From contig JBMNJT010000002.1 of assembly GCA_050951805.1 (NCBI GenBank), positions 1,248,001-1,312,000 of the forward strand: a stretch of DNA of 64,000 nt. The letters are read 5' to 3'. Origin of the DNA: Bacillota bacterium (GTDB lineage Bacteria > Bacillota > DTU025). The notes below the pieces were generated by a model, which was not told the origin of the DNA, searched no databases, and saw only the letters and a list, made by a program, of their open reading frames with translations. How positions within the stretch are numbered: position 1 is the first letter of the stretch; each line of letters opens with the position of its first letter. Positions 1 to 64,000 of this stretch are shown piece after piece. The position numbers and the translations under genes were made by a program.

Positions 1-25
1 CGAACATGGTGATGCGGAAGATTCC

Positions 26-751
26 ATGGTGGAACAGATGAACCTATGGAGCGCCGAAGCAGAGTCGAATCAGTCGACTGCGCAGGCAATACCGTCCTGG
101 TCCGCAGCTGCTCATATAAGCGCTCCTGTGGCTGTACCTTTATCCGCTCATCCAAAGGGGCTGTGGGAAACGAGTGTTGTCAGGGCCCCCGACCTGCCGG
201 ATCTTGATGCAGTAGCGCGCGAGGCAAAAGAGTGTAGACGCTGTAAGCTGGGTGGTATGCGGAAGAATGCAGTTCCTGGAGAAGGGAATCCGCATGCGCG
301 AATAATGTTCGTTGGTGAGGGACCTGGCGCCGACGAGGATGCGCAAGGGAGGCCGTTTGTGGGAGCTGCGGGAAGGGTTTTGGACAAGCTCATTGCATCG
401 ATGGGCTTGAAACGCGAAGACGTTTTCATAGGGAATGTCGTGAAATGCCGTCCTCCGGGCAATCGTGTGCCAGCACCTGATGAAGTGGAGGCTTGCATGC
501 CCTACCTGGCGCGTCAGATCGAGCTGATAGATCCGGACATACTCGTAATCTTGGGCGCCACGGCGCTCAAAGCTTTGGTTGACCCGAACGCTTCCATCAC
601 GCGAATGCGAGGCAAATGGCTTGAGCGAAGCGGGATCCGGATAATGCCCACATTTCATCCGGCGGCTTTGCTTCGCGATACCAGCAAGAAAGCCTTGGTC
701 TGGGAAGACATGAAGAAGGTCAGGGCCTGCATGAAAGACTTTGAAGCGTAG
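26..751 (+). CDS. Uracil-DNA glycosylase family 4 (4Fe-4S type)
   Basis: CRRCKL Fe-S cysteines, motif A VGEGPG, GRPFVG, NVVKCRPP, motif B TFHPAA. Confidence 0.92.
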   Translation: MVEQMNLWSAEAESNQSTAQAIPSWSAAAHISAPVAVPLSAHPKGLWETSVVRAPDLPDLDAVAREAKECRRCKLGGMRKNAVPGEGNPHARIMFVGEGPGADEDAQGRPFVGAAGRVLDKLIASMGLKREDVFIGNVVKCRPPGNRVPAPDEVEACMPYLARQIELIDPDILVILGATALKALVDPNASITRMRGKWLERSGIRIMPTFHPAALLRDTSKKALVWEDMKKVRACMKDFEA

Positions 752-824
752 GGGGAAGAATAACTGCGAGCGCAGACTAATACTCTTCCGATGAGGGCAA
801 TGACCTTGAGGAGGTGCGGAGATT

Positions 825-1226
825 ATGAGGGCGGGTGCTCCGAAACGTGAGAGCGACCGCGCCCAGATCCCCATTTGGAAGCTGGTTGCGCTCGGTTGCG
901 GCGTTTGTTTCCTTGCCACACTGGTACTGTCCGCCGTCGGTGGAATACTCACGACCCTGTTTACCTTCGACCCTACTACTATCAATAACGCTGTTCCCGT
1001 CATAGGATATCTTAGCGGGGGAATAGGTGGTCTCTGGGCAGGCAAGAGGGGAGGCAAGAATGGGGGGAGAAACGGACTCTTGATCGGTGTGGTCTACCTT
1101 AGCATCGTTCTTCTGATATCTGCAGCCGTCGTCAGGGAACCCATGAGCTTGGCATCGGTTTTCACACGTGGGATGTCCACGATAATCGTTTCAACTCTCG
1201 GAGGGATCATCGGCGTCAATTTATAA
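825..1226 (+). CDS. Four-TM membrane protein, TIGR04086/YrzE-like
   Basis: Four hydrophobic helices, GG..AGK..G..G..NGL pattern, ends GGIIGVN; SD GAGGAGGT upstream. Confidence 0.65.
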   Translation: MRAGAPKRESDRAQIPIWKLVALGCGVCFLATLVLSAVGGILTTLFTFDPTTINNAVPVIGYLSGGIGGLWAGKRGGKNGGRNGLLIGVVYLSIVLLISAAVVREPMSLASVFTRGMSTIIVSTLGGIIGVNL

Positions 1227-1337
1227 GGTGGTAGCTACAACAAAATGCGTGTCGACAAGATTCGAGAACGTCTGCCTGGGCAGCCGGCGTATGCTGGTTG
1301 CCTATTCTTTTGGTACAATCGGTCGTGAGCAGGGCAA

Positions 1338-1366
1338 GGAGGAATCTGCCGACCAATGGCGAACGA
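1338..1366 (+). promoter_or_regulatory. Possible sigmaH promoter of the 1424 gene
   Basis: GGAGGAATC-11 nt-GGCGAACGA against consensus RNAGGAWWW-N11/12-RNNGAATWW. Confidence 0.3.
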
Positions 1367-1423
1367 TTAAACCAACTGGAGTGAATCTTTAGTCCCACAA
1401 AATCCGACAAGGGGGAATGATAG

Positions 1424-1783
1424 ATGATTCACCTCGCGCGTGAGGATGTTCTGCGGGGGCTTGAGCGTTTCAGGAGCATCGCGAAGCAAGATTTCCTCGC
1501 AAGCGGCCTCACGGAAAATCCGGAGTTTTGGGCGGCTCAAGCAGCAGCCCGACGGGCACAGTACGATCAGCTGATAGAGATTATTGAAACATCTGGAGTT
1601 CCGCGGGCCATAGAGAAGGCGATAGAATGCTACAACGAACTGCCGAACCTTTATGATGAGCCCGAATTCGGTCAGCCGGAGACGCGTGGTAGAAAACAGG
1701 CGCTTGAGGTCTTCTTCAAAGCGGTTGGCGTAGACCGCAAAACAATAAGGGATGCTCGGGGGCAAAAGACGGCGCGCATGTAG
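1424..1783 (+). CDS. Hypothetical helical protein
   Basis: 119-aa ORF with SD AAGGGGGA, followed by a T-rich terminator-like tract; no motif recognised. Confidence 0.65.
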   Translation: MIHLAREDVLRGLERFRSIAKQDFLASGLTENPEFWAAQAAARRAQYDQLIEIIETSGVPRAIEKAIECYNELPNLYDEPEFGQPETRGRKQALEVFFKAVGVDRKTIRDARGQKTARM

Positions 1784-1830
1784 GCGCGTTTTGCTTTTTT
1801 ATACAGGGCATTTCCTCTGTAAACATATAG

Positions 1831-1860
1831 AAGCCGGGCGGGATGAATCCAGCCCGGCTT
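1831..1860. terminator. Hairpin between convergent genes, likely lexA terminator
   Basis: AAGCCGGGC/GCCCGGCTT stem with inner GGAT/ATCC. Confidence 0.55.
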
Positions 1861-1878
1861 CGCTGTGGTCCACAAAAA

Positions 1879-2505
1879 TCAATGAATCTTCCTTACCAGC
1901 CCGATAACCTTTCCCAAAAGCATGGCTTTGTCGGTGATTATGGCAGAGAAGGCTGGGTTCTCCGGCTCGAGCCTCACATGATTACCGTCGCGATAGAAGC
2001 GTTTGACTGTTGCCTCATCCTCAATTAAAGCCACTACGATATCGCCATTTTCCGCGGTGGGCTGTTTTCTGACAAGAACATAGTCGCCATCGAGTATGCC
2101 TGCACCCACCATGCTTTCGCCGGACACCTGAAGCAGGAAGGAATCGCACTCCCCAGCTAAAGAGCGGGGGAGAGGGAAGTAGTCCGCAATGTTCTCAACA
2201 GCGAGAATAGGCTGCCCGGCAGTGACCCGCCCCACCAAGGGAACGTTCAAGACATCGCGAGCGGGCAGAGGCATGCGGTCGACGCCCATGATCACTTCTA
2301 TTGCTCGAGGCTTGGCCGCATCGCGGCGTATGTATCCCTTACGTTCGAGGGATGAGAGATATCCGTGGACAGTAGAGGTCGATTTCAACCCTACAGCTTG
2401 ACCAATCTCTCTGACCGATGGCGGATAGCCTCGCTCTTCGATTTGATCGGATATGAGTTGGAGGATCTGTTCTTCTCTGGCGCTAAGCATAGCCAAGCCC
2501 ATCAA
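1879..2505 (-). CDS. lexA: SOS repressor LexA
   Basis: [10 protein letters not shown] wHTH, TAG cleavage site, GESM catalytic Ser, ATVK catalytic Lys; true start may be 2490. Confidence 0.97.
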
Positions 2506-2550
2506 CCCCCTTCAGCTGAGGAAAGTATATCACAGCAGCCGAGCTGTTGC

Positions 2551-2626
2551 AAACATTCGTTCGGTTCAGCCCTTGACACAGAACATATGTTCTGTTAACC
2601 TTGGATTGGGTCCAGAACATCTGTTT
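2551..2626. promoter_or_regulatory. Three LexA (Cheo) boxes GAAC-N4-GTTC
   Basis: AAACATTCGTTC 2551-2562, perfect GAACATATGTTC 2581-2592, GAACATCTGTTT 2615-2626, in the lexA/yneA divergent region. Confidence 0.9.
2573..2601 (+). promoter_or_regulatory. sigmaA promoter of the yneA-like gene, with an SOS box in the spacer
   Basis: TTGACA-17 nt-TAACCT with extended -10 TG. Confidence 0.75.
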
Positions 2627-2644
2627 GCCAAGGGGGAAGCATCT

Positions 2645-3049
2645 GTGGACAAAGAGGGAATGGTGAATGCAAAGGAATATGGCAGACGATCCAAACCCCG
2701 CAGGGCCAAATCGAGGCCGCTCGCCATCCGCGTCAATTTCGAGAAAGCTGCATTTATCCTAGCTGCGATGGTGCTTGCCACAGTAGGCCTCACATTGGCG
2801 TTCTCTCAGAGGCCATACGTGGCTCCGCCGCTAGAAAATCTAGAAACGGTCACCGTGACTGTGCACCCAGGGGACACGCTATGGGGCATTGCGTCGCGGT
2901 TCTCAGACGGCAATGTTGACATTAGGCACGTGGTGCGCACAATCTCGGAGCTGAACGGATTGGAAGGCTCAATAATCCGGCCCGGGCAGGGCATCCTGGT
3001 TCCTGTTGAGCGGCCACAGGTGGCCGGCATGAGACGGCCATGGCGCTGA
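2645..3049 (+). CDS. yneA: YneA-like SOS cell-division inhibitor (TM + LysM)
   Basis: One TM helix, LysM VHPGDTLWGIA...IRPGQGILVP, divergent from lexA; GTG start after SD AAGGGGG. Confidence 0.8.
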   Translation: MDKEGMVNAKEYGRRSKPRRAKSRPLAIRVNFEKAAFILAAMVLATVGLTLAFSQRPYVAPPLENLETVTVTVHPGDTLWGIASRFSDGNVDIRHVVRTISELNGLEGSIIRPGQGILVPVERPQVAGMRRPWR

Positions 3050-3101
3050 GCGGCCCGCCGGAAGCGCGACCCCATGTTGGGACATGAGTGGGGGGTTGTG
3101 A

Positions 3102-3757
3102 GTGCCGGAACTGCACAGATGTGCGAGGCAATTGCGGACAAAACGGTGATCAATGCCACATGTGTGCAACCCAAGTGCCTGACTGGGGATGGGAGGCAAT
3201 CTGGTCTATCGTGCGCCGAATGATCCGCTGCCCGCCAAGTGGCAACTACGAATTGATTTCGCGGACCACTCCGGTTTCACGTGCAGACCGTGGTGGTTTG
3301 GATACTTTCACATCGCCCAACTCCACAGACTTGATGACCCCCCGATGGTCGGCGCTCTCGGCCCATCGCCCCTCGACGAGGCTTTCACCTTGGAGATCTT
3401 TCGCACGCTCGTGCGTAGCCGGCACGGCTGTGTCAAGGCGTTTCTTCTGGACCAGCGAAACATTTCAGGGATCGAGAATGCTTACTCCCATGACGTGCTT
3501 TTTGCAGCAGGAATCCATCCGCAGCGCCAACTTTCAAGCCTTGCTGATTCCGAAGTGGCAGCGCTATACAGCTCCATCCTATCAGTTCTTAAGGCTTCAG
3601 TGGATCTGGGTGGGGCTTCTTATGAACTCGATTTCTACGGACACCCGGGAGGCTTCACAGAGGACAAGCTTCTTGTAGGGTATGCGGCAGCCTTATCGCG
3701 AAGATCAAAACCGGTCGCACCAATTCATTTATCCGTCCATCATGCCAGCCCCTATAG
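3102..3757 (+). pseudogene. Fpg/Nei family DNA glycosylase pseudogene
   Basis: GTG-CCG-GAA-CTG (MPEL) at 3102. Next conserved piece QMCEAIADKTVINATCVQPKCL is in another frame. H2TH FLLDQRNISGIENAY..LF.AGIHP is in ORF 3189-3797. Zn-finger remnant CGSLIAKIKTGRTNSFIRPSCQPL* is shifted again. Confidence 0.8.
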
Positions 3758-3813
3758 GCACGGGATCTCGGATCACCATGACCCAACACAGATATAACGT
3801 CGCATAATACACA

Positions 3814-4269
3814 TTATGTTAACTTTACGTGTACCAAGAAAATCGCATTTCATTGATGCCCGCGATCAGAATCGGGTTTTCGGAACTAGCCAGATTCTGA
3901 TTTCTCTTGACTTTTGGGCAAGTCTGGCGTCAAAAGTGAGTATGACGCCTTCTGAAGGCCTTCTTGGAGACGCAGAAACCGACATATCGTTTCTCGGGCC
4001 TCTGCGATCGCCTACAAGCAGTGTTGGTTTGCAATGAAGCAATCACCGGTGCAATGAGGTTTGCGACGCTCACAGAGGCTCACAGAGCGTCAGTTCTGCA
4101 GTAGATCGCCGAAGGAACAAGTTTGCGGCACACACCCGGGTGTGCGCCGCAAAATCCCTTGCTCAACTGCTGCGCGGTCATGAGCAAAACAAAAAATCAT
4201 TATGAGTGCGAATCTACATGAGTCGTGAGGCTGCAAGATGCCGCCAGAATGGCTTTCAGGTTAACATAA
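3814..4269. mobile_element. Putative MITE or structured non-coding element
   Basis: Perfect 10-bp terminal inverted repeats TTATGTTAAC (3814-3823) and GTTAACATAA (4260-4269), several internal stem-loops, no credible ORF; no target duplication found. Confidence 0.45.
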
Positions 4270-4281
4270 AGCCAACCAACC

Positions 4282-5385
4282 TCATCTTACGAGGATATCC
4301 GGTCGCGCTATCTCACTGCCGTCATTGCCTTGTATTGAACGCATCGGCCAATTCCCGGTTTGCGTTATGATGTCGGGGCCGTCCTTCGTGGCGATGATCG
4401 TGTCTTCGCTTCTTATGCCATGGACGATCGGGTTCCAAGCGAAAGCCTGGTTTTCCAGGACCGTCTCTTGACTGGAGCCTGTTGCTAGGTAGTCCCGAAC
4501 CAGATATCCCGTGGCTCCGCCCAAGTGGTGCTTTTTCCATTCGTCAGGATAGCCAACGTCCTCATAGGCCCGGACGGCGGCATCAAAACACTTCGAGACT
4601 GGTTGACCTGGACGCGTTGCACAGATTGCGGCTGCTTCGATCCGGATTGCCGCATCATGCCATGCTCTGATGTGATCTGGGATCGGCCCTATGCAAACCA
4701 TCCTTGTGGCGCTCGCAGATAGCCCCCATCTACTGCCAGCAACTGTTAACATGGCGTATTTTTCCATGCGGGAGTAGGTCGGGGTGGGTTGGCTATTGCT
4801 CGTATTCCTTCCATCTGTCGCAATAAGTGTAACCCGCGGAGCGATTCCTGAATCAACCAGCCGCACTGCAAGAAGAGAAGAGATTTTATGTTCAGTCATG
4901 CCAGGTTCCACACAACGCGCTACTTCTTCCAAAGCTTTGCCCAGCTGACCTCCGAGCCACCTGTATCGGTCGATCTCCTCGGGTTCGAGTTTGAATCTGA
5001 GGGGCGCAATCTCATCGCCGTAGTAGATTGCGCCGCTCATCAGGACATCGGCGCCTACAGCGTTCCTCGCGCCGAAACTGTCTGGGTCAGGCAGCCCCTC
5101 ATACCATGACCTGGAGATCAGCTTGAACCCCTTTTGTTCTAGGCACGAATTCTGGTTGAGCCTTGCGATTTCGGCCTCATCCGCTGCTACATACGCTGAA
5201 TCCTCAGTAACCACGGCGCAGGCAGCTACGCGTCCAGTTGTCTCATCCACCGAAGGCGCCTCGCCTCCGGTGATCCAGGCGAAGTTTGAACGCTCCACGA
5301 GCAGCATGGCGTCTAGGCCCCTTTCTAACATGAGCCGACGCACTTTCTCCAATTTGTTTTGAACTTCCCGTTCCATGAACATCAC
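4282..5385 (-). CDS. M24 family (Xaa-Pro/creatinase-like) peptidase
   Basis: N-terminal creatinase-like NFAWITGG, HHLGGATGY, AWNP..RSEDT. Confidence 0.85.
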   Translation of the reverse strand: MMFMEREVQNKLEKVRRLMLERGLDAMLLVERSNFAWITGGEAPSVDETTGRVAACAVVTEDSAYVAADEAEIARLNQNSCLEQKGFKLISRSWYEGLPDPDSFGARNAVGADVLMSGAIYYGDEIAPLRFKLEPEEIDRYRWLGGQLGKALEEVARCVEPGMTEHKISSLLAVRLVDSGIAPRVTLIATDGRNTSNSQPTPTYSRMEKYAMLTVAGSRWGLSASATRMVCIGPIPDHIRAWHDAAIRIEAAAICATRPGQPVSKCFDAAVRAYEDVGYPDEWKKHHLGGATGYLVRDYLATGSSQETVLENQAFAWNPIVHGIRSEDTIIATKDGPDIITQTGNWPMRSIQGNDGSEIARPDILVR

Positions 5386-5391
5386 CCCTGC

Positions 5392-5610
5392 TCAGTGGCT
5401 ACATGTGCCACATGATCCACCAGCGCACGAACCACATGATCCGCCTGAAGACGACGAAAACGTCGATCCGCTCTTGAAGCCGAAAGAGGAGAAGAGTTTC
5501 TTAACCTCGTCGCTCCCACACTTTGGACATTTGACATCGGCACAACAACCGGTAACTAGCTCTTCAAATTTCTCACCGCATTTGGCGCACTTATACTCGA
5601 ATATTGGCAT
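5392..5610 (-). CDS. FmdB family zinc-ribbon protein
   Basis: MPIFEYKCAKCG...CPKCGS and C-terminal GSCGSCAGGSCGTC. Confidence 0.9.
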   Translation of the reverse strand: MPIFEYKCAKCGEKFEELVTGCCADVKCPKCGSDEVKKLFSSFGFKSGSTFSSSSGGSCGSCAGGSCGTCSH

Positions 5611-5625
5611 TTGTGTCCCTCCTAG

Positions 5626-6411
5626 TCATGCCATGCCAAGAAGTGACAACATGGTCTTGGCATTTACCGCGGCTTGCCCGGCGTGGCAATTATTGAACAA
5701 AACGAAAGCACGCTTCGTGGCCTCTGCGAGACGCTGTATTTTTGGCGCCCACTCAAGGAGCTCTGCTTCGGTGTATAGATAATTATAACGTTCCCAAGCT
5801 TCATTATGTTTCCACCACGTCTTAGCATTTCTCCCGTGAAACCTTACATAAGCAATGGGAGACGTATATACGGCAAGAGGTGGAAAGAGCCCCCGTAGGT
5901 TGGGTTCATCCACACAGCAAAACCCCATTCCCGCCCCTTTGAGCAGGTCGAACGTAGACTGGGATACCCATTCCACATTCCTGAACTCGACCACGATGGG
6001 GATATCAGGCAGCAGTGCAGGAAGGCGCTGGACATAACTGCTATTTTCGGGAGTCCTCTTAAAGCCCCATGGAAACTGGCAGAGAACACAACCCAGCTTG
6101 CCTTCACTGACTAAAGGTGCCATCGCTTTGGAGAATGTCTGGAATGCCTCTGCGATATCATCGCTGTCACGAGAAAGCTCATGAGTCATACTTCGATGTG
6201 CCTTTACGCAAAAGCTGAAATTCTCGGGAGTCCTGCGAGACATGCCTCCAATGGTCTTCGCATCCGGCATGCGATAGTATGTGAAGTCCAGCTCCACCAC
6301 GCTGAATTGAGTTGCATACCATTCGAGCATCTCCCGATCGGAAATGCTTTCTGGGTAGAAAACGCCTCGCCAATCCCTGTAGCTGAACCCACAAGTTCCA
6401 ACCTCTATCAC
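5626..6411 (-). CDS. DUF72 family protein
   Basis: [41 protein letters not shown]. Confidence 0.92.
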
Positions 6412-6773
6412 GGCGAAGATCCCTCCATCAGCTTGAAGACAAGCTCTATGAATCCATCCTTGAACGAGAGTTCTGCCGGAGGTTTCCCGAAGGACTTCAC
6501 CTCTGCTATTTCTTGGACATCACTTGGCTTGCCCACAGCAAGCACATAAGCAATGTATACAATCCCCTTGGAACTGTTTACCCCGTTGGTCACTGTGTAC
6601 CAGCACAGAGGCTTCAAGTCGTCTACCAGAGCCCCCGCTTCCTCCAACAGCTCGCGACGGGCGGCCTCTTCAGGGCTTTCCCCCTGCTCTATTTGTCCTC
6701 CGGGAAACTCCCAACCTGCGCGGCGGACATTTCGAACCAGAAGGAGCTCCCCGTCTGTTACAGGCACGACCAA
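6408..6773 (-). CDS. NUDIX hydrolase (MutT/YtkD-like)
   Basis: Nudix box [27 protein letters not shown]; the frame stays open upstream, so the start is uncertain. Confidence 0.85.
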
Positions 6774-6882
6774 GACACTGTCAGGTTTTGACCATTCATC
6801 CTCAGGAGGACGACCACTAAACCAAAGATCTGTATGGACTCCGGGCCCGTCCAGCTTGATGAAGCCTCTTTCGTCGGCCTTG

Positions 6883-8037
6883 TCAGTCTTCCAACTCCCT
6901 ACCTCGAATCACACCCTTCGACCCATACCTTTGAGAAAGCTCGTCCAACACGTCGTCAATCGCACAGTTCCGATTGTCCGATCCGAAAAGCGAAAGCTGC
7001 CGACAATCGGATAGCCCGGATACAGATAGGCCGATAAGCCTGACAGCCATGCCCATATCAATTTCGTCCAGCAAAGTACATGCAGTGTTGTAGATGGTAT
7101 CGTAATCATCGAAGGGTTCGGCCATGGTCTTGCTTCTCGTCACTTGGCTGAAGTCTGCAAACTTCACTTTAACTGTCACGGTTCGCGCGAGCTTCCCCGC
7201 TCCGCGCAGCCTTGACCCAACCCTGCGGGCATGTTGCGCCAGGTATTGCACAAGTTCGTACCGGTCTGCGATATCCTCGTCGAATGTCGATTCAGACCCG
7301 AAGGATTTCTGCTCCTCATCTGCAACCACTGGGTCATCATCGATCCCGCGAGCCAAATCGTAGAGCTGTGCTCCCCATTTTCCATACTGCTCTACAAGCC
7401 ATTCCTTTGACCAGAGGCGAAGATCCTCTACGGTTTCAATGCCGTATCGTGCGAGAGACCTCTCCCCCTTTTCGCCCACTCCCCATACATCTCGTACTGG
7501 GAGAGGAGAGAGAAACGCGTCCACATCTTCTGGACAGATCACCAAGAGCCCGTCTGGCTTGGACTTCGATGAAGCCAGTTTGGCCAAGAACTTGTTTTGT
7601 GCTATGCCTACAGACGCCGTAAGCCCCGATGCATCCTTTATGGCCTGTTTTATCTGCGTGCCCAGATCCAAGGCGTCTGTGTAGAAGTGTTCACACCCGG
7701 TCATGTCGAGAAATGCCTCGTCTATGGAGACCTGTTGCATGATGGGCGTGAACGCCTCTAAGACACGCATTATTTCCCTTGACACCTGCACATATCGGGC
7801 CATGTTGCCCGGCACGAAAATGGCGTGAGGGCACAACCGCGCTGCCTGTGACATCGGCATCGCCGACCTCACACCATAGGCGCGCGCTTCATAGGAACAC
7901 GTAGACACCACAGCCCGAACGCTGTCACGAGGCCCGCCAACGATAACGGGTTTCCCGCGGTAATCGGGGTTGTCAAGTGCCTCTACTGCCGCGAAGAAAC
8001 AGTCCATGTCGACATGGGCGATGGTACGTGTCCACAC
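6883..8037 (-). CDS. dinB: DNA polymerase IV (Y family)
   Basis: [33 protein letters not shown]. Confidence 0.96.
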
Positions 8038-8043
8038 ACGAAA

Positions 8044-8628
8044 TCACTCAACTTTTTTTATTATGGTTACCAGGTCGCCGTTGCCTAGGCAGGCCGCGTT
8101 GGCTTCATCGGTGTCGATATGAAACTCCCACGTGTAGGAATCATCGACACGTACAAGAACTTCATCAAAAATGAGTGCTCGAGCCCCATTGACCTTGGTC
8201 ATTACAATGTCTTTATCCTTTAACCCGATGCGCTCGGCCTCCTCAGGAGTCATGTGGATGTGCCTCTTGGCCACTATGACGCCGACTGGAATAGTGATCT
8301 CGGCTTTCGGGCCAATGAGCTTGATTCCAGGCGAACCGTCCAGGTCACCTGAGTCGCGCACCGGAGGTTGCACGCCAAGCTTGAAAGAGTCGGTGCGGGA
8401 AATCTCGACCTGAGTCCGTTTGCGAACTGGACCGAGAACGCGAACTCTTGAAATAGTGCCTTTGGGGCCAACAACATCGACAGTCTCCTCAGAAGCATAT
8501 TGCCCTCTCTGGCTCAGATCCTTCCTGACTGTCAGCTCGTAGCCTTCGCCAAACAACGTATCCAAATCCGCACGGGAAAGATGGAGATGACGATTGGATA
8601 CTCCAACAGGAACCTCGTATAATGACAT
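8044..8628 (-). CDS. pduL: PduL-type phosphate acyltransferase
   Basis: VGVSNRHLHLS, QVEISRTD, RHIHM, HIDTDEANA. Confidence 0.93.
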   Translation of the reverse strand: MSLYEVPVGVSNRHLHLSRADLDTLFGEGYELTVRKDLSQRGQYASEETVDVVGPKGTISRVRVLGPVRKRTQVEISRTDSFKLGVQPPVRDSGDLDGSPGIKLIGPKAEITIPVGVIVAKRHIHMTPEEAERIGLKDKDIVMTKVNGARALIFDEVLVRVDDSYTWEFHIDTDEANAACLGNGDLVTIIKKVE

Positions 8629-8665
8629 TACCCCTGCCTCCTATGTCAATGCGATACACGATTAC

Positions 8666-8694
8666 ATGATAGCCTGTGTAGCCAGCAAAAGCAA
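8666..8694 (-). promoter_or_regulatory. sigmaA promoter of the pduL-dinB operon
   Basis: Minus strand TTGCTT-17 nt-TATCAT, upstream of SD AGGAGG. Confidence 0.65.
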
Positions 8695-8712
8695 TTGAGG
8701 CCGGCCAGCAAC

Positions 8713-10276
8713 CAGGAATTCCGCATATGCGTTTCGGCCTGGCAGGATACGGCATGCAGATGCCGCATGGTGTATAGCAATAAACCCCAGGCCCAATTGC
8801 ATCGTCTTCCATAGGTTCTCCCAGTCTACCTCGCCAACTTGCCGCTTGTTCAACCAGGGCTGGCTCTCGGGAGCAACTCAGTTATGGGCTGGCATAGCGT
8901 TTCCATCCCCACTAGCATCTGTCTTGCCAGCTCTTTCAGCGTTACGCCTCTTCCAGGAGCATCTTTCAGGTTCCTGTAGGCGAACAGCATCATCAGGTTG
9001 AAAACGATGCAGAACAAGGCATACATCGTCTGTATACCGTTAATGTCGTGCGTGTAGCAGTGATCAAAGCCCCAGTTCTGCTTGAGGTCGTTGAAGATCG
9101 AGTTCTCGATATCCCAGCGGCGGTGCATTATCTGCCAGACGATTGCCGCATTCACAATGCTTTTGGGAGCGGTCGTTACGATATGGTATACTGTCGGCTC
9201 AACCTTGACGACTTCGCCACGGCACGTCGTAATCTTGGTTTCAACGACCTTCAGGCACCGCAGCGGACGATCTACGCCATCCCAGCTTGTGAAGCCTTCT
9301 TCATCCCATATCTCTACGCTGTAGGTCACCCCATGGTTGATCGGGATGGGTTCGCCTTTCGGTGTTATTATCCCCACAAGCTCCACATCTGGGGAGCGAT
9401 CGGCCACGAGCCCATCCATGTCGCGTACCAGGTGGTAGTTGTCCTGTTTCAACTTTATGATGATCCACTTGCCAAGGGCGCTTACGGCGTTTATGAACGG
9501 CGCCTGGGCATACAGGGCATCCGCGCATATCATGTCGCAATATCGCCAGTTGCGATGCTGAGCCTTCCCCAAGAGCCGAATTGCCGCCGTAACCTCATCC
9601 TCCCCGGGCTCGATGCGCTCAATGTCCAAGATCAGGTGAGGGTGAGCACCTACGTAGGACAGCACCGCTGCACGTTCGTAATATTCGACCGCTCCGTTTG
9701 ACAGCGTACGCTTGGACCATTTGAGCGCCTCGACGGACGATGCTGCCGTTATAGGATCTGAATCCGCTGTAGTCGGCGACTGCCAGCCAGCGTCCCAAGG
9801 TATCAGCGCTAGGCTTTTTTCGGGTATGTATAAACCTGGCGAGCTCGCCGCTCTTTCCCTGCGTTCGATCTGGTACAAACTGCCCACTCTAGCTGCAATG
9901 GAGGCGACAAAAAGTGCTATAATGGTTGCACAAGGGTAATGTGGGTTCACTCTTGAGTTACGACATCCCGTAGCGAACTCATGCAGCCCAAACACCTTGT
10001 TTGCGTAATCAACAAATTGCTTTAGTCTATTCATCTTCCCCGCACCTTTGTTTTAACTTGCTGGGTTGAATGTCGAACAACTTCGACCTTAGGTGCGGGG
10101 ATTCTTTCTATCTCCAATCAGGGAATTACCCCCTCATATTGCTCTTCTGATAAGTTGCAATCGTACCACTTGAACGACATCATTTTCGAAAGTCCCTAGA
10201 ACACTGGTAATCGTCCCCGGCCAGTATCATGCAGCACTTCCGAACTCCTCACAATCTACGGCATGCGGAACTTCTG
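8713..10276 (-). mobile_element. CAG-ended DDE insertion sequence, copy A (defective, 1564 bp)
   Basis: Near-identical inverted copy of 13542-15253; TIRs CAGAAGTTCCGCAT and CAGGAATTCCGCAT; flanked by GGCCAGCAA at 8703-8711 and 10277-10285. Confidence 0.92.
8850..10034 (-). pseudogene. Transposase of copy A, lacking the first catalytic Asp
   Basis: Compared with copy B: 1-bp deletion plus a 101-bp deletion that removes AIDGT, and a 3-bp insertion. Confidence 0.85.
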
Positions 10277-10291
10277 GGCCAGCAAAGGGTG

Positions 10292-11638
10292 TTACAACAC
10301 GCTACCTCTTTCGATAACGCTCCTATACCACCTGGCACTGGATTTTGGGATCCTCTTGAGAGTAGTATAGTCAACGTAGATTATCCCAAACCTCTTGGAA
10401 TAGCCGAAAGCCCATTCGAAGTTGTCAAGTATTGACCAGAGATAGTATCCTTCCACCTCCACACCGTCTTGCATCGCCCTATGCAATTGGATAAGGTGGG
10501 CGCGGATATACTCCATGCGTTCTCGGTCGTCGACTAAGCCTCCAGAGCTTACCTGATCGTCGTAGGCAGCCCCGTTTTCCGTGATAAAGACGGCGGGAGG
10601 ATCGTAGTCTTGCTCGATCCGGAGCAAGAGGTCGTACAGTCCTTCAGGATAAACCTCCCAACCCATTGCGGTTACAGGCCTGTTCGTCCTTACATGAGAG
10701 AGTTCGAGAGGCTGTGCCTCTGGGTCGGCTTTTACCACGGCCCTGCTGTAATAGTTGACTCCCAAGAAATCGGTTGGAGTCGAGATGATTCCCATGTCTT
10801 CAATACTTATAGATGGTGCACCGAAGGCCCGCAAATAAAGCTCCATGATATCTTCTGGATATGAGCCTAGAAAGAGCGGATCCGCATACCACCGGTTCAG
10901 ACAGCCGTCCCACCGTCGTGCGGCCAATACGTCGCACTCATTGGAAGATGCGGGATAGACCGGACTCATGTTCAGGGTTATCCCTATGCGGGCACCTTGC
11001 CGGGAAAGGTCCCTGAAAGCCCTCACAGCTTCTCCATGCGATAGAAGGATATTGTGAGCTGCCGCAAGGGCTGACGGCATGTGGGAGACACCAGGAGCGT
11101 GCTCTCCTGTCCCGTAGCCCAAGGTTGCAGCCACCCATGGTTCGTTGTGTGTTATCCAGAGATCAACTCTATCTCCCAAGGCTTCAAACATGTAGGCTGC
11201 GTAATCAACAAAGTATTTTGCTGTGTCGCGGGCTATCCACCCTCCCTTATCCTGTAAAGCCTGGGGAAGGTCCCAATGGTACAGAGTCGCCATCGGCCTT
11301 ATGCCGGCTGCAAGCAACTCGTCTACAAGCCTATTGTAGAAATCGACGCCTTTTACGTTCGGGCGTCCGCCTCCGACGGGGAATATCCTTGGCCATGCAA
11401 TGGAGAAGCGATATGAATTGAGCTTCAATGATTCCATCAAGGAGACATCCTCTGAGAATCTATGATAATGATCGCATGCGATGGCCGGAGTGTCTCCGTT
11501 CACGATCTTCCCCGGGATGCGACAAAACCTGTCCCATATGGATTCGCCTTTGCCGTCTTCTAGCGTAGCACCTTCAATCTGGCATGAAGACGATGCTGCT
11601 CCCCAGAGAAAACCATCAGGGAATGTGTGTAGCGTCAA
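10292..11638 (-). CDS. bglA: GH1 beta-glucosidase
   Basis: FLWGAA..S.QIEG, TLYHWDLP, acid/base THNEP, nucleophile ITENG, DNFEW. Confidence 0.95.
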   Translation of the reverse strand: MTLHTFPDGFLWGAASSSCQIEGATLEDGKGESIWDRFCRIPGKIVNGDTPAIACDHYHRFSEDVSLMESLKLNSYRFSIAWPRIFPVGGGRPNVKGVDFYNRLVDELLAAGIRPMATLYHWDLPQALQDKGGWIARDTAKYFVDYAAYMFEALGDRVDLWITHNEPWVAATLGYGTGEHAPGVSHMPSALAAAHNILLSHGEAVRAFRDLSRQGARIGITLNMSPVYPASSNECDVLAARRWDGCLNRWYADPLFLGSYPEDIMELYLRAFGAPSISIEDMGIISTPTDFLGVNYYSRAVVKADPEAQPLELSHVRTNRPVTAMGWEVYPEGLYDLLLRIEQDYDPPAVFITENGAAYDDQVSSGGLVDDRERMEYIRAHLIQLHRAMQDGVEVEGYYLWSILDNFEWAFGYSKRFGIIYVDYTTLKRIPKSSARWYRSVIERGSVL

Positions 11639-11768
11639 GTTGCATCACCTACTTTCAGCGATAATTCCAAACTTCAACACAGGGCGACGAATCCCTCCGA
11701 CCCCAGCGAGGTTGGAGATGCATATTACTTCAACCGCAGATTTGGGCAGAAGCTCCGGGCACGGTCAT

Positions 11769-13532
11769 GATGGTGTAACTTTAGAGTAGGACGGGGAGAG
11801 GGAACGGGTTAGCGACGAAGAAGAGAGACCACAAAGTCCTGGAAGACGTTCCTGAGCGGGACGTCGCGGTGAAGTAATCCACCATCCAGCGCCCAGAAAG
11901 GTGGTCTCTCTATGGATGAGTTTATTCGTCGTGTTATGGATGCATTCCTGCAAGGGGTAGAGGATGTTGTGGCCGCTTTGTGCAAGGGGATGTCTGCTCC
12001 GGAGGCGGAAATGATGATCAAGGAACGTTGCGACAACCTTGCGGTAGCAATGTATTCGGAATACCTGAAAGAAGTGGACAGGCAGGTGCGTAACGACTTA
12101 GAGAACCGTAAGGGCTGGGTTGTGAACAAAAGAAGAGACAGCCGTTCAATCTTGAGCATCATGGGAAACGTTGAATATGAACGAACTTACTACCACAACG
12201 AAGGGACAGGCGAGTACCGGCACTTGTCAGATGATGTATGCGGGATAACGCCCCATGCACGCATTACGCCACTCTTCAGAGCGAACCTTGTGGAGAACTC
12301 ATGTGATATGTCGTATGGAAAGGCGGGCGAACTCACGGGGAGGTGCGCAGTAAGCGATCAAACTGTTATGAATTCGCTGAAGAAGCTCAAATTGGATCTG
12401 CCGACAAGTAATGACGGTGCACCAGCCCAAGAGAAGCGGAAGGTTAAGAAGCTGTATATCGAGGCCGACGAAGATCATCTCAGCGGGAATAGGAATAAGC
12501 GAATGCGGTTAGAACCGAAGCTTGTATACGTTCATGAGGGTCGAAAGAGGGTTGGACGTGGCCGCACCGAGCTGGTGCACGCGAAATACTTTGGAGGAAT
12601 GTACAAGGACCCTGAGGAGCTCTGGTGGGAAGTATACTGGTACATAGAGCAGACTTATGATATCGACTCCATAGAGATAATCTTCGTCACTGGGGATGGA
12701 GCCAACTGGATAACGTTTGGGGCCGAATTCATGGTGAATGGGGTGCGCTTGCCTGACCTGTTCCATCTACGCAAATACATTGTAGCTGCTTGTCATGGCG
12801 ATAAAAAACTGATGAGCAAGCTATGGAAGGCAGTAGATTCAGCAGAGCGCAGCAAAACCTTCGAGATTCTGGATGAAGCGGGATCCACCACGGTAACTAA
12901 GGGTCAGGCAAAATCCGTTGAGAGATGCCGCACTTACATATCGAATATGTGGGGCGCAATCGAAAACCGGCGGAGGTATTACCAGGAAGTAGTAGGTTGC
13001 AGTGCAGAAGGCCATGTAAGCCACATCTATTCGGATCGCATGTCCAGCCGCCCGATGTCATGGTCCGAGGAAGGGGCCAACATCATGGCCAAGCTGCGAG
13101 TGAAAAAGGCCAACGGCGAATCTGTAAGTGCCTGCGCCTTACCCAGCACAGCTCCCCGATTTGGGAGCATTAAGATCGACCAGGGTAAAGCTCAACAGCT
13201 ATGCTCGGAGGCAAAGACTATGGTTAGAACTAGCGGGAAGTGTCTGTGCAACCAGCTGGGCAACGTGCCAGTCCTAAAGGGCAAGGCCAGCTTTACTGCG
13301 CGGGTATTCAGGGAACTTCGGGATTCTATAGCCATATGATATGGGTCCGTTGTTGACGGCCATTGTGATTTTCCCGAGGGGGAATACGCTACTTCGCATC
13401 ACTCATATGCAACCAGCATCAAACAATAGCGCTGGATAAAACAAGCTTATACGGTTTTAACGACAGAGTCGGCATACCGGGATTAGCCAATGGTCTCTTA
13501 GCTGTTCTTTCCTACAGTAGGTTGACGCCGTC
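11769..13532 (+). mobile_element. ISLre2-family (Mutator-like) insertion sequence
   Basis: 23-bp imperfect TIRs GATGGTGTAACTTTAGAGTAGGA and GACGGCGTCAACCTACTGTAGGA (rc); 9-bp direct repeat CACGGTCAT at 11760-11768 and 13533-13541. Confidence 0.9.
11912..13339 (+). CDS. ISLre2 family transposase (UPF0236)
   Basis: LYIEADEDH, GDGANWI, DLFH, GCSAEGHVSHIYSDRMSSRPMSWS. Confidence 0.92.
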   Translation: MDEFIRRVMDAFLQGVEDVVAALCKGMSAPEAEMMIKERCDNLAVAMYSEYLKEVDRQVRNDLENRKGWVVNKRRDSRSILSIMGNVEYERTYYHNEGTGEYRHLSDDVCGITPHARITPLFRANLVENSCDMSYGKAGELTGRCAVSDQTVMNSLKKLKLDLPTSNDGAPAQEKRKVKKLYIEADEDHLSGNRNKRMRLEPKLVYVHEGRKRVGRGRTELVHAKYFGGMYKDPEELWWEVYWYIEQTYDIDSIEIIFVTGDGANWITFGAEFMVNGVRLPDLFHLRKYIVAACHGDKKLMSKLWKAVDSAERSKTFEILDEAGSTTVTKGQAKSVERCRTYISNMWGAIENRRRYYQEVVGCSAEGHVSHIYSDRMSSRPMSWSEEGANIMAKLRVKKANGESVSACALPSTAPRFGSIKIDQGKAQQLCSEAKTMVRTSGKCLCNQLGNVPVLKGKASFTARVFRELRDSIAI

Positions 13533-13541
13533 CACGGTCAT

Positions 13542-15253
13542 CAGAAGTTCCGCATGCCGTAGACTGTGAGGAGTTCGGAAGTGTTGCATGATACTGGCCG
13601 GGGACGATTACCAGTGTTCTAGGGACTTTCGAAAATGATGTCGTTCAAGTGGTACGATTGCAACTTATCAGAAGAGCAATATGAGGGGGTAATTCCCTGA
13701 TTGGAGATAGAAAGAATCCCCGCACCTAAGGTCGAAGTTGTTCGACATTCAACCCAGCAAGTTAAAACAAAGGTGCGGGGAAGATGAATAGACTAAAGCA
13801 ATTTGTTGATTACGCAAACAAGGTGTTTGGGCTGCATGAGTTCGCTACGGGATGTCGTGACTCAAGAGTGAACCCACAGTATCCCTGTGCAACCATTATA
13901 GCACTTTTTGTCGCCTCCATTGCAGCTAGAGTGGGCAGTTTGTACCAGATCGAACGCATGGGAAAAAGCGGCGAGCTCGACAGGTTTATACATACCCGAA
14001 AAAAGCCTAGCGCTGATACCTTGGGACGCTGGCTGGCAGTCGCCGACTACAGCGGATTCAGATCCTATAACGGCAGCATCGTCCAAAAGGCGAGGAGGAA
14101 CAAGGTTCACGCATATGGGACTATCTGCGGGTGGCGGGTTGCCGCGATAGACGGCACGGAGACCTTTTGCACCCAGAGCCCGACGGCCGAGGCGCTCAAA
14201 TGGTCCAAGCGTACGCTGTCAAACGGAGCGGTCGAATATTACGAACGTGCAGCGGTGCTGTCCTACGTAGGCGCTCACCCTCACCTGATCTTGGACATTG
14301 AGCGGATCGAGCCCGGGGAGGGTGAGGTTACGGCGGCAATTCGGCTCTTGGGGAAGGCTCAGCATCGCAACTGGCGATATTGCGACATGATATGCGCGGA
14401 TGCCCTGTATGCCCAGGCGCCGTTCATAAACGCCGTAAGCGCCCTTGGCAAGTGGATCATCATAAAGTTGAAACAGGACAACTACCACCTGGTGCGCGAC
14501 ATGGATGGGCTCGTGGCCGATCGCTCCCCAGATGTGGAGCTTGTGGGGATAACGCCGAAAGGCGAACCCATCCCGATCAACCATGGGGTGACCTACAGCG
14601 TAGAGATATGGGATGAAGAAGGCTTCACAAGCTGGGATGGCGTAGATCGTCCGCTGCGGTGCCTGAAGGTCGTTGAAACCAAGATTACGACGTGCCGTGG
14701 CGAAGTCGTCAAGGTTGAGCCGACAGTATACCATATCGTAACGACCGCTCCCAAAAGCATTGTGAATGCGGCAATCGTCTGGCAGATAATGCACCGCCGC
14801 TGGGATATCGAGAACTCGATCTTCAACGACCTCAAGCAGAACTGGGGCTTTGATCACTGCTACACGCACGACATTAACGGTATACAGACGATGTATGCCT
14901 TGTTCTGCATCGCTTTCAACCTGATGATGCTGTTCGCCTACAGGAACCTGAAAGATGCTCCTGGAAGAGGCGTAACGCTGAAAGAGCTGGCAAGACAGAT
15001 GCTAGTGGGGATGGAAACGCTATGCCAGCCCATAACTGAGTTGCTCCCGAGAGCCAGCCCTGGTTGAACAAGCGGCAAGTTGGCGAGGTAGACTGGGAGA
15101 ACCTATGGAAGACGATCTCCGGTCCCCCATAACAGCGGATTTGGGGGAAAGGGGGATGTATCAGCGCAATTGGGCCTGGGGTTTATTGCTATACACCATG
15201 CGGCATCTGCATGCCGTATCCTGCCAGGCCGAAACGCATATGCGGAATTCCTG
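13542..15253 (+). mobile_element. CAG-ended DDE insertion sequence, copy B (intact, 1712 bp); probably ISNCY/ISMae2-like
   Basis: TIRs start with CAG; flanking direct repeat CCACGGTCAT at 13532-13541 and 15254-15263; group assignment inferred from size, ends and motifs. Confidence 0.9.
13784..15067 (+). CDS. DDE transposase (DDE_Tnp_1-like)
   Basis: AIDGT, ADALYA, RRWDIENSIFNDLK motifs. Confidence 0.9.
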   Translation: MNRLKQFVDYANKVFGLHEFATGCRDSRVNPQYPCATIIALFVASIAARVGSLYQIERMGKSGELDRFIHTRKKPSADTLGRWLAVADYSGFRSYNGSIVQKARRNKVHAYGTICGWRVAAIDGTETFCTQSPTAEALKWSKRTLSNGAVEYYERAAVLSYVGAHPHLILDIERIEPGEGEVTAAIRLLGKAQHRNWRYCDMICADALYAQAPFINAVSALGKWIIIKLKQDNYHLVRDMDGLVADRSPDVELVGITPKGEPIPINHGVTYSVEIWDEEGFTSWDGVDRPLRCLKVVETKITTCRGEVVKVEPTVYHIVTTAPKSIVNAAIVWQIMHRRWDIENSIFNDLKQNWGFDHCYTHDINGIQTMYALFCIAFNLMMLFAYRNLKDAPGRGVTLKELARQMLVGMETLCQPITELLPRASPG

Positions 15254-15271
15254 CCACGGTCATCCCGCGCC

Positions 15272-15300
15272 TTGACAATGGCTCTGATGGGTTGTAGAAT
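15272..15300 (+). promoter_or_regulatory. sigmaA promoter of tRNA-Trp
   Basis: TTGACA-17 nt-TAGAAT. Confidence 0.85.
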
Positions 15301-15330
15301 CTATTTAGTCGCAAGATGAAGTCTTTTCGC

Positions 15331-15406
15331 AGGGGAGTAGCTCAATTGGTAGAGCATCGGTCTCCAAAACCGAGGGCTGCGGGTTCGAGTCCTGTCTCCC
15401 CTGCCA
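15331..15406 (+). tRNA. trnW: tRNA-Trp (CCA)
   Basis: 76-nt cloverleaf AGGGGAG/CTCCCCT, anticodon loop CTCCAAA, GGTTCGAGTCC T-arm, encoded CCA end. Confidence 0.97.
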
Positions 15407-15413
15407 TTATTTC

Positions 15414-15451
15414 AAAAGCCACCTGGCTAAGCTCAGGTGGCTTTTGCTTTT
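15414..15451. terminator. Bidirectional intrinsic terminator
   Basis: AAAAGCCACCTG...CAGGTGGCTTTT followed by a T tract. Confidence 0.85.
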
Positions 15452-15474
15452 GTTCGTGTGCTTAGGCGTGCGCT

Positions 15475-16137
15475 TTAAACAACGGTCATGACTCCTACTT
15501 CATCCGGAATATACAGCCTTGCTTCTGTTGCAGCCAGGACCTCTCCTATCGTCACGTCTGGCGCAATTTCGCGCAGCACCGCCCCTTCAGGGGTAAACTC
15601 TATGACGCAGAGTTCCGTGACGAGCAGGTCTACTTCGGCTGTGGCGGTCAATGGCAAAGTGCATTTGCGCACCACTTTCGATCGGCCGTCTTTGGTCCTA
15701 TGTTCCATTGCTACGATGACTCGCTTTGCGCCTACTACGAGATCCATTGCGCCGCCCATTCCGATTATCCGTCCCGGAACGGCCCAATTGGCTAGATTTC
15801 CGTCCTGATCCACTTGTAACCCGCCGAGGATTGTTACATCCACGTGCCCTCCGCGGACTATCGCAAAGGACGTTGCTGAATCGAAGAATGCCCCGCCAGG
15901 CTTTATGGAAGAAGGTTGTCCGCCGGCGTTCACAAGATCCGGGTCTTCACGACCCGGTTCCGGAGGATCTCCCATGCCTACAAAGCCGTTCTCTGAGTGA
16001 AGGATAATGTTCACGTCGTGAGCAAGATGGTTCACGACGAAGGTCGGCAGGCCGATTCCAACGTTCACGACCTGTCCGGACTTGAGTTCTTGTGCTACTC
16101 TCCGTACGATAAGCTCTCGAGGTTCTATTGCCGCCAC
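15475..16137 (-). CDS. atoA: Butyrate-acetoacetate CoA-transferase beta subunit
   Basis: VNVGIGLPT, catalytic SENG, GGHVD, GMGGAMDL. Confidence 0.9.
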   Translation of the reverse strand: MAAIEPRELIVRRVAQELKSGQVVNVGIGLPTFVVNHLAHDVNIILHSENGFVGMGDPPEPGREDPDLVNAGGQPSSIKPGGAFFDSATSFAIVRGGHVDVTILGGLQVDQDGNLANWAVPGRIIGMGGAMDLVVGAKRVIVAMEHRTKDGRSKVVRKCTLPLTATAEVDLLVTELCVIEFTPEGAVLREIAPDVTIGEVLAATEARLYIPDEVGVMTVV

Positions 16138-16138
16138 T

Positions 16139-16798
16139 TCAGCTCACCCCTACAACTGCGTCTACGAATATGCCAGGGGTCATCACGTGATCTGGATCGA
16201 TACCGCCTATATCACGGATCTCGCTGGCCTCCGCTACGACGTAGTCAGCTGCCATAGCCATGAGCGGATTGAAGTTTCGAGCCGATTTGCGATACACCAA
16301 GTTGCCTGCGCGGTCTGCCACGTGTGCTCGAAGAAGTGCGATGTCTGCTCTCAGTGGAAGCTCTAGAAGATATGTATGACCTTCCAACTCCAGCTTGATC
16401 TTCCCTTCTTCGGCTATGGTTCCCACGCCTGTAGGCGTCAGTATGCCCCCAAGTCCGGCTCCTCCGGCGCGTATTCTCTCTGCCAGTGAGCCTTGGGGAC
16501 ACAATTCCACCGCGAGTTTTCCCTCGTCTTTCTGAGCGATTGCAGTGGGGTTCATACCCATGTAGCAGCAGATGAGCGTAGATACTTGCCCGTTGGCGAA
16601 TAGTCTCCCGTATCCCCGATCAGGCATCGCTGTGTCATTCACAATCAATGTAAGATCGCGGACTCCCCTTCGTATCACCTCGTCTACGAGCGTCTCTGGC
16701 GAGCCCACCGCCAGAAAGCCACCGATCATCAGAGTCATGCCGTCGGTAAGGCCTTCGAGCGCTTGGTCAAGCGTTCTCAGCTTTGGCACGCTTAGCAC
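16139..16798 (-). CDS. atoD: Butyrate-acetoacetate CoA-transferase alpha subunit
   Basis: MIGGF..G.P, PQGSLAERIRAGG.G, TGVGT, ARNFNP. Confidence 0.9.
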   Translation of the reverse strand: MLSVPKLRTLDQALEGLTDGMTLMIGGFLAVGSPETLVDEVIRRGVRDLTLIVNDTAMPDRGYGRLFANGQVSTLICCYMGMNPTAIAQKDEGKLAVELCPQGSLAERIRAGGAGLGGILTPTGVGTIAEEGKIKLELEGHTYLLELPLRADIALLRAHVADRAGNLVYRKSARNFNPLMAMAADYVVAEASEIRDIGGIDPDHVMTPGIFVDAVVGVS

Positions 16799-16807
16799 TC
16801 ACCTCCG

Positions 16808-17623
16808 TTATTTCTTGAGCTCCAGCATCTCCCTGGCTTCGTCCGGAGTGGCAACGTCCCTGCCTAGTTCACCTGCAATTCGAGCAATTCTGGCAACAAG
16901 CTGGGCATTGCTTTTTGCGAGGACACCACGGGAATAGTAGATGTTGTCCTCAAAACCCACTCGCACGTTGCCGCCTAGCACTATGGCAACAGCTGCAAGC
17001 TGAAGTTCAGCCCTGCCTATGCCAGCAACCTGCCACATGGTTCCAGGCGGGAGACTGTTGACGCAATGCATCAGGTCGGGCACGGTTCCAGGTATGCCTC
17101 CTGGCACGCCCATAACGAAATCAAAATACAGGGGTTCTTCTACAATATTTCGTTTGGCAAGTCGAAGTGCATTCGCTATGTGCCCAACGTCGAAGCACTC
17201 CAGTTCTGGCTTGACCCCTTTTTCCTTCATCCTGACCGCCAGGGCCTCGATTGCCTGTGGTTCGTTCATGAATACCTCATCACCGAAGTTGACTGTGCCT
17301 GTTGTGAGCGTGGCCATCTCAGGAGCGAGGTCAAGGGGACGCATTCGTTCCTCAATCGGAGTTCCTACTGCGCCTCCAGTCGAGATCTGCACGATTACGT
17401 CTGTTCGTTTTTTGATCTCTTCTATTGTCTTGCGGAATACCTCAATGTCCTGGGTTGGCTTGCCTTCCTCGTCTCTCACGTGCAGATGGACGATTGAGGC
17501 CCCCGCATTCCTGGCCTCCTCTGCGGCTTTGCCGATCTCTGCGGGGCTGAGTGGAAGGTAAGGCGCCTGTTCCCTTGAAAGTTCCGCCCCTACTAGGGCT
17601 GCAGTGATAATGAGTTTGTCCAA
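16808..17623 (-). CDS. kce: 3-keto-5-aminohexanoate cleavage enzyme
   Basis: KLIITAA.VGAE, AGASIVHLHVR, STGG, RVGFEDN; TTG start after SD AAGGAGG. Confidence 0.93.
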   Translation of the reverse strand: MDKLIITAALVGAELSREQAPYLPLSPAEIGKAAEEARNAGASIVHLHVRDEEGKPTQDIEVFRKTIEEIKKRTDVIVQISTGGAVGTPIEERMRPLDLAPEMATLTTGTVNFGDEVFMNEPQAIEALAVRMKEKGVKPELECFDVGHIANALRLAKRNIVEEPLYFDFVMGVPGGIPGTVPDLMHCVNSLPPGTMWQVAGIGRAELQLAAVAIVLGGNVRVGFEDNIYYSRGVLAKSNAQLVARIARIAGELGRDVATPDEAREMLELKK

Positions 17624-17627
17624 TTGA

Positions 17628-18068
17628 TTAGCCCTCCTTCTTAGTGGTCTCCGCGTCCTGCCCACAGCCGCAGCAATTGCCTTGCTTGCGTTGCTTATCC
17701 TTCGGGACAACACAGGTCCCACTGGCGCGGGCAACAAGGAGAGGCTCCTCCAGAATAAAGGCTGCTGAAGGATCCTTTGGATCACGGCATGCTTCTATGA
17801 CTTTGTGGGCTTCAAAGGTCATTGCCCGAGAAGTATTGCCCGTTCTCACAATGCGTCCGCGGGCTTCGATATAGTCGCCCGCATAGACAGGGGCCTTAAA
17901 CTCCACCATGTCATATGCGACGAAAAGCCCCTCATCTCCGTCGTGCCTTATAAGGAGTTCAGTGGCGACGTCGCCGAACAGCTGCATTAGCTTGGCGCCG
18001 TCCACCAGATCTCCGCCGTAATGGGCGTCAGACTGACTCATCCTGACCCTGATCATGACTTCTTCCAT
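17628..18068 (-). CDS. kal: 3-aminobutyryl-CoA ammonia-lyase (hotdog fold)
   Basis: [29 protein letters not shown]. Confidence 0.93.
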
Positions 18069-18093
18069 GGTATTCTCCTTTCGTCCACTCCCC

Positions 18094-18870
18094 TCACCTT
18101 TCTTCCGTCAGGCGCGCGGAAGTGCGGTGCTCCTTTCTTACCAATTCCTGAGCTATGTACGCGGCAACGTGAGACGGCAATGTGCCAGGCCCGAATCCCG
18201 CGTCGAATCCGAGCTCTAGGGCGAGTTCATGGCTGATTCGCGGACCGCCGCAAATCAGGAGCACATCATCCCTTATACCTTCAGCTTCGACCAAGTCTAC
18301 CAGGCGCGTGAGGTTTGCTATATGCACGTTCTTCTGCGTCACAATCTGAGAAACTAGTATGGCGTCAGCGCCTGTTTCTATAGCCCTGGCAACCAAGGTC
18401 TCATTGGGAACCTGGGCCCCCAGGTTGTATGCTCGGAACCAGGGGTACCGTTCCAGTCCGTATTCGCCTGCATAGCCCTTCATATTGATTATGGCGTCGA
18501 TTCCGACGGTGTGGGCGTCAGAACCTGTACACGCGGCGACTACTGTGATCTTGCGACCAAGCTTGTCTCTGATGAAATCGTTTATCTGGAAATAATCCAT
18601 CTGTTCGACTTCTACTTTGGGTATGTGAAGCTGTGTGACGTCCACCGAGTGCACGCATTTGCCATATACGACAAAGAAGGTGAATGGACCTCCAAGGTCG
18701 TGGGCGCTCACGACGTCCACATCCTCAAACCCCATCTTCATCGCCAGCTGGCGCGCTGCTTCTTTTGCCTCAGGCCCGTACCTCAAGGGGAGGCTGAATG
18801 CAAGTTGCACTTTTCCGTCATCAAGGGTGTCGCCGTATGGTCTGACCCTTTCCAAATCTACCTTCGGCAC
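18094..18870 (-). CDS. kamE: Lysine 5,6-aminomutase beta subunit (B12-binding)
   Basis: [27 protein letters not shown]. Confidence 0.95.
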
Positions 18871-20438
18871 GAACTACACCTCCCACCCCTTGTGAGCCGG
18901 GCCGGTATCTCTTCCGCAAATGGGTTCCAGTATTCTGGATTTCTTTCCACGACTCCGTCGAGTCCTCTGCCTCCATCGGGCGTCCGGGAGATACCGGCAA
19001 ATACCCCATCTTCTATAGCCGCCATCAATCCTGTCTCCCGCGCTTGCTCTAATGTTGTTGTAGCTTTGTTGAGAACCTGCTGAGCTCGGCTTTCCACGAT
19101 TCCGCCGGGCTTGAAGGTTATCTCTTCGCCCAGATTGCGTGCGTTGTTGAAGACGTATTTTGCGTTGCGGATTGCAAGGTATCTGTCGTGTATGTGCGGA
19201 GTGTGAACGGCTTCGGTGAGCATGCCGAGAAGCTGTATGGACTGGCCTGTCATCACTCCTGCCAAGTTGAACATACCGTTCATGAGATACCCTTTGAATA
19301 TGTCGCCTGTCATGTATTTTGTGGGCGGCATGTATTTAAGCGGTTTGTTGGGGAATATGTCCCGGGCCATCTGCGCTTGCGCCACTTCGTAGAGAAACCC
19401 GTTAGTTGTGGCCGGGTCGATCTCGAATGCATGCCCCAGGCCGATCTGCTCGTCAGGCAAGCCTGATCGGTAAGCGAGCGCCTCATTAATGAACTGCGAC
19501 GCTAGCACGATGTGGGCCTCTTCATAAGCGTCTGAAGTAGTAAGATAGTTGTCCTCTCCAGTGTTTATGGTTATGCCGGCGTAGGCATTGAGCATACGCG
19601 AAAAGTGCTGGTCTGCAAAGGTGCGCTTCATGTTGATGTCGCGGAAGAGTATGCCGTACATTGAGTCGTTGAGCATCATGTCAAGGCGCTCCATTGCTCC
19701 CATGGCCGCTATCTCGGGCATGCACAGTCCTGAACAGTAGTTGACGAGGCGGATGTACCTGCCTGTCTCGAGGCTTACCTCGTCAAGAGCCTTTCGCATG
19801 ATGCGGAAGTTCTCCTGGGTAGCAAATGTTCCGCCAAACCCCTCTGTTGTGGCGCCATATGGCACGTAATCGAGCAAGCTCTGGGCGGTGCTTCGTATCA
19901 CCGCGATTATGTCTGCGCCTGATCTGGCGGCAGATTGCGCCTGGCCAACATCCTCATAGATGTTCCCTGTCGCCACTATGACGTATATGAGCGGCTCAGT
20001 TCCAGGGTCAAGCTTCTCAATGAGCTCGCAACGCTTTGCGGCGTTCGCCTCTATTCTGGCAAGGCTTGCTTCAATTGCGTCTTCCAGGACTGCTCTAGCC
20101 CGATCGTCCTCGACGTCATCGAAACTGGCGAAGTCGAGCTCGCCGGCGGCAGCTTTGTCGGCGATGGCCTGCGGAGAAAGGCCTGTTGCCGCCACGGCCC
20201 TCCCCATATGGCAAGCGGCTCCGTCTCCTAGTCTCCCTGCTTCGCGCAACATATCGACTAAGACATTGGGAAGCGGGACCCCTGCGGAATCGACGCCGTC
20301 AACGCCGACTAGGCGCAAGACTGTACGCTCTATGGCAGTCGTAGTTACACGCTCTACACCTTTCATTACCTCGTCTGCTATGTCGCTTGCACATTCCCTG
20401 CATCGCGCTATCTTATCAGTATCCAGGTTGAGTTTCAA
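18858..20438 (-). CDS. kamD: Lysine 5,6-aminomutase alpha subunit
   Basis: YVIVATGNIYED, QSLLDYVPYG, NYCSGLCMPE, KYMPPTK; TTG start after SD GGAGGT. Confidence 0.95.
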   Translation of the reverse strand: MKLNLDTDKIARCRECASDIADEVMKGVERVTTTAIERTVLRLVGVDGVDSAGVPLPNVLVDMLREAGRLGDGAACHMGRAVAATGLSPQAIADKAAAGELDFASFDDVEDDRARAVLEDAIEASLARIEANAAKRCELIEKLDPGTEPLIYVIVATGNIYEDVGQAQSAARSGADIIAVIRSTAQSLLDYVPYGATTEGFGGTFATQENFRIMRKALDEVSLETGRYIRLVNYCSGLCMPEIAAMGAMERLDMMLNDSMYGILFRDINMKRTFADQHFSRMLNAYAGITINTGEDNYLTTSDAYEEAHIVLASQFINEALAYRSGLPDEQIGLGHAFEIDPATTNGFLYEVAQAQMARDIFPNKPLKYMPPTKYMTGDIFKGYLMNGMFNLAGVMTGQSIQLLGMLTEAVHTPHIHDRYLAIRNAKYVFNNARNLGEEITFKPGGIVESRAQQVLNKATTTLEQARETGLMAAIEDGVFAGISRTPDGGRGLDGVVERNPEYWNPFAEEIPARLTRGGRCSSCRR

Positions 20439-21606
20439 AAGCCACACCTCCCACTGCCGAGAGCCCCGCAACCACGTCAATTACAGGGAGCTCTCTGATA
20501 TGTCTTGAGATCTCGAGTAGCAGATCTGCTGGATCTAAAGGCGCTCTCCACGGGGACGTGGGGTTTATGCTGATCGCGATCACTGGCGCCTTCTCGAGAA
20601 CACACAGCTGTCCCCCGGATGCCTCGAATGCCTCTGCTCCTTGGTTTCCGACTGCCAACCGCGAGGGATCCTTGGCAACGACCATAAATGCCTGCTTTTT
20701 TGGGGACAACGGTTCCTTAGGCCCGCTGGCCGTGTCTGGCGGCGCGGCTCTGCGTCTCTGATTGAGCCTCGAGGCGACCTCAGCCAGAAGAACATCGCCC
20801 ACCGCCCTCCCGCATATGAGGGCAACATCGTCTTCTGTGATGGCCGAGGCAATCTCCTCTTCCCTTCCCAGGATTGTCTTCCATGGAAAGACCTCAATCT
20901 CTCCATCTGCCCGAAGTATTGCCGAGACTCCTTCTTGCATTATGGGCTCTGCAACTTGCACCACGTCTGCCGGAGGCCGGGGCAACTGGAACATGTGAAC
21001 AGCGCGCTCCGTCAATTCGGCAATCCTATTTGCCGAACCGTTTAGAGCCGCCCCTGTGGCCAGGACGAAGGCCCCGACTATGTCGGGCGATGCGAGGAAT
21101 GTTCTTCCCGCCGCTCCGTCCACCAAGATGAGCTCTGCGCCGAATTCTCGCATTCTTCTAACAGCTAGCATCAGGTCGTTCGAATGGTTGCACCCTATCA
21201 CTTCGACATGGCCCGGGGACAGAACCCTCGCCAGGACGATTTCGCCAGCAGGTGTCCAGGCCCCGAGCCGCTCCACCACGTCCAGACTACACGAACCTGT
21301 ATGAATTGTAGATTCGGCAAGAGCAACGAGAGATCCCGCGGGCAGATATATTGGGGGTTTCGGAAGTCCTGTTATGGCATCATACAGTTCGCCATCTCGC
21401 CCGCCGGACGTGACGCCTACCGTGATGCCGTTGGATGTCGCCTGTCGGATCATCCTGTTGAGCACGGTCGTTTTGCCGCAATTCTTTGCAAGGCCGACTA
21501 TGCCGACGCATTTGCCCGGGGCCCCCAGAGCAAGGTTAAGAAGGATCTCTCCTGGATCTCTTGCGACGCTCGAGTCCAACTGGTTCAAGGCTTGACACCA
21601 TCCCAT
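20416..21606 (-). CDS. kamB: KamB-like accessory protein of lysine 5,6-aminomutase
   Basis: P-loop-like G.AKN.GKTT, TS.GRDGE..D, LVDGA..R, LATGA; lies between kamA and kamD; start uncertain. Confidence 0.7.
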   Translation of the reverse strand: MGWCQALNQLDSSVARDPGEILLNLALGAPGKCVGIVGLAKNCGKTTVLNRMIRQATSNGITVGVTSGGRDGELYDAITGLPKPPIYLPAGSLVALAESTIHTGSCSLDVVERLGAWTPAGEIVLARVLSPGHVEVIGCNHSNDLMLAVRRMREFGAELILVDGAAGRTFLASPDIVGAFVLATGAALNGSANRIAELTERAVHMFQLPRPPADVVQVAEPIMQEGVSAILRADGEIEVFPWKTILGREEEIASAITEDDVALICGRAVGDVLLAEVASRLNQRRRAAPPDTASGPKEPLSPKKQAFMVVAKDPSRLAVGNQGAEAFEASGGQLCVLEKAPVIAISINPTSPWRAPLDPADLLLEISRHIRELPVIDVVAGLSAVGGVAFETQPGY

Positions 21607-22774
21607 CCATAACAGCCGCGACGCCCTCTGTAGCGGGCTTCGGAATCTCTTCGCAGATGCCGCACTGATGGCACTGGCTGATCTTGTCTTCGGGTTCGGG
21701 ATAAGCGGTGATGACGCCTTCGTAGTTTCGAAGAATTACTTTGGTGTCGGTCTGCGAGATGACATATTGCGGGGCGATGGGGATCTTTCCTCCCCCTCCC
21801 GGGGCATCTATCACGAAAGTGGGAACCGCGAATCCCGATGTATGGCCCCTCAAACGCTCTACGATCTCTATCCCTTTGCCTACCGATGTCCTGAAGTGCT
21901 CTATCCCCATCGATAGATCGCATTGATAGATATAGTAAGGGCGTACTCTGATCTTCACAAGTTCGTGCACGAGCTTCTTCATTATATGGGGGCAATCGTT
22001 CACTCCCTTGAGCAGAACTGTCTGATTCCCAAGGGGTATGCCTGCGTCAGCCAACATCTCGCACGCTCTGCGTGACTCAGGCGTTATCTCCTTCGGATGA
22101 TTGAAATGGGTATTGAGCCACAGGGGATGGTACTTCTTGAGCATATTGCAGAGCTCTGGCGTTATGCGCTGCGGCATGACCACCGGGGTTCTTGTGCCGA
22201 TCCTGACTATCTCCACGTGGGGGATCGCCCTCAGCTCGCTTATGATGTACTCTAGGGTGTCATCTGGTAGGGTGAGCGGATCTCCCCCTGAAATCAGGAC
22301 ATCCCTTATTTCAGGCGTCTCCCTTATGTACTGGATGCCCTGGATCAATTCGTCATGGGTTATGGCGCTGTCGGTATGCCCGGCAAACCTCCTCCTGGTG
22401 CAATGCCTACAGTAGGTTGAACAAACGGACGTGACAAGGAACAGAACCCTATCGGGATATCTGTGAGTTACGTGAGGCACAGGGGAATCCACATCTTCGT
22501 CAAGTGGATCCATGAGATCATGCTCTCCCATGGAAAGCTCCTGGACGACTGGAATTGCCTGTTTTCGAACTGGACAATCAGGGTCGTCAGGATCAATTAA
22601 ACTCGCGTAGTGCGGAGTTATTGCCATGCGTAACCTGGCAAGGCAGCGCTGCACCCCTTCTTCCTCTTCAGGGGTGAGATTGACTACCGACTTGAGCTGG
22701 TCAACAGTGGTTATTCTGTTTCCGAACTGCCAGTGCCAATCGTTCCACTGTTCCTTGGAAACTCCTTCCCACAT
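21536..22774 (-). CDS. kamA: Lysine 2,3-aminomutase (radical SAM)
   Basis: WNDWHWQ, CSTYCRHCTRRR, HRYPDR, DAPGGGGKIP. Confidence 0.97.
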   Translation of the reverse strand: MWEGVSKEQWNDWHWQFGNRITTVDQLKSVVNLTPEEEEGVQRCLARLRMAITPHYASLIDPDDPDCPVRKQAIPVVQELSMGEHDLMDPLDEDVDSPVPHVTHRYPDRVLFLVTSVCSTYCRHCTRRRFAGHTDSAITHDELIQGIQYIRETPEIRDVLISGGDPLTLPDDTLEYIISELRAIPHVEIVRIGTRTPVVMPQRITPELCNMLKKYHPLWLNTHFNHPKEITPESRRACEMLADAGIPLGNQTVLLKGVNDCPHIMKKLVHELVKIRVRPYYIYQCDLSMGIEHFRTSVGKGIEIVERLRGHTSGFAVPTFVIDAPGGGGKIPIAPQYVISQTDTKVILRNYEGVITAYPEPEDKISQCHQCGICEEIPKPATEGVAAVMDGMVSSLEPVGLERRKRSRRDPS

Positions 22775-22793
22775 ACTGACATCATCTCCGTCG

Positions 22794-23834
22794 TTATCTT
22801 GCATAGAGATCCTCGAATATCTTGCGAAGTTTCGGGCTCTCACGCAGAGTCTCAAGGGCAATTTCCGCGTGTCCGCGGGTATAGCCGTTCCCTATGATCA
22901 TCGTGACGTCACGGCCGACTCCCTCTGCGCCTAGGGCCGCGGCGGTGAAGCTCGTCGCCATGCTGAAGAAATATATGATGCCCATATCGCGTGTTGACAG
23001 TATGGACGACATCTCTGTGCCCGGAATGTTAACGCAGTTGATCGTGACGTCTGCCATTTTTCCGCCTGTCGCCTCTTCAACCATCTTCATGATCTCCAGC
23101 GGCCGCGTAGCATCGCCAGCAATCACAACATCGGCAAATCCTGTTGCCTCGGCCCGGGCTTTACTAGCTTCGCTGTGTGCCAATGCTATTACCTTTCCGG
23201 TGACGCCGGCACGTTTCTTGGCCTCATACATGCAGAGAAGGCCGGATTTACCGCCTGCCCCGATAATGAGCACGGTATCGCCAGGATGCACTAGCTTTGC
23301 GGTCTGTGCGGGGGCTCCCGCCACATCCAAAACTGCCAACGAGAGGCTATCTGGCATGTCATTCGGAAGCTTGGCATAGATTCCGCTTTCGAAAAGGATT
23401 GCATGCCCTTCAATGTCAACTTGGTCGGTATCAAGATGAACTTTGATGATTTTGTCGATGACAAGGGGAGTCAGAGTGAGAGAGACGAGGGTAGCGATCC
23501 TGTCTCCAACCTCAAGATCCGTACTGCCAATAAGATCGGGTCCGATCTTCTCAACAGTTCCTATCAGCATTCCTCCTGAACCAGTAACTGGGTTGTGGTG
23601 CTTCCCTCGGTCAGCGACGATGCCCATCATGATTTCGCCTATCCGTTTCTCGTCATTTCCGGCCTGCTTCTTGATCTGGGTGAAGCTGGCAGCGTCGATA
23701 TTGAGGGTTTGAACATTAATGAGGATCTCGTTATCGCGGACTGCCATCTCATTGTCGATCTTCCATGCAGCCTGCGGCATCGAGCCCTCTGGTTCGATTA
23801 CTCGGTGGGTTCCATACTTACAGCCTTTTGCCAA
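22794..23834 (-). CDS. kdd: L-erythro-3,5-diaminohexanoate dehydrogenase
   Basis: GCKYGTHRV, RGK.HNPVTGSGG, LVSLTLTPL, LDVAGAPAQ, FFSMATSF. Confidence 0.94.
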   Translation of the reverse strand: MAKGCKYGTHRVIEPEGSMPQAAWKIDNEMAVRDNEILINVQTLNIDAASFTQIKKQAGNDEKRIGEIMMGIVADRGKHHNPVTGSGGMLIGTVEKIGPDLIGSTDLEVGDRIATLVSLTLTPLVIDKIIKVHLDTDQVDIEGHAILFESGIYAKLPNDMPDSLSLAVLDVAGAPAQTAKLVHPGDTVLIIGAGGKSGLLCMYEAKKRAGVTGKVIALAHSEASKARAEATGFADVVIAGDATRPLEIMKMVEEATGGKMADVTINCVNIPGTEMSSILSTRDMGIIYFFSMATSFTAAALGAEGVGRDVTMIIGNGYTRGHAEIALETLRESPKLRKIFEDLYAR

Positions 23835-23875
23835 TTGCCACACCTCCTATGATACACGCACACAAGAGATAACGT

Positions 23876-23891
23876 TGCAATATCCATGCCA
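23876..23891 (-). promoter_or_regulatory. sigma54 (-24/-12) promoter of the lysine fermentation operon
   Basis: Minus strand TGGCAT-GGATA-TTGCA. Confidence 0.85.
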
Positions 23892-23934
23892 GAGACGAAA
23901 CACGCTGTAGCTGCGCTTGCCCCTGTCCAACGTC

Positions 23935-23968
23935 TGCTCATTTACGGGCAGCTGCCCAATTATGGGCA
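23935..23968. promoter_or_regulatory. Two tandem palindromic upstream activator sites
   Basis: TGCTCA-TTTA-CGGGCA (23935-23950) and TGCCCA-ATTA-TGGGCA (23953-23968). Confidence 0.65.
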
Positions 23969-24041
23969 CTGCGTGCGTGACAGTTCGCCACTTCAAGTGA
24001 CATATAGAACTGCCCCGGCCGCTCCAATGACGGACCGTTAC

Positions 24042-25571
24042 TTATTTGTCTGTATAATCGAGATCTTTTCTGCGTATGTCGGAAGCGTCGATGCTGTAAC
24101 GCTTCAGCTTGTGCTGCAGAGTCTGCCTGGGTATGTCGAGGTATCGGGCTGTGGCAGAGATGTTTCCCTCGCATGTTTCGAGTGCAGCCCATATCAGGCT
24201 CTTCTCGATCTGTTCAAGGGTGGGTACCAGCGGCGCCTTGGCCTCTTCCTCTATTGCCGGCGTTGAGTTATCTCGGAACTGGCTGGTGGGCAGGAATCTA
24301 TTGGCTCTAGGTCGGGATGCCGCATCTCCTGGGCCGTGCGAAAGAACATGCGGTGGAAGATGTTCTAGTCCTATGAGTGATCCGTGGGACAACTGGACTG
24401 CTGCTTCAATTGCGTGTTGAAGCTCTCTCACATTTCCAGGCCACGGATATTCCATGAACAGTTCAAATACATCACGGGTTACTCCGTGCACGTTCACGCC
24501 AAATTGTGAGCTGTAGCGCTCAATGAAGTGTTCGGTAAGCGCAGGTATATCGTCTTTTCGCTTCCTCAGAGGAGGTATTTCTATGATGATGACGCCCAGC
24601 CTGAAGAAGAGGTCGCGTCGTATCAGATTGCGTTCTACTGCTGTGGCGGGATTCGAGGACATGGCGGATATTAGGCGCACGTCTACCTTTCGCTCAGAAG
24701 ACTCCCCTATTCTGCGCAATGAGCCCTCCTGCAGCACCCTGAGAAGCTTCGCCTGGAGCGGCAGAGGCATTGCGTCAACCTCGTCGAGAAACAGACTTCC
24801 TCCGTCTGCGACTTCGAAAAGCCCCGGCCGATTCTCTGCCCCGGTGAAGGCGCCCCTCGCTGTCCCGAAAAGTATCCCTTCGAGCAGGGTCTCCGGGAGT
24901 GCGGCGCAGTTCTGTGCTATGAATGGCCGGGCCGCTCGTGGGCTGGAGTTGTGGATCGATTGTACGACGAGTTCTTTTCCGGTTCCGGTCTCGCCGTAGA
25001 TCAGCACTGCGGAACCGCTCTGAGATGCTCGCTTTGCACGGGCCACGACATCCTGCATGTTCTGGCTGACAGCGACTATATCATCAAAGGTGTATCTGGC
25101 CGTTCCTACCTTGACTCGATGGCCAGTCGCCGAGTGCACGCCAGCTGTTGTTATCAGCTCCGCCTGGAGATCAACTACGCGTTCTACTAGCTCTTTCACC
25201 AAGGTAACGTCTTTGGAGACCTCGATGGCGCCTATGAGCTTGGCACCGCTGTAGATCGGAAGTGTTGAGTTCATTGTCGTGATGGTGTCACCCTTGTAGT
25301 TCCGGAATGTCTGCTGCCTTACAGGGGCTGGGCGACCAGTACGAAGGACTGACATCAAGGTGCTTGTATCTTCTGATAATGATGGAAAGACGGATAGAAT
25401 ATGGCGTCCAACAACTTCTTGGGGGTCTAGGTTGTCGAGGGAAGCTGCAATCCTGTTGTAAAAGACTGTGATGCCACATGTGTCAACGATGTGGATTCCT
25501 TCATTGATGGAATCGAGAACGACTCTCAGATCCGCACTGAGGTGTTCAAGATCGATTGAAGCATCACGCAT
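24042..25571 (-). CDS. PAS-AAA+-HTH sigma54-dependent activator (RocR/KamR-like)
   Basis: N-terminal PAS, GETGTGKE, GAFTGA, WPGNVREL, Fis-type HTH. Confidence 0.93.
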   Translation of the reverse strand: MRDASIDLEHLSADLRVVLDSINEGIHIVDTCGITVFYNRIAASLDNLDPQEVVGRHILSVFPSLSEDTSTLMSVLRTGRPAPVRQQTFRNYKGDTITTMNSTLPIYSGAKLIGAIEVSKDVTLVKELVERVVDLQAELITTAGVHSATGHRVKVGTARYTFDDIVAVSQNMQDVVARAKRASQSGSAVLIYGETGTGKELVVQSIHNSSPRAARPFIAQNCAALPETLLEGILFGTARGAFTGAENRPGLFEVADGGSLFLDEVDAMPLPLQAKLLRVLQEGSLRRIGESSERKVDVRLISAMSSNPATAVERNLIRRDLFFRLGVIIIEIPPLRKRKDDIPALTEHFIERYSSQFGVNVHGVTRDVFELFMEYPWPGNVRELQHAIEAAVQLSHGSLIGLEHLPPHVLSHGPGDAASRPRANRFLPTSQFRDNSTPAIEEEAKAPLVPTLEQIEKSLIWAALETCEGNISATARYLDIPRQTLQHKLKRYSIDASDIRRKDLDYTDK

Positions 25572-25601
25572 CAGTCACCACCACCGCAGGAACCATTTGC
25601 A

Positions 25602-25617
25602 TGCCCAACTTTCGGCA
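25602..25617. promoter_or_regulatory. Third copy of the activator palindrome (autoregulation site)
   Basis: TGCCCA-ACTT-TCGGCA just downstream of a minus-strand TACAAT (25628-25633). Confidence 0.55.
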
Positions 25618-25722
25618 TCCAACTACAATTGTATCGTACATTGGCCAGAAACAACAGGATGAACCAGGGAGAAGAAACTTGGGAATCCGGGTGTATGACT
25701 GACCCGTGGGTGAGCTAGAAGG

Positions 25723-25770
25723 AAAAAGATGACTCAGCGGTGGATCGCTTGGCTCCACCAAAGAGTCATC
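25723..25770 (-). terminator. Intrinsic terminator after ddl
   Basis: GATGACTC/GAGTCATC and GGTGGA/TCCACC stems plus U tract on the minus strand. Confidence 0.65.
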
Positions 25771-25794
25771 CTACCAAAGCTCCATATACTTCGT

Positions 25795-26730
25795 TCAGTC
25801 TTTTAGGGCACCATCGAGCAGAATCTGGATGAGTTGATCGAAGGAAATCCCTCGCGCCCGGGCGGCGTCAGGCAGAAGGCTCACCTCAGTGAGGCCTGGG
25901 AGCGTGTTCACCTCGAGAACCCATACACTGCCATTCGGTTCGACTATCATGTCGACTCTCGAGTAACCGCGACACTTCAAGGCAGCATGGGCAGCCAAAG
26001 CGAGCCTCTGGCACTCTTTCTGTGCGGCATTTCCAATTCGAGCAGGGATTACGTGCTCAGACATCCCAGGAGTATACTTCGATTCCCAATCGTAGAACTC
26101 GTTCTTTGGCACTATCTCAAGCACCGGCAGCGCCTCTGTATCATGGTTACCTAGGACGCCTACGGTAACTTCCGTACCCTTGATGAACTTTTCGACGACT
26201 GCTTCTTCATCATAGTTGAAGGCGTACGATAATGCATCTTGAAGAGCGCCGTCATCCTTAACTATGCTTATTCCGACAGTCGACCCCTGCGAAGATGGCT
26301 TCACTACACACGGAATGCCGATGCTCAAGGCGCGCTCCAAAGCCGATTGGAACGGGGAATGGCAATCCACCACTACATAGGGGGGAGTAGGGATTCCTGA
26401 CACTTCAAAGAGCGCCTTGGAGATTGTCTTGTCCATGGCGATTGCGCTGGAGAGCACCGATGAGCCGGTGTATGGGATGCCCATCAACTCGAGGGCCCCT
26501 TGTATACAACCGTCTTCGCCGTATTTCCCATGCAACGCGATGAAAGCCACATCGGGGCGGAGCTCGGCCAGCACACCGATGGCGTTGTTTGCCGGGTCGA
26601 CTGATATGACCTCATGGCCTAGCCTGCGCAAGGCGGCCTCTACCTGTGCGCCTGATTTGAGTGAGATCTCTCTCTCACTCGAAGATCCTCCCATGAGGAC
26701 AGCTACTTTCATCTGGGTTTGATCATCCAA
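25795..26730 (-). CDS. ddl: D-alanine--D-alanine ligase
   Basis: GGSSSEREISL.SG, LHGKYGEDG, EVNTLPG; start 26730 or 26712. Confidence 0.95.
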   Translation of the reverse strand: MDDQTQMKVAVLMGGSSSEREISLKSGAQVEAALRRLGHEVISVDPANNAIGVLAELRPDVAFIALHGKYGEDGCIQGALELMGIPYTGSSVLSSAIAMDKTISKALFEVSGIPTPPYVVVDCHSPFQSALERALSIGIPCVVKPSSQGSTVGISIVKDDGALQDALSYAFNYDEEAVVEKFIKGTEVTVGVLGNHDTEALPVLEIVPKNEFYDWESKYTPGMSEHVIPARIGNAAQKECQRLALAAHAALKCRGYSRVDMIVEPNGSVWVLEVNTLPGLTEVSLLPDAARARGISFDQLIQILLDGALKD

Positions 26731-26777
26731 TGACGTCACCGCCGTTTCTAGCTGAAGTAGACCGACACTGCACACTA

Positions 26778-26993
26778 TCACTTGGGCCAGACACGAAAAA
26801 TCTCCCGCAATGTGCAGGTGGTCGTCTTGATCACTATGAGAAGGTATGCGATTCCGCAGACAAGCAGAAATCCTCGGGCGATTGCAGCATGACGCCACTG
26901 GGCATCGCTCATATCGGCGCTCCGCTTGAACCAGAGCACCACGACGAGAATAACCACGGCAATAACGGATCCGATCATGAGCAAAGCCGCCAT
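26778..26993 (-). CDS. Small two-TM hypothetical protein
   Basis: Two hydrophobic segments; fills the gap between surE and ddl. Confidence 0.5.
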   Translation of the reverse strand: MAALLMIGSVIAVVILVVVLWFKRSADMSDAQWRHAAIARGFLLVCGIAYLLIVIKTTTCTLREIFRVWPK

Positions 26994-27023
26994 AGCTTCA
27001 TCACCGATGCATACTATGCCGCC

Positions 27024-27785
27024 CTACAGACGAATGTCCCACTCCTTAAGCATATCCGCTGTACGCCGACAAGTTGCATCGAACCTTAAGGGAGTGATTG
27101 AAACAGCTCCGGTTCTGATGGCTTCCGTATCCAGTCCGTCATCGGATGGAGGGGTATCCGGGTCCCCGGATAGCCAATAGTATGGTCGTCCACGAGGATC
27201 TACCCTACGCTCGAAGATGTTATTATACCGTTGAACCCCCAGCCTGGTGACGGCCACCTTGCCTGAGTTGAAGCCATCCGGAACATTCACGTTGAGCACC
27301 ACCCCTTCTGGCAGGCCCCTAGTGGCCACTTGAGAGGCGAGCTTTGCCGCTACGCGAGCCGCTGGCTCATAGTCTGATGGGTCATATGATCCTGTGGAAA
27401 CCGCAATCGCCGGTATGCCGGCAAACGCGCCTTCGGCTGCAGCAGCTACTGTGCCAGAGTATATGACGTCGGTTCCCAAGTTAGGCCCGCGGTTGATGCC
27501 TGAGAGGACTATGTCGGGACGTTCCGGCAAGAGCTCTTCTAGGGCCAGCTTGACACAGTCGGACGGCGTGCCGCTGACCGACCACGCCTCAGCCTCGATA
27601 CCCCTAAACGCAGTCTTCTCCGCCCGGAGCGGAAGCCCCATTGTCAGGGCATGACTTATCGCGCTCCTCTCTCGGTCTGGCGCGCAGATCCAGAGCTTAT
27701 CTGCGATTTCAGCGATGGCTCTGGCAAGGGCCAGCAATCCAGGCGCCCATATGCCATCATCGTTCGAGATCAATGCTTTGAGAAT
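27024..27785 (-). CDS. surE: 5'/3'-nucleotidase SurE
   Basis: SNDDG, GTPSDC, SGINRGPNLG, YSGTV; probable ATT start at 27785. Confidence 0.95.
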   Translation of the reverse strand: MLKALISNDDGIWAPGLLALARAIAEIADKLWICAPDRERSAISHALTMGLPLRAEKTAFRGIEAEAWSVSGTPSDCVKLALEELLPERPDIVLSGINRGPNLGTDVIYSGTVAAAAEGAFAGIPAIAVSTGSYDPSDYEPAARVAAKLASQVATRGLPEGVVLNVNVPDGFNSGKVAVTRLGVQRYNNIFERRVDPRGRPYYWLSGDPDTPPSDDGLDTEAIRTGAVSITPLRFDATCRRTADMLKEWDIRL

Positions 27786-27813
27786 GGGAAAGACCTCCTA
27801 CTGTGACCCAAGA

Positions 27814-28500
27814 CTAGAATCTCTCGATCTCGGCCTTAAGTATCCCAGAAAGGCTGAGAACATGCTGAAGCAAGTCTGCCTGGGCCAACTGGGGATCCCT
27901 GCCAACCATGTTGGACGAGATTGTGACGTCGATCGATACAATAGAATTCTCCCTGTCAACGTTTATCTCGGTTTCGACTATGTTCATTCTGTATTTTCCA
28001 ATTATAGTGGCAATTTCGCCAAGTAGCCCCGGCCGGTCAATGGCGTTCACCTTGAGCACGGCTTCTCCATGTGGAAAGTATTTTCTTTCGACCCTGCTCA
28101 TAATCACCAAAATGAACTGGACCAACACTGTTGCGCCTATTGCCGGCCACACCATTCCCGCTCCAATGGCAAGGCCTATTCCTGCTGTCGTCCAAAGGCT
28201 TGCTGCAGTTGTAAGCCCTCTGATGGAGAGGCCTTCTCTCATGATCGTGCCCGCTCCCAAGAAACCAATGCCGCTGACAACTTGCGCCGCAACTCTGGCA
28301 GGATCGTGCAGACCGGAACCGGCAGGGCCAAAACCATGTATGCTGACAATGGTGATAAGGGCCGACCCAAGGCATACCAAGGAGTGCGTGCGCAAGCCGG
28401 CGGACTTGCCTTGCCTCTCCCTCTCAAGCCCTATTACTGAGCCTATCAATGTTGCGAGGCTCATCAGCCCTAACTGCTGCCAGAGCAAAGCTCTATCCAT
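27814..28500 (-). CDS. MgtC/SapB family protein with C-terminal ACT-like domain
   Basis: IGLERE, AGLRTH, AQVVSGIGFLGAG, GLTTAA, DRPGLLGEI. Confidence 0.92.
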   Translation of the reverse strand: MDRALLWQQLGLMSLATLIGSVIGLERERQGKSAGLRTHSLVCLGSALITIVSIHGFGPAGSGLHDPARVAAQVVSGIGFLGAGTIMREGLSIRGLTTAASLWTTAGIGLAIGAGMVWPAIGATVLVQFILVIMSRVERKYFPHGEAVLKVNAIDRPGLLGEIATIIGKYRMNIVETEINVDRENSIVSIDVTISSNMVGRDPQLAQADLLQHVLSLSGILKAEIERF

Positions 28501-28519
28501 ACTCCCCCCTCCAATCGCT

Positions 28520-29434
28520 CTAGCTTACCACTCTAGCGTGGGATTCTGCTACAATGCCCATTACTTGCTCGGCGGTTGCGCTCACTAGTTCGCGCGCCTT
28601 GTCCAACGCCTCTATGACGGGAGTAACCGCTTCGTCGCCAGCTATCTCCTTCAATGCTTGCAGGGCGGGAATGCGCAAGTCCTCGTTTTCTATGCATATG
28701 GCGACTAGAGGTTCTACTGCCCTGATATCACCAATTATTCGAAGCGCTTGTATCGCTGCGATTCGGACATCGCGCGAGTCGTCCTCGAGGCAGTCTGCCA
28801 AGACGTCGAATGAAGCTGGATCACCTATCTTGCGCAATGCCTCCACTGCTTCATACCTCACGCCGCGGTCTGCGTCGCGCGCCAACGCAATCAGGTGCGG
28901 CACTGCCCGGTCTTCGCCCATATCGCCCACGAGTTTAGCTGCGCGTTTTCTTACGGTGATGTCTTTAGAACATAGTTTTGCTTCGATCAGGGGCCACAGT
29001 CCATCGCGATCCACAGACTTCAGAGCGTTGCACGCGCTGTAGTAGACGTATACGCTCTCGTCGCGTAATGCGCGGACTAGCGGCAACAACGCCGCATTGC
29101 CGCCGCACGAAGACAGCCCCTCAACCGCCCAGACCCTAACTCCCTCGTCAGGGTCTGAAAGCGAATCTGCAAGCAGAGGGATGCATCTTGAGTCCTCCAA
29201 CTTGGAAAGCCCGTAGGCTGCGGCTCGCCGCGTAGCATCATCCCCGGTTGCCAAGAGGTCGGCCAAGAGTCCCAACAATCGCGTCCTGATAGAAGCTATC
29301 TGATCAGCAACGTTCCGTTTACAACAGATATCCGCGGTTGTTAAGTCCTGCTCCAGGGTTTTAAGTTCCTCAACTAGAGCCTCTATTCGCTTGGAATCAA
29401 CCGATGCTGTAGACAAGAAACGCACCCCCGGCAC
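28520..29434 (-). CDS. HEAT/PBS-lyase repeat protein
   Basis: About 7 repeats of D....VR..A..AL..IGD..AV..L. Confidence 0.85.
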   Translation of the reverse strand: MPGVRFLSTASVDSKRIEALVEELKTLEQDLTTADICCKRNVADQIASIRTRLLGLLADLLATGDDATRRAAAYGLSKLEDSRCIPLLADSLSDPDEGVRVWAVEGLSSCGGNAALLPLVRALRDESVYVYYSACNALKSVDRDGLWPLIEAKLCSKDITVRKRAAKLVGDMGEDRAVPHLIALARDADRGVRYEAVEALRKIGDPASFDVLADCLEDDSRDVRIAAIQALRIIGDIRAVEPLVAICIENEDLRIPALQALKEIAGDEAVTPVIEALDKARELVSATAEQVMGIVAESHARVVS

Positions 29435-29467
29435 ATAGTCTCAAGGGGCAAAATAATCAGCAATGAG

Positions 29468-30067
29468 TCATTTGGCCCTGAGAGCGAATTTGTTCTCAGT
29501 GCCCGAAAGCAGTCGCTCAATATTCGATCTGTGCCGCACAACGGCCAAAACGGCCAGAATTGCGCAGACTATGACATACGCTGAGGGATATCCCATGAAA
29601 TAAGCGGCTATGGGGGTTGCTGCCACTCCAACCATCGATCCCAAGGACGCATACCTGAAGGCGCACACCAGCCCGAGCCAGACTGCGGCAAGGATCAGGC
29701 CAACCGGCGGCATTATGGCAAAGATGAATCCAAAAGTCGTGGCTATGCCTTTGCCGCCCCTGAATCCCAGGAATATCGACCAGTTATGGCCTGCCACAAC
29801 GGCCAACCCTGAAGCCGCGATCACCCAATCGTTAGCCCCCAGGGCACTCCCTAGCAAGACAACCGCCAGGCCCTTAGAGGCGTCGAGCAGGAACGTCACG
29901 AACCCAAAAGGAAACCCGAGGGTCCGAAGAACATTCGTCGCGCCTATATTTCCACTTCCATGCTTTCTGACATCTACTCCGACCAAAGAAGTCCCTAGCA
30001 GCAAGCCAAAAGGGATAGAGCCGATAACATAAGAGATGGACAAGAGGATTACTGGCGACAATGTCAC
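29468..30067 (-). CDS. plsY: Glycerol-3-phosphate acyltransferase
   Basis: GSGNIGATN, GHNWS.F..FRGGKG, HRSNI.RL. Confidence 0.95.
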   Translation of the reverse strand: MTLSPVILLSISYVIGSIPFGLLLGTSLVGVDVRKHGSGNIGATNVLRTLGFPFGFVTFLLDASKGLAVVLLGSALGANDWVIAASGLAVVAGHNWSIFLGFRGGKGIATTFGFIFAIMPPVGLILAAVWLGLVCAFRYASLGSMVGVAATPIAAYFMGYPSAYVIVCAILAVLAVVRHRSNIERLLSGTENKFALRAK

Positions 30068-30086
30068 TGGGCTTCACCCTTCCGAT

Positions 30087-31409
30087 CTAGTCTCTCGCTC
30101 TGAACTGCACTATTATGGGTGTTCCGGAAAACTCGAACGCCTCGCGAATGGCATTCTCTAGGTAACGCTTATAGGAAAAATGTATCAACTCCGGGTAGTT
30201 GGTCCAAACCACGAAAAGCGGAGGACGCGACGATACTTGGCTCGCGTAGAATATGCGAACCGCCTTCCCCTTGTCGCTCGGGGGAGGGTTTCGCAGGACT
30301 GCGTCTTGCACTACTCTGTTCACCATCGATGTCTGAATCCTGCGTCGGTGGTGCATTGCCCCTTTCCTCACTGCGTCTAGGAGTTTGGTTATTCCCCTCC
30401 CCGTAAGGGCCGAGACGAAAAGGACATCGGCATATGGCATAAAACTCATCATGGTTCTGATTTTGCGTTCATAATCCCGCGCGAAAGCCTTATCCCGATC
30501 AACCATATCCCATTTGTTGACCGCAATAACCCCTGCTTTTCCTGCTTCATGGGCGTACCCGGCGATCTTCGTGTCCTGCACAACCGGATCAGAAGTACCA
30601 TCTATCACTGTTACCGCCACATCGCATCTGTCCACCGCGGCAAAAGCCCTGAGAACGCTGTACTTCTCCACCCCGGGATCGACCTTGCCTCTTCGGCGGA
30701 TCCCGGCAGTATCAATAATAACATATTTAGTCCCATCGTAATCAAAGACTGTATCGAGAGCGTCCCGCGTGGTGCCGGGTGTATCCGAAACGATGGAACG
30801 CTCTTCACCGAGAATCCTGTTTGCCAGCGAAGACTTCCCCACATTAGGCCTGCCGACCAGCGCCACCCGGATTGGATCATCATCTTTTTCAGCAGGCTCA
30901 TCTGTTTGAGGAGGCAATGCCTGTACAACTGCGTCGAGTAGGTTTCCTATGCCTATTCCATGAACCGCCGAGACGGGCATCGGATCCCCTAGCCCGAGAG
31001 CGTAGAATTCGTAGTCCATGTGGGCCGGATGATCCACTTTATTCGCGGCGAGAATCACAGGTTTTCCGGCTATGCGCAGCAGCTGGGCCACGTCCTTATC
31101 GTCAGATGTGATGCCAGAACGGGCATCTACAACGAAAATGATGACATCAGCCGCTTTCATGGCGTGCTCGGCATGTTCTCTTGTCTGCGTCGAGATGTCG
31201 TCTGCTGGATCGGCCTCAATCCCACCCGTATCGACAATGGCAAAGGATCTACCCGACCACTCTGCCGTGGAGTACACCCTGTCACGGGTAATGCCGGGCG
31301 AGTCGTCCACGATCGACGATCTGCTCCTTATTATGCGATTAAAGAGCGCAGACTTGCCGACGTTAGGCCGTCCAACAATGGCTACGAGCGGTTTAGCCAC
31401 ATCATTCAC
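30087..31409 (-). CDS. der: Ribosome biogenesis GTPase Der/EngA
   Basis: Two GRPNVGKS G-domains plus KH-like C-terminus. Confidence 0.97.
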   Translation of the reverse strand: MNDVAKPLVAIVGRPNVGKSALFNRIIRSRSSIVDDSPGITRDRVYSTAEWSGRSFAIVDTGGIEADPADDISTQTREHAEHAMKAADVIIFVVDARSGITSDDKDVAQLLRIAGKPVILAANKVDHPAHMDYEFYALGLGDPMPVSAVHGIGIGNLLDAVVQALPPQTDEPAEKDDDPIRVALVGRPNVGKSSLANRILGEERSIVSDTPGTTRDALDTVFDYDGTKYVIIDTAGIRRRGKVDPGVEKYSVLRAFAAVDRCDVAVTVIDGTSDPVVQDTKIAGYAHEAGKAGVIAVNKWDMVDRDKAFARDYERKIRTMMSFMPYADVLFVSALTGRGITKLLDAVRKGAMHHRRRIQTSMVNRVVQDAVLRNPPPSDKGKAVRIFYASQVSSRPPLFVVWTNYPELIHFSYKRYLENAIREAFEFSGTPIIVQFRARD

Positions 31410-32758
31410 CTCGCATTCGGTGGGTGCAGAGCAAGTATTGACTCGACGAGCCCTCGCGCGGTGGTAGGGGCTACCACCACCGGAACGCCCACAGAAGAAG
31501 CTATGCCCTCCACTGTGACATCGTCAAGTAGAGACCTTTCGCCGCTTTTCAGCATCACGTCGGGGATCACGACGAAATCGCCAAGACGACCCCGGGATGC
31601 TTCTTCCTGCAAAGACCGTATGATGTCTGCGCCAACCACCAGTCCGGAAACGGTAATGGATTCTCCGAAGAACTTATTCTCCACAGGCACCAACCGGACC
31701 TTTACCCCGTGAATCCCGTTCAAAGAGTCGCACGCGTCGCGTATTACTCGCGCGCCTAGAACGCCCGTTACCACAGTTGCGCAGATCCTTCCCGGGACTG
31801 AGCATGGAAGTTCTAGAGCGATCTGAGCAAATTCATCCAGAAATAGGCGTGCAAGTCCTATGCCGTTTTCAATCTGAGGATACTCGTCATATGCGTCAGC
31901 TGTAGGAAAAGGCAGAGACGCAAGACAGTAAAACTCATCTGCTGCGTAAACGAAGTGGTTTCCAAAAAGCTTCATGCATTCGTTCTGCGCCGAATCGACT
32001 ATCTCCAGAGTCTGACGGGCGATACCAGCTGATACAGGCTCAAGTTCGGGCAGACCCTGGCGGTGGGAGGTAAGGCCCACAGGAACTACGCCCACCGACA
32101 CACATGATGGCCACAGGTTCTGCAGATCCCTGATGCTCGCGGCGAGCACAGTGCCATCATTTATACCCGGAACCATCACTATCTGGCAGTGGAAATCAAT
32201 CCGTGCCTCTGCCAGCCGCTTCAGCGTAGGCATGATGGGGAAGGCATGTGTCCTCCCAAGCAACCTGCACCTGGTCACATCGTCCGTGCTATGCACGGAT
32301 ATGTACAGTGGAGAAAGCCGCATGTCCATTATGCGCTGAAGATCGCTCTCCCTCAAGTTAGTTAGGGTGATGAAGTTCCCCTGAAGAAAAGAGAGGCGAT
32401 AATCGTCGTCCTTAAAGTATAGAGTATCCCGCATGCCCCTGGGCAATTGGTCTACAAAGCAGAAAACGCATTTGTTCGCGCAGTGCTTCTCCCCATCGAA
32501 CACGAGCTCGTCGAATCGAAGCCCAAGACGGGGATCGTAATCATTGTTAAAGACTGCTGTCAGCATTGACCCGTCAGGCTTTTCGATCTCGAGCCTCGTC
32601 GTGAAGGAGCTAACATGATACTCATAGTCTATTATGTCTCGGATTGGATGTCCATTTACAGACACCAATACGTCTCCGGGGCAAATGCCCGCCGCATCGG
32701 CACGGCTGCCCTCATCAACTTGTGTAATTCTAGCCCGAGGCTGCATGATAGGCGTCAT
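31406..32758 (-). CDS. PDZ + DUF512 Fe-S protein
   Basis: C.NKC.FCF.DQLP.GMR..LY.KDDDYRLSF, ENG.G; usual neighbour of der. Confidence 0.9.
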   Translation of the reverse strand: MTPIMQPRARITQVDEGSRADAAGICPGDVLVSVNGHPIRDIIDYEYHVSSFTTRLEIEKPDGSMLTAVFNNDYDPRLGLRFDELVFDGEKHCANKCVFCFVDQLPRGMRDTLYFKDDDYRLSFLQGNFITLTNLRESDLQRIMDMRLSPLYISVHSTDDVTRCRLLGRTHAFPIMPTLKRLAEARIDFHCQIVMVPGINDGTVLAASIRDLQNLWPSCVSVGVVPVGLTSHRQGLPELEPVSAGIARQTLEIVDSAQNECMKLFGNHFVYAADEFYCLASLPFPTADAYDEYPQIENGIGLARLFLDEFAQIALELPCSVPGRICATVVTGVLGARVIRDACDSLNGIHGVKVRLVPVENKFFGESITVSGLVVGADIIRSLQEEASRGRLGDFVVIPDVMLKSGERSLLDDVTVEGIASSVGVPVVVAPTTARGLVESILALHPPNAR

Positions 32759-32779
32759 AGACCCGTGCCTCCAAGAAAA

Positions 32780-32813
32780 TCAAAAGGGAGAGGAAAGTCG
32801 CACTCTCCTCTCC
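32780..32813 (-). terminator. Intrinsic terminator after prsA
   Basis: GGAGAGGA/TCCTCTCC stem followed by a T-rich tract on the minus strand. Confidence 0.55.
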
Positions 32814-32858
32814 TCGTAGGTGTTATCCGTCTGCCGCTCTTGCTAGAGCTAGCAAAGG

Positions 32859-33782
32859 TTATTCCTTGATGCCGAATGGGGTCGTTGTCCCAAGATCCTT
32901 GTACTTGGAATCGGTTATCGTAATATCGCTATCAAGCTTCAGCTCGCTCACCAGCTGCTGAGCGGTCTTAGACTGCTGCATCTTAAGGTTTCTTTCGATA
33001 TCGTCCCTAACTTCGTCGAAAGAGGCTTCGCGAGCGGCTTTTCTATCCATGACTTTTATTATGTGATAGCCGAACTCTGTCTTGACTGGTCCGCTGACCT
33101 CGCCCGGCGAAAGAGCAAATGCAGTTTTCTCAAATTCTTCTGTCATTCGTCCGCGGGGGAACCAACCCACATCGCCCCCATTGACTGCAGTTGCAACATC
33201 GAGCGACTTTTCCTTGGCAAGCTCGGCAAAGTCTGCGCCCTCAGAAAGCTCCTGCTTGACCTCTTTGGCCTCTTCTTCAGTTGCGACTAGTATATGGCTG
33301 GCCAGAACTTGTTCTGGCTCGTCATAATCTGACTTGTTCTCTTCAAAGAAGGCCATCAGAGCATCTTCCTCTATTGTGATATCCTTCGTGGATATCTTGT
33401 ATACAAGGAGGTTCATCTCGATAATATCTTTGATTTGCTCATCGGTCCAGCCATACTGAGCGATCAGCATGTCGTAAGAAGGCCCGATCTGTTCCTTGAG
33501 TAGAGCTACTTCTTTATCTACCTCTTCAGGCGTTACTTCGACCCCTGCCTTCTTGGCGGCCTGGTGAAGCAGAGTCTCATTTATCAGTTCTGCTAGGGTA
33601 TCCTCCCCGTATTGCTCCTCAAGCCTCGCGATGAAATCGCGCCGCGATATCCTCTCGCCGTTAACTATGGCCACATGTGCCGAGTTGGTGTAAACTATCC
33701 ATATTATCCCGGCCACGACGATTGCGGCCACAATTATGGCCAACCGAACAAGACCGGCCTTGCGCTTGTCCATGCTTGCCAA
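32859..33782 (-). CDS. prsA: Membrane-anchored parvulin foldase (PrsA/YacD-like)
   Basis: N-terminal TM, ASHILV, FAELAKEKS.D, GGDVGWF, FGYHIIKV. Confidence 0.85.
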   Translation of the reverse strand: MASMDKRKAGLVRLAIIVAAIVVAGIIWIVYTNSAHVAIVNGERISRRDFIARLEEQYGEDTLAELINETLLHQAAKKAGVEVTPEEVDKEVALLKEQIGPSYDMLIAQYGWTDEQIKDIIEMNLLVYKISTKDITIEEDALMAFFEENKSDYDEPEQVLASHILVATEEEAKEVKQELSEGADFAELAKEKSLDVATAVNGGDVGWFPRGRMTEEFEKTAFALSPGEVSGPVKTEFGYHIIKVMDRKAAREASFDEVRDDIERNLKMQQSKTAQQLVSELKLDSDITITDSKYKDLGTTTPFGIKE

Positions 33783-33874
33783 CCCCCTTCTCTCAACTAC
33801 GATCCTGCTTACGTCCTGCTACTGGCTTAAACGAACTATGCCAGGCACGAGTTCCACATAAAAATGCTACGGCT

Positions 33875-33903
33875 AGTCTAGCATAGTGACGCAGGACTGT
33901 CAA
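33875..33903 (-). promoter_or_regulatory. sigmaA promoter of prsA
   Basis: TTGACA-17 nt-TAGACT with extended -10 TG. Confidence 0.75.
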
Positions 33904-33942
33904 CGAAACGCCAGCATACAGGCTGATATGATGGCAGCAATC

Positions 33943-36345
33943 CTACCTGTCGTCTCCGTCAGTCGAACCCTTAAGCTTGCTGGGATCGTAGTTGATTCGG
34001 TCGGCGATGGTGACGACATCGCTCTCTTTACTTTCCTTCATGTACCTGCGGTATTCATTGCGCTCCCTATCTTCCATCGCTTGCCGTATTGACAGGCTGA
34101 TGCGATGCTCCTGCTCCCTGAGGCCTATGACCTTGACTGTCACAGTTTCGCCAACTGACACGACCTCATCTGGCCTTCCAACGCGTCTGTCGGCGAGCTG
34201 CGAGATGTGAACGAGTCCCTCAATCCCGTCTTCAAGCCGGACGAAGGCGCCAAAATCGACGATCTTCGTCACGGTTCCAGAGACTACAGAACCCACAGGG
34301 AACCGCTGGCCAATGTTTTCCCACGGGTCAGGAAGGAGCTGCTTGTATCCGAGGGATATCCGTTCGCGCTCGCGATCTACATTGAGCACCAGGACCTTGA
34401 TGGACTGTCCCTCAGCGAGCACTTCGCCAGGATGCTTTATCCTGGACCAAGAGATATCGGAGATGTGAAGCAGGCCTTCAACTCCGTCTCCAATATCCAC
34501 AAATGCTCCGAACGACACGAGTCGGGTTACTGTTCCATCAAGCACCTGACCCCGCTCGAGCGTTTGGAACGCGCGCTCCTTAGCAAGTCTTTCTTCCTCC
34601 TCAAGCACTGCACGGTGAGAAAGCACCACATTGGAACGGAGCCTTTCAACTTCGCGGACCTTCAGCCTCAACGTCTGTCCAACATAGACATTCAAATCCT
34701 CTACGAACCTGCGCCCTACCTGCGACGCGGGAACGAAACCTCGGACTCCGATGTCGACAACTAGCCCGCCCTTAACAGCTTCTGTAACCTTGCCTTCAAT
34801 AATCTCCCCGGTATCCATGGCGTTCTCAAGCGTTTGCCACTTGAGGAGGGTGTCGGCTCGCGTCTTCGAGGCATACATCATGTCGGAACTCGGACGTTGA
34901 GAATCGTCGAGCACCACGTAGATTTCGTCATCCACAGAGACCACCTCAGATGGATGAGAGATCTGCTCAATGCTCAAATGCTTTTTGAAGATGACCGCAT
35001 CTTTGCCCGGTTCGACTTCTACGACCACTCTGTCGTCATAGACCTCTTTTACTCGGACCGGGATAACGTCAGGATCTGACGGGAGCTCGTGAGCAGGAGG
35101 CGTAAATCTCTCTGTGGCAGGCTTCTCCTCTTCAGCTTCAACCTGTTCGGCATCTCCAGCTTCCTCCTGGTCTGAATCGGCATCAACCGCCTCTGCCCCG
35201 CCAGTGTCCGGCGGAGCTGATCCTTCCGCGGCTTCTTCTCCGCCGTCGTCAGAGGATTCGTCCGTCCCGGCCTCTGAAGGGCTAGTCTCGGTCTTCTCGC
35301 ATTCCTCAGTTGCGCTGGTGTTTTCTGACGGTTGGACCGCGACTCGCTCCGCGCTCTCCTCGGGCACAGTCTCTCCTTGCTCGACTGCGGTCTCTTCGCG
35401 CTCCTTTGCTAGCTCAGTCGAGCTAGCCTCGCAAGTCTGTTCGTCTTGGCACTCAAGACATTTGGCTTCTTCCGAGTTCCCCTCGATAATTTCGTGCATA
35501 GCGTCCTTGACCTCCTCAATTACCCAACTAGGCGTGGATGCTCCGGCCGTCACGCCTATTGTGCGGGCGCTCAGTATCGCTTCGCGATCGAGCCCGCACG
35601 CGTTTTCCACCTTAAGCACCCGAGCGCCGGATTCGCGGCATACTTCCGCGAGACGCATGGTATTGGCACTCGCTGCACCCCCGATCACAACCATTAGGTC
35701 GACTTCTCCGGCAAGAGTCCTGGCGGCTTCCTGCCTTTCTGAAGTGGCCGGACATATGGTATTCACGGCATCGACTACCGCTCCCCGGTTGCGAAGAACG
35801 GAGACAACTGCCTCGAACAGGGATTGTTTGTGCGTGGTCTGTCCTATCACCGTGATAGGGCGCGCCGGCAGCGCCAGGGATTCGGCTTCGTTTGGATCTG
35901 AAACGACCACCACATCGCCGGCTGCGAATGCGGCGACTCCACGAATCTCCGGATGGTGCTTATCTCCGACGATTACCACGTACCGGCCTTCACTATGTGC
36001 CCTGGCCACTTCCCGCTGGGATCGAAGCACATGCGGACATGTGGCGTCCACGAGCGTTAACCCTCTCTCCCGGGCAGCCTGAATAGTCTCGGGAGGGAGG
36101 CCATGCGACGGAATTATGAGCACACGACCTGAGGCAGACTCGATGGAGTCAACTTGTTCGACGCCACATTTAAGGAGACTCGACACCACATCGGGGTTAT
36201 GGACCAAAGGCCCCAGGGTTACCGCGCCGCCTGAGCCGGAGCGCAGTGCTTCTTGCCCTGCCTCGCACGCGATGCGGACAGCTCGTTCAACCCCGCGGCA
36301 AAATCCGGCGTGTTTCGCCTCTCTTATGATGGGCGCACAAGTCAC
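33943..36345 (-). CDS. ispH: Bifunctional IspH / ribosomal protein S1 fusion
   Basis: GFC.GV, DATCP, NTIC.AT, TAGASTP, then an acidic linker and S1 repeats (GFVPASQ, FGAFVD, EGL.HIS). Confidence 0.93.
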
Positions 36346-37013
36346 TTTTTTATCGCCTGCTCCCAGTCTGCTAGGAATCGCTCTATCCCTGCATCCGTAA
36401 GGGGGTGCTTCGCCATCTGCATCAATACCTTGTAAGGGACAGTAGCGATATCAGATCCGACCAACGCAGCTTCTATGACATGCATTGGATGGCGGATGCT
36501 GGCGGCTATGATCTCGGTTGCAATGCCGTGAATATCGAAAATAGAAGCCGTTTCCGCGACCACATTCATCCCATCGGAGCTAATGTCGTCGAGACGTCCC
36601 ACAAACGGGCTCACGTATGTGGCGCCAGCTCTGGCAGCCAACAATGCTTGGCTCGATGAGAATATGAGTGTAACGTTGGTGTTGATTCCCCTGGCAGCAA
36701 GAACCTTTACGGCTTTGAGCCCCTCAGATGTCATCGGTATCTTGATCACTATATTGGGGGACCAGGTCGAGATCTCGGCTGCTTCGCGGATCATACCATC
36801 CGCGTCCTGGCTGATCACTTCGGCGCTCACTGGCCCGTCTACGATCCTACAGATTTCAGAGACAACTTCCTTGAAGTCGCGGCCTTCTTTTGCAACAAGC
36901 GACGGGTTGGTGGTTACACCGCATACAACACCCATTTCGGCAACTTCGCGTATCTCGTCAATATTTGCGCTGTCGATAAAAAGCTTCACCTTCGCACACT
37001 CCCATATTCTCAC
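36342..37013 (-). CDS. fsa: Transaldolase / fructose-6-phosphate aldolase family
   Basis: [33 protein letters not shown]. Confidence 0.92.
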
Positions 37014-37621
37014 GCAATCATAATCAGTTCACCGATGCGTTTCATTATTTCTTCGGCGAGCGCGTCCGTCTCTTCCCTGACAGTTGCTCCCGCTCGATCG
37101 ACTTTTGGCCATATGAGCTCACCAAAGACCACCCTGACCATGGGTTCTTTGAACCTCTTCAACCCTTTGCGATGCCCCGCAAAGGTTCCAACAACCGCTG
37201 CAGGAAGCACGGGTGTCCCTGTCTGTATGGCAAAACGCGCAGCTCCAGGATACGCCTTCTGCAGTTCCCCGGTTTCGCTGCGCGTGCCTTCAGGAAACAT
37301 GCCTAGAGCTCCTCCAGCCTTAAGTATATCCATTGATTGGCGATATGCTTCACGGTCAACCCTACCGCGCCTCACAGGAAAAGCATAAAGCCACCTCAAA
37401 ACGGCAGCCGAGATGGGATTCTCAAAAAGCTCGGCCTTTGCCATGAAGCGTATCCGGCGGTCGCAAGCACAGCCCAGAGCTATCGGGTCCAGGATGCTTG
37501 CGTGGTTCGCTACTATGATTACCGGACCAGTTGCGGGCACGTTTTCTTTTCCCGTCACCTTAAATCCGAAGGCAATGGATAAGTATAGTGTCATCACGAA
37601 TTTTGCGAAAGAGTAAAACAA
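37010..37621 (-). CDS. plsC: 1-acyl-sn-glycerol-3-phosphate acyltransferase
   Basis: NHASILD, FMAK.EL, FPEGTRS. Confidence 0.93.
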
Positions 37622-38295
37622 GAAGCAGGCCTCCTAAGAGCAGCTAACATCGTGTCGACCACCTCATCCGGAGACAGTGTAGTGCAGTCGATGACAACTG
37701 CGTCAGGCGCCGGTCTGAGCGGAGAGATCTGTCTTGTACTATCAATGGTGTCGCGCTTCTCGATCTCCTCGACTAGATCCGCTAGGTCAACATGGCGTCC
37801 CTGTCTGGCGTAGTCAAGCTGTCGCCGTCGAGCCCGCTCCTCAGCTGATGCCGTCAGGTAAAACTTATGCGCCGATTCTGCAAGCACAACTGTACCTATG
37901 TCACGACCGTCCATTACTACGTCCGCGTCGTATGCGATTGCTCTTTGGGCTTCAACCATGTGCTTCCTAACCTGTGAGTACACTGACACCGGTGAGACAA
38001 CTGAGTCAACTTCTGCGCTGCGTATCTCTTCGGTGACGTCCTCATTGTTGAGAATAGTCCGCTGTCCGCCGCACTCGCTGCGCTCAACCCTTATGCAAAC
38101 AGATTTTGCGACATCCACAACCGCCGCCTCATCGTAGGGATCTAGCCCTCGACGAATGACTTCCAGGGCCAAAGCGCGGTAGAGGTCACCAGTGCTCACA
38201 TACCTATATCCAAGTGCATGGGCGAGCATCCGCGCAACCGTGCTTTTCCCGGCTCCAGCCGGGCCGTCTATGGCGATTGAATGTTCCAGCGACAT
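37594..38295 (-). CDS. cmk: Cytidylate kinase
   Basis: IAIDGPAGAGKST, MDGRDIGTVV. Confidence 0.96.
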   Translation of the reverse strand: MSLEHSIAIDGPAGAGKSTVARMLAHALGYRYVSTGDLYRALALEVIRRGLDPYDEAAVVDVAKSVCIRVERSECGGQRTILNNEDVTEEIRSAEVDSVVSPVSVYSQVRKHMVEAQRAIAYDADVVMDGRDIGTVVLAESAHKFYLTASAEERARRRQLDYARQGRHVDLADLVEEIEKRDTIDSTRQISPLRPAPDAVVIDCTTLSPDEVVDTMLAALRRPASCFTLSQNS

Positions 38296-38330
38296 ACATC
38301 AACGCTCTCCAATCAGTGTACAATTTAAAT

Positions 38331-38379
38331 TTATTCTACGCTAGTACGCTTATTCCTCTGCGACAACGAAAAATCCTTC
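38331..38379 (-). promoter_or_regulatory. Two interlocked sigmaH-type promoters upstream of cmk
   Basis: GAAGGATTT-12-GAGGAATAA and AGAGGAATA-11-GTAGAATAA. Confidence 0.55.
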
Positions 38380-38393
38380 TGCGTTCGTATAAT

Positions 38394-38954
38394 CTATATT
38401 ATTATAACATTACATATTTGAGTGCGTCCGGGACCAATAGAGCACTTATCTCCCTTCTGTGGCTTTGTCACGTTTGGAGTAACATCTTCCACCTCTATTT
38501 CTAGTTGTTCCACGTGCGCCCCGCCAGCCGTCGAGTCGATCCGATCTTCATCGGCATTGTTTACCTCCACCTCCAGCAAGTCTCCCCTGTGAATTACTAC
38601 TGCCGCGCTTCCATACTTGAAATCTGCAACGGGTTTTCCGTTTACCAAGACTGTGAGGGTGGGCTCTGCGCATTCCAGACCGTTGTCTAGAGCGGATAGC
38701 TTTAAGAGTATTCCGCCGGCCTCAACGGCAGCACCAGCCCGCACGTCGGGTTTGCCGCTATCGCCGGACTTTCCAGGCGAAGGTGTCCATGACCATGAGG
38801 GATGCCCTTCGATGCGCTCTATCATCAGCACACTCCTTGGAATTACTCCACAAGAAAGCAGGACTTGCACTAAAATGCAGGCTGAAAGGGCAAGGCCTGT
38901 AAGGGCGGAGAATACAATGGTCGCTACATCCCAATTTTGCAAAGGTCTAGCCAC
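38394..38954 (-). CDS. Hypothetical membrane-anchored protein
   Basis: N-terminal TM, beta-rich C-terminus (VLVNGKPVADF); overlaps the upstream gene stop. Confidence 0.65.
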   Translation of the reverse strand: MARPLQNWDVATIVFSALTGLALSACILVQVLLSCGVIPRSVLMIERIEGHPSWSWTPSPGKSGDSGKPDVRAGAAVEAGGILLKLSALDNGLECAEPTLTVLVNGKPVADFKYGSAAVVIHRGDLLEVEVNNADEDRIDSTAGGAHVEQLEIEVEDVTPNVTKPQKGDKCSIGPGRTQICNVIII

Positions 38955-40209
38955 TCCTTCTTGACATTGCGGCGCTCATTCCTGCCAGACGTCCTGTGGA
39001 GAACGCGGCTTGGAGATTGTAGCCTCCGGTAGGGGCGTCAATATCGAGAACCTCCCCACAAAAGTACAGTCCCGGCAATAGTTTCGACTCCAGCGTGCGT
39101 GGGTCCACTTCCCGGAGCGCTATTCCTCCCGAGGTAACTATGGCTTCCTCAATAGGGCGGGTTTTCAGCACGGTTAAAGGCATTCGTTTTAGCGTCTCGA
39201 CCAATGCCGATCTTTGGGCAGTTGTAATCTGGTTTGCAGGGATAGTCTCGTCTACCTGTGCAAGGCTTATTACAACCGGAATAATCGAGTGTGGAAGAAG
39301 CATCCCCAAGGAGTTTTTGAGCTGTTTTTTGGATGCGGCCACGAGATCTCGCTGTATTCGGCGATGGAGGGTGGCCTCATCTAAGGCGGGTTTTAGATCT
39401 ATGGAGAGCGTGAAACGGCCACTCTCGATCGCTTCCGACTCCCTGAGAGATCTGCATACTGCGCGACTCAAGCTGAGGACGATTGGTCCGCTCACACCGA
39501 AGTGGGTAAAGAGCATTTCCCCAAACTCCCTACCTATCCTGCGTCCTCTATCGTAAAGGCTTAGCTCTACGTTGCGCAGACTGAGGCCTGCGACTGATCC
39601 TGGCCAATCTTCTACTGTTTCCATGGGAACGAGTGCAGGCAAAGGCTGCACGATAGTGTGCCCTGCCTCGGCGGCAATGCGGTAGCCATCCCCTGTGCTT
39701 CCGGTGCCCGGATACGAGATTCCGCCTGTTGCGATTATCACGGCGTCTGCCCAAGAATTGTTCCCGCCGGAGTCGATTACCCCCTTGACTTTGCCGTCGG
39801 CGACTGCGAGCCCGGTTATTTGCCTGCCAAAAGCGAAACGAGCCCCTTGATTCGTAGCATGGCGGTACAGCGCGTTTTGCACGTCAGCTGCACTGTCGCT
39901 CATGGGAAAGACCCTCTTGCCCCGTTCCACCTTGCACTCCACGCCAAGGCTTAACAGCAACGCTTGCAGTTCCTCGGGCCCAAAGTCGGACATGGCCGAA
40001 TAGAGGAATCGCCCGCCCGGGCCGAAAGCCTCGACTATGTCCACGACCGGCGAATCGTTTGTAATGTTGCATCTGCCTTTACCCGATATCAAAAGCTTCT
40101 TTCCAGGAATCCTGTTTCGTTCATATACAATGACATCGGCGCCGGCTCCGGCCGCGGCGGCTGCCGCCATGAGACCGGATGCTCCGGCGCCGATAATTGC
40201 TACATCCAA
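38947..40209 (-). CDS. HI0933/BaiN family flavoprotein
   Basis: IIGAGASG, GKKLLISGKGRCN, ATGG.SYP.TGSTGDG, GGYNLQ. Confidence 0.95.
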   Translation of the reverse strand: MDVAIIGAGASGLMAAAAAAGAGADVIVYERNRIPGKKLLISGKGRCNITNDSPVVDIVEAFGPGGRFLYSAMSDFGPEELQALLLSLGVECKVERGKRVFPMSDSAADVQNALYRHATNQGARFAFGRQITGLAVADGKVKGVIDSGGNNSWADAVIIATGGISYPGTGSTGDGYRIAAEAGHTIVQPLPALVPMETVEDWPGSVAGLSLRNVELSLYDRGRRIGREFGEMLFTHFGVSGPIVLSLSRAVCRSLRESEAIESGRFTLSIDLKPALDEATLHRRIQRDLVAASKKQLKNSLGMLLPHSIIPVVISLAQVDETIPANQITTAQRSALVETLKRMPLTVLKTRPIEEAIVTSGGIALREVDPRTLESKLLPGLYFCGEVLDIDAPTGGYNLQAAFSTGRLAGMSAAMSRRSG

Positions 40210-40231
40210 CTTGCTTCCTCCACTTCTGCCG

Positions 40232-41536
40232 TTAATCCGATTTCATTTTATCTTTCCCCAATGGGGGCAATTCCCGCCATGAACCGGGGACGGATCTAGG
40301 CGGCCCATCCACCTCGCCAAGGTTGATGCTTTTCAGCTTGTCAGCGTAAACGCCTGTGGGAAAGGCTAACCTTCCAGATCCGTTATACGTAATTGAGCTT
40401 CCCACGATCGCTCCGCTGAATTCCCCTTCTCCGTTAAACACGACATCCGCTCTAGGCGCATATATCACAGCCGCCATGTTCGGGAACCCATTCATAGTAA
40501 CGTTAGGGGGAAAGCTACGCGGGTTCTTTGGCCCAGTGCAGTAGATAACGAACTTTGTAGGATCTAAAGGAGGTGCACCTCCCCTGCTGCCGTTCCAGGT
40601 GAAATTGCCGTCCACATATAGCTTTAGCGCATGGTCCCCGATGATCTTCAGATTGACGGATCCGTTAATAATGAAATCCTCTTTTGTGTGGATTATGACG
40701 TCAGATTGGGACGCATCCACTGTCATCTCACAACTTCCATTGACTATGAACTCGTCGTACTCTCCGCTCTTGGTTATCACAATCGGTTGCCAACCATTGG
40801 CTCGAAACCTGCCACGGTATTCCAACCCTGCAGGGCAGACGGGCACGGGATACCTGTAGGTATTCGGATCAACCTCCACTGAGCGAAAATATGTCCCCAC
40901 CTTACTCCGTATTCCCTTGATGTCGGCATCGGGCCTCACGTAAAGAGTCCCGTTGGCCGGCGTAGACAGGTTCGCCACCACGGACCAGGCATCCTTTCCC
41001 TCTGTGTGCAGGTCGCCATCGAGACTGCCAGAGCCGTTTAGGATTATGCTGAATAGCTGTGTGGAAGTGGCAGACATCAAGAATGGAAGCCCAGTGGTGG
41101 ATGATGAAAATGCTTGCTGAATCACCCTGGTCCTTCCACCGCACCTGCCTTCTGAGACTACGGTAAAACGGCCATCTACAGGCGGAGAAACCCATACCCT
41201 ATACGACACGTTGTCACCGAGCAGAAGTTCTTTCGGAATTGGACCGGTTCCGGGCCCAATCCAGTTTGCTGCTGTGCTGTCGATGCTCGGAACAGATGAA
41301 GGGTATGCTGAGGTTGGCATCGGATCGTTGGAGACGAGCCTTACACTCGCCACCGCGATCCCCGACTCAGCCGCGGCCAACGCCTGCTGTCGTTCCTCTT
41401 CGAACTTGCCTGTCTTGAAAGACATAGCAGCAAGCTGAAGCAGACTGACAACGGCTATGGTGAAAACGACCACAACCACGAGCGTATATACCAGGCTACT
41501 TCCTTTTTCGTCGGTTGACGCGCTTAAGGCCATCAT
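40232..41536 (-). CDS. PilX-like minor pilin with repetitive beta-solenoid C-terminus
   Basis: EKG^SSLVYTL hydrophobic N-terminus, QALAAAESGI, repeated xxxNG(S) motifs, IYAP.ADV. Confidence 0.75.
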   Translation of the reverse strand: MMALSASTDEKGSSLVYTLVVVVVFTIAVVSLLQLAAMSFKTGKFEEERQQALAAAESGIAVASVRLVSNDPMPTSAYPSSVPSIDSTAANWIGPGTGPIPKELLLGDNVSYRVWVSPPVDGRFTVVSEGRCGGRTRVIQQAFSSSTTGLPFLMSATSTQLFSIILNGSGSLDGDLHTEGKDAWSVVANLSTPANGTLYVRPDADIKGIRSKVGTYFRSVEVDPNTYRYPVPVCPAGLEYRGRFRANGWQPIVITKSGEYDEFIVNGSCEMTVDASQSDVIIHTKEDFIINGSVNLKIIGDHALKLYVDGNFTWNGSRGGAPPLDPTKFVIYCTGPKNPRSFPPNVTMNGFPNMAAVIYAPRADVVFNGEGEFSGAIVGSSITYNGSGRLAFPTGVYADKLKSINLGEVDGPPRSVPGSWRELPPLGKDKMKSD

Positions 41537-41608
41537 AGCTCACCCCCGCATCCCTGTGCCGGATAGCCTTATCCTGACTGAAGATTCAGGCATTGTCAGC
41601 GACTTTGC

Positions 41609-42172
41609 TCAACGCGAGTGATTCCTTAGTCGCACTGACGTTATGTGCTCTACTTCATGTCCTCCCGGATCTGTGAATCTCAGCCTCAAAGTGCACATGC
41701 CCCTGGCATCAGGGCCCGAAACTTCAATTGAGTTTGCGGATCCCATTTGCTCAGGGGGTTCAGTCCCTCTTGATCTATAGAGCACAGCATCGACTGCCCA
41801 ATAATGTTCCTGATACGATGCGTCCGAACCGTGGAAATGAAAGGTATAGCGCGTATAGCCGAGTCTATTATCGGAAGTGACGTCTGCAGCCTCTCGCAAG
41901 CCCCTGTACCGAGTGCTCGTGCCATCTATGATCTGATCTGACATCAAAGACAGCTCCTGCGAATAGCGTACATCCCTATCGACAAGTGTCTTCGTTGAAG
42001 CGCCAATCCGAATGAAGGACAAAGCTCCGACGAGCACAAATCCCATGATGCTAACCGCTATCATGAGCTCGATAAGTGTGATCCCAGCCTCTGCCCGTAG
42101 CCTAAAGCCTCGCCTATTGGCCGATGTCGGGCATCCTGATAAGCATTTCGTTGGACGCGATGCAATTCCCAT
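41609..42172 (-). CDS. Type IV prepilin-like protein (PilW-like)
   Basis: Class III signal EAG^ITLIELMIAV. Confidence 0.8.
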   Translation of the reverse strand: MGIASRPTKCLSGCPTSANRRGFRLRAEAGITLIELMIAVSIMGFVLVGALSFIRIGASTKTLVDRDVRYSQELSLMSDQIIDGTSTRYRGLREAADVTSDNRLGYTRYTFHFHGSDASYQEHYWAVDAVLYRSRGTEPPEQMGSANSIEVSGPDARGMCTLRLRFTDPGGHEVEHITSVRLRNHSR

Positions 42173-42506
42173 CCCGTATCACCCTCACCTCGAGGCGATA
42201 AACCCCATGAGCTGTGCCATGTACCGAGTATCTGGCTTCATACGACGGATCAAAGTCGAATGCCTCCAAAGGATAACTTTGCTCCCTTTTGTCCGCCACA
42301 TCTTTTAAGGTTGCCGGAGTCGTTGACAGGTCCTCGGTAACGGACTTGAGTATGGCTACTCCTTCAGCCTTTAATTTCCCTTTCCGGCTAAGACTGAGCG
42401 AGCCTTGCACCCCTGCAAATACCATGAGGGCGACAAGGGATAGAAGGACTATTGCTGTCATAGTCTCGACAAGAGTGAATCCGCTACGGGAAGAAAAACG
42501 CTCCAT
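42114..42506 (-). CDS. Type IV prepilin-like protein (PilV-like)
   Basis: Class III signal RSG^FTLVETM; ATG 42506 after SD GGAGGAGG. Confidence 0.8.
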   Translation of the reverse strand: MERFSSRSGFTLVETMTAIVLLSLVALMVFAGVQGSLSLSRKGKLKAEGVAILKSVTEDLSTTPATLKDVADKREQSYPLEAFDFDPSYEARYSVHGTAHGVYRLEVRVIRDGNCIASNEMLIRMPDIGQ

Positions 42507-42625
42507 GGTCAGTATCCTCCTCCATAAGGAGCAACAGACCGCGCTCAACTAAATGCAATATTGAACATTAAGCGACCAAATCCTTCTCATTGCAATACTG
42601 AATAATGCAGAAAAGCCTGTGAGTA

Positions 42626-43078
42626 TCAGTATCTTTCGCTCCGTCTCACCATAAGCTGCGCCATTGTCCTAAGCCTTTGGTTGGCCCTGGCGAGGAGACG
42701 GCCGATTTCCTGAGGCGACAGAGTCAATTCAGGAGGATCGAGAATTTCGATGGTTCTAAACTCGTCTCTTAGTATGAAATCGGCGAGATCTTCGATGGAG
42801 TCAGCTTGAACGACAACGTACACAGGAGAATAGGCTACTTCTTGATCGGTTGCGGGGTCAATGAGAACATACGTTTCGTGGCCTGAATCCACATCCTCTA
42901 CCCTGATTCCCTGCTCCACCTCGTATTTGAGGTTCGCGGTGGCGCGGTCGCGCAAAGCAGCAGATGCTTCCGCAGCGCCCTTATGCCCGATAAACAGTCG
43001 TCCCGGCACGGCAACTCCCCTGTAATCAAACCTTACTCTGGCCCTTACCGGTTGCATCTGGGCGAAATCCTCCTCCAT
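42626..43078 (-). CDS. Conserved-looking hypothetical protein
   Basis: 150-aa ORF overlapping the rluB end; VRFDYRG...AYSPV...EFRTIEILDP. Confidence 0.7.
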   Translation of the reverse strand: MEEDFAQMQPVRARVRFDYRGVAVPGRLFIGHKGAAEASAALRDRATANLKYEVEQGIRVEDVDSGHETYVLIDPATDQEVAYSPVYVVVQADSIEDLADFILRDEFRTIEILDPPELTLSPQEIGRLLARANQRLRTMAQLMVRRSERY

Positions 43079-43808
43079 CTAATTCCGCTTGTTCACGACC
43101 GCCCGCAAGCTCTCTCAAACCTCTGATCTCTTCGGAAGTCAGCTCTCTGCTTGCCCCAAGAGCAAGCGATCCGAGGGATACGCACCCGATAGCAATGCGG
43201 ACAAGCTGAACCACCTCATTGCCGATTGCGGCAAACATCCGCCTGATCTGCCTTTTACGACCCTCGCGCAACTCGATCTCGACAAGCCTGCCGGAGCTGT
43301 CAATCATGCTTGCCCGAGCTGGCGCACTCCATCCATCTTCCAATTCAATGCCGCTTGCTACAGCGTCTAGCTGAGCTTGTAAGATCGGCTCCGCAAGCCT
43401 TACTCGGTAAGTTTTGGTAACTCCCCGGCTCGGATGGGTGATTCCGTATGCAAGCTCACCATCGTCGGTTAGCAGAAGCAACCCCTCTGATTCCATATCC
43501 AGCCTTCCCACTGGATAGACCCTGCGGTCGAGGCCGGGCACGAGGTCAAGAACGGTAGGGCGCCCATGGGTATCTCGGACCGTCGTCACAAATCCTGCGG
43601 GCTTGTTAACTGCTATGTACAGATGTTCTGACGGGGGCCTCACTATCACCCCGTCCACTGCCACCACGTCGCGATCAGGATCTACCTTAACTCCTGGTTG
43701 TTTCAGTGTTACTCCGTTGACGCTGACCCGGCCCTCGGCTATGAGCTCCTCGCACTTGCGGCGCGACGCTACTCCAGCCCTTGCCAGAAACTTATGGACC
43801 CTTTCCAT
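43026..43808 (-). CDS. rluB: 23S rRNA pseudouridine synthase (RluB/RsuA family)
   Basis: S4 domain LARAGVASRR, YPVGRLD, EGRKRQIRRM. Confidence 0.92.
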   Translation of the reverse strand: MERVHKFLARAGVASRRKCEELIAEGRVSVNGVTLKQPGVKVDPDRDVVAVDGVIVRPPSEHLYIAVNKPAGFVTTVRDTHGRPTVLDLVPGLDRRVYPVGRLDMESEGLLLLTDDGELAYGITHPSRGVTKTYRVRLAEPILQAQLDAVASGIELEDGWSAPARASMIDSSGRLVEIELREGRKRQIRRMFAAIGNEVVQLVRIAIGCVSLGSLALGASRELTSEEIRGLRELAGGREQAELDGGGFRPDATGKGQSKV

Positions 43809-43876
43809 TGTTTGCTCCCCTTATGGTTTCCCCGCAGAACTGCCTCCATCCAGATGTGGCAGCTAGATGACTGTCT

Positions 43877-44527
43877 CTAAAGCCTTTTGAAACGCTGAAG
43901 GTTATCATTTTGGCCGATCACCACCACAACATCGCCTTCGTGGATGACGTCGTCCCCTCCAGGGGCCACTATCATCCGCCCGGCTGAACGAATCGCCATG
44001 ATGTACACGCCAAAACGGGCCCTGATGTTCAAGGCAGCCAACGTACGGCCTGCGATATGGCTTGGCGCCACCATCTCAACCATGCTGTAATTGGGGTCCA
44101 AATCTATCTGCTCAATGATATTCGTTGAAGTAAGCATTCGGGCAAGGCGTGCGCCGGTATCCCGCTCTGGATAGATCACCCGGTCAGCCCCCACTTTTTC
44201 GAGGACTTTCCCGTGGAGGTCGTCGTTGGCTTTTGCGACGATCGACTTTACGCCCAGCTCCTTCATGACCATCGTTCCTACGATGCTCGCTTTCAGTTCA
44301 GTCCCGACTGCCACTACCGCCACATCTACGTTCCTGATCCCGACAGCCCTCATAGCATCGATGTCCGTTACGTTTGCCACTACAGCTGTAGTGACTTGAG
44401 GCGCCAATTTCTGAACCTTCTCCTCGTCCACATCGATTGCCAAAACTTCCTGTCCAAGGTCGGACAGGGTTCGCGCCACCGCCGTGCCAAATCTGCCCAA
44501 TCCGATGACCGCGATCTGTTGTATCAT
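43877..44527 (-). CDS. ktrA: KtrA/TrkA K+ uptake regulatory subunit
   Basis: AVIGLGRFG RCK_N, PERD.G, RCK_C. Confidence 0.9.
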   Translation of the reverse strand: MIQQIAVIGLGRFGTAVARTLSDLGQEVLAIDVDEEKVQKLAPQVTTAVVANVTDIDAMRAVGIRNVDVAVVAVGTELKASIVGTMVMKELGVKSIVAKANDDLHGKVLEKVGADRVIYPERDTGARLARMLTSTNIIEQIDLDPNYSMVEMVAPSHIAGRTLAALNIRARFGVYIMAIRSAGRMIVAPGGDDVIHEGDVVVVIGQNDNLQRFKRL

Positions 44528-44767
44528 CAGTGATCATCCCCACTCGCACAATCTCCCAGTTGCATGCGGATACATGGAAGCGTGTATTCAGTCGGGATTA
44601 TACCACAGCCCCAATGTGTCTGCTACAGCAGGCAAAAACCAGGCTCACGCCGAGAGGGCATCAACCTTATCTCACGCCCTGTGGATATTGGGCGTCGATA
44701 AAAGGCCGTCGACTGCCTGCTGCCACATTTCCAACTGAGAGTCCGCGCTGGGATGCCGACGCAATCT

Positions 44768-45223
44768 TCATGCTATGGGGCGCTTTACTTCTGGTTGGGC
44801 CTGGGTCCTCACTGTAATCGTTTTGGGCTGCGGCGCTGCAAGCCGAGCAATCAGATCGGGGACAACATCGATGAGGCGATCGAATATGGCGTCCGTAGTC
44901 ACCGGAAGGAACCTTACCTGATTGTTCCCCACGACCAAAAACCCGACCGGACTGAGCGAGACGCCCGCTCCTGCCCCACCGCCAAAAGGCAGTTCAGCGG
45001 TGCCGCCACCCGAGCCGGTCGGCGGCTGTCCCCCGTCCCGGCGACGACTAGCGTCCCATTGAGTGCCGCCGGACGCGAATCCAAATGTCACTCTTGAGAC
45101 TGGCATGATTACGTTGCCATCCTTAGTTTCCACTGGGTCGCCAAGGATCGTATTCACATCGATCATCTGCCTAATGCTTTCGAGGGTCGTTTTCATCAGG
45201 CCTTCTATAGGATGCTCAGGCAA
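44768..45223 (-). CDS. gerW: Sporulation/germination protein GerW (YtfJ)
   Basis: EHPIEGLMKTT...MIDVNTI.G, PFGGG.GAGVS. Confidence 0.92.
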   Translation of the reverse strand: MPEHPIEGLMKTTLESIRQMIDVNTILGDPVETKDGNVIMPVSRVTFGFASGGTQWDASRRRDGGQPPTGSGGGTAELPFGGGAGAGVSLSPVGFLVVGNNQVRFLPVTTDAIFDRLIDVVPDLIARLAAPQPKTITVRTQAQPEVKRPIA

Positions 45224-45294
45224 GATGCATTCCTCCTGTTGCTTTTTTGCTTCCAACAGCATTCTCTGCTTATTATTGATCGCTGCCTCTGCCT

Positions 45295-45903
45295 TCATTC
45301 CCTTCTCTTGCGGCCAGCTTTTACAAACCCCATAACAGCAGAGGAGAACGACGGAGCGAGGATTACCGATGCAATACTTGTTTCCAGGGAGATGTCAAGA
45401 TCTGTGAGAAAGCACTGGCGGTCGAAGAGAGGCGTGACTGAGTATTCTGGGAGGTCGGACCTTTTGCCCCACCTCGCGTATGCGCTCGATAAAAGCGTTG
45501 ACTTTGCGGCCCACAAGCTTCCGCACGCTATGGCTGTGAGCGCCGCATCGCCCGTACCGACCAGGGAATGCCACACGACACTGATAAGCTTGTGGTGCCC
45601 AGACAGCGCCGCGCTGAGGACTGGAACAAGAGCTTGAAACCTATCTATGGTCTCTTTTACGGAAGCCAAGCGCTGAGTGGGGGTCTTGTGAGGTTGGCTG
45701 GTTCCGGGAATGATGTCGTGGCTGTAGACCTGGAAAGAGAATAGATGGGGCCATAATGAAACGCGCGCCGCAACCGAGGCGCACATTTCACCTGAATGGG
45801 CTGACAACCTCAGCCTTATGGGCCAAAAAATCAGGGCCACAAGCGCCGCGACAACGATTGCCAGAACCGAAAGGAGCGCTACAACCCATCTCACCCGCAC
45901 CAC
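45295..45903 (-). CDS. DUF2953 (YtfI-like) protein
   Basis: GTGDAALTAI..G.LWA motif, upstream of gerW. Confidence 0.8.
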   Translation of the reverse strand: MVRVRWVVALLSVLAIVVAALVALIFWPIRLRLSAHSGEMCASVAARVSLWPHLFSFQVYSHDIIPGTSQPHKTPTQRLASVKETIDRFQALVPVLSAALSGHHKLISVVWHSLVGTGDAALTAIACGSLWAAKSTLLSSAYARWGKRSDLPEYSVTPLFDRQCFLTDLDISLETSIASVILAPSFSSAVMGFVKAGRKRRE

Positions 45904-45912
45904 TCCCGCTCG

Positions 45913-45941
45913 TATTCTGCCGCGCAGCAGGAGCAGTATTC
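45913..45941 (-). promoter_or_regulatory. sigmaF-type promoter of ytfI-gerW
   Basis: GAATA-15 nt-GGCAGAATA; the operon is forespore-expressed in B. subtilis. Confidence 0.55.
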
Positions 45942-45998
45942 ACCATCGCGTGAAATCAGGCCCGGAACGCCCAGATTCTTCGGTCGACCCTGACTCGG

Positions 45999-46712
45999 TC
46001 AGTCGTCTTCTTCATCACAGTTGGCATCTGTCGCGCTCATACCGTCGAACATTGACTCAAGATCGATCCCATCTGGCATATCCCAATGCGCATTGCCTCC
46101 AGCCTCATCGCCGTCCTTCCCCAAGCCAGGAAGAGGTGACATCAACGCATCCTGCTCATCGGCACCTTGAGGCGCGTCTGCAGGAAGCCCTTCGCCATCG
46201 GGAAGCACCGGAAGATCATCGAGCGAGCTGAGCCCCAAGTAAAGCAGGAAATCCGGCGTAGTTCCGTAAAGGATCGGCCGCCCTATACTCTCCTTGCGTC
46301 CCTTTTCACAGATAAGCCCTCGCTCGAGCAACGTGGATATGGCTGAATCGGGAGATACCCCTCTGATTCTCTCTATTTCTCCCCTGGTGACAGGCTGCCG
46401 ATACGCAACTATGGCCAGTGTCTCAAGGGAAGCCGGAGAAAGCGACGGAGGACGTTGTCTTTCGGAAAGCCGTTCTATGTAGGGAGCGTACTCGGGACGC
46501 GACAACATGATGAACCCGCCGCCAGTTTCCACCAAGGCTACACCCGATTCTGGGCTGGAATGCCTATCCCCGATCAACCGGAGGAGTTTTCTGGTCGAAG
46601 ACTCATCAACCCCTATGGCAGATGCGATCTCTTCGGCCCGGAGGGGAAACGAGGCCGCGAACAGTATTGCTTCAATTGCCGCTTGCGCTTCTTGGAGATT
46701 CGTCGGACACAC
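45999..46712 (-). CDS. scpB: SMC-Scp complex subunit ScpB
   Basis: IEAILFA, ETLAIVAYRQPVTR, GRPILYGTT. Confidence 0.95.
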   Translation of the reverse strand: MCPTNLQEAQAAIEAILFAASFPLRAEEIASAIGVDESSTRKLLRLIGDRHSSPESGVALVETGGGFIMLSRPEYAPYIERLSERQRPPSLSPASLETLAIVAYRQPVTRGEIERIRGVSPDSAISTLLERGLICEKGRKESIGRPILYGTTPDFLLYLGLSSLDDLPVLPDGEGLPADAPQGADEQDALMSPLPGLGKDGDEAGGNAHWDMPDGIDLESMFDGMSATDANCDEEDD

Positions 46713-47448
46713 CTCCGGATGACGCCTTTTCCTTCTGCGGGAACATCCATATCTCGCCGAAAGGCATTGGCTGAGTGGCAGAGATCCTTCCCCGCCTAAC
46801 CAGCTCCAGCATGGCCAGGAGCGTTGCTACGATGACAGGGCGGGACGCATCCTCCCCGAGGAACTCATGAAAGCCCAAGCGTCCGCGACGCGCCAGACGC
46901 GTCAGGACAGACGCCATCTGAGGCACAATGTCAATCTCATCCTCCGGCAGATGGGTGAATTCCTCGGGAACACTCGTTGCAGCTTTGACATACAAGTCGA
47001 AAAGATCCTTAGCTGATATGCCATCCAGCGGGTTCACTTTCACCATAGCCGGCTTTGGAAGCGGACGCGGCGGGCGCGTGTACATCCTCGAAGCCGTGGC
47101 TTCAAGGCTCCGCATGACACGCGCCGCATCGCGATAGCGCCTATATTCGATGAGGCGTGCCACCAGGTCTGCGCCGGGGTCAGGCAACTCATCCTCTTCC
47201 ACGCCGAATTCTTCCGCGAGTTCCTGCTCGGGAAGCAAAGCTTTGACCTTCATGTAGAGCAACGTGGCTGCAATCACCAAAAATTCTGCAGCCTGGTCTA
47301 TGTCGAGCCACTCCATCGATGATACATGTTCCAAGTAGTCATCGGTAATCTCGCTGATAGATACCTCGCAAATGTCTATCTCCTTCTTTTCGATGAGAGA
47401 GAGCATCAGATCGAGGGGGCCCGAGAAGACGGGGGTCTCTACCTTCAT
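46672..47448 (-). CDS. scpA: SMC-Scp complex subunit ScpA
   Basis: FSGPLDL.L.LI, EFLVIAATL, LA.LEL. Confidence 0.95.
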   Translation of the reverse strand: MKVETPVFSGPLDLMLSLIEKKEIDICEVSISEITDDYLEHVSSMEWLDIDQAAEFLVIAATLLYMKVKALLPEQELAEEFGVEEDELPDPGADLVARLIEYRRYRDAARVMRSLEATASRMYTRPPRPLPKPAMVKVNPLDGISAKDLFDLYVKAATSVPEEFTHLPEDEIDIVPQMASVLTRLARRGRLGFHEFLGEDASRPVIVATLLAMLELVRRGRISATQPMPFGEIWMFPQKEKASSGGVSDESPRSASGN

Positions 47449-48434
47449 ATCCTCATGGCTTCCCGCACTTCGGTCATGGTCTGAACCGCGATAGGCCGTG
47501 CCTTGGCCGCTCCCTCTTCGAGGACAGACTCGACGAAGCCGGGCTGGGCTTCAAGCTCGTGGCGCCTTTCGTGGATTGGACCTAAGATTTCAAGAAGCAC
47601 ATTGGCTAGTTCCTTTTTGCAGGCGACGCAGCCGATCTTCCCAGCCTCACATTCCTGCCTGCGCCCATCGATGAGTTCGGGGGCGAGACCTTTATAGTAA
47701 GCATAAACGGTGCAGACATCGGGGTGGCCAGGATCCGACTTCCGTATGCGCTGAGGATCGGTGACCATCGCATTCACCTTCTCGCGCACTTTTTCCGGAG
47801 GATCGGACAGGGCTATTGTATTTCCGTAGCTCTTGCTCATCTTCCGTCCGTCGATTCCCGGAAGGATCGGTACCTGGCTCAGCTTAGCCTGAGGCTCCAA
47901 AAACACGGGCGTGTATAGGTAGTTGAACCTCCGAGCTATCTCGCGTGCCAACTCCAAGTGTGGAAGCTGGTCCTCTCCAACCGGCACCGTATCGGCCTTA
48001 TACACCAGTATGTCAGCGGCCATAAGCACCGGATAGCCCAGAAAACCGTAGTTAGTTATGCTTTTCCCCGACAGCTGCTGCAGTTGTTCCTTGTAAGTGG
48101 GGCACCTTTCTAGCCACCCCAATGGCGTGATCATTGAGAGAAGCAGATGAAGCTCTGCGTGCTCTTTGACGTCGGACTGCCTGAAGATTGCGGATCTTTC
48201 AGGATCCAAGCCCGCAGACAGCCAATCAATCAGCATCTGGCGGGTGTAGTTCTTCAGCTCAGATGTATCCTCATATCCCGTGGTCAAAGCGTGCCAGTCG
48301 GCTACCATGAAGAAGCACTCGTAATCGTCCTGGAGCTTGACCCAGTTGGCCAGCGCTCCGGCGAAGTTGCCCAGATGAAGTTTTCCCGTTGGCCTGTTCC
48401 CGCTCAGTATGCGCCCTTTTGCCAAACAAACCAC
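47445..48434 (-). CDS. trpS: Tryptophan--tRNA ligase
   Basis: HLGN (HIGH-like), YPVLMAADI, VPVGEDQ, KMSKS. Confidence 0.96.
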   Translation of the reverse strand: MVCLAKGRILSGNRPTGKLHLGNFAGALANWVKLQDDYECFFMVADWHALTTGYEDTSELKNYTRQMLIDWLSAGLDPERSAIFRQSDVKEHAELHLLLSMITPLGWLERCPTYKEQLQQLSGKSITNYGFLGYPVLMAADILVYKADTVPVGEDQLPHLELAREIARRFNYLYTPVFLEPQAKLSQVPILPGIDGRKMSKSYGNTIALSDPPEKVREKVNAMVTDPQRIRKSDPGHPDVCTVYAYYKGLAPELIDGRRQECEAGKIGCVACKKELANVLLEILGPIHERRHELEAQPGFVESVLEEGAAKARPIAVQTMTEVREAMRI

Positions 48435-48442
48435 CTTCTACA

Positions 48443-49063
48443 CTACATTATCGCTCTGTAAAGCGTCAATATGATCGGGCTCAAGATCCAGCTCGCCAAC
48501 GGCGTCGCTATGAACAACAAAAGCACGATGTAAGAGTACTTCTCCAACGTATAGTACAAACGTGCGCCCTTGCCCTTGAGGAGCGCTGCGAGGATCTTTG
48601 ACCCGTCAAGAGGCGGAACTGGCAGGAGGTTGAAAACGGCAAGCCCAAGGTTTATCCATACGCCCTGGTTCAATGCGAGCGCGAGGTAGCGCGCAAATGC
48701 ATTTGCCGGTATGCCATAGGGCCCGGATACCGCCTTAAACAACGTGGCCAAGGCAATTGCCAACACAAGGTTGGAACCGGGGCCTGCCAGGCTAACCATT
48801 ACCATTCCCGCATCCCTGTTTTCAAAGTTATTGGGGTTGACTACCACTGGCTTTGCCCATCCGAACCTGCCTGTAACGACGAGCACAAGAAGGCCTACGG
48901 GGTCCATGTGGGCAAGGGGGTTGAGAGTGAGGCGCCCTTGCCATCGGGGAGTGTTGTCGCCCAGCCTGTATGCTACGCGCGCGTGGGCATACTCATGCAC
49001 TGACAAAGAAAAAAGCAAAATCGGCAACGTAATGAGCATGGAGTAAGGGTTCATCGATAGCAC
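48443..49063 (-). CDS. Site-2 protease (M50)
   Basis: HEYAH, AGP.SN, FNLLPVPPLDG. Confidence 0.93.
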   Translation of the reverse strand: MLSMNPYSMLITLPILLFSLSVHEYAHARVAYRLGDNTPRWQGRLTLNPLAHMDPVGLLVLVVTGRFGWAKPVVVNPNNFENRDAGMVMVSLAGPGSNLVLAIALATLFKAVSGPYGIPANAFARYLALALNQGVWINLGLAVFNLLPVPPLDGSKILAALLKGKGARLYYTLEKYSYIVLLLFIATPLASWILSPIILTLYRAIM

Positions 49064-49271
49064 GGGCTTTCCCTCCTCTGGGCCTGATTATAACATACGC
49101 AGCCGCTAGCGGGGAACACCATCCGTCGCCGCAGGCTTGTTCAGCTGTAGTTGATTGCGAAATTGCCACTCATATGAATGGAGCATTGTTAATAGATGTG
49201 CAATTGATGAGACGGGACAATAGTCGGCACAGCTTGTTTGAAAGTGAGAAATGACGTGAACCCGTGGGCTT

Positions 49272-50480
49272 TCAGAGAACCTGCATGTCTTTCCATCGAC
49301 CTGCACCCGAAATCCCGTCCAATCGTTTGCCTGATCTTTCTGCAAGCAGATCGCAGAAAGCCTCCAACCTGGTGTCGAGGCCTGCATCTGCCGTATGCTC
49401 ATCGATGGTCAGTGACATTATCGGCATCCCTTCCTCTTCGCTCACCCGTGGCAATATGCTCTGGGCCACGATTTCAGGCATACAGGTGAGTGGAGAGATG
49501 TGCACAACGCCGTCGAACCCGCTTCGGGCCATCTGAACCGAGTGCCCCACGCTTTCCACGCCGTGGCCGCCGACAAAATGCCCCAGATACGGCGTAGCCC
49601 ATGCCAACATATCAGGTTTTGGCATAAACTTCACTATATCGAGGACTACATGGGTCATGATCCACCCAGAAAACGTGATCGGCTGCATAACCTGAGCCCC
49701 GATAGTCCCCAGCTTCTTGCAGAGGTTCATGTTGACTGCGGGCTCCATCACTACGTATATCTCTCCAACCACTCCAACAGAAAGCGGAGAAAGATCGCCT
49801 TCTTCCGAACGCAGAAGGGCGCCATACCTATCCGTTACTAGACTTCGAGCACAAGAATCGAGCTGACAGATCGGGCCTACTACGGCGCAGGACCGTACGT
49901 GTTCCACCGTGTTGGCGATGACGGCTTGCACGTCTCTAATCGTAGAGGCTCTGTCCAGTTCGGCAAGTCCTTTCCGAACAGCTCTGTCTACCGCGCCTCT
50001 TTCGGCTTCGCTCCAGCGCGCGGCATTGGCCAACTGCTCGCAGACGTCGATGCCTATGCATTTTTCCCACGCAAGCTTCCCAGCCTCAACCACATCCCTC
50101 ACGCCCGCACGACTAGTGAGGAGGCGTGCAAACCGGACCGTGTTGCGAAAGTGGCCCCTAGGAGGCTCTATCACCACCAGGTCCACGTCATCGCCAAGGT
50201 CAGAGAGTATGTCTCGCTGCAGCTCGCAGTAGTAGCCAAGCCTACACGGACCTATCCCACCCACCATGAGAAAAGTGTCGGCGCCGCTGTTGATCGCTTC
50301 AATCATGTTCCCAATAGTTACCTTGAGAGGAAGGCACGCTGTTTCGGGGGCAAGTTGCGCGCCTATCGCTACCGTCTTTCGAGTAGTGGGAGGCGGCGCA
50401 ACCACCTCAATGCCGATTCCTGAGAAGAAAGCTTTCAGGGGAATCCACAAGTTTCCCAGATGCGGAAAGGAGACTTTCAT
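49272..50480 (-). CDS. 2-hydroxyacyl-CoA dehydratase-related / CoA activase-associated protein
   Basis: FPHLGN, PE..CLP.K, GPCR.G.Y, VGEIY, P.TCMPE, DEHT..AG..TR.EAF. Confidence 0.8.
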   Translation of the reverse strand: MKVSFPHLGNLWIPLKAFFSGIGIEVVAPPPTTRKTVAIGAQLAPETACLPLKVTIGNMIEAINSGADTFLMVGGIGPCRLGYYCELQRDILSDLGDDVDLVVIEPPRGHFRNTVRFARLLTSRAGVRDVVEAGKLAWEKCIGIDVCEQLANAARWSEAERGAVDRAVRKGLAELDRASTIRDVQAVIANTVEHVRSCAVVGPICQLDSCARSLVTDRYGALLRSEEGDLSPLSVGVVGEIYVVMEPAVNMNLCKKLGTIGAQVMQPITFSGWIMTHVVLDIVKFMPKPDMLAWATPYLGHFVGGHGVESVGHSVQMARSGFDGVVHISPLTCMPEIVAQSILPRVSEEEGMPIMSLTIDEHTADAGLDTRLEAFCDLLAERSGKRLDGISGAGRWKDMQVL

Positions 50481-51472
50481 CGCTTCGACTTCCCCATTCT
50501 GACAGTGTCCACGAACGCTTCCAGACGCGTTGCCATGCCGGCTTCGCCTGAGTGTTCATCCACATTGAGGATGATTAGAGGCATGGCGGGATGGCGCGCC
50601 GCGTCTCGGGCGATTACTTCAGCAACAAATGACTCAGGCCCGCAACCAAAGGAGGTCAAGTGCACCATTCCGTCCACTTCTCCCGTCTCTCTCCATCTGC
50701 GAGCTGCCCCGATCAGTTTGCGGCCGGCAGTCCAGAAGACCTGTTTTCTGTCCGCCCCCCGCCTCTCCCACCGCCTCAGATTGTCGTATGCGTAATCCTC
50801 TGCTGTGACTGCCTTCACGCCCATCTTCTCAAGCTTTGATATTAGGCCCAAGCTAAGATAAGCGTCATCGAGGTTGTAGGTATGACCTAACACCCCTATG
50901 GTCAACGAGGTTTCATAGATGCTTTCAAGCGTGTATCCGCCTAGCCCCGTACGGGCTACGGCAGAGCCTGAGGGCGCAAACCTCTTGACGCGCCGACGGT
51001 CTTCCTTTCGCTGCGCCATCAAGGCGGCGCCCAATGCCCATGATAGATGCCGTGGTGCCACTCCTAGTATCTTGCAAGTGTCTGAGCAAGGCAGGGATGA
51101 AACATACGAACCGAGGCCCTGGCGTATGTCGACACACATATCGATGATAGGGGGCGCATTTTGCAGCCTCGCTCTGATCATGTCGGGGAGGCCCATGAAC
51201 TTCGGACATATGTACGCTCCACGCTCCACGCTCACAAACCTCGCAACAAACAAGGCGTCAACCTGATCCGACAGAACGGCGGCATGCCCGAAAAAAGCCT
51301 TTACAGGCAGACAGGCATCGTCTACACACAGAGCAAGCCCCTTCTCAAGTATCTCCCGGTTGGTTTGCGGCGACACGACTGTTTCGGCTCCGCAAGACTC
51401 CAAAAAAGTGTGGATGGCAGGCGCATACTCGTGGTACAAGAGCCCGCGGGGAACTCCCACTCTCATGGTCAT
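50477..51472 (-). CDS. DUF2229 CoA-dehydratase activase-related protein
   Basis: VGVPRGL, DACLPVK...GH, CPKF.GLPD, SFGCGP, DEHSGEAG..TR.EAF. Confidence 0.8.
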   Translation of the reverse strand: MTMRVGVPRGLLYHEYAPAIHTFLESCGAETVVSPQTNREILEKGLALCVDDACLPVKAFFGHAAVLSDQVDALFVARFVSVERGAYICPKFMGLPDMIRARLQNAPPIIDMCVDIRQGLGSYVSSLPCSDTCKILGVAPRHLSWALGAALMAQRKEDRRRVKRFAPSGSAVARTGLGGYTLESIYETSLTIGVLGHTYNLDDAYLSLGLISKLEKMGVKAVTAEDYAYDNLRRWERRGADRKQVFWTAGRKLIGAARRWRETGEVDGMVHLTSFGCGPESFVAEVIARDAARHPAMPLIILNVDEHSGEAGMATRLEAFVDTVRMGKSKR

Positions 51473-51819
51473 GGCTTGGGATTGGCAACGAGAGCAATCA
51501 ATGCGCCGAAAAAAACCGCCGTGGTTATCCCAAGCCCTGTAAACTCCAGAGCACCGGTGAACAACCCCAGTACGCCGAGCCTTTCCGCCTCCATGAGCGA
51601 GCCGCGGGCTATTGAATGACCAAAGCCTGATACGGGAATTAGAGCGCCTGCCCCAGCAAAATCCACCAGTTTATCGTAGACTCCCAGACCTGAGAGGATT
51701 GCGCCGGCTACAACAAAGGCTACTAGCATGTGCGGGGGTGAAAGCTTGCTCGTGTCGAGCAGCACCTGGCCTATTGCACAGATCGTTCCTCCTACAAGAA
51801 ACGCCACGAGGTAGTCCAT
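51469..51819 (-). CDS. spoVAE: Stage V sporulation protein AE (SpoVAEb-type)
   Basis: AFLVGG.IC.IGQ, AGAGA.IP.SGFG. Confidence 0.9.
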   Translation of the reverse strand: MDYLVAFLVGGTICAIGQVLLDTSKLSPPHMLVAFVVAGAILSGLGVYDKLVDFAGAGALIPVSGFGHSIARGSLMEAERLGVLGLFTGALEFTGLGITTAVFFGALIALVANPKP

Positions 51820-51846
51820 GTGACCAAAGTTCCTCCCTAAGGCTAC

Positions 51847-51877
51847 AATATATGGGCCTTGATGACCTGAACATGGC
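51847..51877 (-). promoter_or_regulatory. Possible sigmaE/K-type internal promoter upstream of spoVAE
   Basis: GCCATGTT-15 nt-CATATATT. Confidence 0.4.
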
Positions 51878-51879
51878 GA

Positions 51880-52887
51880 TTACGTCTCGAGCACGACAGC
51901 ATTTGCAATACAAGGAATCGATTCTCCCTGCTGCCAGGAGATGGGCGACATGAGGGCGCCTGTGGCAACGACGAGGGCCCGAGATATCTCGTTCTGGCAC
52001 ATCCTCTTCAAGATGAACCCGTAGGTGATCAGAGCTGAACACGCACACCCGCTGCCCCCTACCCCAGTACCTCTTACACCCTCGAACATGAGGATGCCTG
52101 CATCTGAGTAATTGTCCCCGAGGGGCACCCCTTTCTCCGCCATCAGTTGGCGAAGTATCTCCGCTCCCACGCGCCCCAAATCTCCGGTGAGGATGATATC
52201 GTAGTATCCGGGGTCCCGTCCGGTATCGGCAAGGTGTGCGAAGATAGTGTCGGCCGCGGCAGGAGCCATAGCGGGCCCCATCTGGTTGGGGTCCTTTATG
52301 CCCATGTCGATCACTTTTCCGATAGTCGCCTCAGTGACCTTGACTTTGCCTCCTGATCTGCCCACCAATGCGGCGCCTGCCCCGGTCACCGTATACTGCG
52401 AAGTGCTCTTTCGCATAATGTTCAGCTCTATCGGATAGCGAAATTGCCTTTCAGCGGTTTGGTAATGGCTGCTTGTGACCGCAAGGGCAAGGTCCGCATA
52501 ACCCCCGTCCACCATTGCGGAAGCCATGGTTAAGCTCTGCGCCATAGTTGAGCAAGCCCCATACAGCCCAACGAAAGGAATGCCAAAACCCTCTGCGGTG
52601 AAGCTTGAGGTGATTATCTGATTGAGCAGATCGCCGGCGAATATCATATTGACTTGTTCGGGAAGGACACGGGCACTGCCCAAGGCGATCTTAATGGCAT
52701 CTTCCATGAATCGCCGTTCCGCTTTCTCGGGCGTACGCTCCCCGAACATGTCATCGGGCACCAGCTCGTCGAACCACTGGGCCATCTGGCCCTCGCTTTC
52801 CTTTGGGCCGGCAACTGTAGCAGCGCTAACAATTACAGGGGGAGTGGAATAGACTATTGTGCTTCCGCCTACACGTTTTGTCGTCAT
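51880..52887 (-). CDS. spoVAD: Stage V sporulation protein AD
   Basis: AGDLLNQ, GACST, AERQFRYP, GGSGC.C, GESIP.IA. Confidence 0.95.
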   Translation of the reverse strand: MTTKRVGGSTIVYSTPPVIVSAATVAGPKESEGQMAQWFDELVPDDMFGERTPEKAERRFMEDAIKIALGSARVLPEQVNMIFAGDLLNQIITSSFTAEGFGIPFVGLYGACSTMAQSLTMASAMVDGGYADLALAVTSSHYQTAERQFRYPIELNIMRKSTSQYTVTGAGAALVGRSGGKVKVTEATIGKVIDMGIKDPNQMGPAMAPAAADTIFAHLADTGRDPGYYDIILTGDLGRVGAEILRQLMAEKGVPLGDNYSDAGILMFEGVRGTGVGGSGCACSALITYGFILKRMCQNEISRALVVATGALMSPISWQQGESIPCIANAVVLET

Positions 52888-52890
52888 AGC

Positions 52891-53358
52891 TTACCCCCTG
52901 TAGAGCCACCTGATGAGCGCAACCAGCACACCGGAAAGAATCCCGTATACGAGGACTGGGCCTGCAATGATGAACATCTTGGCGCCCATGCCCAATATGT
53001 AGCCCTCACGCTTGAAGTCCATGGCTGCCGCCACAATTGTGTTGGCAAATCCGGTAATGGGAATGGCCGCCCCAGCACCCGCGAATTCGCCTATATGGTG
53101 ATATGCAGAAAGGCCTGTCAGTACCGAGCCTATCAGAATCATAGTGGCCAGCGTGGGTGCGGTTGCCTCGTCCTGAGTCATTCCACGGGACATGAAAGCG
53201 TTGATCACACCCTGTCCTACTGTGCAGATGAGACCTCCCACAACGAATGCCACCACTATGTTTCGGACAAGAGGGGGCTTGGGAACGATAGATGCCGCGA
53301 GCCTCTGGTACTTTGCTCTTTCGTCAGCTTTCTGTTTCTTTGCTCCCGGACTTGCCAA
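52891..53358 (-). CDS. spoVAC: Stage V sporulation protein AC
   Basis: AFVVGGLIC..GQ, GAG..IPITGFAN, MF.IAGPV. Confidence 0.93.
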   Translation of the reverse strand: MASPGAKKQKADERAKYQRLAASIVPKPPLVRNIVVAFVVGGLICTVGQGVINAFMSRGMTQDEATAPTLATMILIGSVLTGLSAYHHIGEFAGAGAAIPITGFANTIVAAAMDFKREGYILGMGAKMFIIAGPVLVYGILSGVLVALIRWLYRG

Positions 53359-53379
53359 GATGCACACCCCCACATGGGC

Positions 53380-53410
53380 TAGTATGCAACCGGGCCGGAG
53401 GTTTCATTCA
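53380..53410 (-). promoter_or_regulatory. sigmaG promoter of spoVA
   Basis: TGAATG-18 nt-CATACTA. Confidence 0.7.
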
Positions 53411-54114
53411 CCTTCCATGCTTCGCCTCAATGCAAGGAGGGCGGCTTTTTCGATCCTGTGCACCTGGGGCTGGGAAATTCCCAGCAAGCTGGCTGTCTCA
53501 GCCTGAGTGCGTTCTTCGAAGAAGCGCATCGCCACCACCGTGCGCTCGATTTCTGACAAGGCGGAAAGAGCATCGGAGAGGGCAATGGATTCACACACCG
53601 ATGTTTCAACGCCCAAATCGCCTGGAAGGACCTCGTGCAATTCGAGGGATTCATGATCGAAGCTTACCTGGTCGAAAAGGGAGTAGACATGTGCCTCAGA
53701 TTCCATGGCATAGACGACATCCGCTGCGTCTATCCCCAGACGAGCGGCGATCTCTGTTGCCTGAGGCTCCCTGGAAAGTTCGGCCCTGAGAGAATCCTGT
53801 GTATGGCGACATTTCTGCGCGAGCTCACGCACAGGCCTGGGAACGTGGATGGGACCTGAGCCTCTCAGGTAGGCCACTATTTCGGAGAGTATGATAGGCA
53901 CAGCAAAAGTGCTGAAAGTCGTGCCTCGCGACTGGTCGTACCGGTCGATTGCGCGGAGCAGACCAACACATCCTGCTTGGTAGAGATCTGCAATCTCCGC
54001 CCGACCCGCGAATCTTCGTGCCAACGACATCACAAGTCCCGCGTGTCGCCGGGCTTCGGCTTCGCGGGATGACAAGAATGCAGATCCGCCTTGCGTATCG
54101 GCGTTCCACATCAT
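53404..54114 (-). CDS. sigF: Forespore sigma factor SigF
   Basis: DL.QAG..GL, FSTFAVP.I, TQ.E.A..LGISQ.QV.R; third gene of the spoIIA operon. Confidence 0.88.
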   Translation of the reverse strand: MMWNADTQGGSAFLSSREAEARRHAGLVMSLARRFAGRAEIADLYQAGCVGLLRAIDRYDQSRGTTFSTFAVPIILSEIVAYLRGSGPIHVPRPVRELAQKCRHTQDSLRAELSREPQATEIAARLGIDAADVVYAMESEAHVYSLFDQVSFDHESLELHEVLPGDLGVETSVCESIALSDALSALSEIERTVVAMRFFEERTQAETASLLGISQPQVHRIEKAALLALRRSMEGE

Positions 54115-54548
54115 CCTCCCCGCTCCGGAGAGAAGATCATCTCAACGCGCGTGCCTACGCCCAGTTCCGACTTTACGTCGACCTGATCAGCCAGGGCTTC
54201 CATCAAGGTAAATCCCATGCCAAGTCTCTCGGAGTCAGTAGTCACGCCAGGCTTTCGCGCCATTGCAACATCAGCTATGCCTATTCCCTTGTCTTCAATG
54301 GAGACCACAAACTCTGATTCACGTGCCTCCATGACCATCAATACTGTCGGCCTTGCTTCGCCAGGACCAGGGTAAGCATGGATAATGCAATTTGACACTG
54401 CCTCTGAGACGGCAAGCTTGATGTCTTCAAGGTCTTCTACAGTAAAACCGAGTCCAGCAGCAAAGCTGGCGGCGGCAACGCGGGCAAAGCCGAGATTGCC
54501 AGGGATCGCATCAAACTCAACCTTTGCATGGTTCACTTTCGCGTGCAT
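54111..54548 (-). CDS. spoIIAB: Anti-sigma F factor
   Basis: AVSEAVSNCIIHAY, DKGIGI, GMGFTLME, GT.V. Confidence 0.93.
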   Translation of the reverse strand: MHAKVNHAKVEFDAIPGNLGFARVAAASFAAGLGFTVEDLEDIKLAVSEAVSNCIIHAYPGPGEARPTVLMVMEARESEFVVSIEDKGIGIADVAMARKPGVTTDSERLGMGFTLMEALADQVDVKSELGVGTRVEMIFSPERGG

Positions 54549-54895
54549 TTTCTGACCTCCGCTTCCGCCGCGAGGGCCTGCTTCAGTGTGTCATAGACAT
54601 GTATAACCGAAGGCACACCCAGAAGGTCCAAAGCCCGCATCGCCTGCGGGCTCGGAGAGGCTATCGCGAGCGTTCCCCCGCGCAATGCCATTCGCCTGTG
54701 CCTGCCGAACAACACCCCTATGCCAGAACTGTCAATAAACGCAACTCGGTCCATGCACAGTATGACCCGGGCAACACCTGGATGAGAGTCTATTAATGAA
54801 TCGAGAACCCTGCGAAACTCGTCAGCGCAAGTCAGGTCGAGCTCGCCGGCGATCTCTACGACAAGACTGTTGCCAGAAACCTCCCATTCGATCAA
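54533..54895 (-). CDS. spoIIAA: Anti-anti-sigma F factor
   Basis: STAS: GELD, FIDSSGIGV. Confidence 0.92.
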   Translation of the reverse strand: MIEWEVSGNSLVVEIAGELDLTCADEFRRVLDSLIDSHPGVARVILCMDRVAFIDSSGIGVLFGRHRRMALRGGTLAIASPSPQAMRALDLLGVPSVIHVYDTLKQALAAEAEVRKCTRK

Positions 54896-54930
54896 CCGCC
54901 ATCCCCCGCCTCCCCATTGGCTTGACTCAG

Positions 54931-54986
54931 AGATTCTCTGCCAAAGCGGCTTCTCCTTCCAGCTAATGGCCGACAAGGGCACGACA
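54931..54986 (-). promoter_or_regulatory. sigmaH promoter of spoIIA with two degenerate Spo0A boxes
   Basis: GAAGGAGAA-11-AGAGAATCT; TGTCGTG and TGTCGGC 11 bp apart upstream. Confidence 0.65.
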
Positions 54987-54989
54987 GAA

Positions 54990-56204
54990 TCAGCGAAAAT
55001 CAAAGAGAGACCTGACGAATTCCTTCGTCGACCTTACAACCAAGGTAAACGCGCCTGCTTTCGGAATGTCATCGACCGCCACTAGATCAGCCGAGTTTAT
55101 CTCCACACCTTCAACATAGGCCACAATCTTGCCAACACGCTGCCCCCGTTCAACCGGAGCGCTAACATATTGGGGAAGCTCCAGCCTGGCATCGACCCCA
55201 TCGCCTTCTCCTCTTAAAGTCACCACTGTGAAATCTGAATCGACCGTGACGCCGACTTCGGTATCGATTCCTCGCAGGACGCGGACCCGCCCCATTTCCT
55301 GCCCGGAGCGGGCGATCACGTGAGCTTCGCACATCTTGAAACCGTAATCGAGCAACGTAGAGGCTTCAGAGAACCTGACAGCGCTGGTTGGAACACCGAG
55401 CACTACCCCTATGACTCTGACATTGTTTCTCACAGCCGTAGCCGAGAGGCAATACCTAGCTCTTTCGGTATATCCGGTCTTCACTCCGTCCGCGCCCGGG
55501 TAGAATCGTATCAGCCTATTGGTGTTGGTCAACATGTTCTGACCGTCCCTGACGTAGCCGATCCATATTGTCAGCCACTCATGAATACGCGGGTGCTTGA
55601 GGAGTTCGCGGGACATTATCGCTACATCCCGCGCGCTGGAGACACAGTCTTCACTTGGGCTCTTGCCGGGAAGCCCTGTTGCGTTAATAAAATGCGTATT
55701 CTTGCATCCCAGAGCCTGCGCCTTCTCGTTCATCAAGGCCACAAAGGCGGGCTCGCTCCCGGCCACGTGTTCAGCTAGAGCGACTGCAGCATCATTAGCC
55801 GATTCTATGGCCACCGCCTTCACAAGTTCAGATACAGCCATAGACTCTCCAGGTTCAAGCCAAATCTGGGATCCCCCCATGGAGGCTGCGTGCTCGGAAG
55901 TGATGTAGATGTCGTCTAAATCTATCCGACCTGCCTCAAGAGCCTCCATGACAAGGGTGAGCGTCATCACCTTTACCACGCTTGCGATCGGACGTGCCAC
56001 ATCAGCGTTCTTTTCCCACAAGACACGTCCGCTGCTTGCCTCCATCAGTATGGCGCTGGGAGCCGTAATTTTCTTGTCAAGATCCAGCGACATGGCAGCA
56101 AGAGGGGCGCTCTGCGCGCCGCAAATCCCTACCTTGACGACTAACAACAGGGCAACGAGAGCAAGTGCCGCCCTACATGCCCTACCGCAGCGAATGTATG
56201 ACAA
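54990..56204 (-). CDS. dacF: D-alanyl-D-alanine carboxypeptidase DacF
   Basis: SxxK (ASVVK), SAN, KTG; upstream of spoIIA. Confidence 0.9.
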   Translation of the reverse strand: MSYIRCGRACRAALALVALLLVVKVGICGAQSAPLAAMSLDLDKKITAPSAILMEASSGRVLWEKNADVARPIASVVKVMTLTLVMEALEAGRIDLDDIYITSEHAASMGGSQIWLEPGESMAVSELVKAVAIESANDAAVALAEHVAGSEPAFVALMNEKAQALGCKNTHFINATGLPGKSPSEDCVSSARDVAIMSRELLKHPRIHEWLTIWIGYVRDGQNMLTNTNRLIRFYPGADGVKTGYTERARYCLSATAVRNNVRVIGVVLGVPTSAVRFSEASTLLDYGFKMCEAHVIARSGQEMGRVRVLRGIDTEVGVTVDSDFTVVTLRGEGDGVDARLELPQYVSAPVERGQRVGKIVAYVEGVEINSADLVAVDDIPKAGAFTLVVRSTKEFVRSLFDFR

Positions 56205-56278
56205 GAAGCATGCCTCCCTCCTTCACTTCTCTCAAAAGAGCATATTCGGAGGCATGCCCTGTTATACAGTTCCCGCGT

Positions 56279-57586
56279 TCAGGACTCTATGGTTCGATAC
56301 ACGAGCGGCGGAGGCTCAATAGGTTCGGCGGAATAAGTGTAGGCTTTAGCCGCCACTGACAGTCCTTCCGTCAACAGAGAAGTGCTGCTGGCGTACAGTT
56401 TTGCAACTGGCTGTCCTTGTTCAACAGGATCGCCGATTGAGACCAAAGTCACCAACCCGCATTCGAGATCTACGCTATCTTCCTTTCGCGCGCGGCCCGC
56501 GCCCATGGACATCGCTGCCTTTCCAAGGGTCATCGCGTCGACAGAGGCCACATATCCGCTGCAGGGAGCGGTGATATACTCTGAGTAGGGGGCAACAGGC
56601 AGACGCCTTGGATCGTCAATATAGGCTGGATCGCCGCCCTGGGCTACTACCATCTCGCGCAGCTTCTCGAGGGCTGCTCCTGAATCAACCACATCGTTCA
56701 GTCTCGCGCGCGCTGCCTCTATGCTCGATTCTGCGCCGCCCATCACTACCATCCTTGCCCCAAGCTCCAAACAAAGATCAAAAAGGCGCCCGCGCTCTTC
56801 GCCGGCAAGAGTTTGAACAGCTTCAATTACCTCAAGAGTATTTCCCACCCCATGGCCAAGGGGCTGGTTCATGTCGGAGATCACCGCCGCCATCTTCCGC
56901 CGGGCCATCCGCCCGATGTCCACCATAAGGCCAGCGAGTGCCTCTGCCTGAGAAAGGTCGTGCATGAACGCGCCCGTTCCTGTCTTCACATCGAGGACTA
57001 TTGCATCTGCTCCTGTTGCCAGTTTTTTACTCATAATGCTGGCGGCAATGAGAGGGATGCTCTCGACCGTGGCAGTAACATCTCTCAGCGCGTAAAGGAT
57101 CTTGTCGGCAGGGGCCACGTCCTCTGTTTGACCAACTATAGCGATGCCAATGCGGTTGACCTGCTCGATGAACTCCTCTTCTGATAAAGACACCCGCATT
57201 CCCGGAATGGACTCGAGTTTGTCCAGGGTTCCGCCTGTATGGCCCAACCCTCTTCCGGACATCTTCGCCACCGGCACTCCGGTTGCAGCAACCATGGGAG
57301 CGAGCACGAGTGTCGTGGTGTCCCCCACGCCCCCTGTGCTGTGTTTATCTACCTTTGTCCCGCGAATAGCCGAAAGATCCACTATCTCTCCCGACCTTGC
57401 CATGGCCAGAGTGAGGGCAGCGGTCTCAGCGGGCGTCATGCCCTGAAAATAGACGGCCATGCAGAAAGCCGACATCTGGTAGTCGGGCACATCCCCGGAA
57501 ACCATGCCGTCTATCAAGAAAAAGATCTCTTCCGGGCTCAGTTCGCCACCGTCTCGCTTTTTCATGATTATATCCGGGACTCTCAT
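56279..57586 (-). CDS. pdp: Pyrimidine-nucleoside phosphorylase
   Basis: DKHSTGGVGD, KMSGRGLGHTGGT.DKLE, SIMSKK. Confidence 0.95.
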   Translation of the reverse strand: MRVPDIIMKKRDGGELSPEEIFFLIDGMVSGDVPDYQMSAFCMAVYFQGMTPAETAALTLAMARSGEIVDLSAIRGTKVDKHSTGGVGDTTTLVLAPMVAATGVPVAKMSGRGLGHTGGTLDKLESIPGMRVSLSEEEFIEQVNRIGIAIVGQTEDVAPADKILYALRDVTATVESIPLIAASIMSKKLATGADAIVLDVKTGTGAFMHDLSQAEALAGLMVDIGRMARRKMAAVISDMNQPLGHGVGNTLEVIEAVQTLAGEERGRLFDLCLELGARMVVMGGAESSIEAARARLNDVVDSGAALEKLREMVVAQGGDPAYIDDPRRLPVAPYSEYITAPCSGYVASVDAMTLGKAAMSMGAGRARKEDSVDLECGLVTLVSIGDPVEQGQPVAKLYASSTSLLTEGLSVAAKAYTYSAEPIEPPPLVYRTIES

Positions 57587-57615
57587 TTAAACTCCTCCGC
57601 TCTTGCCGCGCACAG

Positions 57616-58812
57616 CTACAGTATTTCGTTGAGAAAGCTCTCTCCCCTCAGTGTCCATCCTACCTCGAGAAAATCCGCGACAGTTGCACCGAGATCAGAA
57701 AAAGTCTCCCTCACGCCCACATGGGCGCCACATCGCCCCTTCCTTTGCCTGGCAGGAGAATATGCGAGCACGGGAACGTATTCCCTGGAATGGTCTGTGC
57801 TTGGCGTAGTGGGGTCATTGCCATGATCCGCACAGATCGCCAGAAGGTCCGATTCACCGAGTCTTCCAAGGAGTTCCGGGAGGCGGGAATCGATATGTTC
57901 CAACCCGCGCGCAAAGCCCTCCACATCATTGCGGTGTCCCCATTTCATGTCGAAATCTATGAGGTTGGCGAATATGAGGCCCGAATGCCCACTGTCAAGG
58001 AATTCGAGGACAGCATCGAATATGGCGTCATTTCCTGCCACGTGCTTTGAACGCGTAATCCCTTGGTTCGCAAAGATATCGTCTATCTTGCCGCACGCCA
58101 TCACCTCTAGCCCCTCGCGGGCAACGAGATCCAACAAAGTGGGCCCTGGCGGCACCAGTGAAAAATCGCGCCTTCTTTCGGTTCGGATAAAGTTGCCGGG
58201 CACACCGATGAACGGACGGGCAATTACCCTGCCCACGGCGTGAGGCCCCGAAAGCAATTCCCTGGCGATCTTGCACATCTCATACAGCTCGGCCGGTGGG
58301 ATCACCTCTTCATGAGCGGCAATCTGAAAGACTGAATCGGCGGAGGTATAGACTATTGGGCTTCCCGTGCGGATGTGTTCCTCGCCTAGTTCCTCTATGA
58401 TCTTGGTGCCCGATGCCGGGATATTTCCGATGACCTTCCTGCCTATAGCTTCCTGGAACGGGAGAATGATCTCGGGCGGAAACCCTTTGGGATACGTGGG
58501 GAATGCCTGATCCAGCTGTATACCGGCCAATTCCCAATGTCCGGTCGTAGTATCCTTTCCGGGAGACTTTTCGGCCATTGTGCCGTACGAGGCCAGAGGA
58601 TGCTCGATTGCGGCAACTCCGCAAATCTCATGTCCGGCAGCTGCCGCAAGGTTGCCCAATCCCAGTTTTTCAAGGTTCGGAAGATTCAACCCTCCTACTG
58701 CACGCGATGTATTCACCAAGGTATTGCTTCCTAAGTCGCCATATTCACCGGCGTCGGGAAGCTCTCCGATCCCTACACCGTCAAACACGATGATCAGTGC
58801 TCGCATACTCAT
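57616..58812 (-). CDS. deoB: Phosphopentomutase
   Basis: [36 protein letters not shown]. Confidence 0.96.
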
Positions 58813-59735
58813 GCGTCTCCTTCCCCAAGCGCCCTCGGGTGGTGCTTATTGTATACCTCCCTCAGTCTCACCTGAGTTAAGTGAGTATAAACTTGCGTAG
58901 TGCGGATATCCGCGTGTCCCAGCAACTCCTGGACCGACCTCAAGTCCGCCCCGTTTTCAAGCATGTGCGTGGCGAATGAGTGCCTGAGCGTGTGGGGAGT
59001 GATGTCAGTGGAGATGCCCACCTTGAGCGCACGGCGCTTTATCATCTTCCAAAACCCCTGCCGAGTCATGGCAGTTCCGCGGTTCGTTATGAAAAGGTAG
59101 TTATCCTTGCAGACGCCGGCAAGTTCGCGGCGTCCGAAAGCAAGGTATCTCTCTATGGCCTCTATTGCGCGTCTTCCCACTGGAACGATTCTCTCTCGGT
59201 CACCCTTGCCCACACAGCGCACGTAACCAAGCTCCATGTCTACATCTTCAGTGGTCAAAGAGATCAGCTCCGAGACTCTCAGCCCAGACGCGTACATCAG
59301 TTCCAACATGGCCGTGTCGCGAAGGGACTGAGGATCATACCCCGGCGCCGATGAGAGTAACCTGTTTACCTCCTCCTCGGTGAGCACGTCAGGCAGCCGC
59401 TGTGGCTGCCGAGGCGATTCCAGGTTCGCAGTGGGATCCGCCTTCACGTATCCTTCTTGTAGCATAAACCTGTAGTATCTGCGTAGTGATGTAAGTCGCC
59501 TCGCAGCTGATGAAGGTGATCCGCCTGACTCTATGGAGCGTGCAATGAACGACGCTACCATGGATTGACTCGCCGTAAGGATATCGTCATCAATAGGCTC
59601 ATCTGATTGACGCCCGGATTTCGCCGCATACTCCGCAAACTGCGAGAGGTCGCGGGCGTACGCCTCTAGCGTGTTTTCCGATAGACCCCGTTCAACCGCT
59701 AGATAGTTGATGTATTCTTCTACAGATGGAAGCAC
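58809..59735 (-). CDS. xerD: Site-specific tyrosine recombinase XerD
   Basis: [33 protein letters not shown]...TTQ.Y; conserved spoIIM-xerD-deoB context. Confidence 0.93.
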
Positions 59736-60303
59736 AGAACACTCCCTCCTGTTCGATCTATAGCCGCTACAGCAGGAGCGGCAAGCTATGCCGCCTGCCA
59801 ACTCACGGGCTGATTGCATTAATTCGGTGCGTCCCCATTCATGCAGGGTAACAACTTCCGCCATATCATCGTCCGATTTCTAAACGGTCTCTTCGACGTT
59901 GGTCAGTGTAGTCCTGCATGGATCCTGAGGCAAAGAGCATCACAGTCCATGTCTTTTCCAATACAATTCTGAAATCCCCACCCTTGTAGTAGGCTTTGCG
60001 GAAGAGTCTTAGCCCGATGATGCGCGGGCCGCCAGACTCTGGATTCACGGATCCCCATTCTGCAACCACAACCCATATCTAGGCCGGATAGCGGCGGCCT
60101 CAGATCCAAAACGTCTCCTTGTTCTGCCTCGGTGGGGCAAAGACACGAGAAAACCGGCGCACGGCAACACATGCGGAAAAAGAGTGAACGGATTGAGGAG
60201 GGTTCGCCATAAGAAGCCAGGTGAAGTCGGCCCTCGAATTCGCGGAAGACGTTGTTCTGCGCACTAGCCGCTCAATTAGGCAAGAATACGTGTTGCGAGT
60301 TGG

Positions 60304-60957
60304 TTAGACGAATCTTGCAGCAAGTATCAAGATTGCCGGGGATACATAAGCCTGGACGAAAGAGGCCGCCGACAGGAGAATAGCAGAGATTGCCACCCCT
60401 GCAACCGATCGAGAGAAGGCAAGTTTCACATCTGAAGCCATGCCTATAAGGTTGGTTCCGATTACCGCCCATGAAAACGACATGGAGACAAAGCAGGCGA
60501 GTATGAGGGCTGGAACAGCTAGGATGTTATGGGGAAGCACTGATGCCACAGCAAGTGCCGCGCCCGGCCCCGACAACTCGCGCACCATGAAGGCCACGGT
60601 GAACCCGATGGAAAAACCGCGGACGAAAAGAATAACAAGCGCCCCGGGGAAGCCTAGGATCGTGAGGCCTGAAAGCCATATGAGCCCTACCGAAGCCAGA
60701 TTCGAGCCCAGGCTATATGCTAACGCCTTGCCAGGCGCAACAGGAAGTGTATGTCTCAGGCTGGCCAGGCCGGCCTCAAGATAAGAGAACAGCTCGGTTC
60801 TGCCTTCCTTCAACATCGAGGCTTGAACTGCGCCACAGCTTACTCCTGTAATGAATACTACAAACGTCAGCCAGTATCCAACCATATTCGAACGAGCATG
60901 GCTCAACACAGACCGGGATGTGCGACGTGCTCTGGCCATCTTGTACACCCCCTCCAT
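60304..60957 (-). CDS. spoIIM: Stage II sporulation protein M
   Basis: Multi-TM, G.P..L...RGF.IGF, PHN. Confidence 0.85.
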   Translation of the reverse strand: MEGVYKMARARRTSRSVLSHARSNMVGYWLTFVVFITGVSCGAVQASMLKEGRTELFSYLEAGLASLRHTLPVAPGKALAYSLGSNLASVGLIWLSGLTILGFPGALVILFVRGFSIGFTVAFMVRELSGPGAALAVASVLPHNILAVPALILACFVSMSFSWAVIGTNLIGMASDVKLAFSRSVAGVAISAILLSAASFVQAYVSPAILILAARFV

Positions 60958-61002
60958 AGAGCATGGATATGCGCTACAGGGAGGATCAATGCCAAGATGG
61001 AT

Positions 61003-62205
61003 CTATTCGACTACAGCCTTTCCGTATGCACCGCCTCCACCAGATTGAATGCCGAGACGCCCTTCCCTGGCCAAGCATATCCTGTGTGCAATCTCCTCCC
61101 CCACTACCTCCGCAATGTCCGATTCTATAGTCTCATGGATAACGGTCATCTCTGTGCCGAAGGCGTCGATAAGCGCCCCTATTCTCGCCGGTCCCAGGCC
61201 TGGCACGAACTCCAGGGGAATCTGGTAATTGTACGAAGGACGATGGGGTGGATGAATCGGTTCCGCAGTATCGGAAAGCTCGTCGATTCGGTCGGCAACA
61301 CCCCGAACCGTCCGAACGCTTCCACAGACGGGGCAAGCGCATGAATTTGGCAATGCCTTGAATCGATGCCCACACTCTTCGCACGCCGTGAGATGATATT
61401 TGCCAAGACGCGGATCGAGGCCGTAGTTGGCCACGACTCTGCGCCCATCGAGACGCGCAAGGGCCAGCCGGACCTCGGAAAAGGATGGCGCTTTCATACG
61501 CATGACGTTGTATTCCCGTCCAATCTTCGGCAACGAATGGGCGTCTGAATTCGAGGTAAATGTATAGTGCGACAGCTCCCCTATCCTGTCGGCCATGTCA
61601 GTGTCAGCAGAAAGTCCTAGCTCTACTCCGTCAACTAGTTTTCGCACATCCTCGCCGAACACTTCTGACATTCTGTGGGCGCAGGTTCCGTACAGGCTCT
61701 TGTGTGGGGTAAATGCGTGGGCAACCAAGAAAAGTCCTCCACTATCGGCAGCGAGCTGCGCAAGCTCCACAGGCGATAACCGCGCTCTCTGGGTGGAAAG
61801 ATCCATGTTAGACACATATCGTGAAAGGCTGCGCGAATACTGGCGCAAGGCAGTCAAGGTTGGAAAGAGACTGAGATAGTGGGCGCCTCTAGCCGATCCC
61901 GGACAGGCGGATTCCACCTCTGCACCGGGTATGACCGTAGTCTTGTCGAGGTATCTAAACCCTCCGCCAGGCGCCTCGGTCATGTCGCCCGATTCAAGAA
62001 GGGCCTCTATATCCTTGAGAACCCTTGTTGATGCACAATCTACGACGGCGACAATGTCAATGCCTTTGCGGGTGGCTGCCTCCTTCGCTATATTGGCAAA
62101 TGTTAGATTGCGCGCACCCGAGACTTTTACAGGCTTGCCTGCAGAATCTCTTCCGATATGGACGTGAAGGTCGACAAAGTAGCGGTTGAGCCCTCGTTCT
62201 GACAT
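61003..62205 (-). CDS. Endonuclease Q family (PHP + Zn ribbon, YqxK-like)
   Basis: DLHVHIG, AHAFTP, ELGLSAD, SNSDAHS, GKYH, CPVCG. Confidence 0.9.
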   Translation of the reverse strand: MSERGLNRYFVDLHVHIGRDSAGKPVKVSGARNLTFANIAKEAATRKGIDIVAVVDCASTRVLKDIEALLESGDMTEAPGGGFRYLDKTTVIPGAEVESACPGSARGAHYLSLFPTLTALRQYSRSLSRYVSNMDLSTQRARLSPVELAQLAADSGGLFLVAHAFTPHKSLYGTCAHRMSEVFGEDVRKLVDGVELGLSADTDMADRIGELSHYTFTSNSDAHSLPKIGREYNVMRMKAPSFSEVRLALARLDGRRVVANYGLDPRLGKYHLTACEECGHRFKALPNSCACPVCGSVRTVRGVADRIDELSDTAEPIHPPHRPSYNYQIPLEFVPGLGPARIGALIDAFGTEMTVIHETIESDIAEVVGEEIAHRICLAREGRLGIQSGGGGAYGKAVVE

Positions 62206-62268
62206 TATGTAAACATCCCCAATTACAGTCAGTATTGATCGATCAGATTATTCCATTGGATTTTGGCA

Positions 62269-62850
62269 TTACGCACGACATATGCTGCAAGCGCATGAGC
62301 TGACAGGAGAAAGGCCTAACATCCACGAAAGGTGGAGCAGTCCGGCAAGGGTTTTTACATCCCTTATCTCCTGCTTTGCCAGGATCTCAGGTATCTGGCT
62401 TACCGGCATCAGCTCCGTTCTGACGAATTCGTCATCATCGGGGCAGGCCTCGCCAATGTGGTCAACTGTTCCCGCATACAGGTGCATGAACTCCGTGGCA
62501 AAGCCGACCGCAATATAGAAGCCTGCAATTTTCTTCAGTTCAGCGCATGTACAACCGGTCTCCTCAAGCAGTTCTCTTTGCGCTGCCGCCCTAGGGGATT
62601 CTCCCGGATCGATACGGCCGGCCGGGATCTCAAGAAGCTCTTCACCCCCTGCGTACCTGTACTGCCGCACGAGTACAACCTTGTCATCACGCGTCACAGG
62701 TACCACTGCCACGGAATCCCGCGTTCTTACGACTTCCCTCGTGGCCGTGCGCCCGTTTGGAAGTTCAACCTTGTCCACATTAAGAGTCACAATCTTCCCG
62801 TTGTAGATCGTCTCACTGCTAATAGCTTTTTCAGTAAGGTCTTGTTCCAT
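62269..62850 (-). CDS. nudF: ADP-ribose pyrophosphatase
   Basis: REVV, LVRQYRY, EIPAG..DPGE....A.RELLEETG. Confidence 0.9.
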   Translation of the reverse strand: MEQDLTEKAISSETIYNGKIVTLNVDKVELPNGRTATREVVRTRDSVAVVPVTRDDKVVLVRQYRYAGGEELLEIPAGRIDPGESPRAAAQRELLEETGCTCAELKKIAGFYIAVGFATEFMHLYAGTVDHIGEACPDDDEFVRTELMPVSQIPEILAKQEIRDVKTLAGLLHLSWMLGLSPVSSCACSICRA

Positions 62851-63181
62851 TGATATCTGCCTCCTGAACATCCATGTAGTTTTCGCAAAGCCTCTCCGTG
62901 ATTTCCCGGCCTTTGCTCTTCCAATCGCCGCTCGGCAACTCCCCCCCGCCACACCAGGATGCTCCGCGGATCATACAGACCCATTGTAGCTACAAAAACA
63001 TGCAAAAACCAGGATGTAGACTCCGACCATCTCAACGGTCTTCTTCCGTATGCCGGACATATTCGGACAGATGAAGCACTATCCCCAGGCAACTCCCGGT
63101 CAGCCTTCCACACTATCTGTTCATTCGAACCATTTGCCTCTAGCCCAAGTTACACGGGAGCGCCCGAAGACTTTTGCAAAG

Positions 63182-63985
63182 CTAGTGGACGAGTTTTCGT
63201 GCATACGCGCCTCCCGCCGCAGAGGTGAGGAAAAACTCCGGCTCCTCGTCGAACCCGCGCCCCATTGTTGAGAGTTCGATCCCCCGCTCCTTCAGTTCGT
63301 CTATGGCTCCTCCTCCAGGCGCATAAGCCAACCGATGCCCACCTGCTTTCAGTATCCCACAGAGACGTTCTTCCACCTTCCGGCGGAAGCCGTCATCCAT
63401 ATCGGAGGCCAACACGCATGTAGCCGGCGTGCAACAGACGTCCGCCAACACGGTGACTGTATGGTGACTCAATACATGATGGCGTTCCCTAGGATCGCAT
63501 CTTGAAAGCCGGGGCACTATGATTGCGCGCCCCCCCATTCTGTTGACTGCATCAGCTATGTGTGCCTGCTCTATGCCAGAAAAGCCGTATTGAGTGCCTG
63601 TTCCGACTATGCCCGGGCCCATCGCCACCACCGCTCCCTCGCACCTGCATACGGCATAGGCAGCCACAAGCGCCGACTGGACATTGACCGCCTCCAGATC
63701 GCCCCCGAAGGCGTGCCCAGCAGTAATCGAGACGTGGAATAGTCTTTCTTCTTTCAGGCGGCGAACCACCTTGCTCAAAGCGTATGGGAGCGCTGCTCCG
63801 TCCGTCATTATGTAAGCAGCCTTTCCTGAAAACCCGGCAAGGACGGGAGCCACCATCGAATGGAGCTCGCATATGACCACAGGCATGCCGTCTAGCCCCG
63901 AAAAACTGTCAATTGCCCCACGGTACGCTGGATTCTCTTCGTAGCTCCCTGTAGCCAGTTGCATCGGAGTATACCTGATCTTCAT
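63182..63985 (-). CDS. DUF3866 family protein (5' part probably beyond the window)
   Basis: MKIRYTP.Q, ELHS, YIMTDG.ALP, GHAFGGD.EA, GPG..GT, SHH. Confidence 0.85.
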   Translation of the reverse strand: MKIRYTPMQLATGSYEENPAYRGAIDSFSGLDGMPVVICELHSMVAPVLAGFSGKAAYIMTDGAALPYALSKVVRRLKEERLFHVSITAGHAFGGDLEAVNVQSALVAAYAVCRCEGAVVAMGPGIVGTGTQYGFSGIEQAHIADAVNRMGGRAIIVPRLSRCDPRERHHVLSHHTVTVLADVCCTPATCVLASDMDDGFRRKVEERLCGILKAGGHRLAYAPGGGAIDELKERGIELSTMGRGFDEEPEFFLTSAAGGAYARKLVH

Positions 63986-64000
63986 TATGTGACCAGGCAG

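Follow-up and report, generated by a model that had tools for sequence, protein, structure and literature searches.

An insertion sequence family with a predicted Tn5-like transposase appears to integrate one way round, with its end at a set distance upstream of sigmaA-type promoters

The window, the 64,000-nucleotide stretch of a Bacillota bacterium genome analysed here, holds two copies (A and B) of an insertion sequence (IS) with CAG ends and one copy of an ISLre2-family IS, together with the pduL and tRNA-Trp promoters next to which copies A and B lie. The features at the locus are as follows.

8044..8628, minus strand: pduL, encoding phosphate propanoyltransferase (Pfam PTAC, E = 9.9e-82), with its ATG at 8628
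8666..8694, minus strand: predicted pduL promoter, TTGCTT (8694-8689), 17-nt spacer, TATCAT (8671-8666)
8703..8711, minus strand: target-site duplication of copy A, TTGCTGGCC in element orientation, with its second copy at 10277-10285
8712..10276, minus strand: copy A of the CAG-ended IS, 1565 bp, its right end facing pduL
10292..11638, minus strand: glycoside hydrolase family 1 gene (Pfam Glyco_hydro_1, E = 7.4e-175)
11769..13532, plus strand: ISLre2-family IS, Mutator-like, transposase at 11912-13339
13542..15254, plus strand: copy B of the CAG-ended, Tn5-like IS, 1712-1713 bp
13784..15067, plus strand: transposase gene of copy B, 427 aa, DDE_Tnp_1, Tn5-like fold in the predicted model
15255..15263, plus strand: target-site duplication CACGGTCAT, promoter-side copy
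15272..15300, plus strand: tRNA-Trp sigmaA-type promoter, TTGACA (15272-15277), 17-nt spacer, TAGAAT (15295-15300)
15331-15406: tRNA-Trp gene

Members of the CAG-ended family are 1.5-2.0 kb long, end in 5'-CAG...CTG-3' with terminal repeats 5'-CAGnnnTT(C/T)(C/A)G(C/T), carry a single ORF of about 400-430 aa and duplicate 9 bp, occasionally 10, of their target. The boundaries of copy B were checked in the sequence: its left end, CAGAAGTTCCGCAT, begins at 13542 (CAGAAG...), and its right end, ...GGAATTCCTG, closes with CCTG at 15253 and is followed by a single extra C at 15254. Beyond this lie the duplication, then 8 nt, CCCGCGCC (15264-15271), and then the tRNA-Trp promoter, which is intact and gave 11 of 12 consensus matches in a generic promoter scan. 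A terminator scan of the sequence found none at the right end of the IS. The leader of the transposase mRNA contains an 11-bp stem that pairs the Shine-Dalgarno region; taken whole, the 259-nt leader is no more stable than its shuffles (z = -0.69).

The ISLre2 copy is co-oriented with the tRNA-Trp promoter, and its transposase matches Pfam UPF0236 (E = 2.9e-73) and scores 308.9 bits against the ISLre2 model NF033529, above the cut-off of 200. It is flanked on both sides by the 9-bp duplication CACGGTCAT. This 9-mer is present three times in all (at 11760-11768, 13533-13541 and 15255-15263), from which it follows that the ISLre2 copy and copy B duplicated the identical 9 bp. Without copy B, the ISLre2 copy would sit 17 nt from the tRNA-Trp -35 hexamer. 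The genome has four full ISLre2 copies, and the succession of a 9-bp duplication, 8 nt and a -35-like hexamer was found in 3/4 other copies as well as in the window copy once copy B is removed.

Copy A, which is separated from the ISLre2 copy by host DNA carrying the glycoside hydrolase gene that parts the two targeted promoters, is shortened by two internal deletions when set against copy B and carries an ORF of 394 aa (8850-10034). Its CTG end falls at 8713 and is followed by a single further base (8712), and the predicted pduL promoter begins 8 nt beyond its duplication. As only 3 of 6 positions of the pduL -35 agree with the consensus, this promoter was absent from the list of the generic promoter scan, and the evidence for it includes its conservation in a genome of another genus (G003), where 36 of 40 positions of the -35/-10 stretch ahead of pduL are identical. 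PduL was matched in 7 of the 12 related genomes searched, and at 64-69% identity these are too distant for an exact empty site to be obtained from them. An empty-site allele of copy A was found in RNA-library contigs of two runs from two studies (X2 and X5), in which the joint 8702->10277 skips 1574 nt, with 9 ambiguous letters, and this joint confirms the boundaries of copy A. In the pduL region the contigs of these two runs end at 8621 (X2) and 8638 (X5), positions that differ from one another and fall short of the predicted start at about 8659.

The first-pass annotation had placed the right ends of copies A and B 18 nt before a co-oriented -35 hexamer and the ISLre2 copy, minus copy B, at 17 nt; the rechecked coordinates bear out the former and the ISLre2 flanks the latter. 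The genome contains three copies of the CAG-ended IS, of which the third (G000:C2:674977-676688, 98.9% identical to copy B, for which the self-match is 100%) lies outside the window and had not been seen when the pattern was proposed, so that it serves as an independent test. It is followed by a 9-bp duplication, 8 nt and TTGAAT-17-TATACT, and thus all three copies have TTGnnn-17-TAnnnT 17-18 nt from the right end. The 18 nt of copies A and B are made up of one extra base (or a 10-bp duplication), the 9-bp duplication and 8 nt, and the CAG-ended IS and the ISLre2 copies of this genome share an identical geometry of 9-bp duplication, 8 nt and -35.

Relatives of the IS were gathered from genomes and metagenomes over a range of 29-100% protein identity, giving 159 right and 155 left ends. 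Merging exact-duplicate flanks left 129 and 123, dropping flanks with N or shorter than 60 nt left 124 and 122, and setting aside tandem flanks that run into another IS copy (9 right, 6 left) left 115 and 116. Of the 115 non-redundant right flanks, 56 have a TTG that starts at exactly offset 17 and a further 12 have one at offset 18; the remaining right-flank offsets have 0-5 each, with 0-1 at 15, 16, 19 and 20, and the 116 left flanks have 0 at offset 17 and 3 at offset 18. Against a background of 1.9% per offset the count at 17 has a binomial p of 1.7e-64, which excludes chance. The annotation's expectation of a TTG at a fixed offset, with a -10 some 17 nt after the hexamer, is borne out, and on the right side only. 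Across the family as a whole the offset is 17 nt, made up of the 9-bp duplication and 8 nt more, where the annotation had 18 for copies A and B; in the clade that includes the window's IS the offsets are split between 17 and 18.

Could such a pattern have been left by purifying selection acting on essentially random insertions, those upstream of promoters being harmless? Intergenic, non-disruptive sites would be expected to survive, and many copies are old enough for filtering to have occurred. Yet selection cannot give an offset held to a single nucleotide, nor one orientation alone, nor the reuse of an identical 9 bp that is evident in the triple CACGGTCAT and in tandem arrays, where 9 of 124 right ends adjoin the 9-bp duplication and then the left end of another copy. 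We therefore regard this explanation as very improbable.

That the sites are promoters is suggested by what follows the TTG. Of the 68 flanks with TTG at offset 17 or 18, 51 have a -10-like hexamer 16-18 nt further on, compared with 15 of 97 TTGs elsewhere in the flanks (Fisher, 9e-15), and the same holds where flank GC is at least 0.45 (20/27 vs 3/34). The commonest spacer is 17 nt (37/68) and the hexamer is exactly TTGACA in 22/68. Among the 47 right flanks without TTG, 18 have a strong -10 (at least 5 of 6) at offsets 39-43, as do only 3 of the 116 left flanks, and several of these 18 bear a TG extension; the register is thus kept where the -35 is poor. By the scoring rule, 86 of the 115 right flanks count as positive in all and 29 show no promoter-like motif; of the 116 left flanks, 5 are positive.

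These counts also bear on whether the transposase itself reads the -35 hexamer on naked DNA, through a target-binding domain 8 bp from the cut, with the -10 enriched since surviving extragenic TTGACA-like sites are mostly real promoters. No feature of the flanks carries more information than the TTG, at 0.4-0.8 bit per position for the mixed set and as much as 1.4 bit for Haloimpatiens, and a strong TTG signal, like the number of exact TTGACA hexamers, is expected under direct reading too. However, hexamer positions 4-6 are only weakly constrained, a -10 follows the TTGs at the expected offset far more often than those elsewhere in the same flanks, and over a third of the sites that lack TTG retain a strong -10 in register. 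In addition, an unrelated family has the identical geometry of 9 + 8 nt, for which a ruler shared through the host is simpler than two DNA-reading domains. Taken together, these points make direct reading of the hexamer unlikely.

The pattern is widespread: 36 of the 44 IS lineages have one positive site or more. In the complete genome of Haloimpatiens lingqiaonensis, whose IS is 1611 bp long with a transposase 31% identical, the 35 distinct right flanks include 21 with TTG at 17 or 18 and the 34 left flanks include none; at loci beyond this genome and that of the window the figures are 44/77 on the right and 3/79 on the left. By record title, positive sites fall in Bacillota, Planctomycetota, Nitrospirota/Thermodesulfovibrionales, Bdellovibrionota, delta-proteobacteria and Anaerolineae. 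In 8 of 95 right flanks, and in none of 89 left flanks, a co-oriented tRNA gene begins 65-220 nt downstream, as at copy B. The 97 paired ends have perfect 9-bp duplications in 55 cases, 10-bp duplications in 2 and none in 40. Most of these 40 lie on short metagenome contigs, in which the flanks of separate copies may have been joined. One subgroup (in genome G024), with copies about 90-92% identical to one another, has no duplications and 0/3 positive sites; these three sites stay in the counts as misses. Wrong end calls were considered as the cause and ruled out, as the copies align over exactly 1353-2851.

The transposase of copy B matches Pfam PF01609 (DDE_Tnp_1, E = 1.7e-10), and no NCBIfam IS-family model was reached at its cut-off. 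The best match was IS4 (NF033592, 54.5 bits vs a cut-off of 115), a second IS4 model (NF033591) gave 22 vs 152, and for the IS701, IS1380 and IS1182 models it is far below the cut-offs. A search of annotated plasmids with the transposase gave two weak matches, both annotated only as 'transposase'. In an AlphaFold2 model (pLDDT 90.7, pTM 0.90), the whole-length fold is of the Tn5/IS4 type: Foldseek ranks 1-5 are all Tn5 transposase (E 6e-12 to 1.5e-10, TM 0.58-0.60; best, E 6e-12 and TM 0.60), and a Mutator-like IS256-family structure (ISCth4) appears at rank 9 with a TM of 0.24. As was proposed at the outset, the enzyme is unrelated to the ISLre2 transposase: besides the difference in fold, a BLASTP comparison to the window's ISLre2 transposase gave nothing better than E 1.3, and UPF0236 and NF033529 were not found in the CAG-ended transposase, in which DDE_Tnp_1 alone matched.

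IS4 has been defined by the motif Y(2)R(3)E(6)K, with a triad spacing of D(60-110)D(100-150)E (De Palmenaer et al., 2008; PMC2266710). An alignment of 22 sequences of the CAG-ended family shows an invariant triad of D123, D201/D206 and E343 with spacings of about 78-83 and 137-142, within the IS4 ranges, and the 9-bp duplication likewise falls in the 9-12 bp (about one helical turn) typical of IS4. The complete Y(2)R(3)E(6)K is absent from the same alignment, the consensus being IMHRRWDIENxxFNDLK: R339(3)E343 is kept, the Y of the motif is missing from its place two residues ahead of the R, and K351 comes 7 residues past the E instead of 6.

We conclude that this is almost certainly an active IS family which, judged by its flanks, integrates one way round with its right end 17 nt (17 or 18 in the window's clade) upstream of a sigmaA-type -35. 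The annotation had claimed as much for a non-Mutator DDE_Tnp_1 element that leaves the promoter intact, by convergence with ISLre2/TnGBS, and the family-wide flanks support it. The staggered cut covers 9 bp that stop 8 bp short of the -35, at roughly -44 to -52 relative to the predicted start, with the end downstream of the transposase gene coming nearest the promoter and both promoter hexamers staying whole and firing away from the element. As the target survives insertion, the same site is used again, which leads to head-to-tail arrays parted by exactly the duplication and, in the window, to the ISLre2 copy and copy B sharing their 9 bp.

What, then, would set the insertion point? Probably it is the promoter as a functional unit, rather than a DNA word read by the transposase. 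The element might respond to the way in which promoter DNA is bent, unwound or supercoiled immediately ahead of the -35, without specific protein contact, and this would suit a geometry common to two unrelated families and a cut site for which the flank alignment shows no consensus in the target duplication and 8-bp linker (at most 0.3 bit per position). Bent targets are preferred by DDE transposases, those of the Tn5 type included. Against this, a symmetric deformation would not orient the element as strictly as is observed, and precision to a single base in both GC-rich and AT-rich hosts is hard to derive from intrinsic DNA shape; if polymerase makes the deformation, this explanation merges with the one we prefer. 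We consider DNA state without protein contact to be quite doubtful.

The balance of the evidence leans slightly toward guidance by promoter-bound RNA polymerase, the promoters themselves being predictions from sequence. The transpososome would most likely dock on the promoter-bound holoenzyme (sigma region 4 / alpha-CTD side) or, alternatively, be anchored by the course into which the holoenzyme forces the DNA immediately upstream of the -35, and orientation would come from an asymmetric contact between the two-ended complex and its docking partner. A complex prediction of the transposase with sigmaA residues 296-388 gave a score of 0.00, which is given no weight for or against binding. Promoter targeting and polymerase guidance together form an explanation that we hold to be reasonably probable. 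Whether Tn5-like and Mutator-like superfamilies have converged on one ruler, both docking on the holoenzyme and integrating over the same stretch of 9 bp at 8 bp upstream of the -35, seems to us evenly poised.

A widespread, unnamed Tn5-type IS family targets promoters without breaking them, a habit so far described only for the Mutator-like group. A second, unrelated enzyme with the same geometry implies that the common factor must lie in the host promoter complex and not in the transposase fold, which makes the idea of polymerase docking directly testable. Among transposase scaffolds none is better understood or more engineered than the Tn5 fold, and for this reason a natural promoter-seeking version is attractive for structural work; it might also find use in promoter mapping or in tools for insertion at harmless sites. 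For genome annotation, right ends of the family would mark promoters to a single base, poorly studied phyla included, and for IS taxonomy it represents a group below all NCBIfam IS-family cut-offs and without the IS4 YREK signature. If the convergence is true, bacterial initiation complexes would be a general landing pad for mobile DNA, and a natural 'promoter-seeking Tn5' would report or exploit polymerase occupancy in vivo from Bacillota to Planctomycetota.

The closest known systems are ISLre2 and TnGBS, described as inserting 15-17 bp upstream of sigmaA -35 boxes, most often 16 bp from IRR (Guerillot et al., 2014; PMC3942029), in one orientation and with the right inverted repeat beside the promoter, as in the CAG-ended IS. 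In that account, which concerns Mutator-like transposases, integrating in a set orientation and at a constant distance upstream of sigmaA promoters is called unique and atypical among prokaryotic elements. Guerillot et al. also link promoter targeting to a transposase signature between domains N1 and N2 of p-MULT 3/4, a motif of Mutator-like proteins, to which the CAG-ended transposase has no alignable similarity. ISLre2 differs in its transposase (UPF0236/NF033529 vs DDE_Tnp_1), and it is reported mainly from Firmicutes (PMC9208149) whereas positive sites of the CAG-ended family come from at least six phyla by record title. The ISKra4 group (p-MULT 4), a second lineage described as inserting upstream of putative sigmaA promoters (PMC3942029), is Mutator-like too; the signal of the CAG-ended IS is confined to the right side. 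Tn5/IS50, of the IS4 family, shares with the CAG-ended IS the Tn5 fold, DDE_Tnp_1, a 9-bp duplication and a single ORF, and differs from it in the model scores and YREK motif given above. Target choice by Tn5 has only a weak sequence bias. The word 'promoter' has 0 occurrences in the main text of the IS4 survey (PMC2266710). The supposition that such targeting was undescribed for the group is in keeping with the literature covered, in that full text of open-access papers and bioRxiv yielded no report of promoter-upstream targeting by a non-Mutator IS. A more distant parallel is Ty3, a eukaryotic LTR retroelement with an integrase, whose targeting involves RNA polymerase III promoters and TFIIIB/TFIIIC. 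Guerillot et al. likened TnGBS to Ty3 of yeast (PMC3942029), and for the CAG-ended family the likeness is likewise one of analogy, a fixed distance from the transcription start reached via the initiation machinery, with no homology implied.

The region between pduL and tRNA-Trp in the window contains three insertion sequences (IS) and one host gene, arranged with their neighbors as follows.

Features of the pduL to tRNA-Trp region and its neighbors (window coordinates)
within 5626-8037: Y-family DNA polymerase (IMS domains), adjoining pduL downstream
8044-8628, minus strand: pduL (Pfam PTAC)
8712-10276, minus strand: copy A of the CAG-ended IS
10292-11638: family-1 glycoside hydrolase gene (host)
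11769-13532: ISLre2-family element (NF033529 score 308.9 bits, cut-off 200)
13542-15254: copy B of the CAG-ended IS
15331-15406: tRNA-Trp
within 5626-8037 and 15475-17785: neighboring genes for a DUF72 protein, two CoA-transferase subunits and a beta-keto acid cleavage enzyme beyond tRNA-Trp

The CAG-ended IS begins with CAGAAGTTCCGCAT and ends with ...GGAATTCCTG; its single encoded protein, 427 aa long, contains a DDE_Tnp_1 domain. Whole-genome BLAST identified a third, full copy outside the window (C2:674977-676688, 98.9% identical) and revealed two internal deletions in copy A, at 8800/8801 and 9732-9735, where 49 and ~103 nt present in copy B are missing, so that its ORF is only 394 aa. 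The same genome (G000) also carries a degenerate remnant at G000:C8:533288-533692, which matches at 76% DNA identity across 179 nt and encodes a protein fragment, 58% identical, that is interrupted by 2 stop codons. The transposase leader (window 13715-13790) is predicted to form an 11-bp stem in which the Shine-Dalgarno region immediately 5' of the ATG at 13784 is base-paired, and which could keep read-through transcripts from being translated; the stability of the whole leader is not above that of shuffles.

The AlphaFold model of the transposase (pLDDT 90.7) has Tn5 transposase as its best five PDB matches, spanning the full length (E 6e-12, TM 0.60), and the sole Mutator-like structure among the listed matches is ISCth4, at TM 0.24. 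No NCBIfam IS-family model gives the protein a score that reaches its cut-off, and the alignment consensus (IMHRRWDIEN..FNDLK) retains the DDE spacing of IS4 without keeping its YREK signature. There is no detectable similarity to the adjoining ISLre2 transposase. For these reasons, the CAG-ended IS is best described as an IS4-related, unclassified family, with what the model indicates is a Tn5-type fold and with a 9-bp duplication of the Tn5 type.

The first-pass annotation had placed both window copies 18 nt from a predicted sigmaA -35 hexamer, and on re-reading of the sequence all its coordinates proved correct: in copy B the CTG end lies at 15253 and the first base of TTGACA at 15272, and in copy A (minus strand) the CTG end lies at 8713 and the first base of TTGCTT at 8694. 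In both copies the gap is made up of 1 extra base, a 9-bp duplication and a further 8 nt. Beyond the right end of the third copy, unseen in that annotation, come a 9-bp duplication, 8 nt and TTGAAT-17-TATACT with a TG extension, and a thymidine kinase gene lies downstream. The extra base is copy-specific, G in copy A (8712) and C in copy B (15254), and the third copy (G000:C2:676688-676689) lacks it. An equally valid reading gives copy B a perfect 10-bp duplication, with the final base of the ISLre2 element as part of it; on that reading copy B would have come later than ISLre2. A 10-bp duplication also occurs at one collected locus, L036.

The boundaries of copy A were confirmed independently, because contigs from two RNA-library runs in two studies join 8702 straight to 10277, with 9 ambiguous letters, which represents the empty site, where the duplication is present only once. 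A contig of another run, X19, has at the same pduL site the letters that are missing from copy A, which indicates a full-length IS copy there in another sample. The predicted pduL promoter is a weak match to consensus (3/6 positions of the -35) and is absent from the promoter-scan list; in G003, which belongs to another genus, the sequence before pduL shares 36/40 positions with its stretch from -35 to start. In that genome (L235, G003:C61, locus ~2290-2440) pduL and tRNA-Trp are divergent neighbors with promoters back to back, the -35 hexamers lying 12 nt apart with no IS present. In G000, 6.6 kb separates these two promoters, and three IS and the GH1 gene lie between them.

Does this spacing extend to the family? 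A search at the protein level yielded 116 relatives, almost all unnamed metagenome proteins, and an alignment of 22 of them was the query for collecting 80 genome loci (the best 80 of 554 matches) and 79 metagenome loci (from the best 80 of at least 545), to which loci from related genomes were added. One relative, 31% identical, has at least 37 copies of 1611 bp with 9-bp duplications in the complete genome of Haloimpatiens lingqiaonensis. IS ends were called by the element's own terminal motif, located up to 520 nt past the transposase match or up to 650 nt ahead of it, which kept the flanks out of the calls. After identical flanks were merged and those with N or of short length removed, 124 right (transposase-3') and 122 left ends remained; 9 and 6 of these, respectively, run directly into another IS copy and were set aside, giving 115 right and 116 left flanks for counting.

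A TTG begins 17 nt from the IS end in 56/115 right flanks (binomial p = 1.7e-64) and 0/116 left flanks, and 18 nt from it in 12/115 and 3/116, with each other offset accounting for 0-5 right and 0-4 left flanks. Either spacing was found across sources (Haloimpatiens 21/35, this genome 3/3, all others 44/77). A -10-like hexamer follows 16-18 nt after 51 of these 68 TTGs, compared with 15/97 TTGs elsewhere (20/27 versus 3/34 where flank GC is at least 0.45), and a -35/-10 pair at offsets 16-18 is present in 51/115 right flanks and 1/116 left flanks. The hexamer is exactly TTGACA in 22/68, and 37/68 have a 17-nt spacer. Among the 47 right flanks without TTG, 18 carry a strong -10 in register, in many cases with a TG extension, versus 3/116 controls. 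Thus the fixed-offset motifs sought in the flanks of copies and homologs were found, on the right side only: 86/115 right flanks are positive by TTG or -10 signal versus 5/116 left flanks, the counting rule detecting no promoter-like motif in the other 29/115. Positive sites occur in 36 of 44 IS lineages (80% identity across the last 400 nt), and co-oriented tRNA genes lie downstream of 8/95 right and 0/89 left flanks. Members of the clade nearer the window IS (at least 38% identity) use offset 17 at 6 sites and 18 at 10; among distant members 17 is nearly exclusive (30 versus 1 at 18). Perfect 9-bp duplications flank 55 of 97 paired ends and 10-bp ones 2; the 40 with none are mostly on short metagenome contigs. 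These flank counts establish the targeting itself, at promoters that are predicted, and selection alone as the source of the pattern is nearly excluded.

One subgroup, in genome G024 (L008, L015, L020, L025; 1500 bp, transposase 29-33% identical, ends CAGCRRTTTAGC), has a promoter-like motif in 0/3 right flanks and no duplication at two of three sites, the paired-end sites L008 and L020. Its end calls were correct on checking and its copies are only ~90-92% alike; the set represents either old, decayed copies or a branch without targeting. Separately, the single copy seen at L066, in a Bdellovibrionota record, has terminal repeats 29/30 identical and its right end at TTGACT-17-TATAAA. In Mutator-like elements, near-perfect repeats accompany insertion in both orientations, according to passages of PMC3942029.

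In nine of the 124 right ends (L080, L098, L103, L053, L062, L151, L181, L182 and L216) the copies form head-to-tail arrays, in which nothing but the 9-bp duplication separates a right end from the left end of the next copy. The window has a mixed array of two IS families at 11760-15263, ISLre2 and then the CAG-ended IS, on CACGGTCAT, which is present three times (11760, 13533 and 15255), so one and the same 9-bp stretch before the tRNA-Trp promoter was duplicated by the ISLre2 element and by copy B, which suggests that the two transposases may cut at identical phosphodiester bonds. Both kinds of array point to repeated use of one surviving target and would arise because the target promoter survives insertion. 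Elsewhere in this genome, one ISLre2 copy (G000:C8:353560-355323) has no matching duplication and a right flank that is not promoter-like, and a 1045-bp ISLre2 3' fragment (G000:C3:142363-143407) is still 17 nt from TGTGAA-17-TAATCT.

What, then, sets the position of insertion? By the flank counts, the target is a predicted promoter, which the insertion leaves intact; the cut spans 9 bp and ends 8 bp before the -35, and the orientation is fixed. We infer that the position is set by the promoter complex rather than by a sequence word that the transposase recognizes in DNA. That the transposase reads the -35 directly is a serious rival, which we consider unlikely. The promoter complex is favored because the -10 enrichment is far above what TTG alone brings and because the 18/47 sites with a poor -35 keep a strong -10 in register. 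A DNA-shape signal at the promoter, with no protein involved, seems less probable still. The promoter complex is also favored because the cut site has no consensus (at most 0.3 bit per position across the 9-bp duplication and 8-nt linker), because perfect TTGACA and tRNA promoters, which are heavily occupied, are in excess, and because the unrelated ISLre2 elements of G000 use identical geometry. For TnGBS, contact with the initiation complex has been proposed, by analogy with Ty3, in passages of Guerillot et al. (PMC3942029), and the CAG-ended family is a second enzyme on which that proposal becomes testable.

In open-access full-text literature and bioRxiv we found no report of promoter-upstream targeting outside Mutator-like elements, and the main text of the IS4 family survey (PMC2266710) lacks the word "promoter". 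ISLre2/TnGBS and the ISKra4 group are the only lineages with reported specificity of this kind, in the relevant passages of PMC3942029. The CAG-ended family resembles them in inserting upstream of promoters, but it belongs to neither, nor to IS4 in the strict sense. The suggestion in the first-pass annotation of a non-Mutator IS with oriented promoter-upstream insertion, convergent with ISLre2, is upheld by the right-flank counts, the Tn5-like fold and the dissimilarity to ISLre2. We rate the finding as the convergent evolution of a known targeting behavior on another transposase fold, occurring across at least six phyla.
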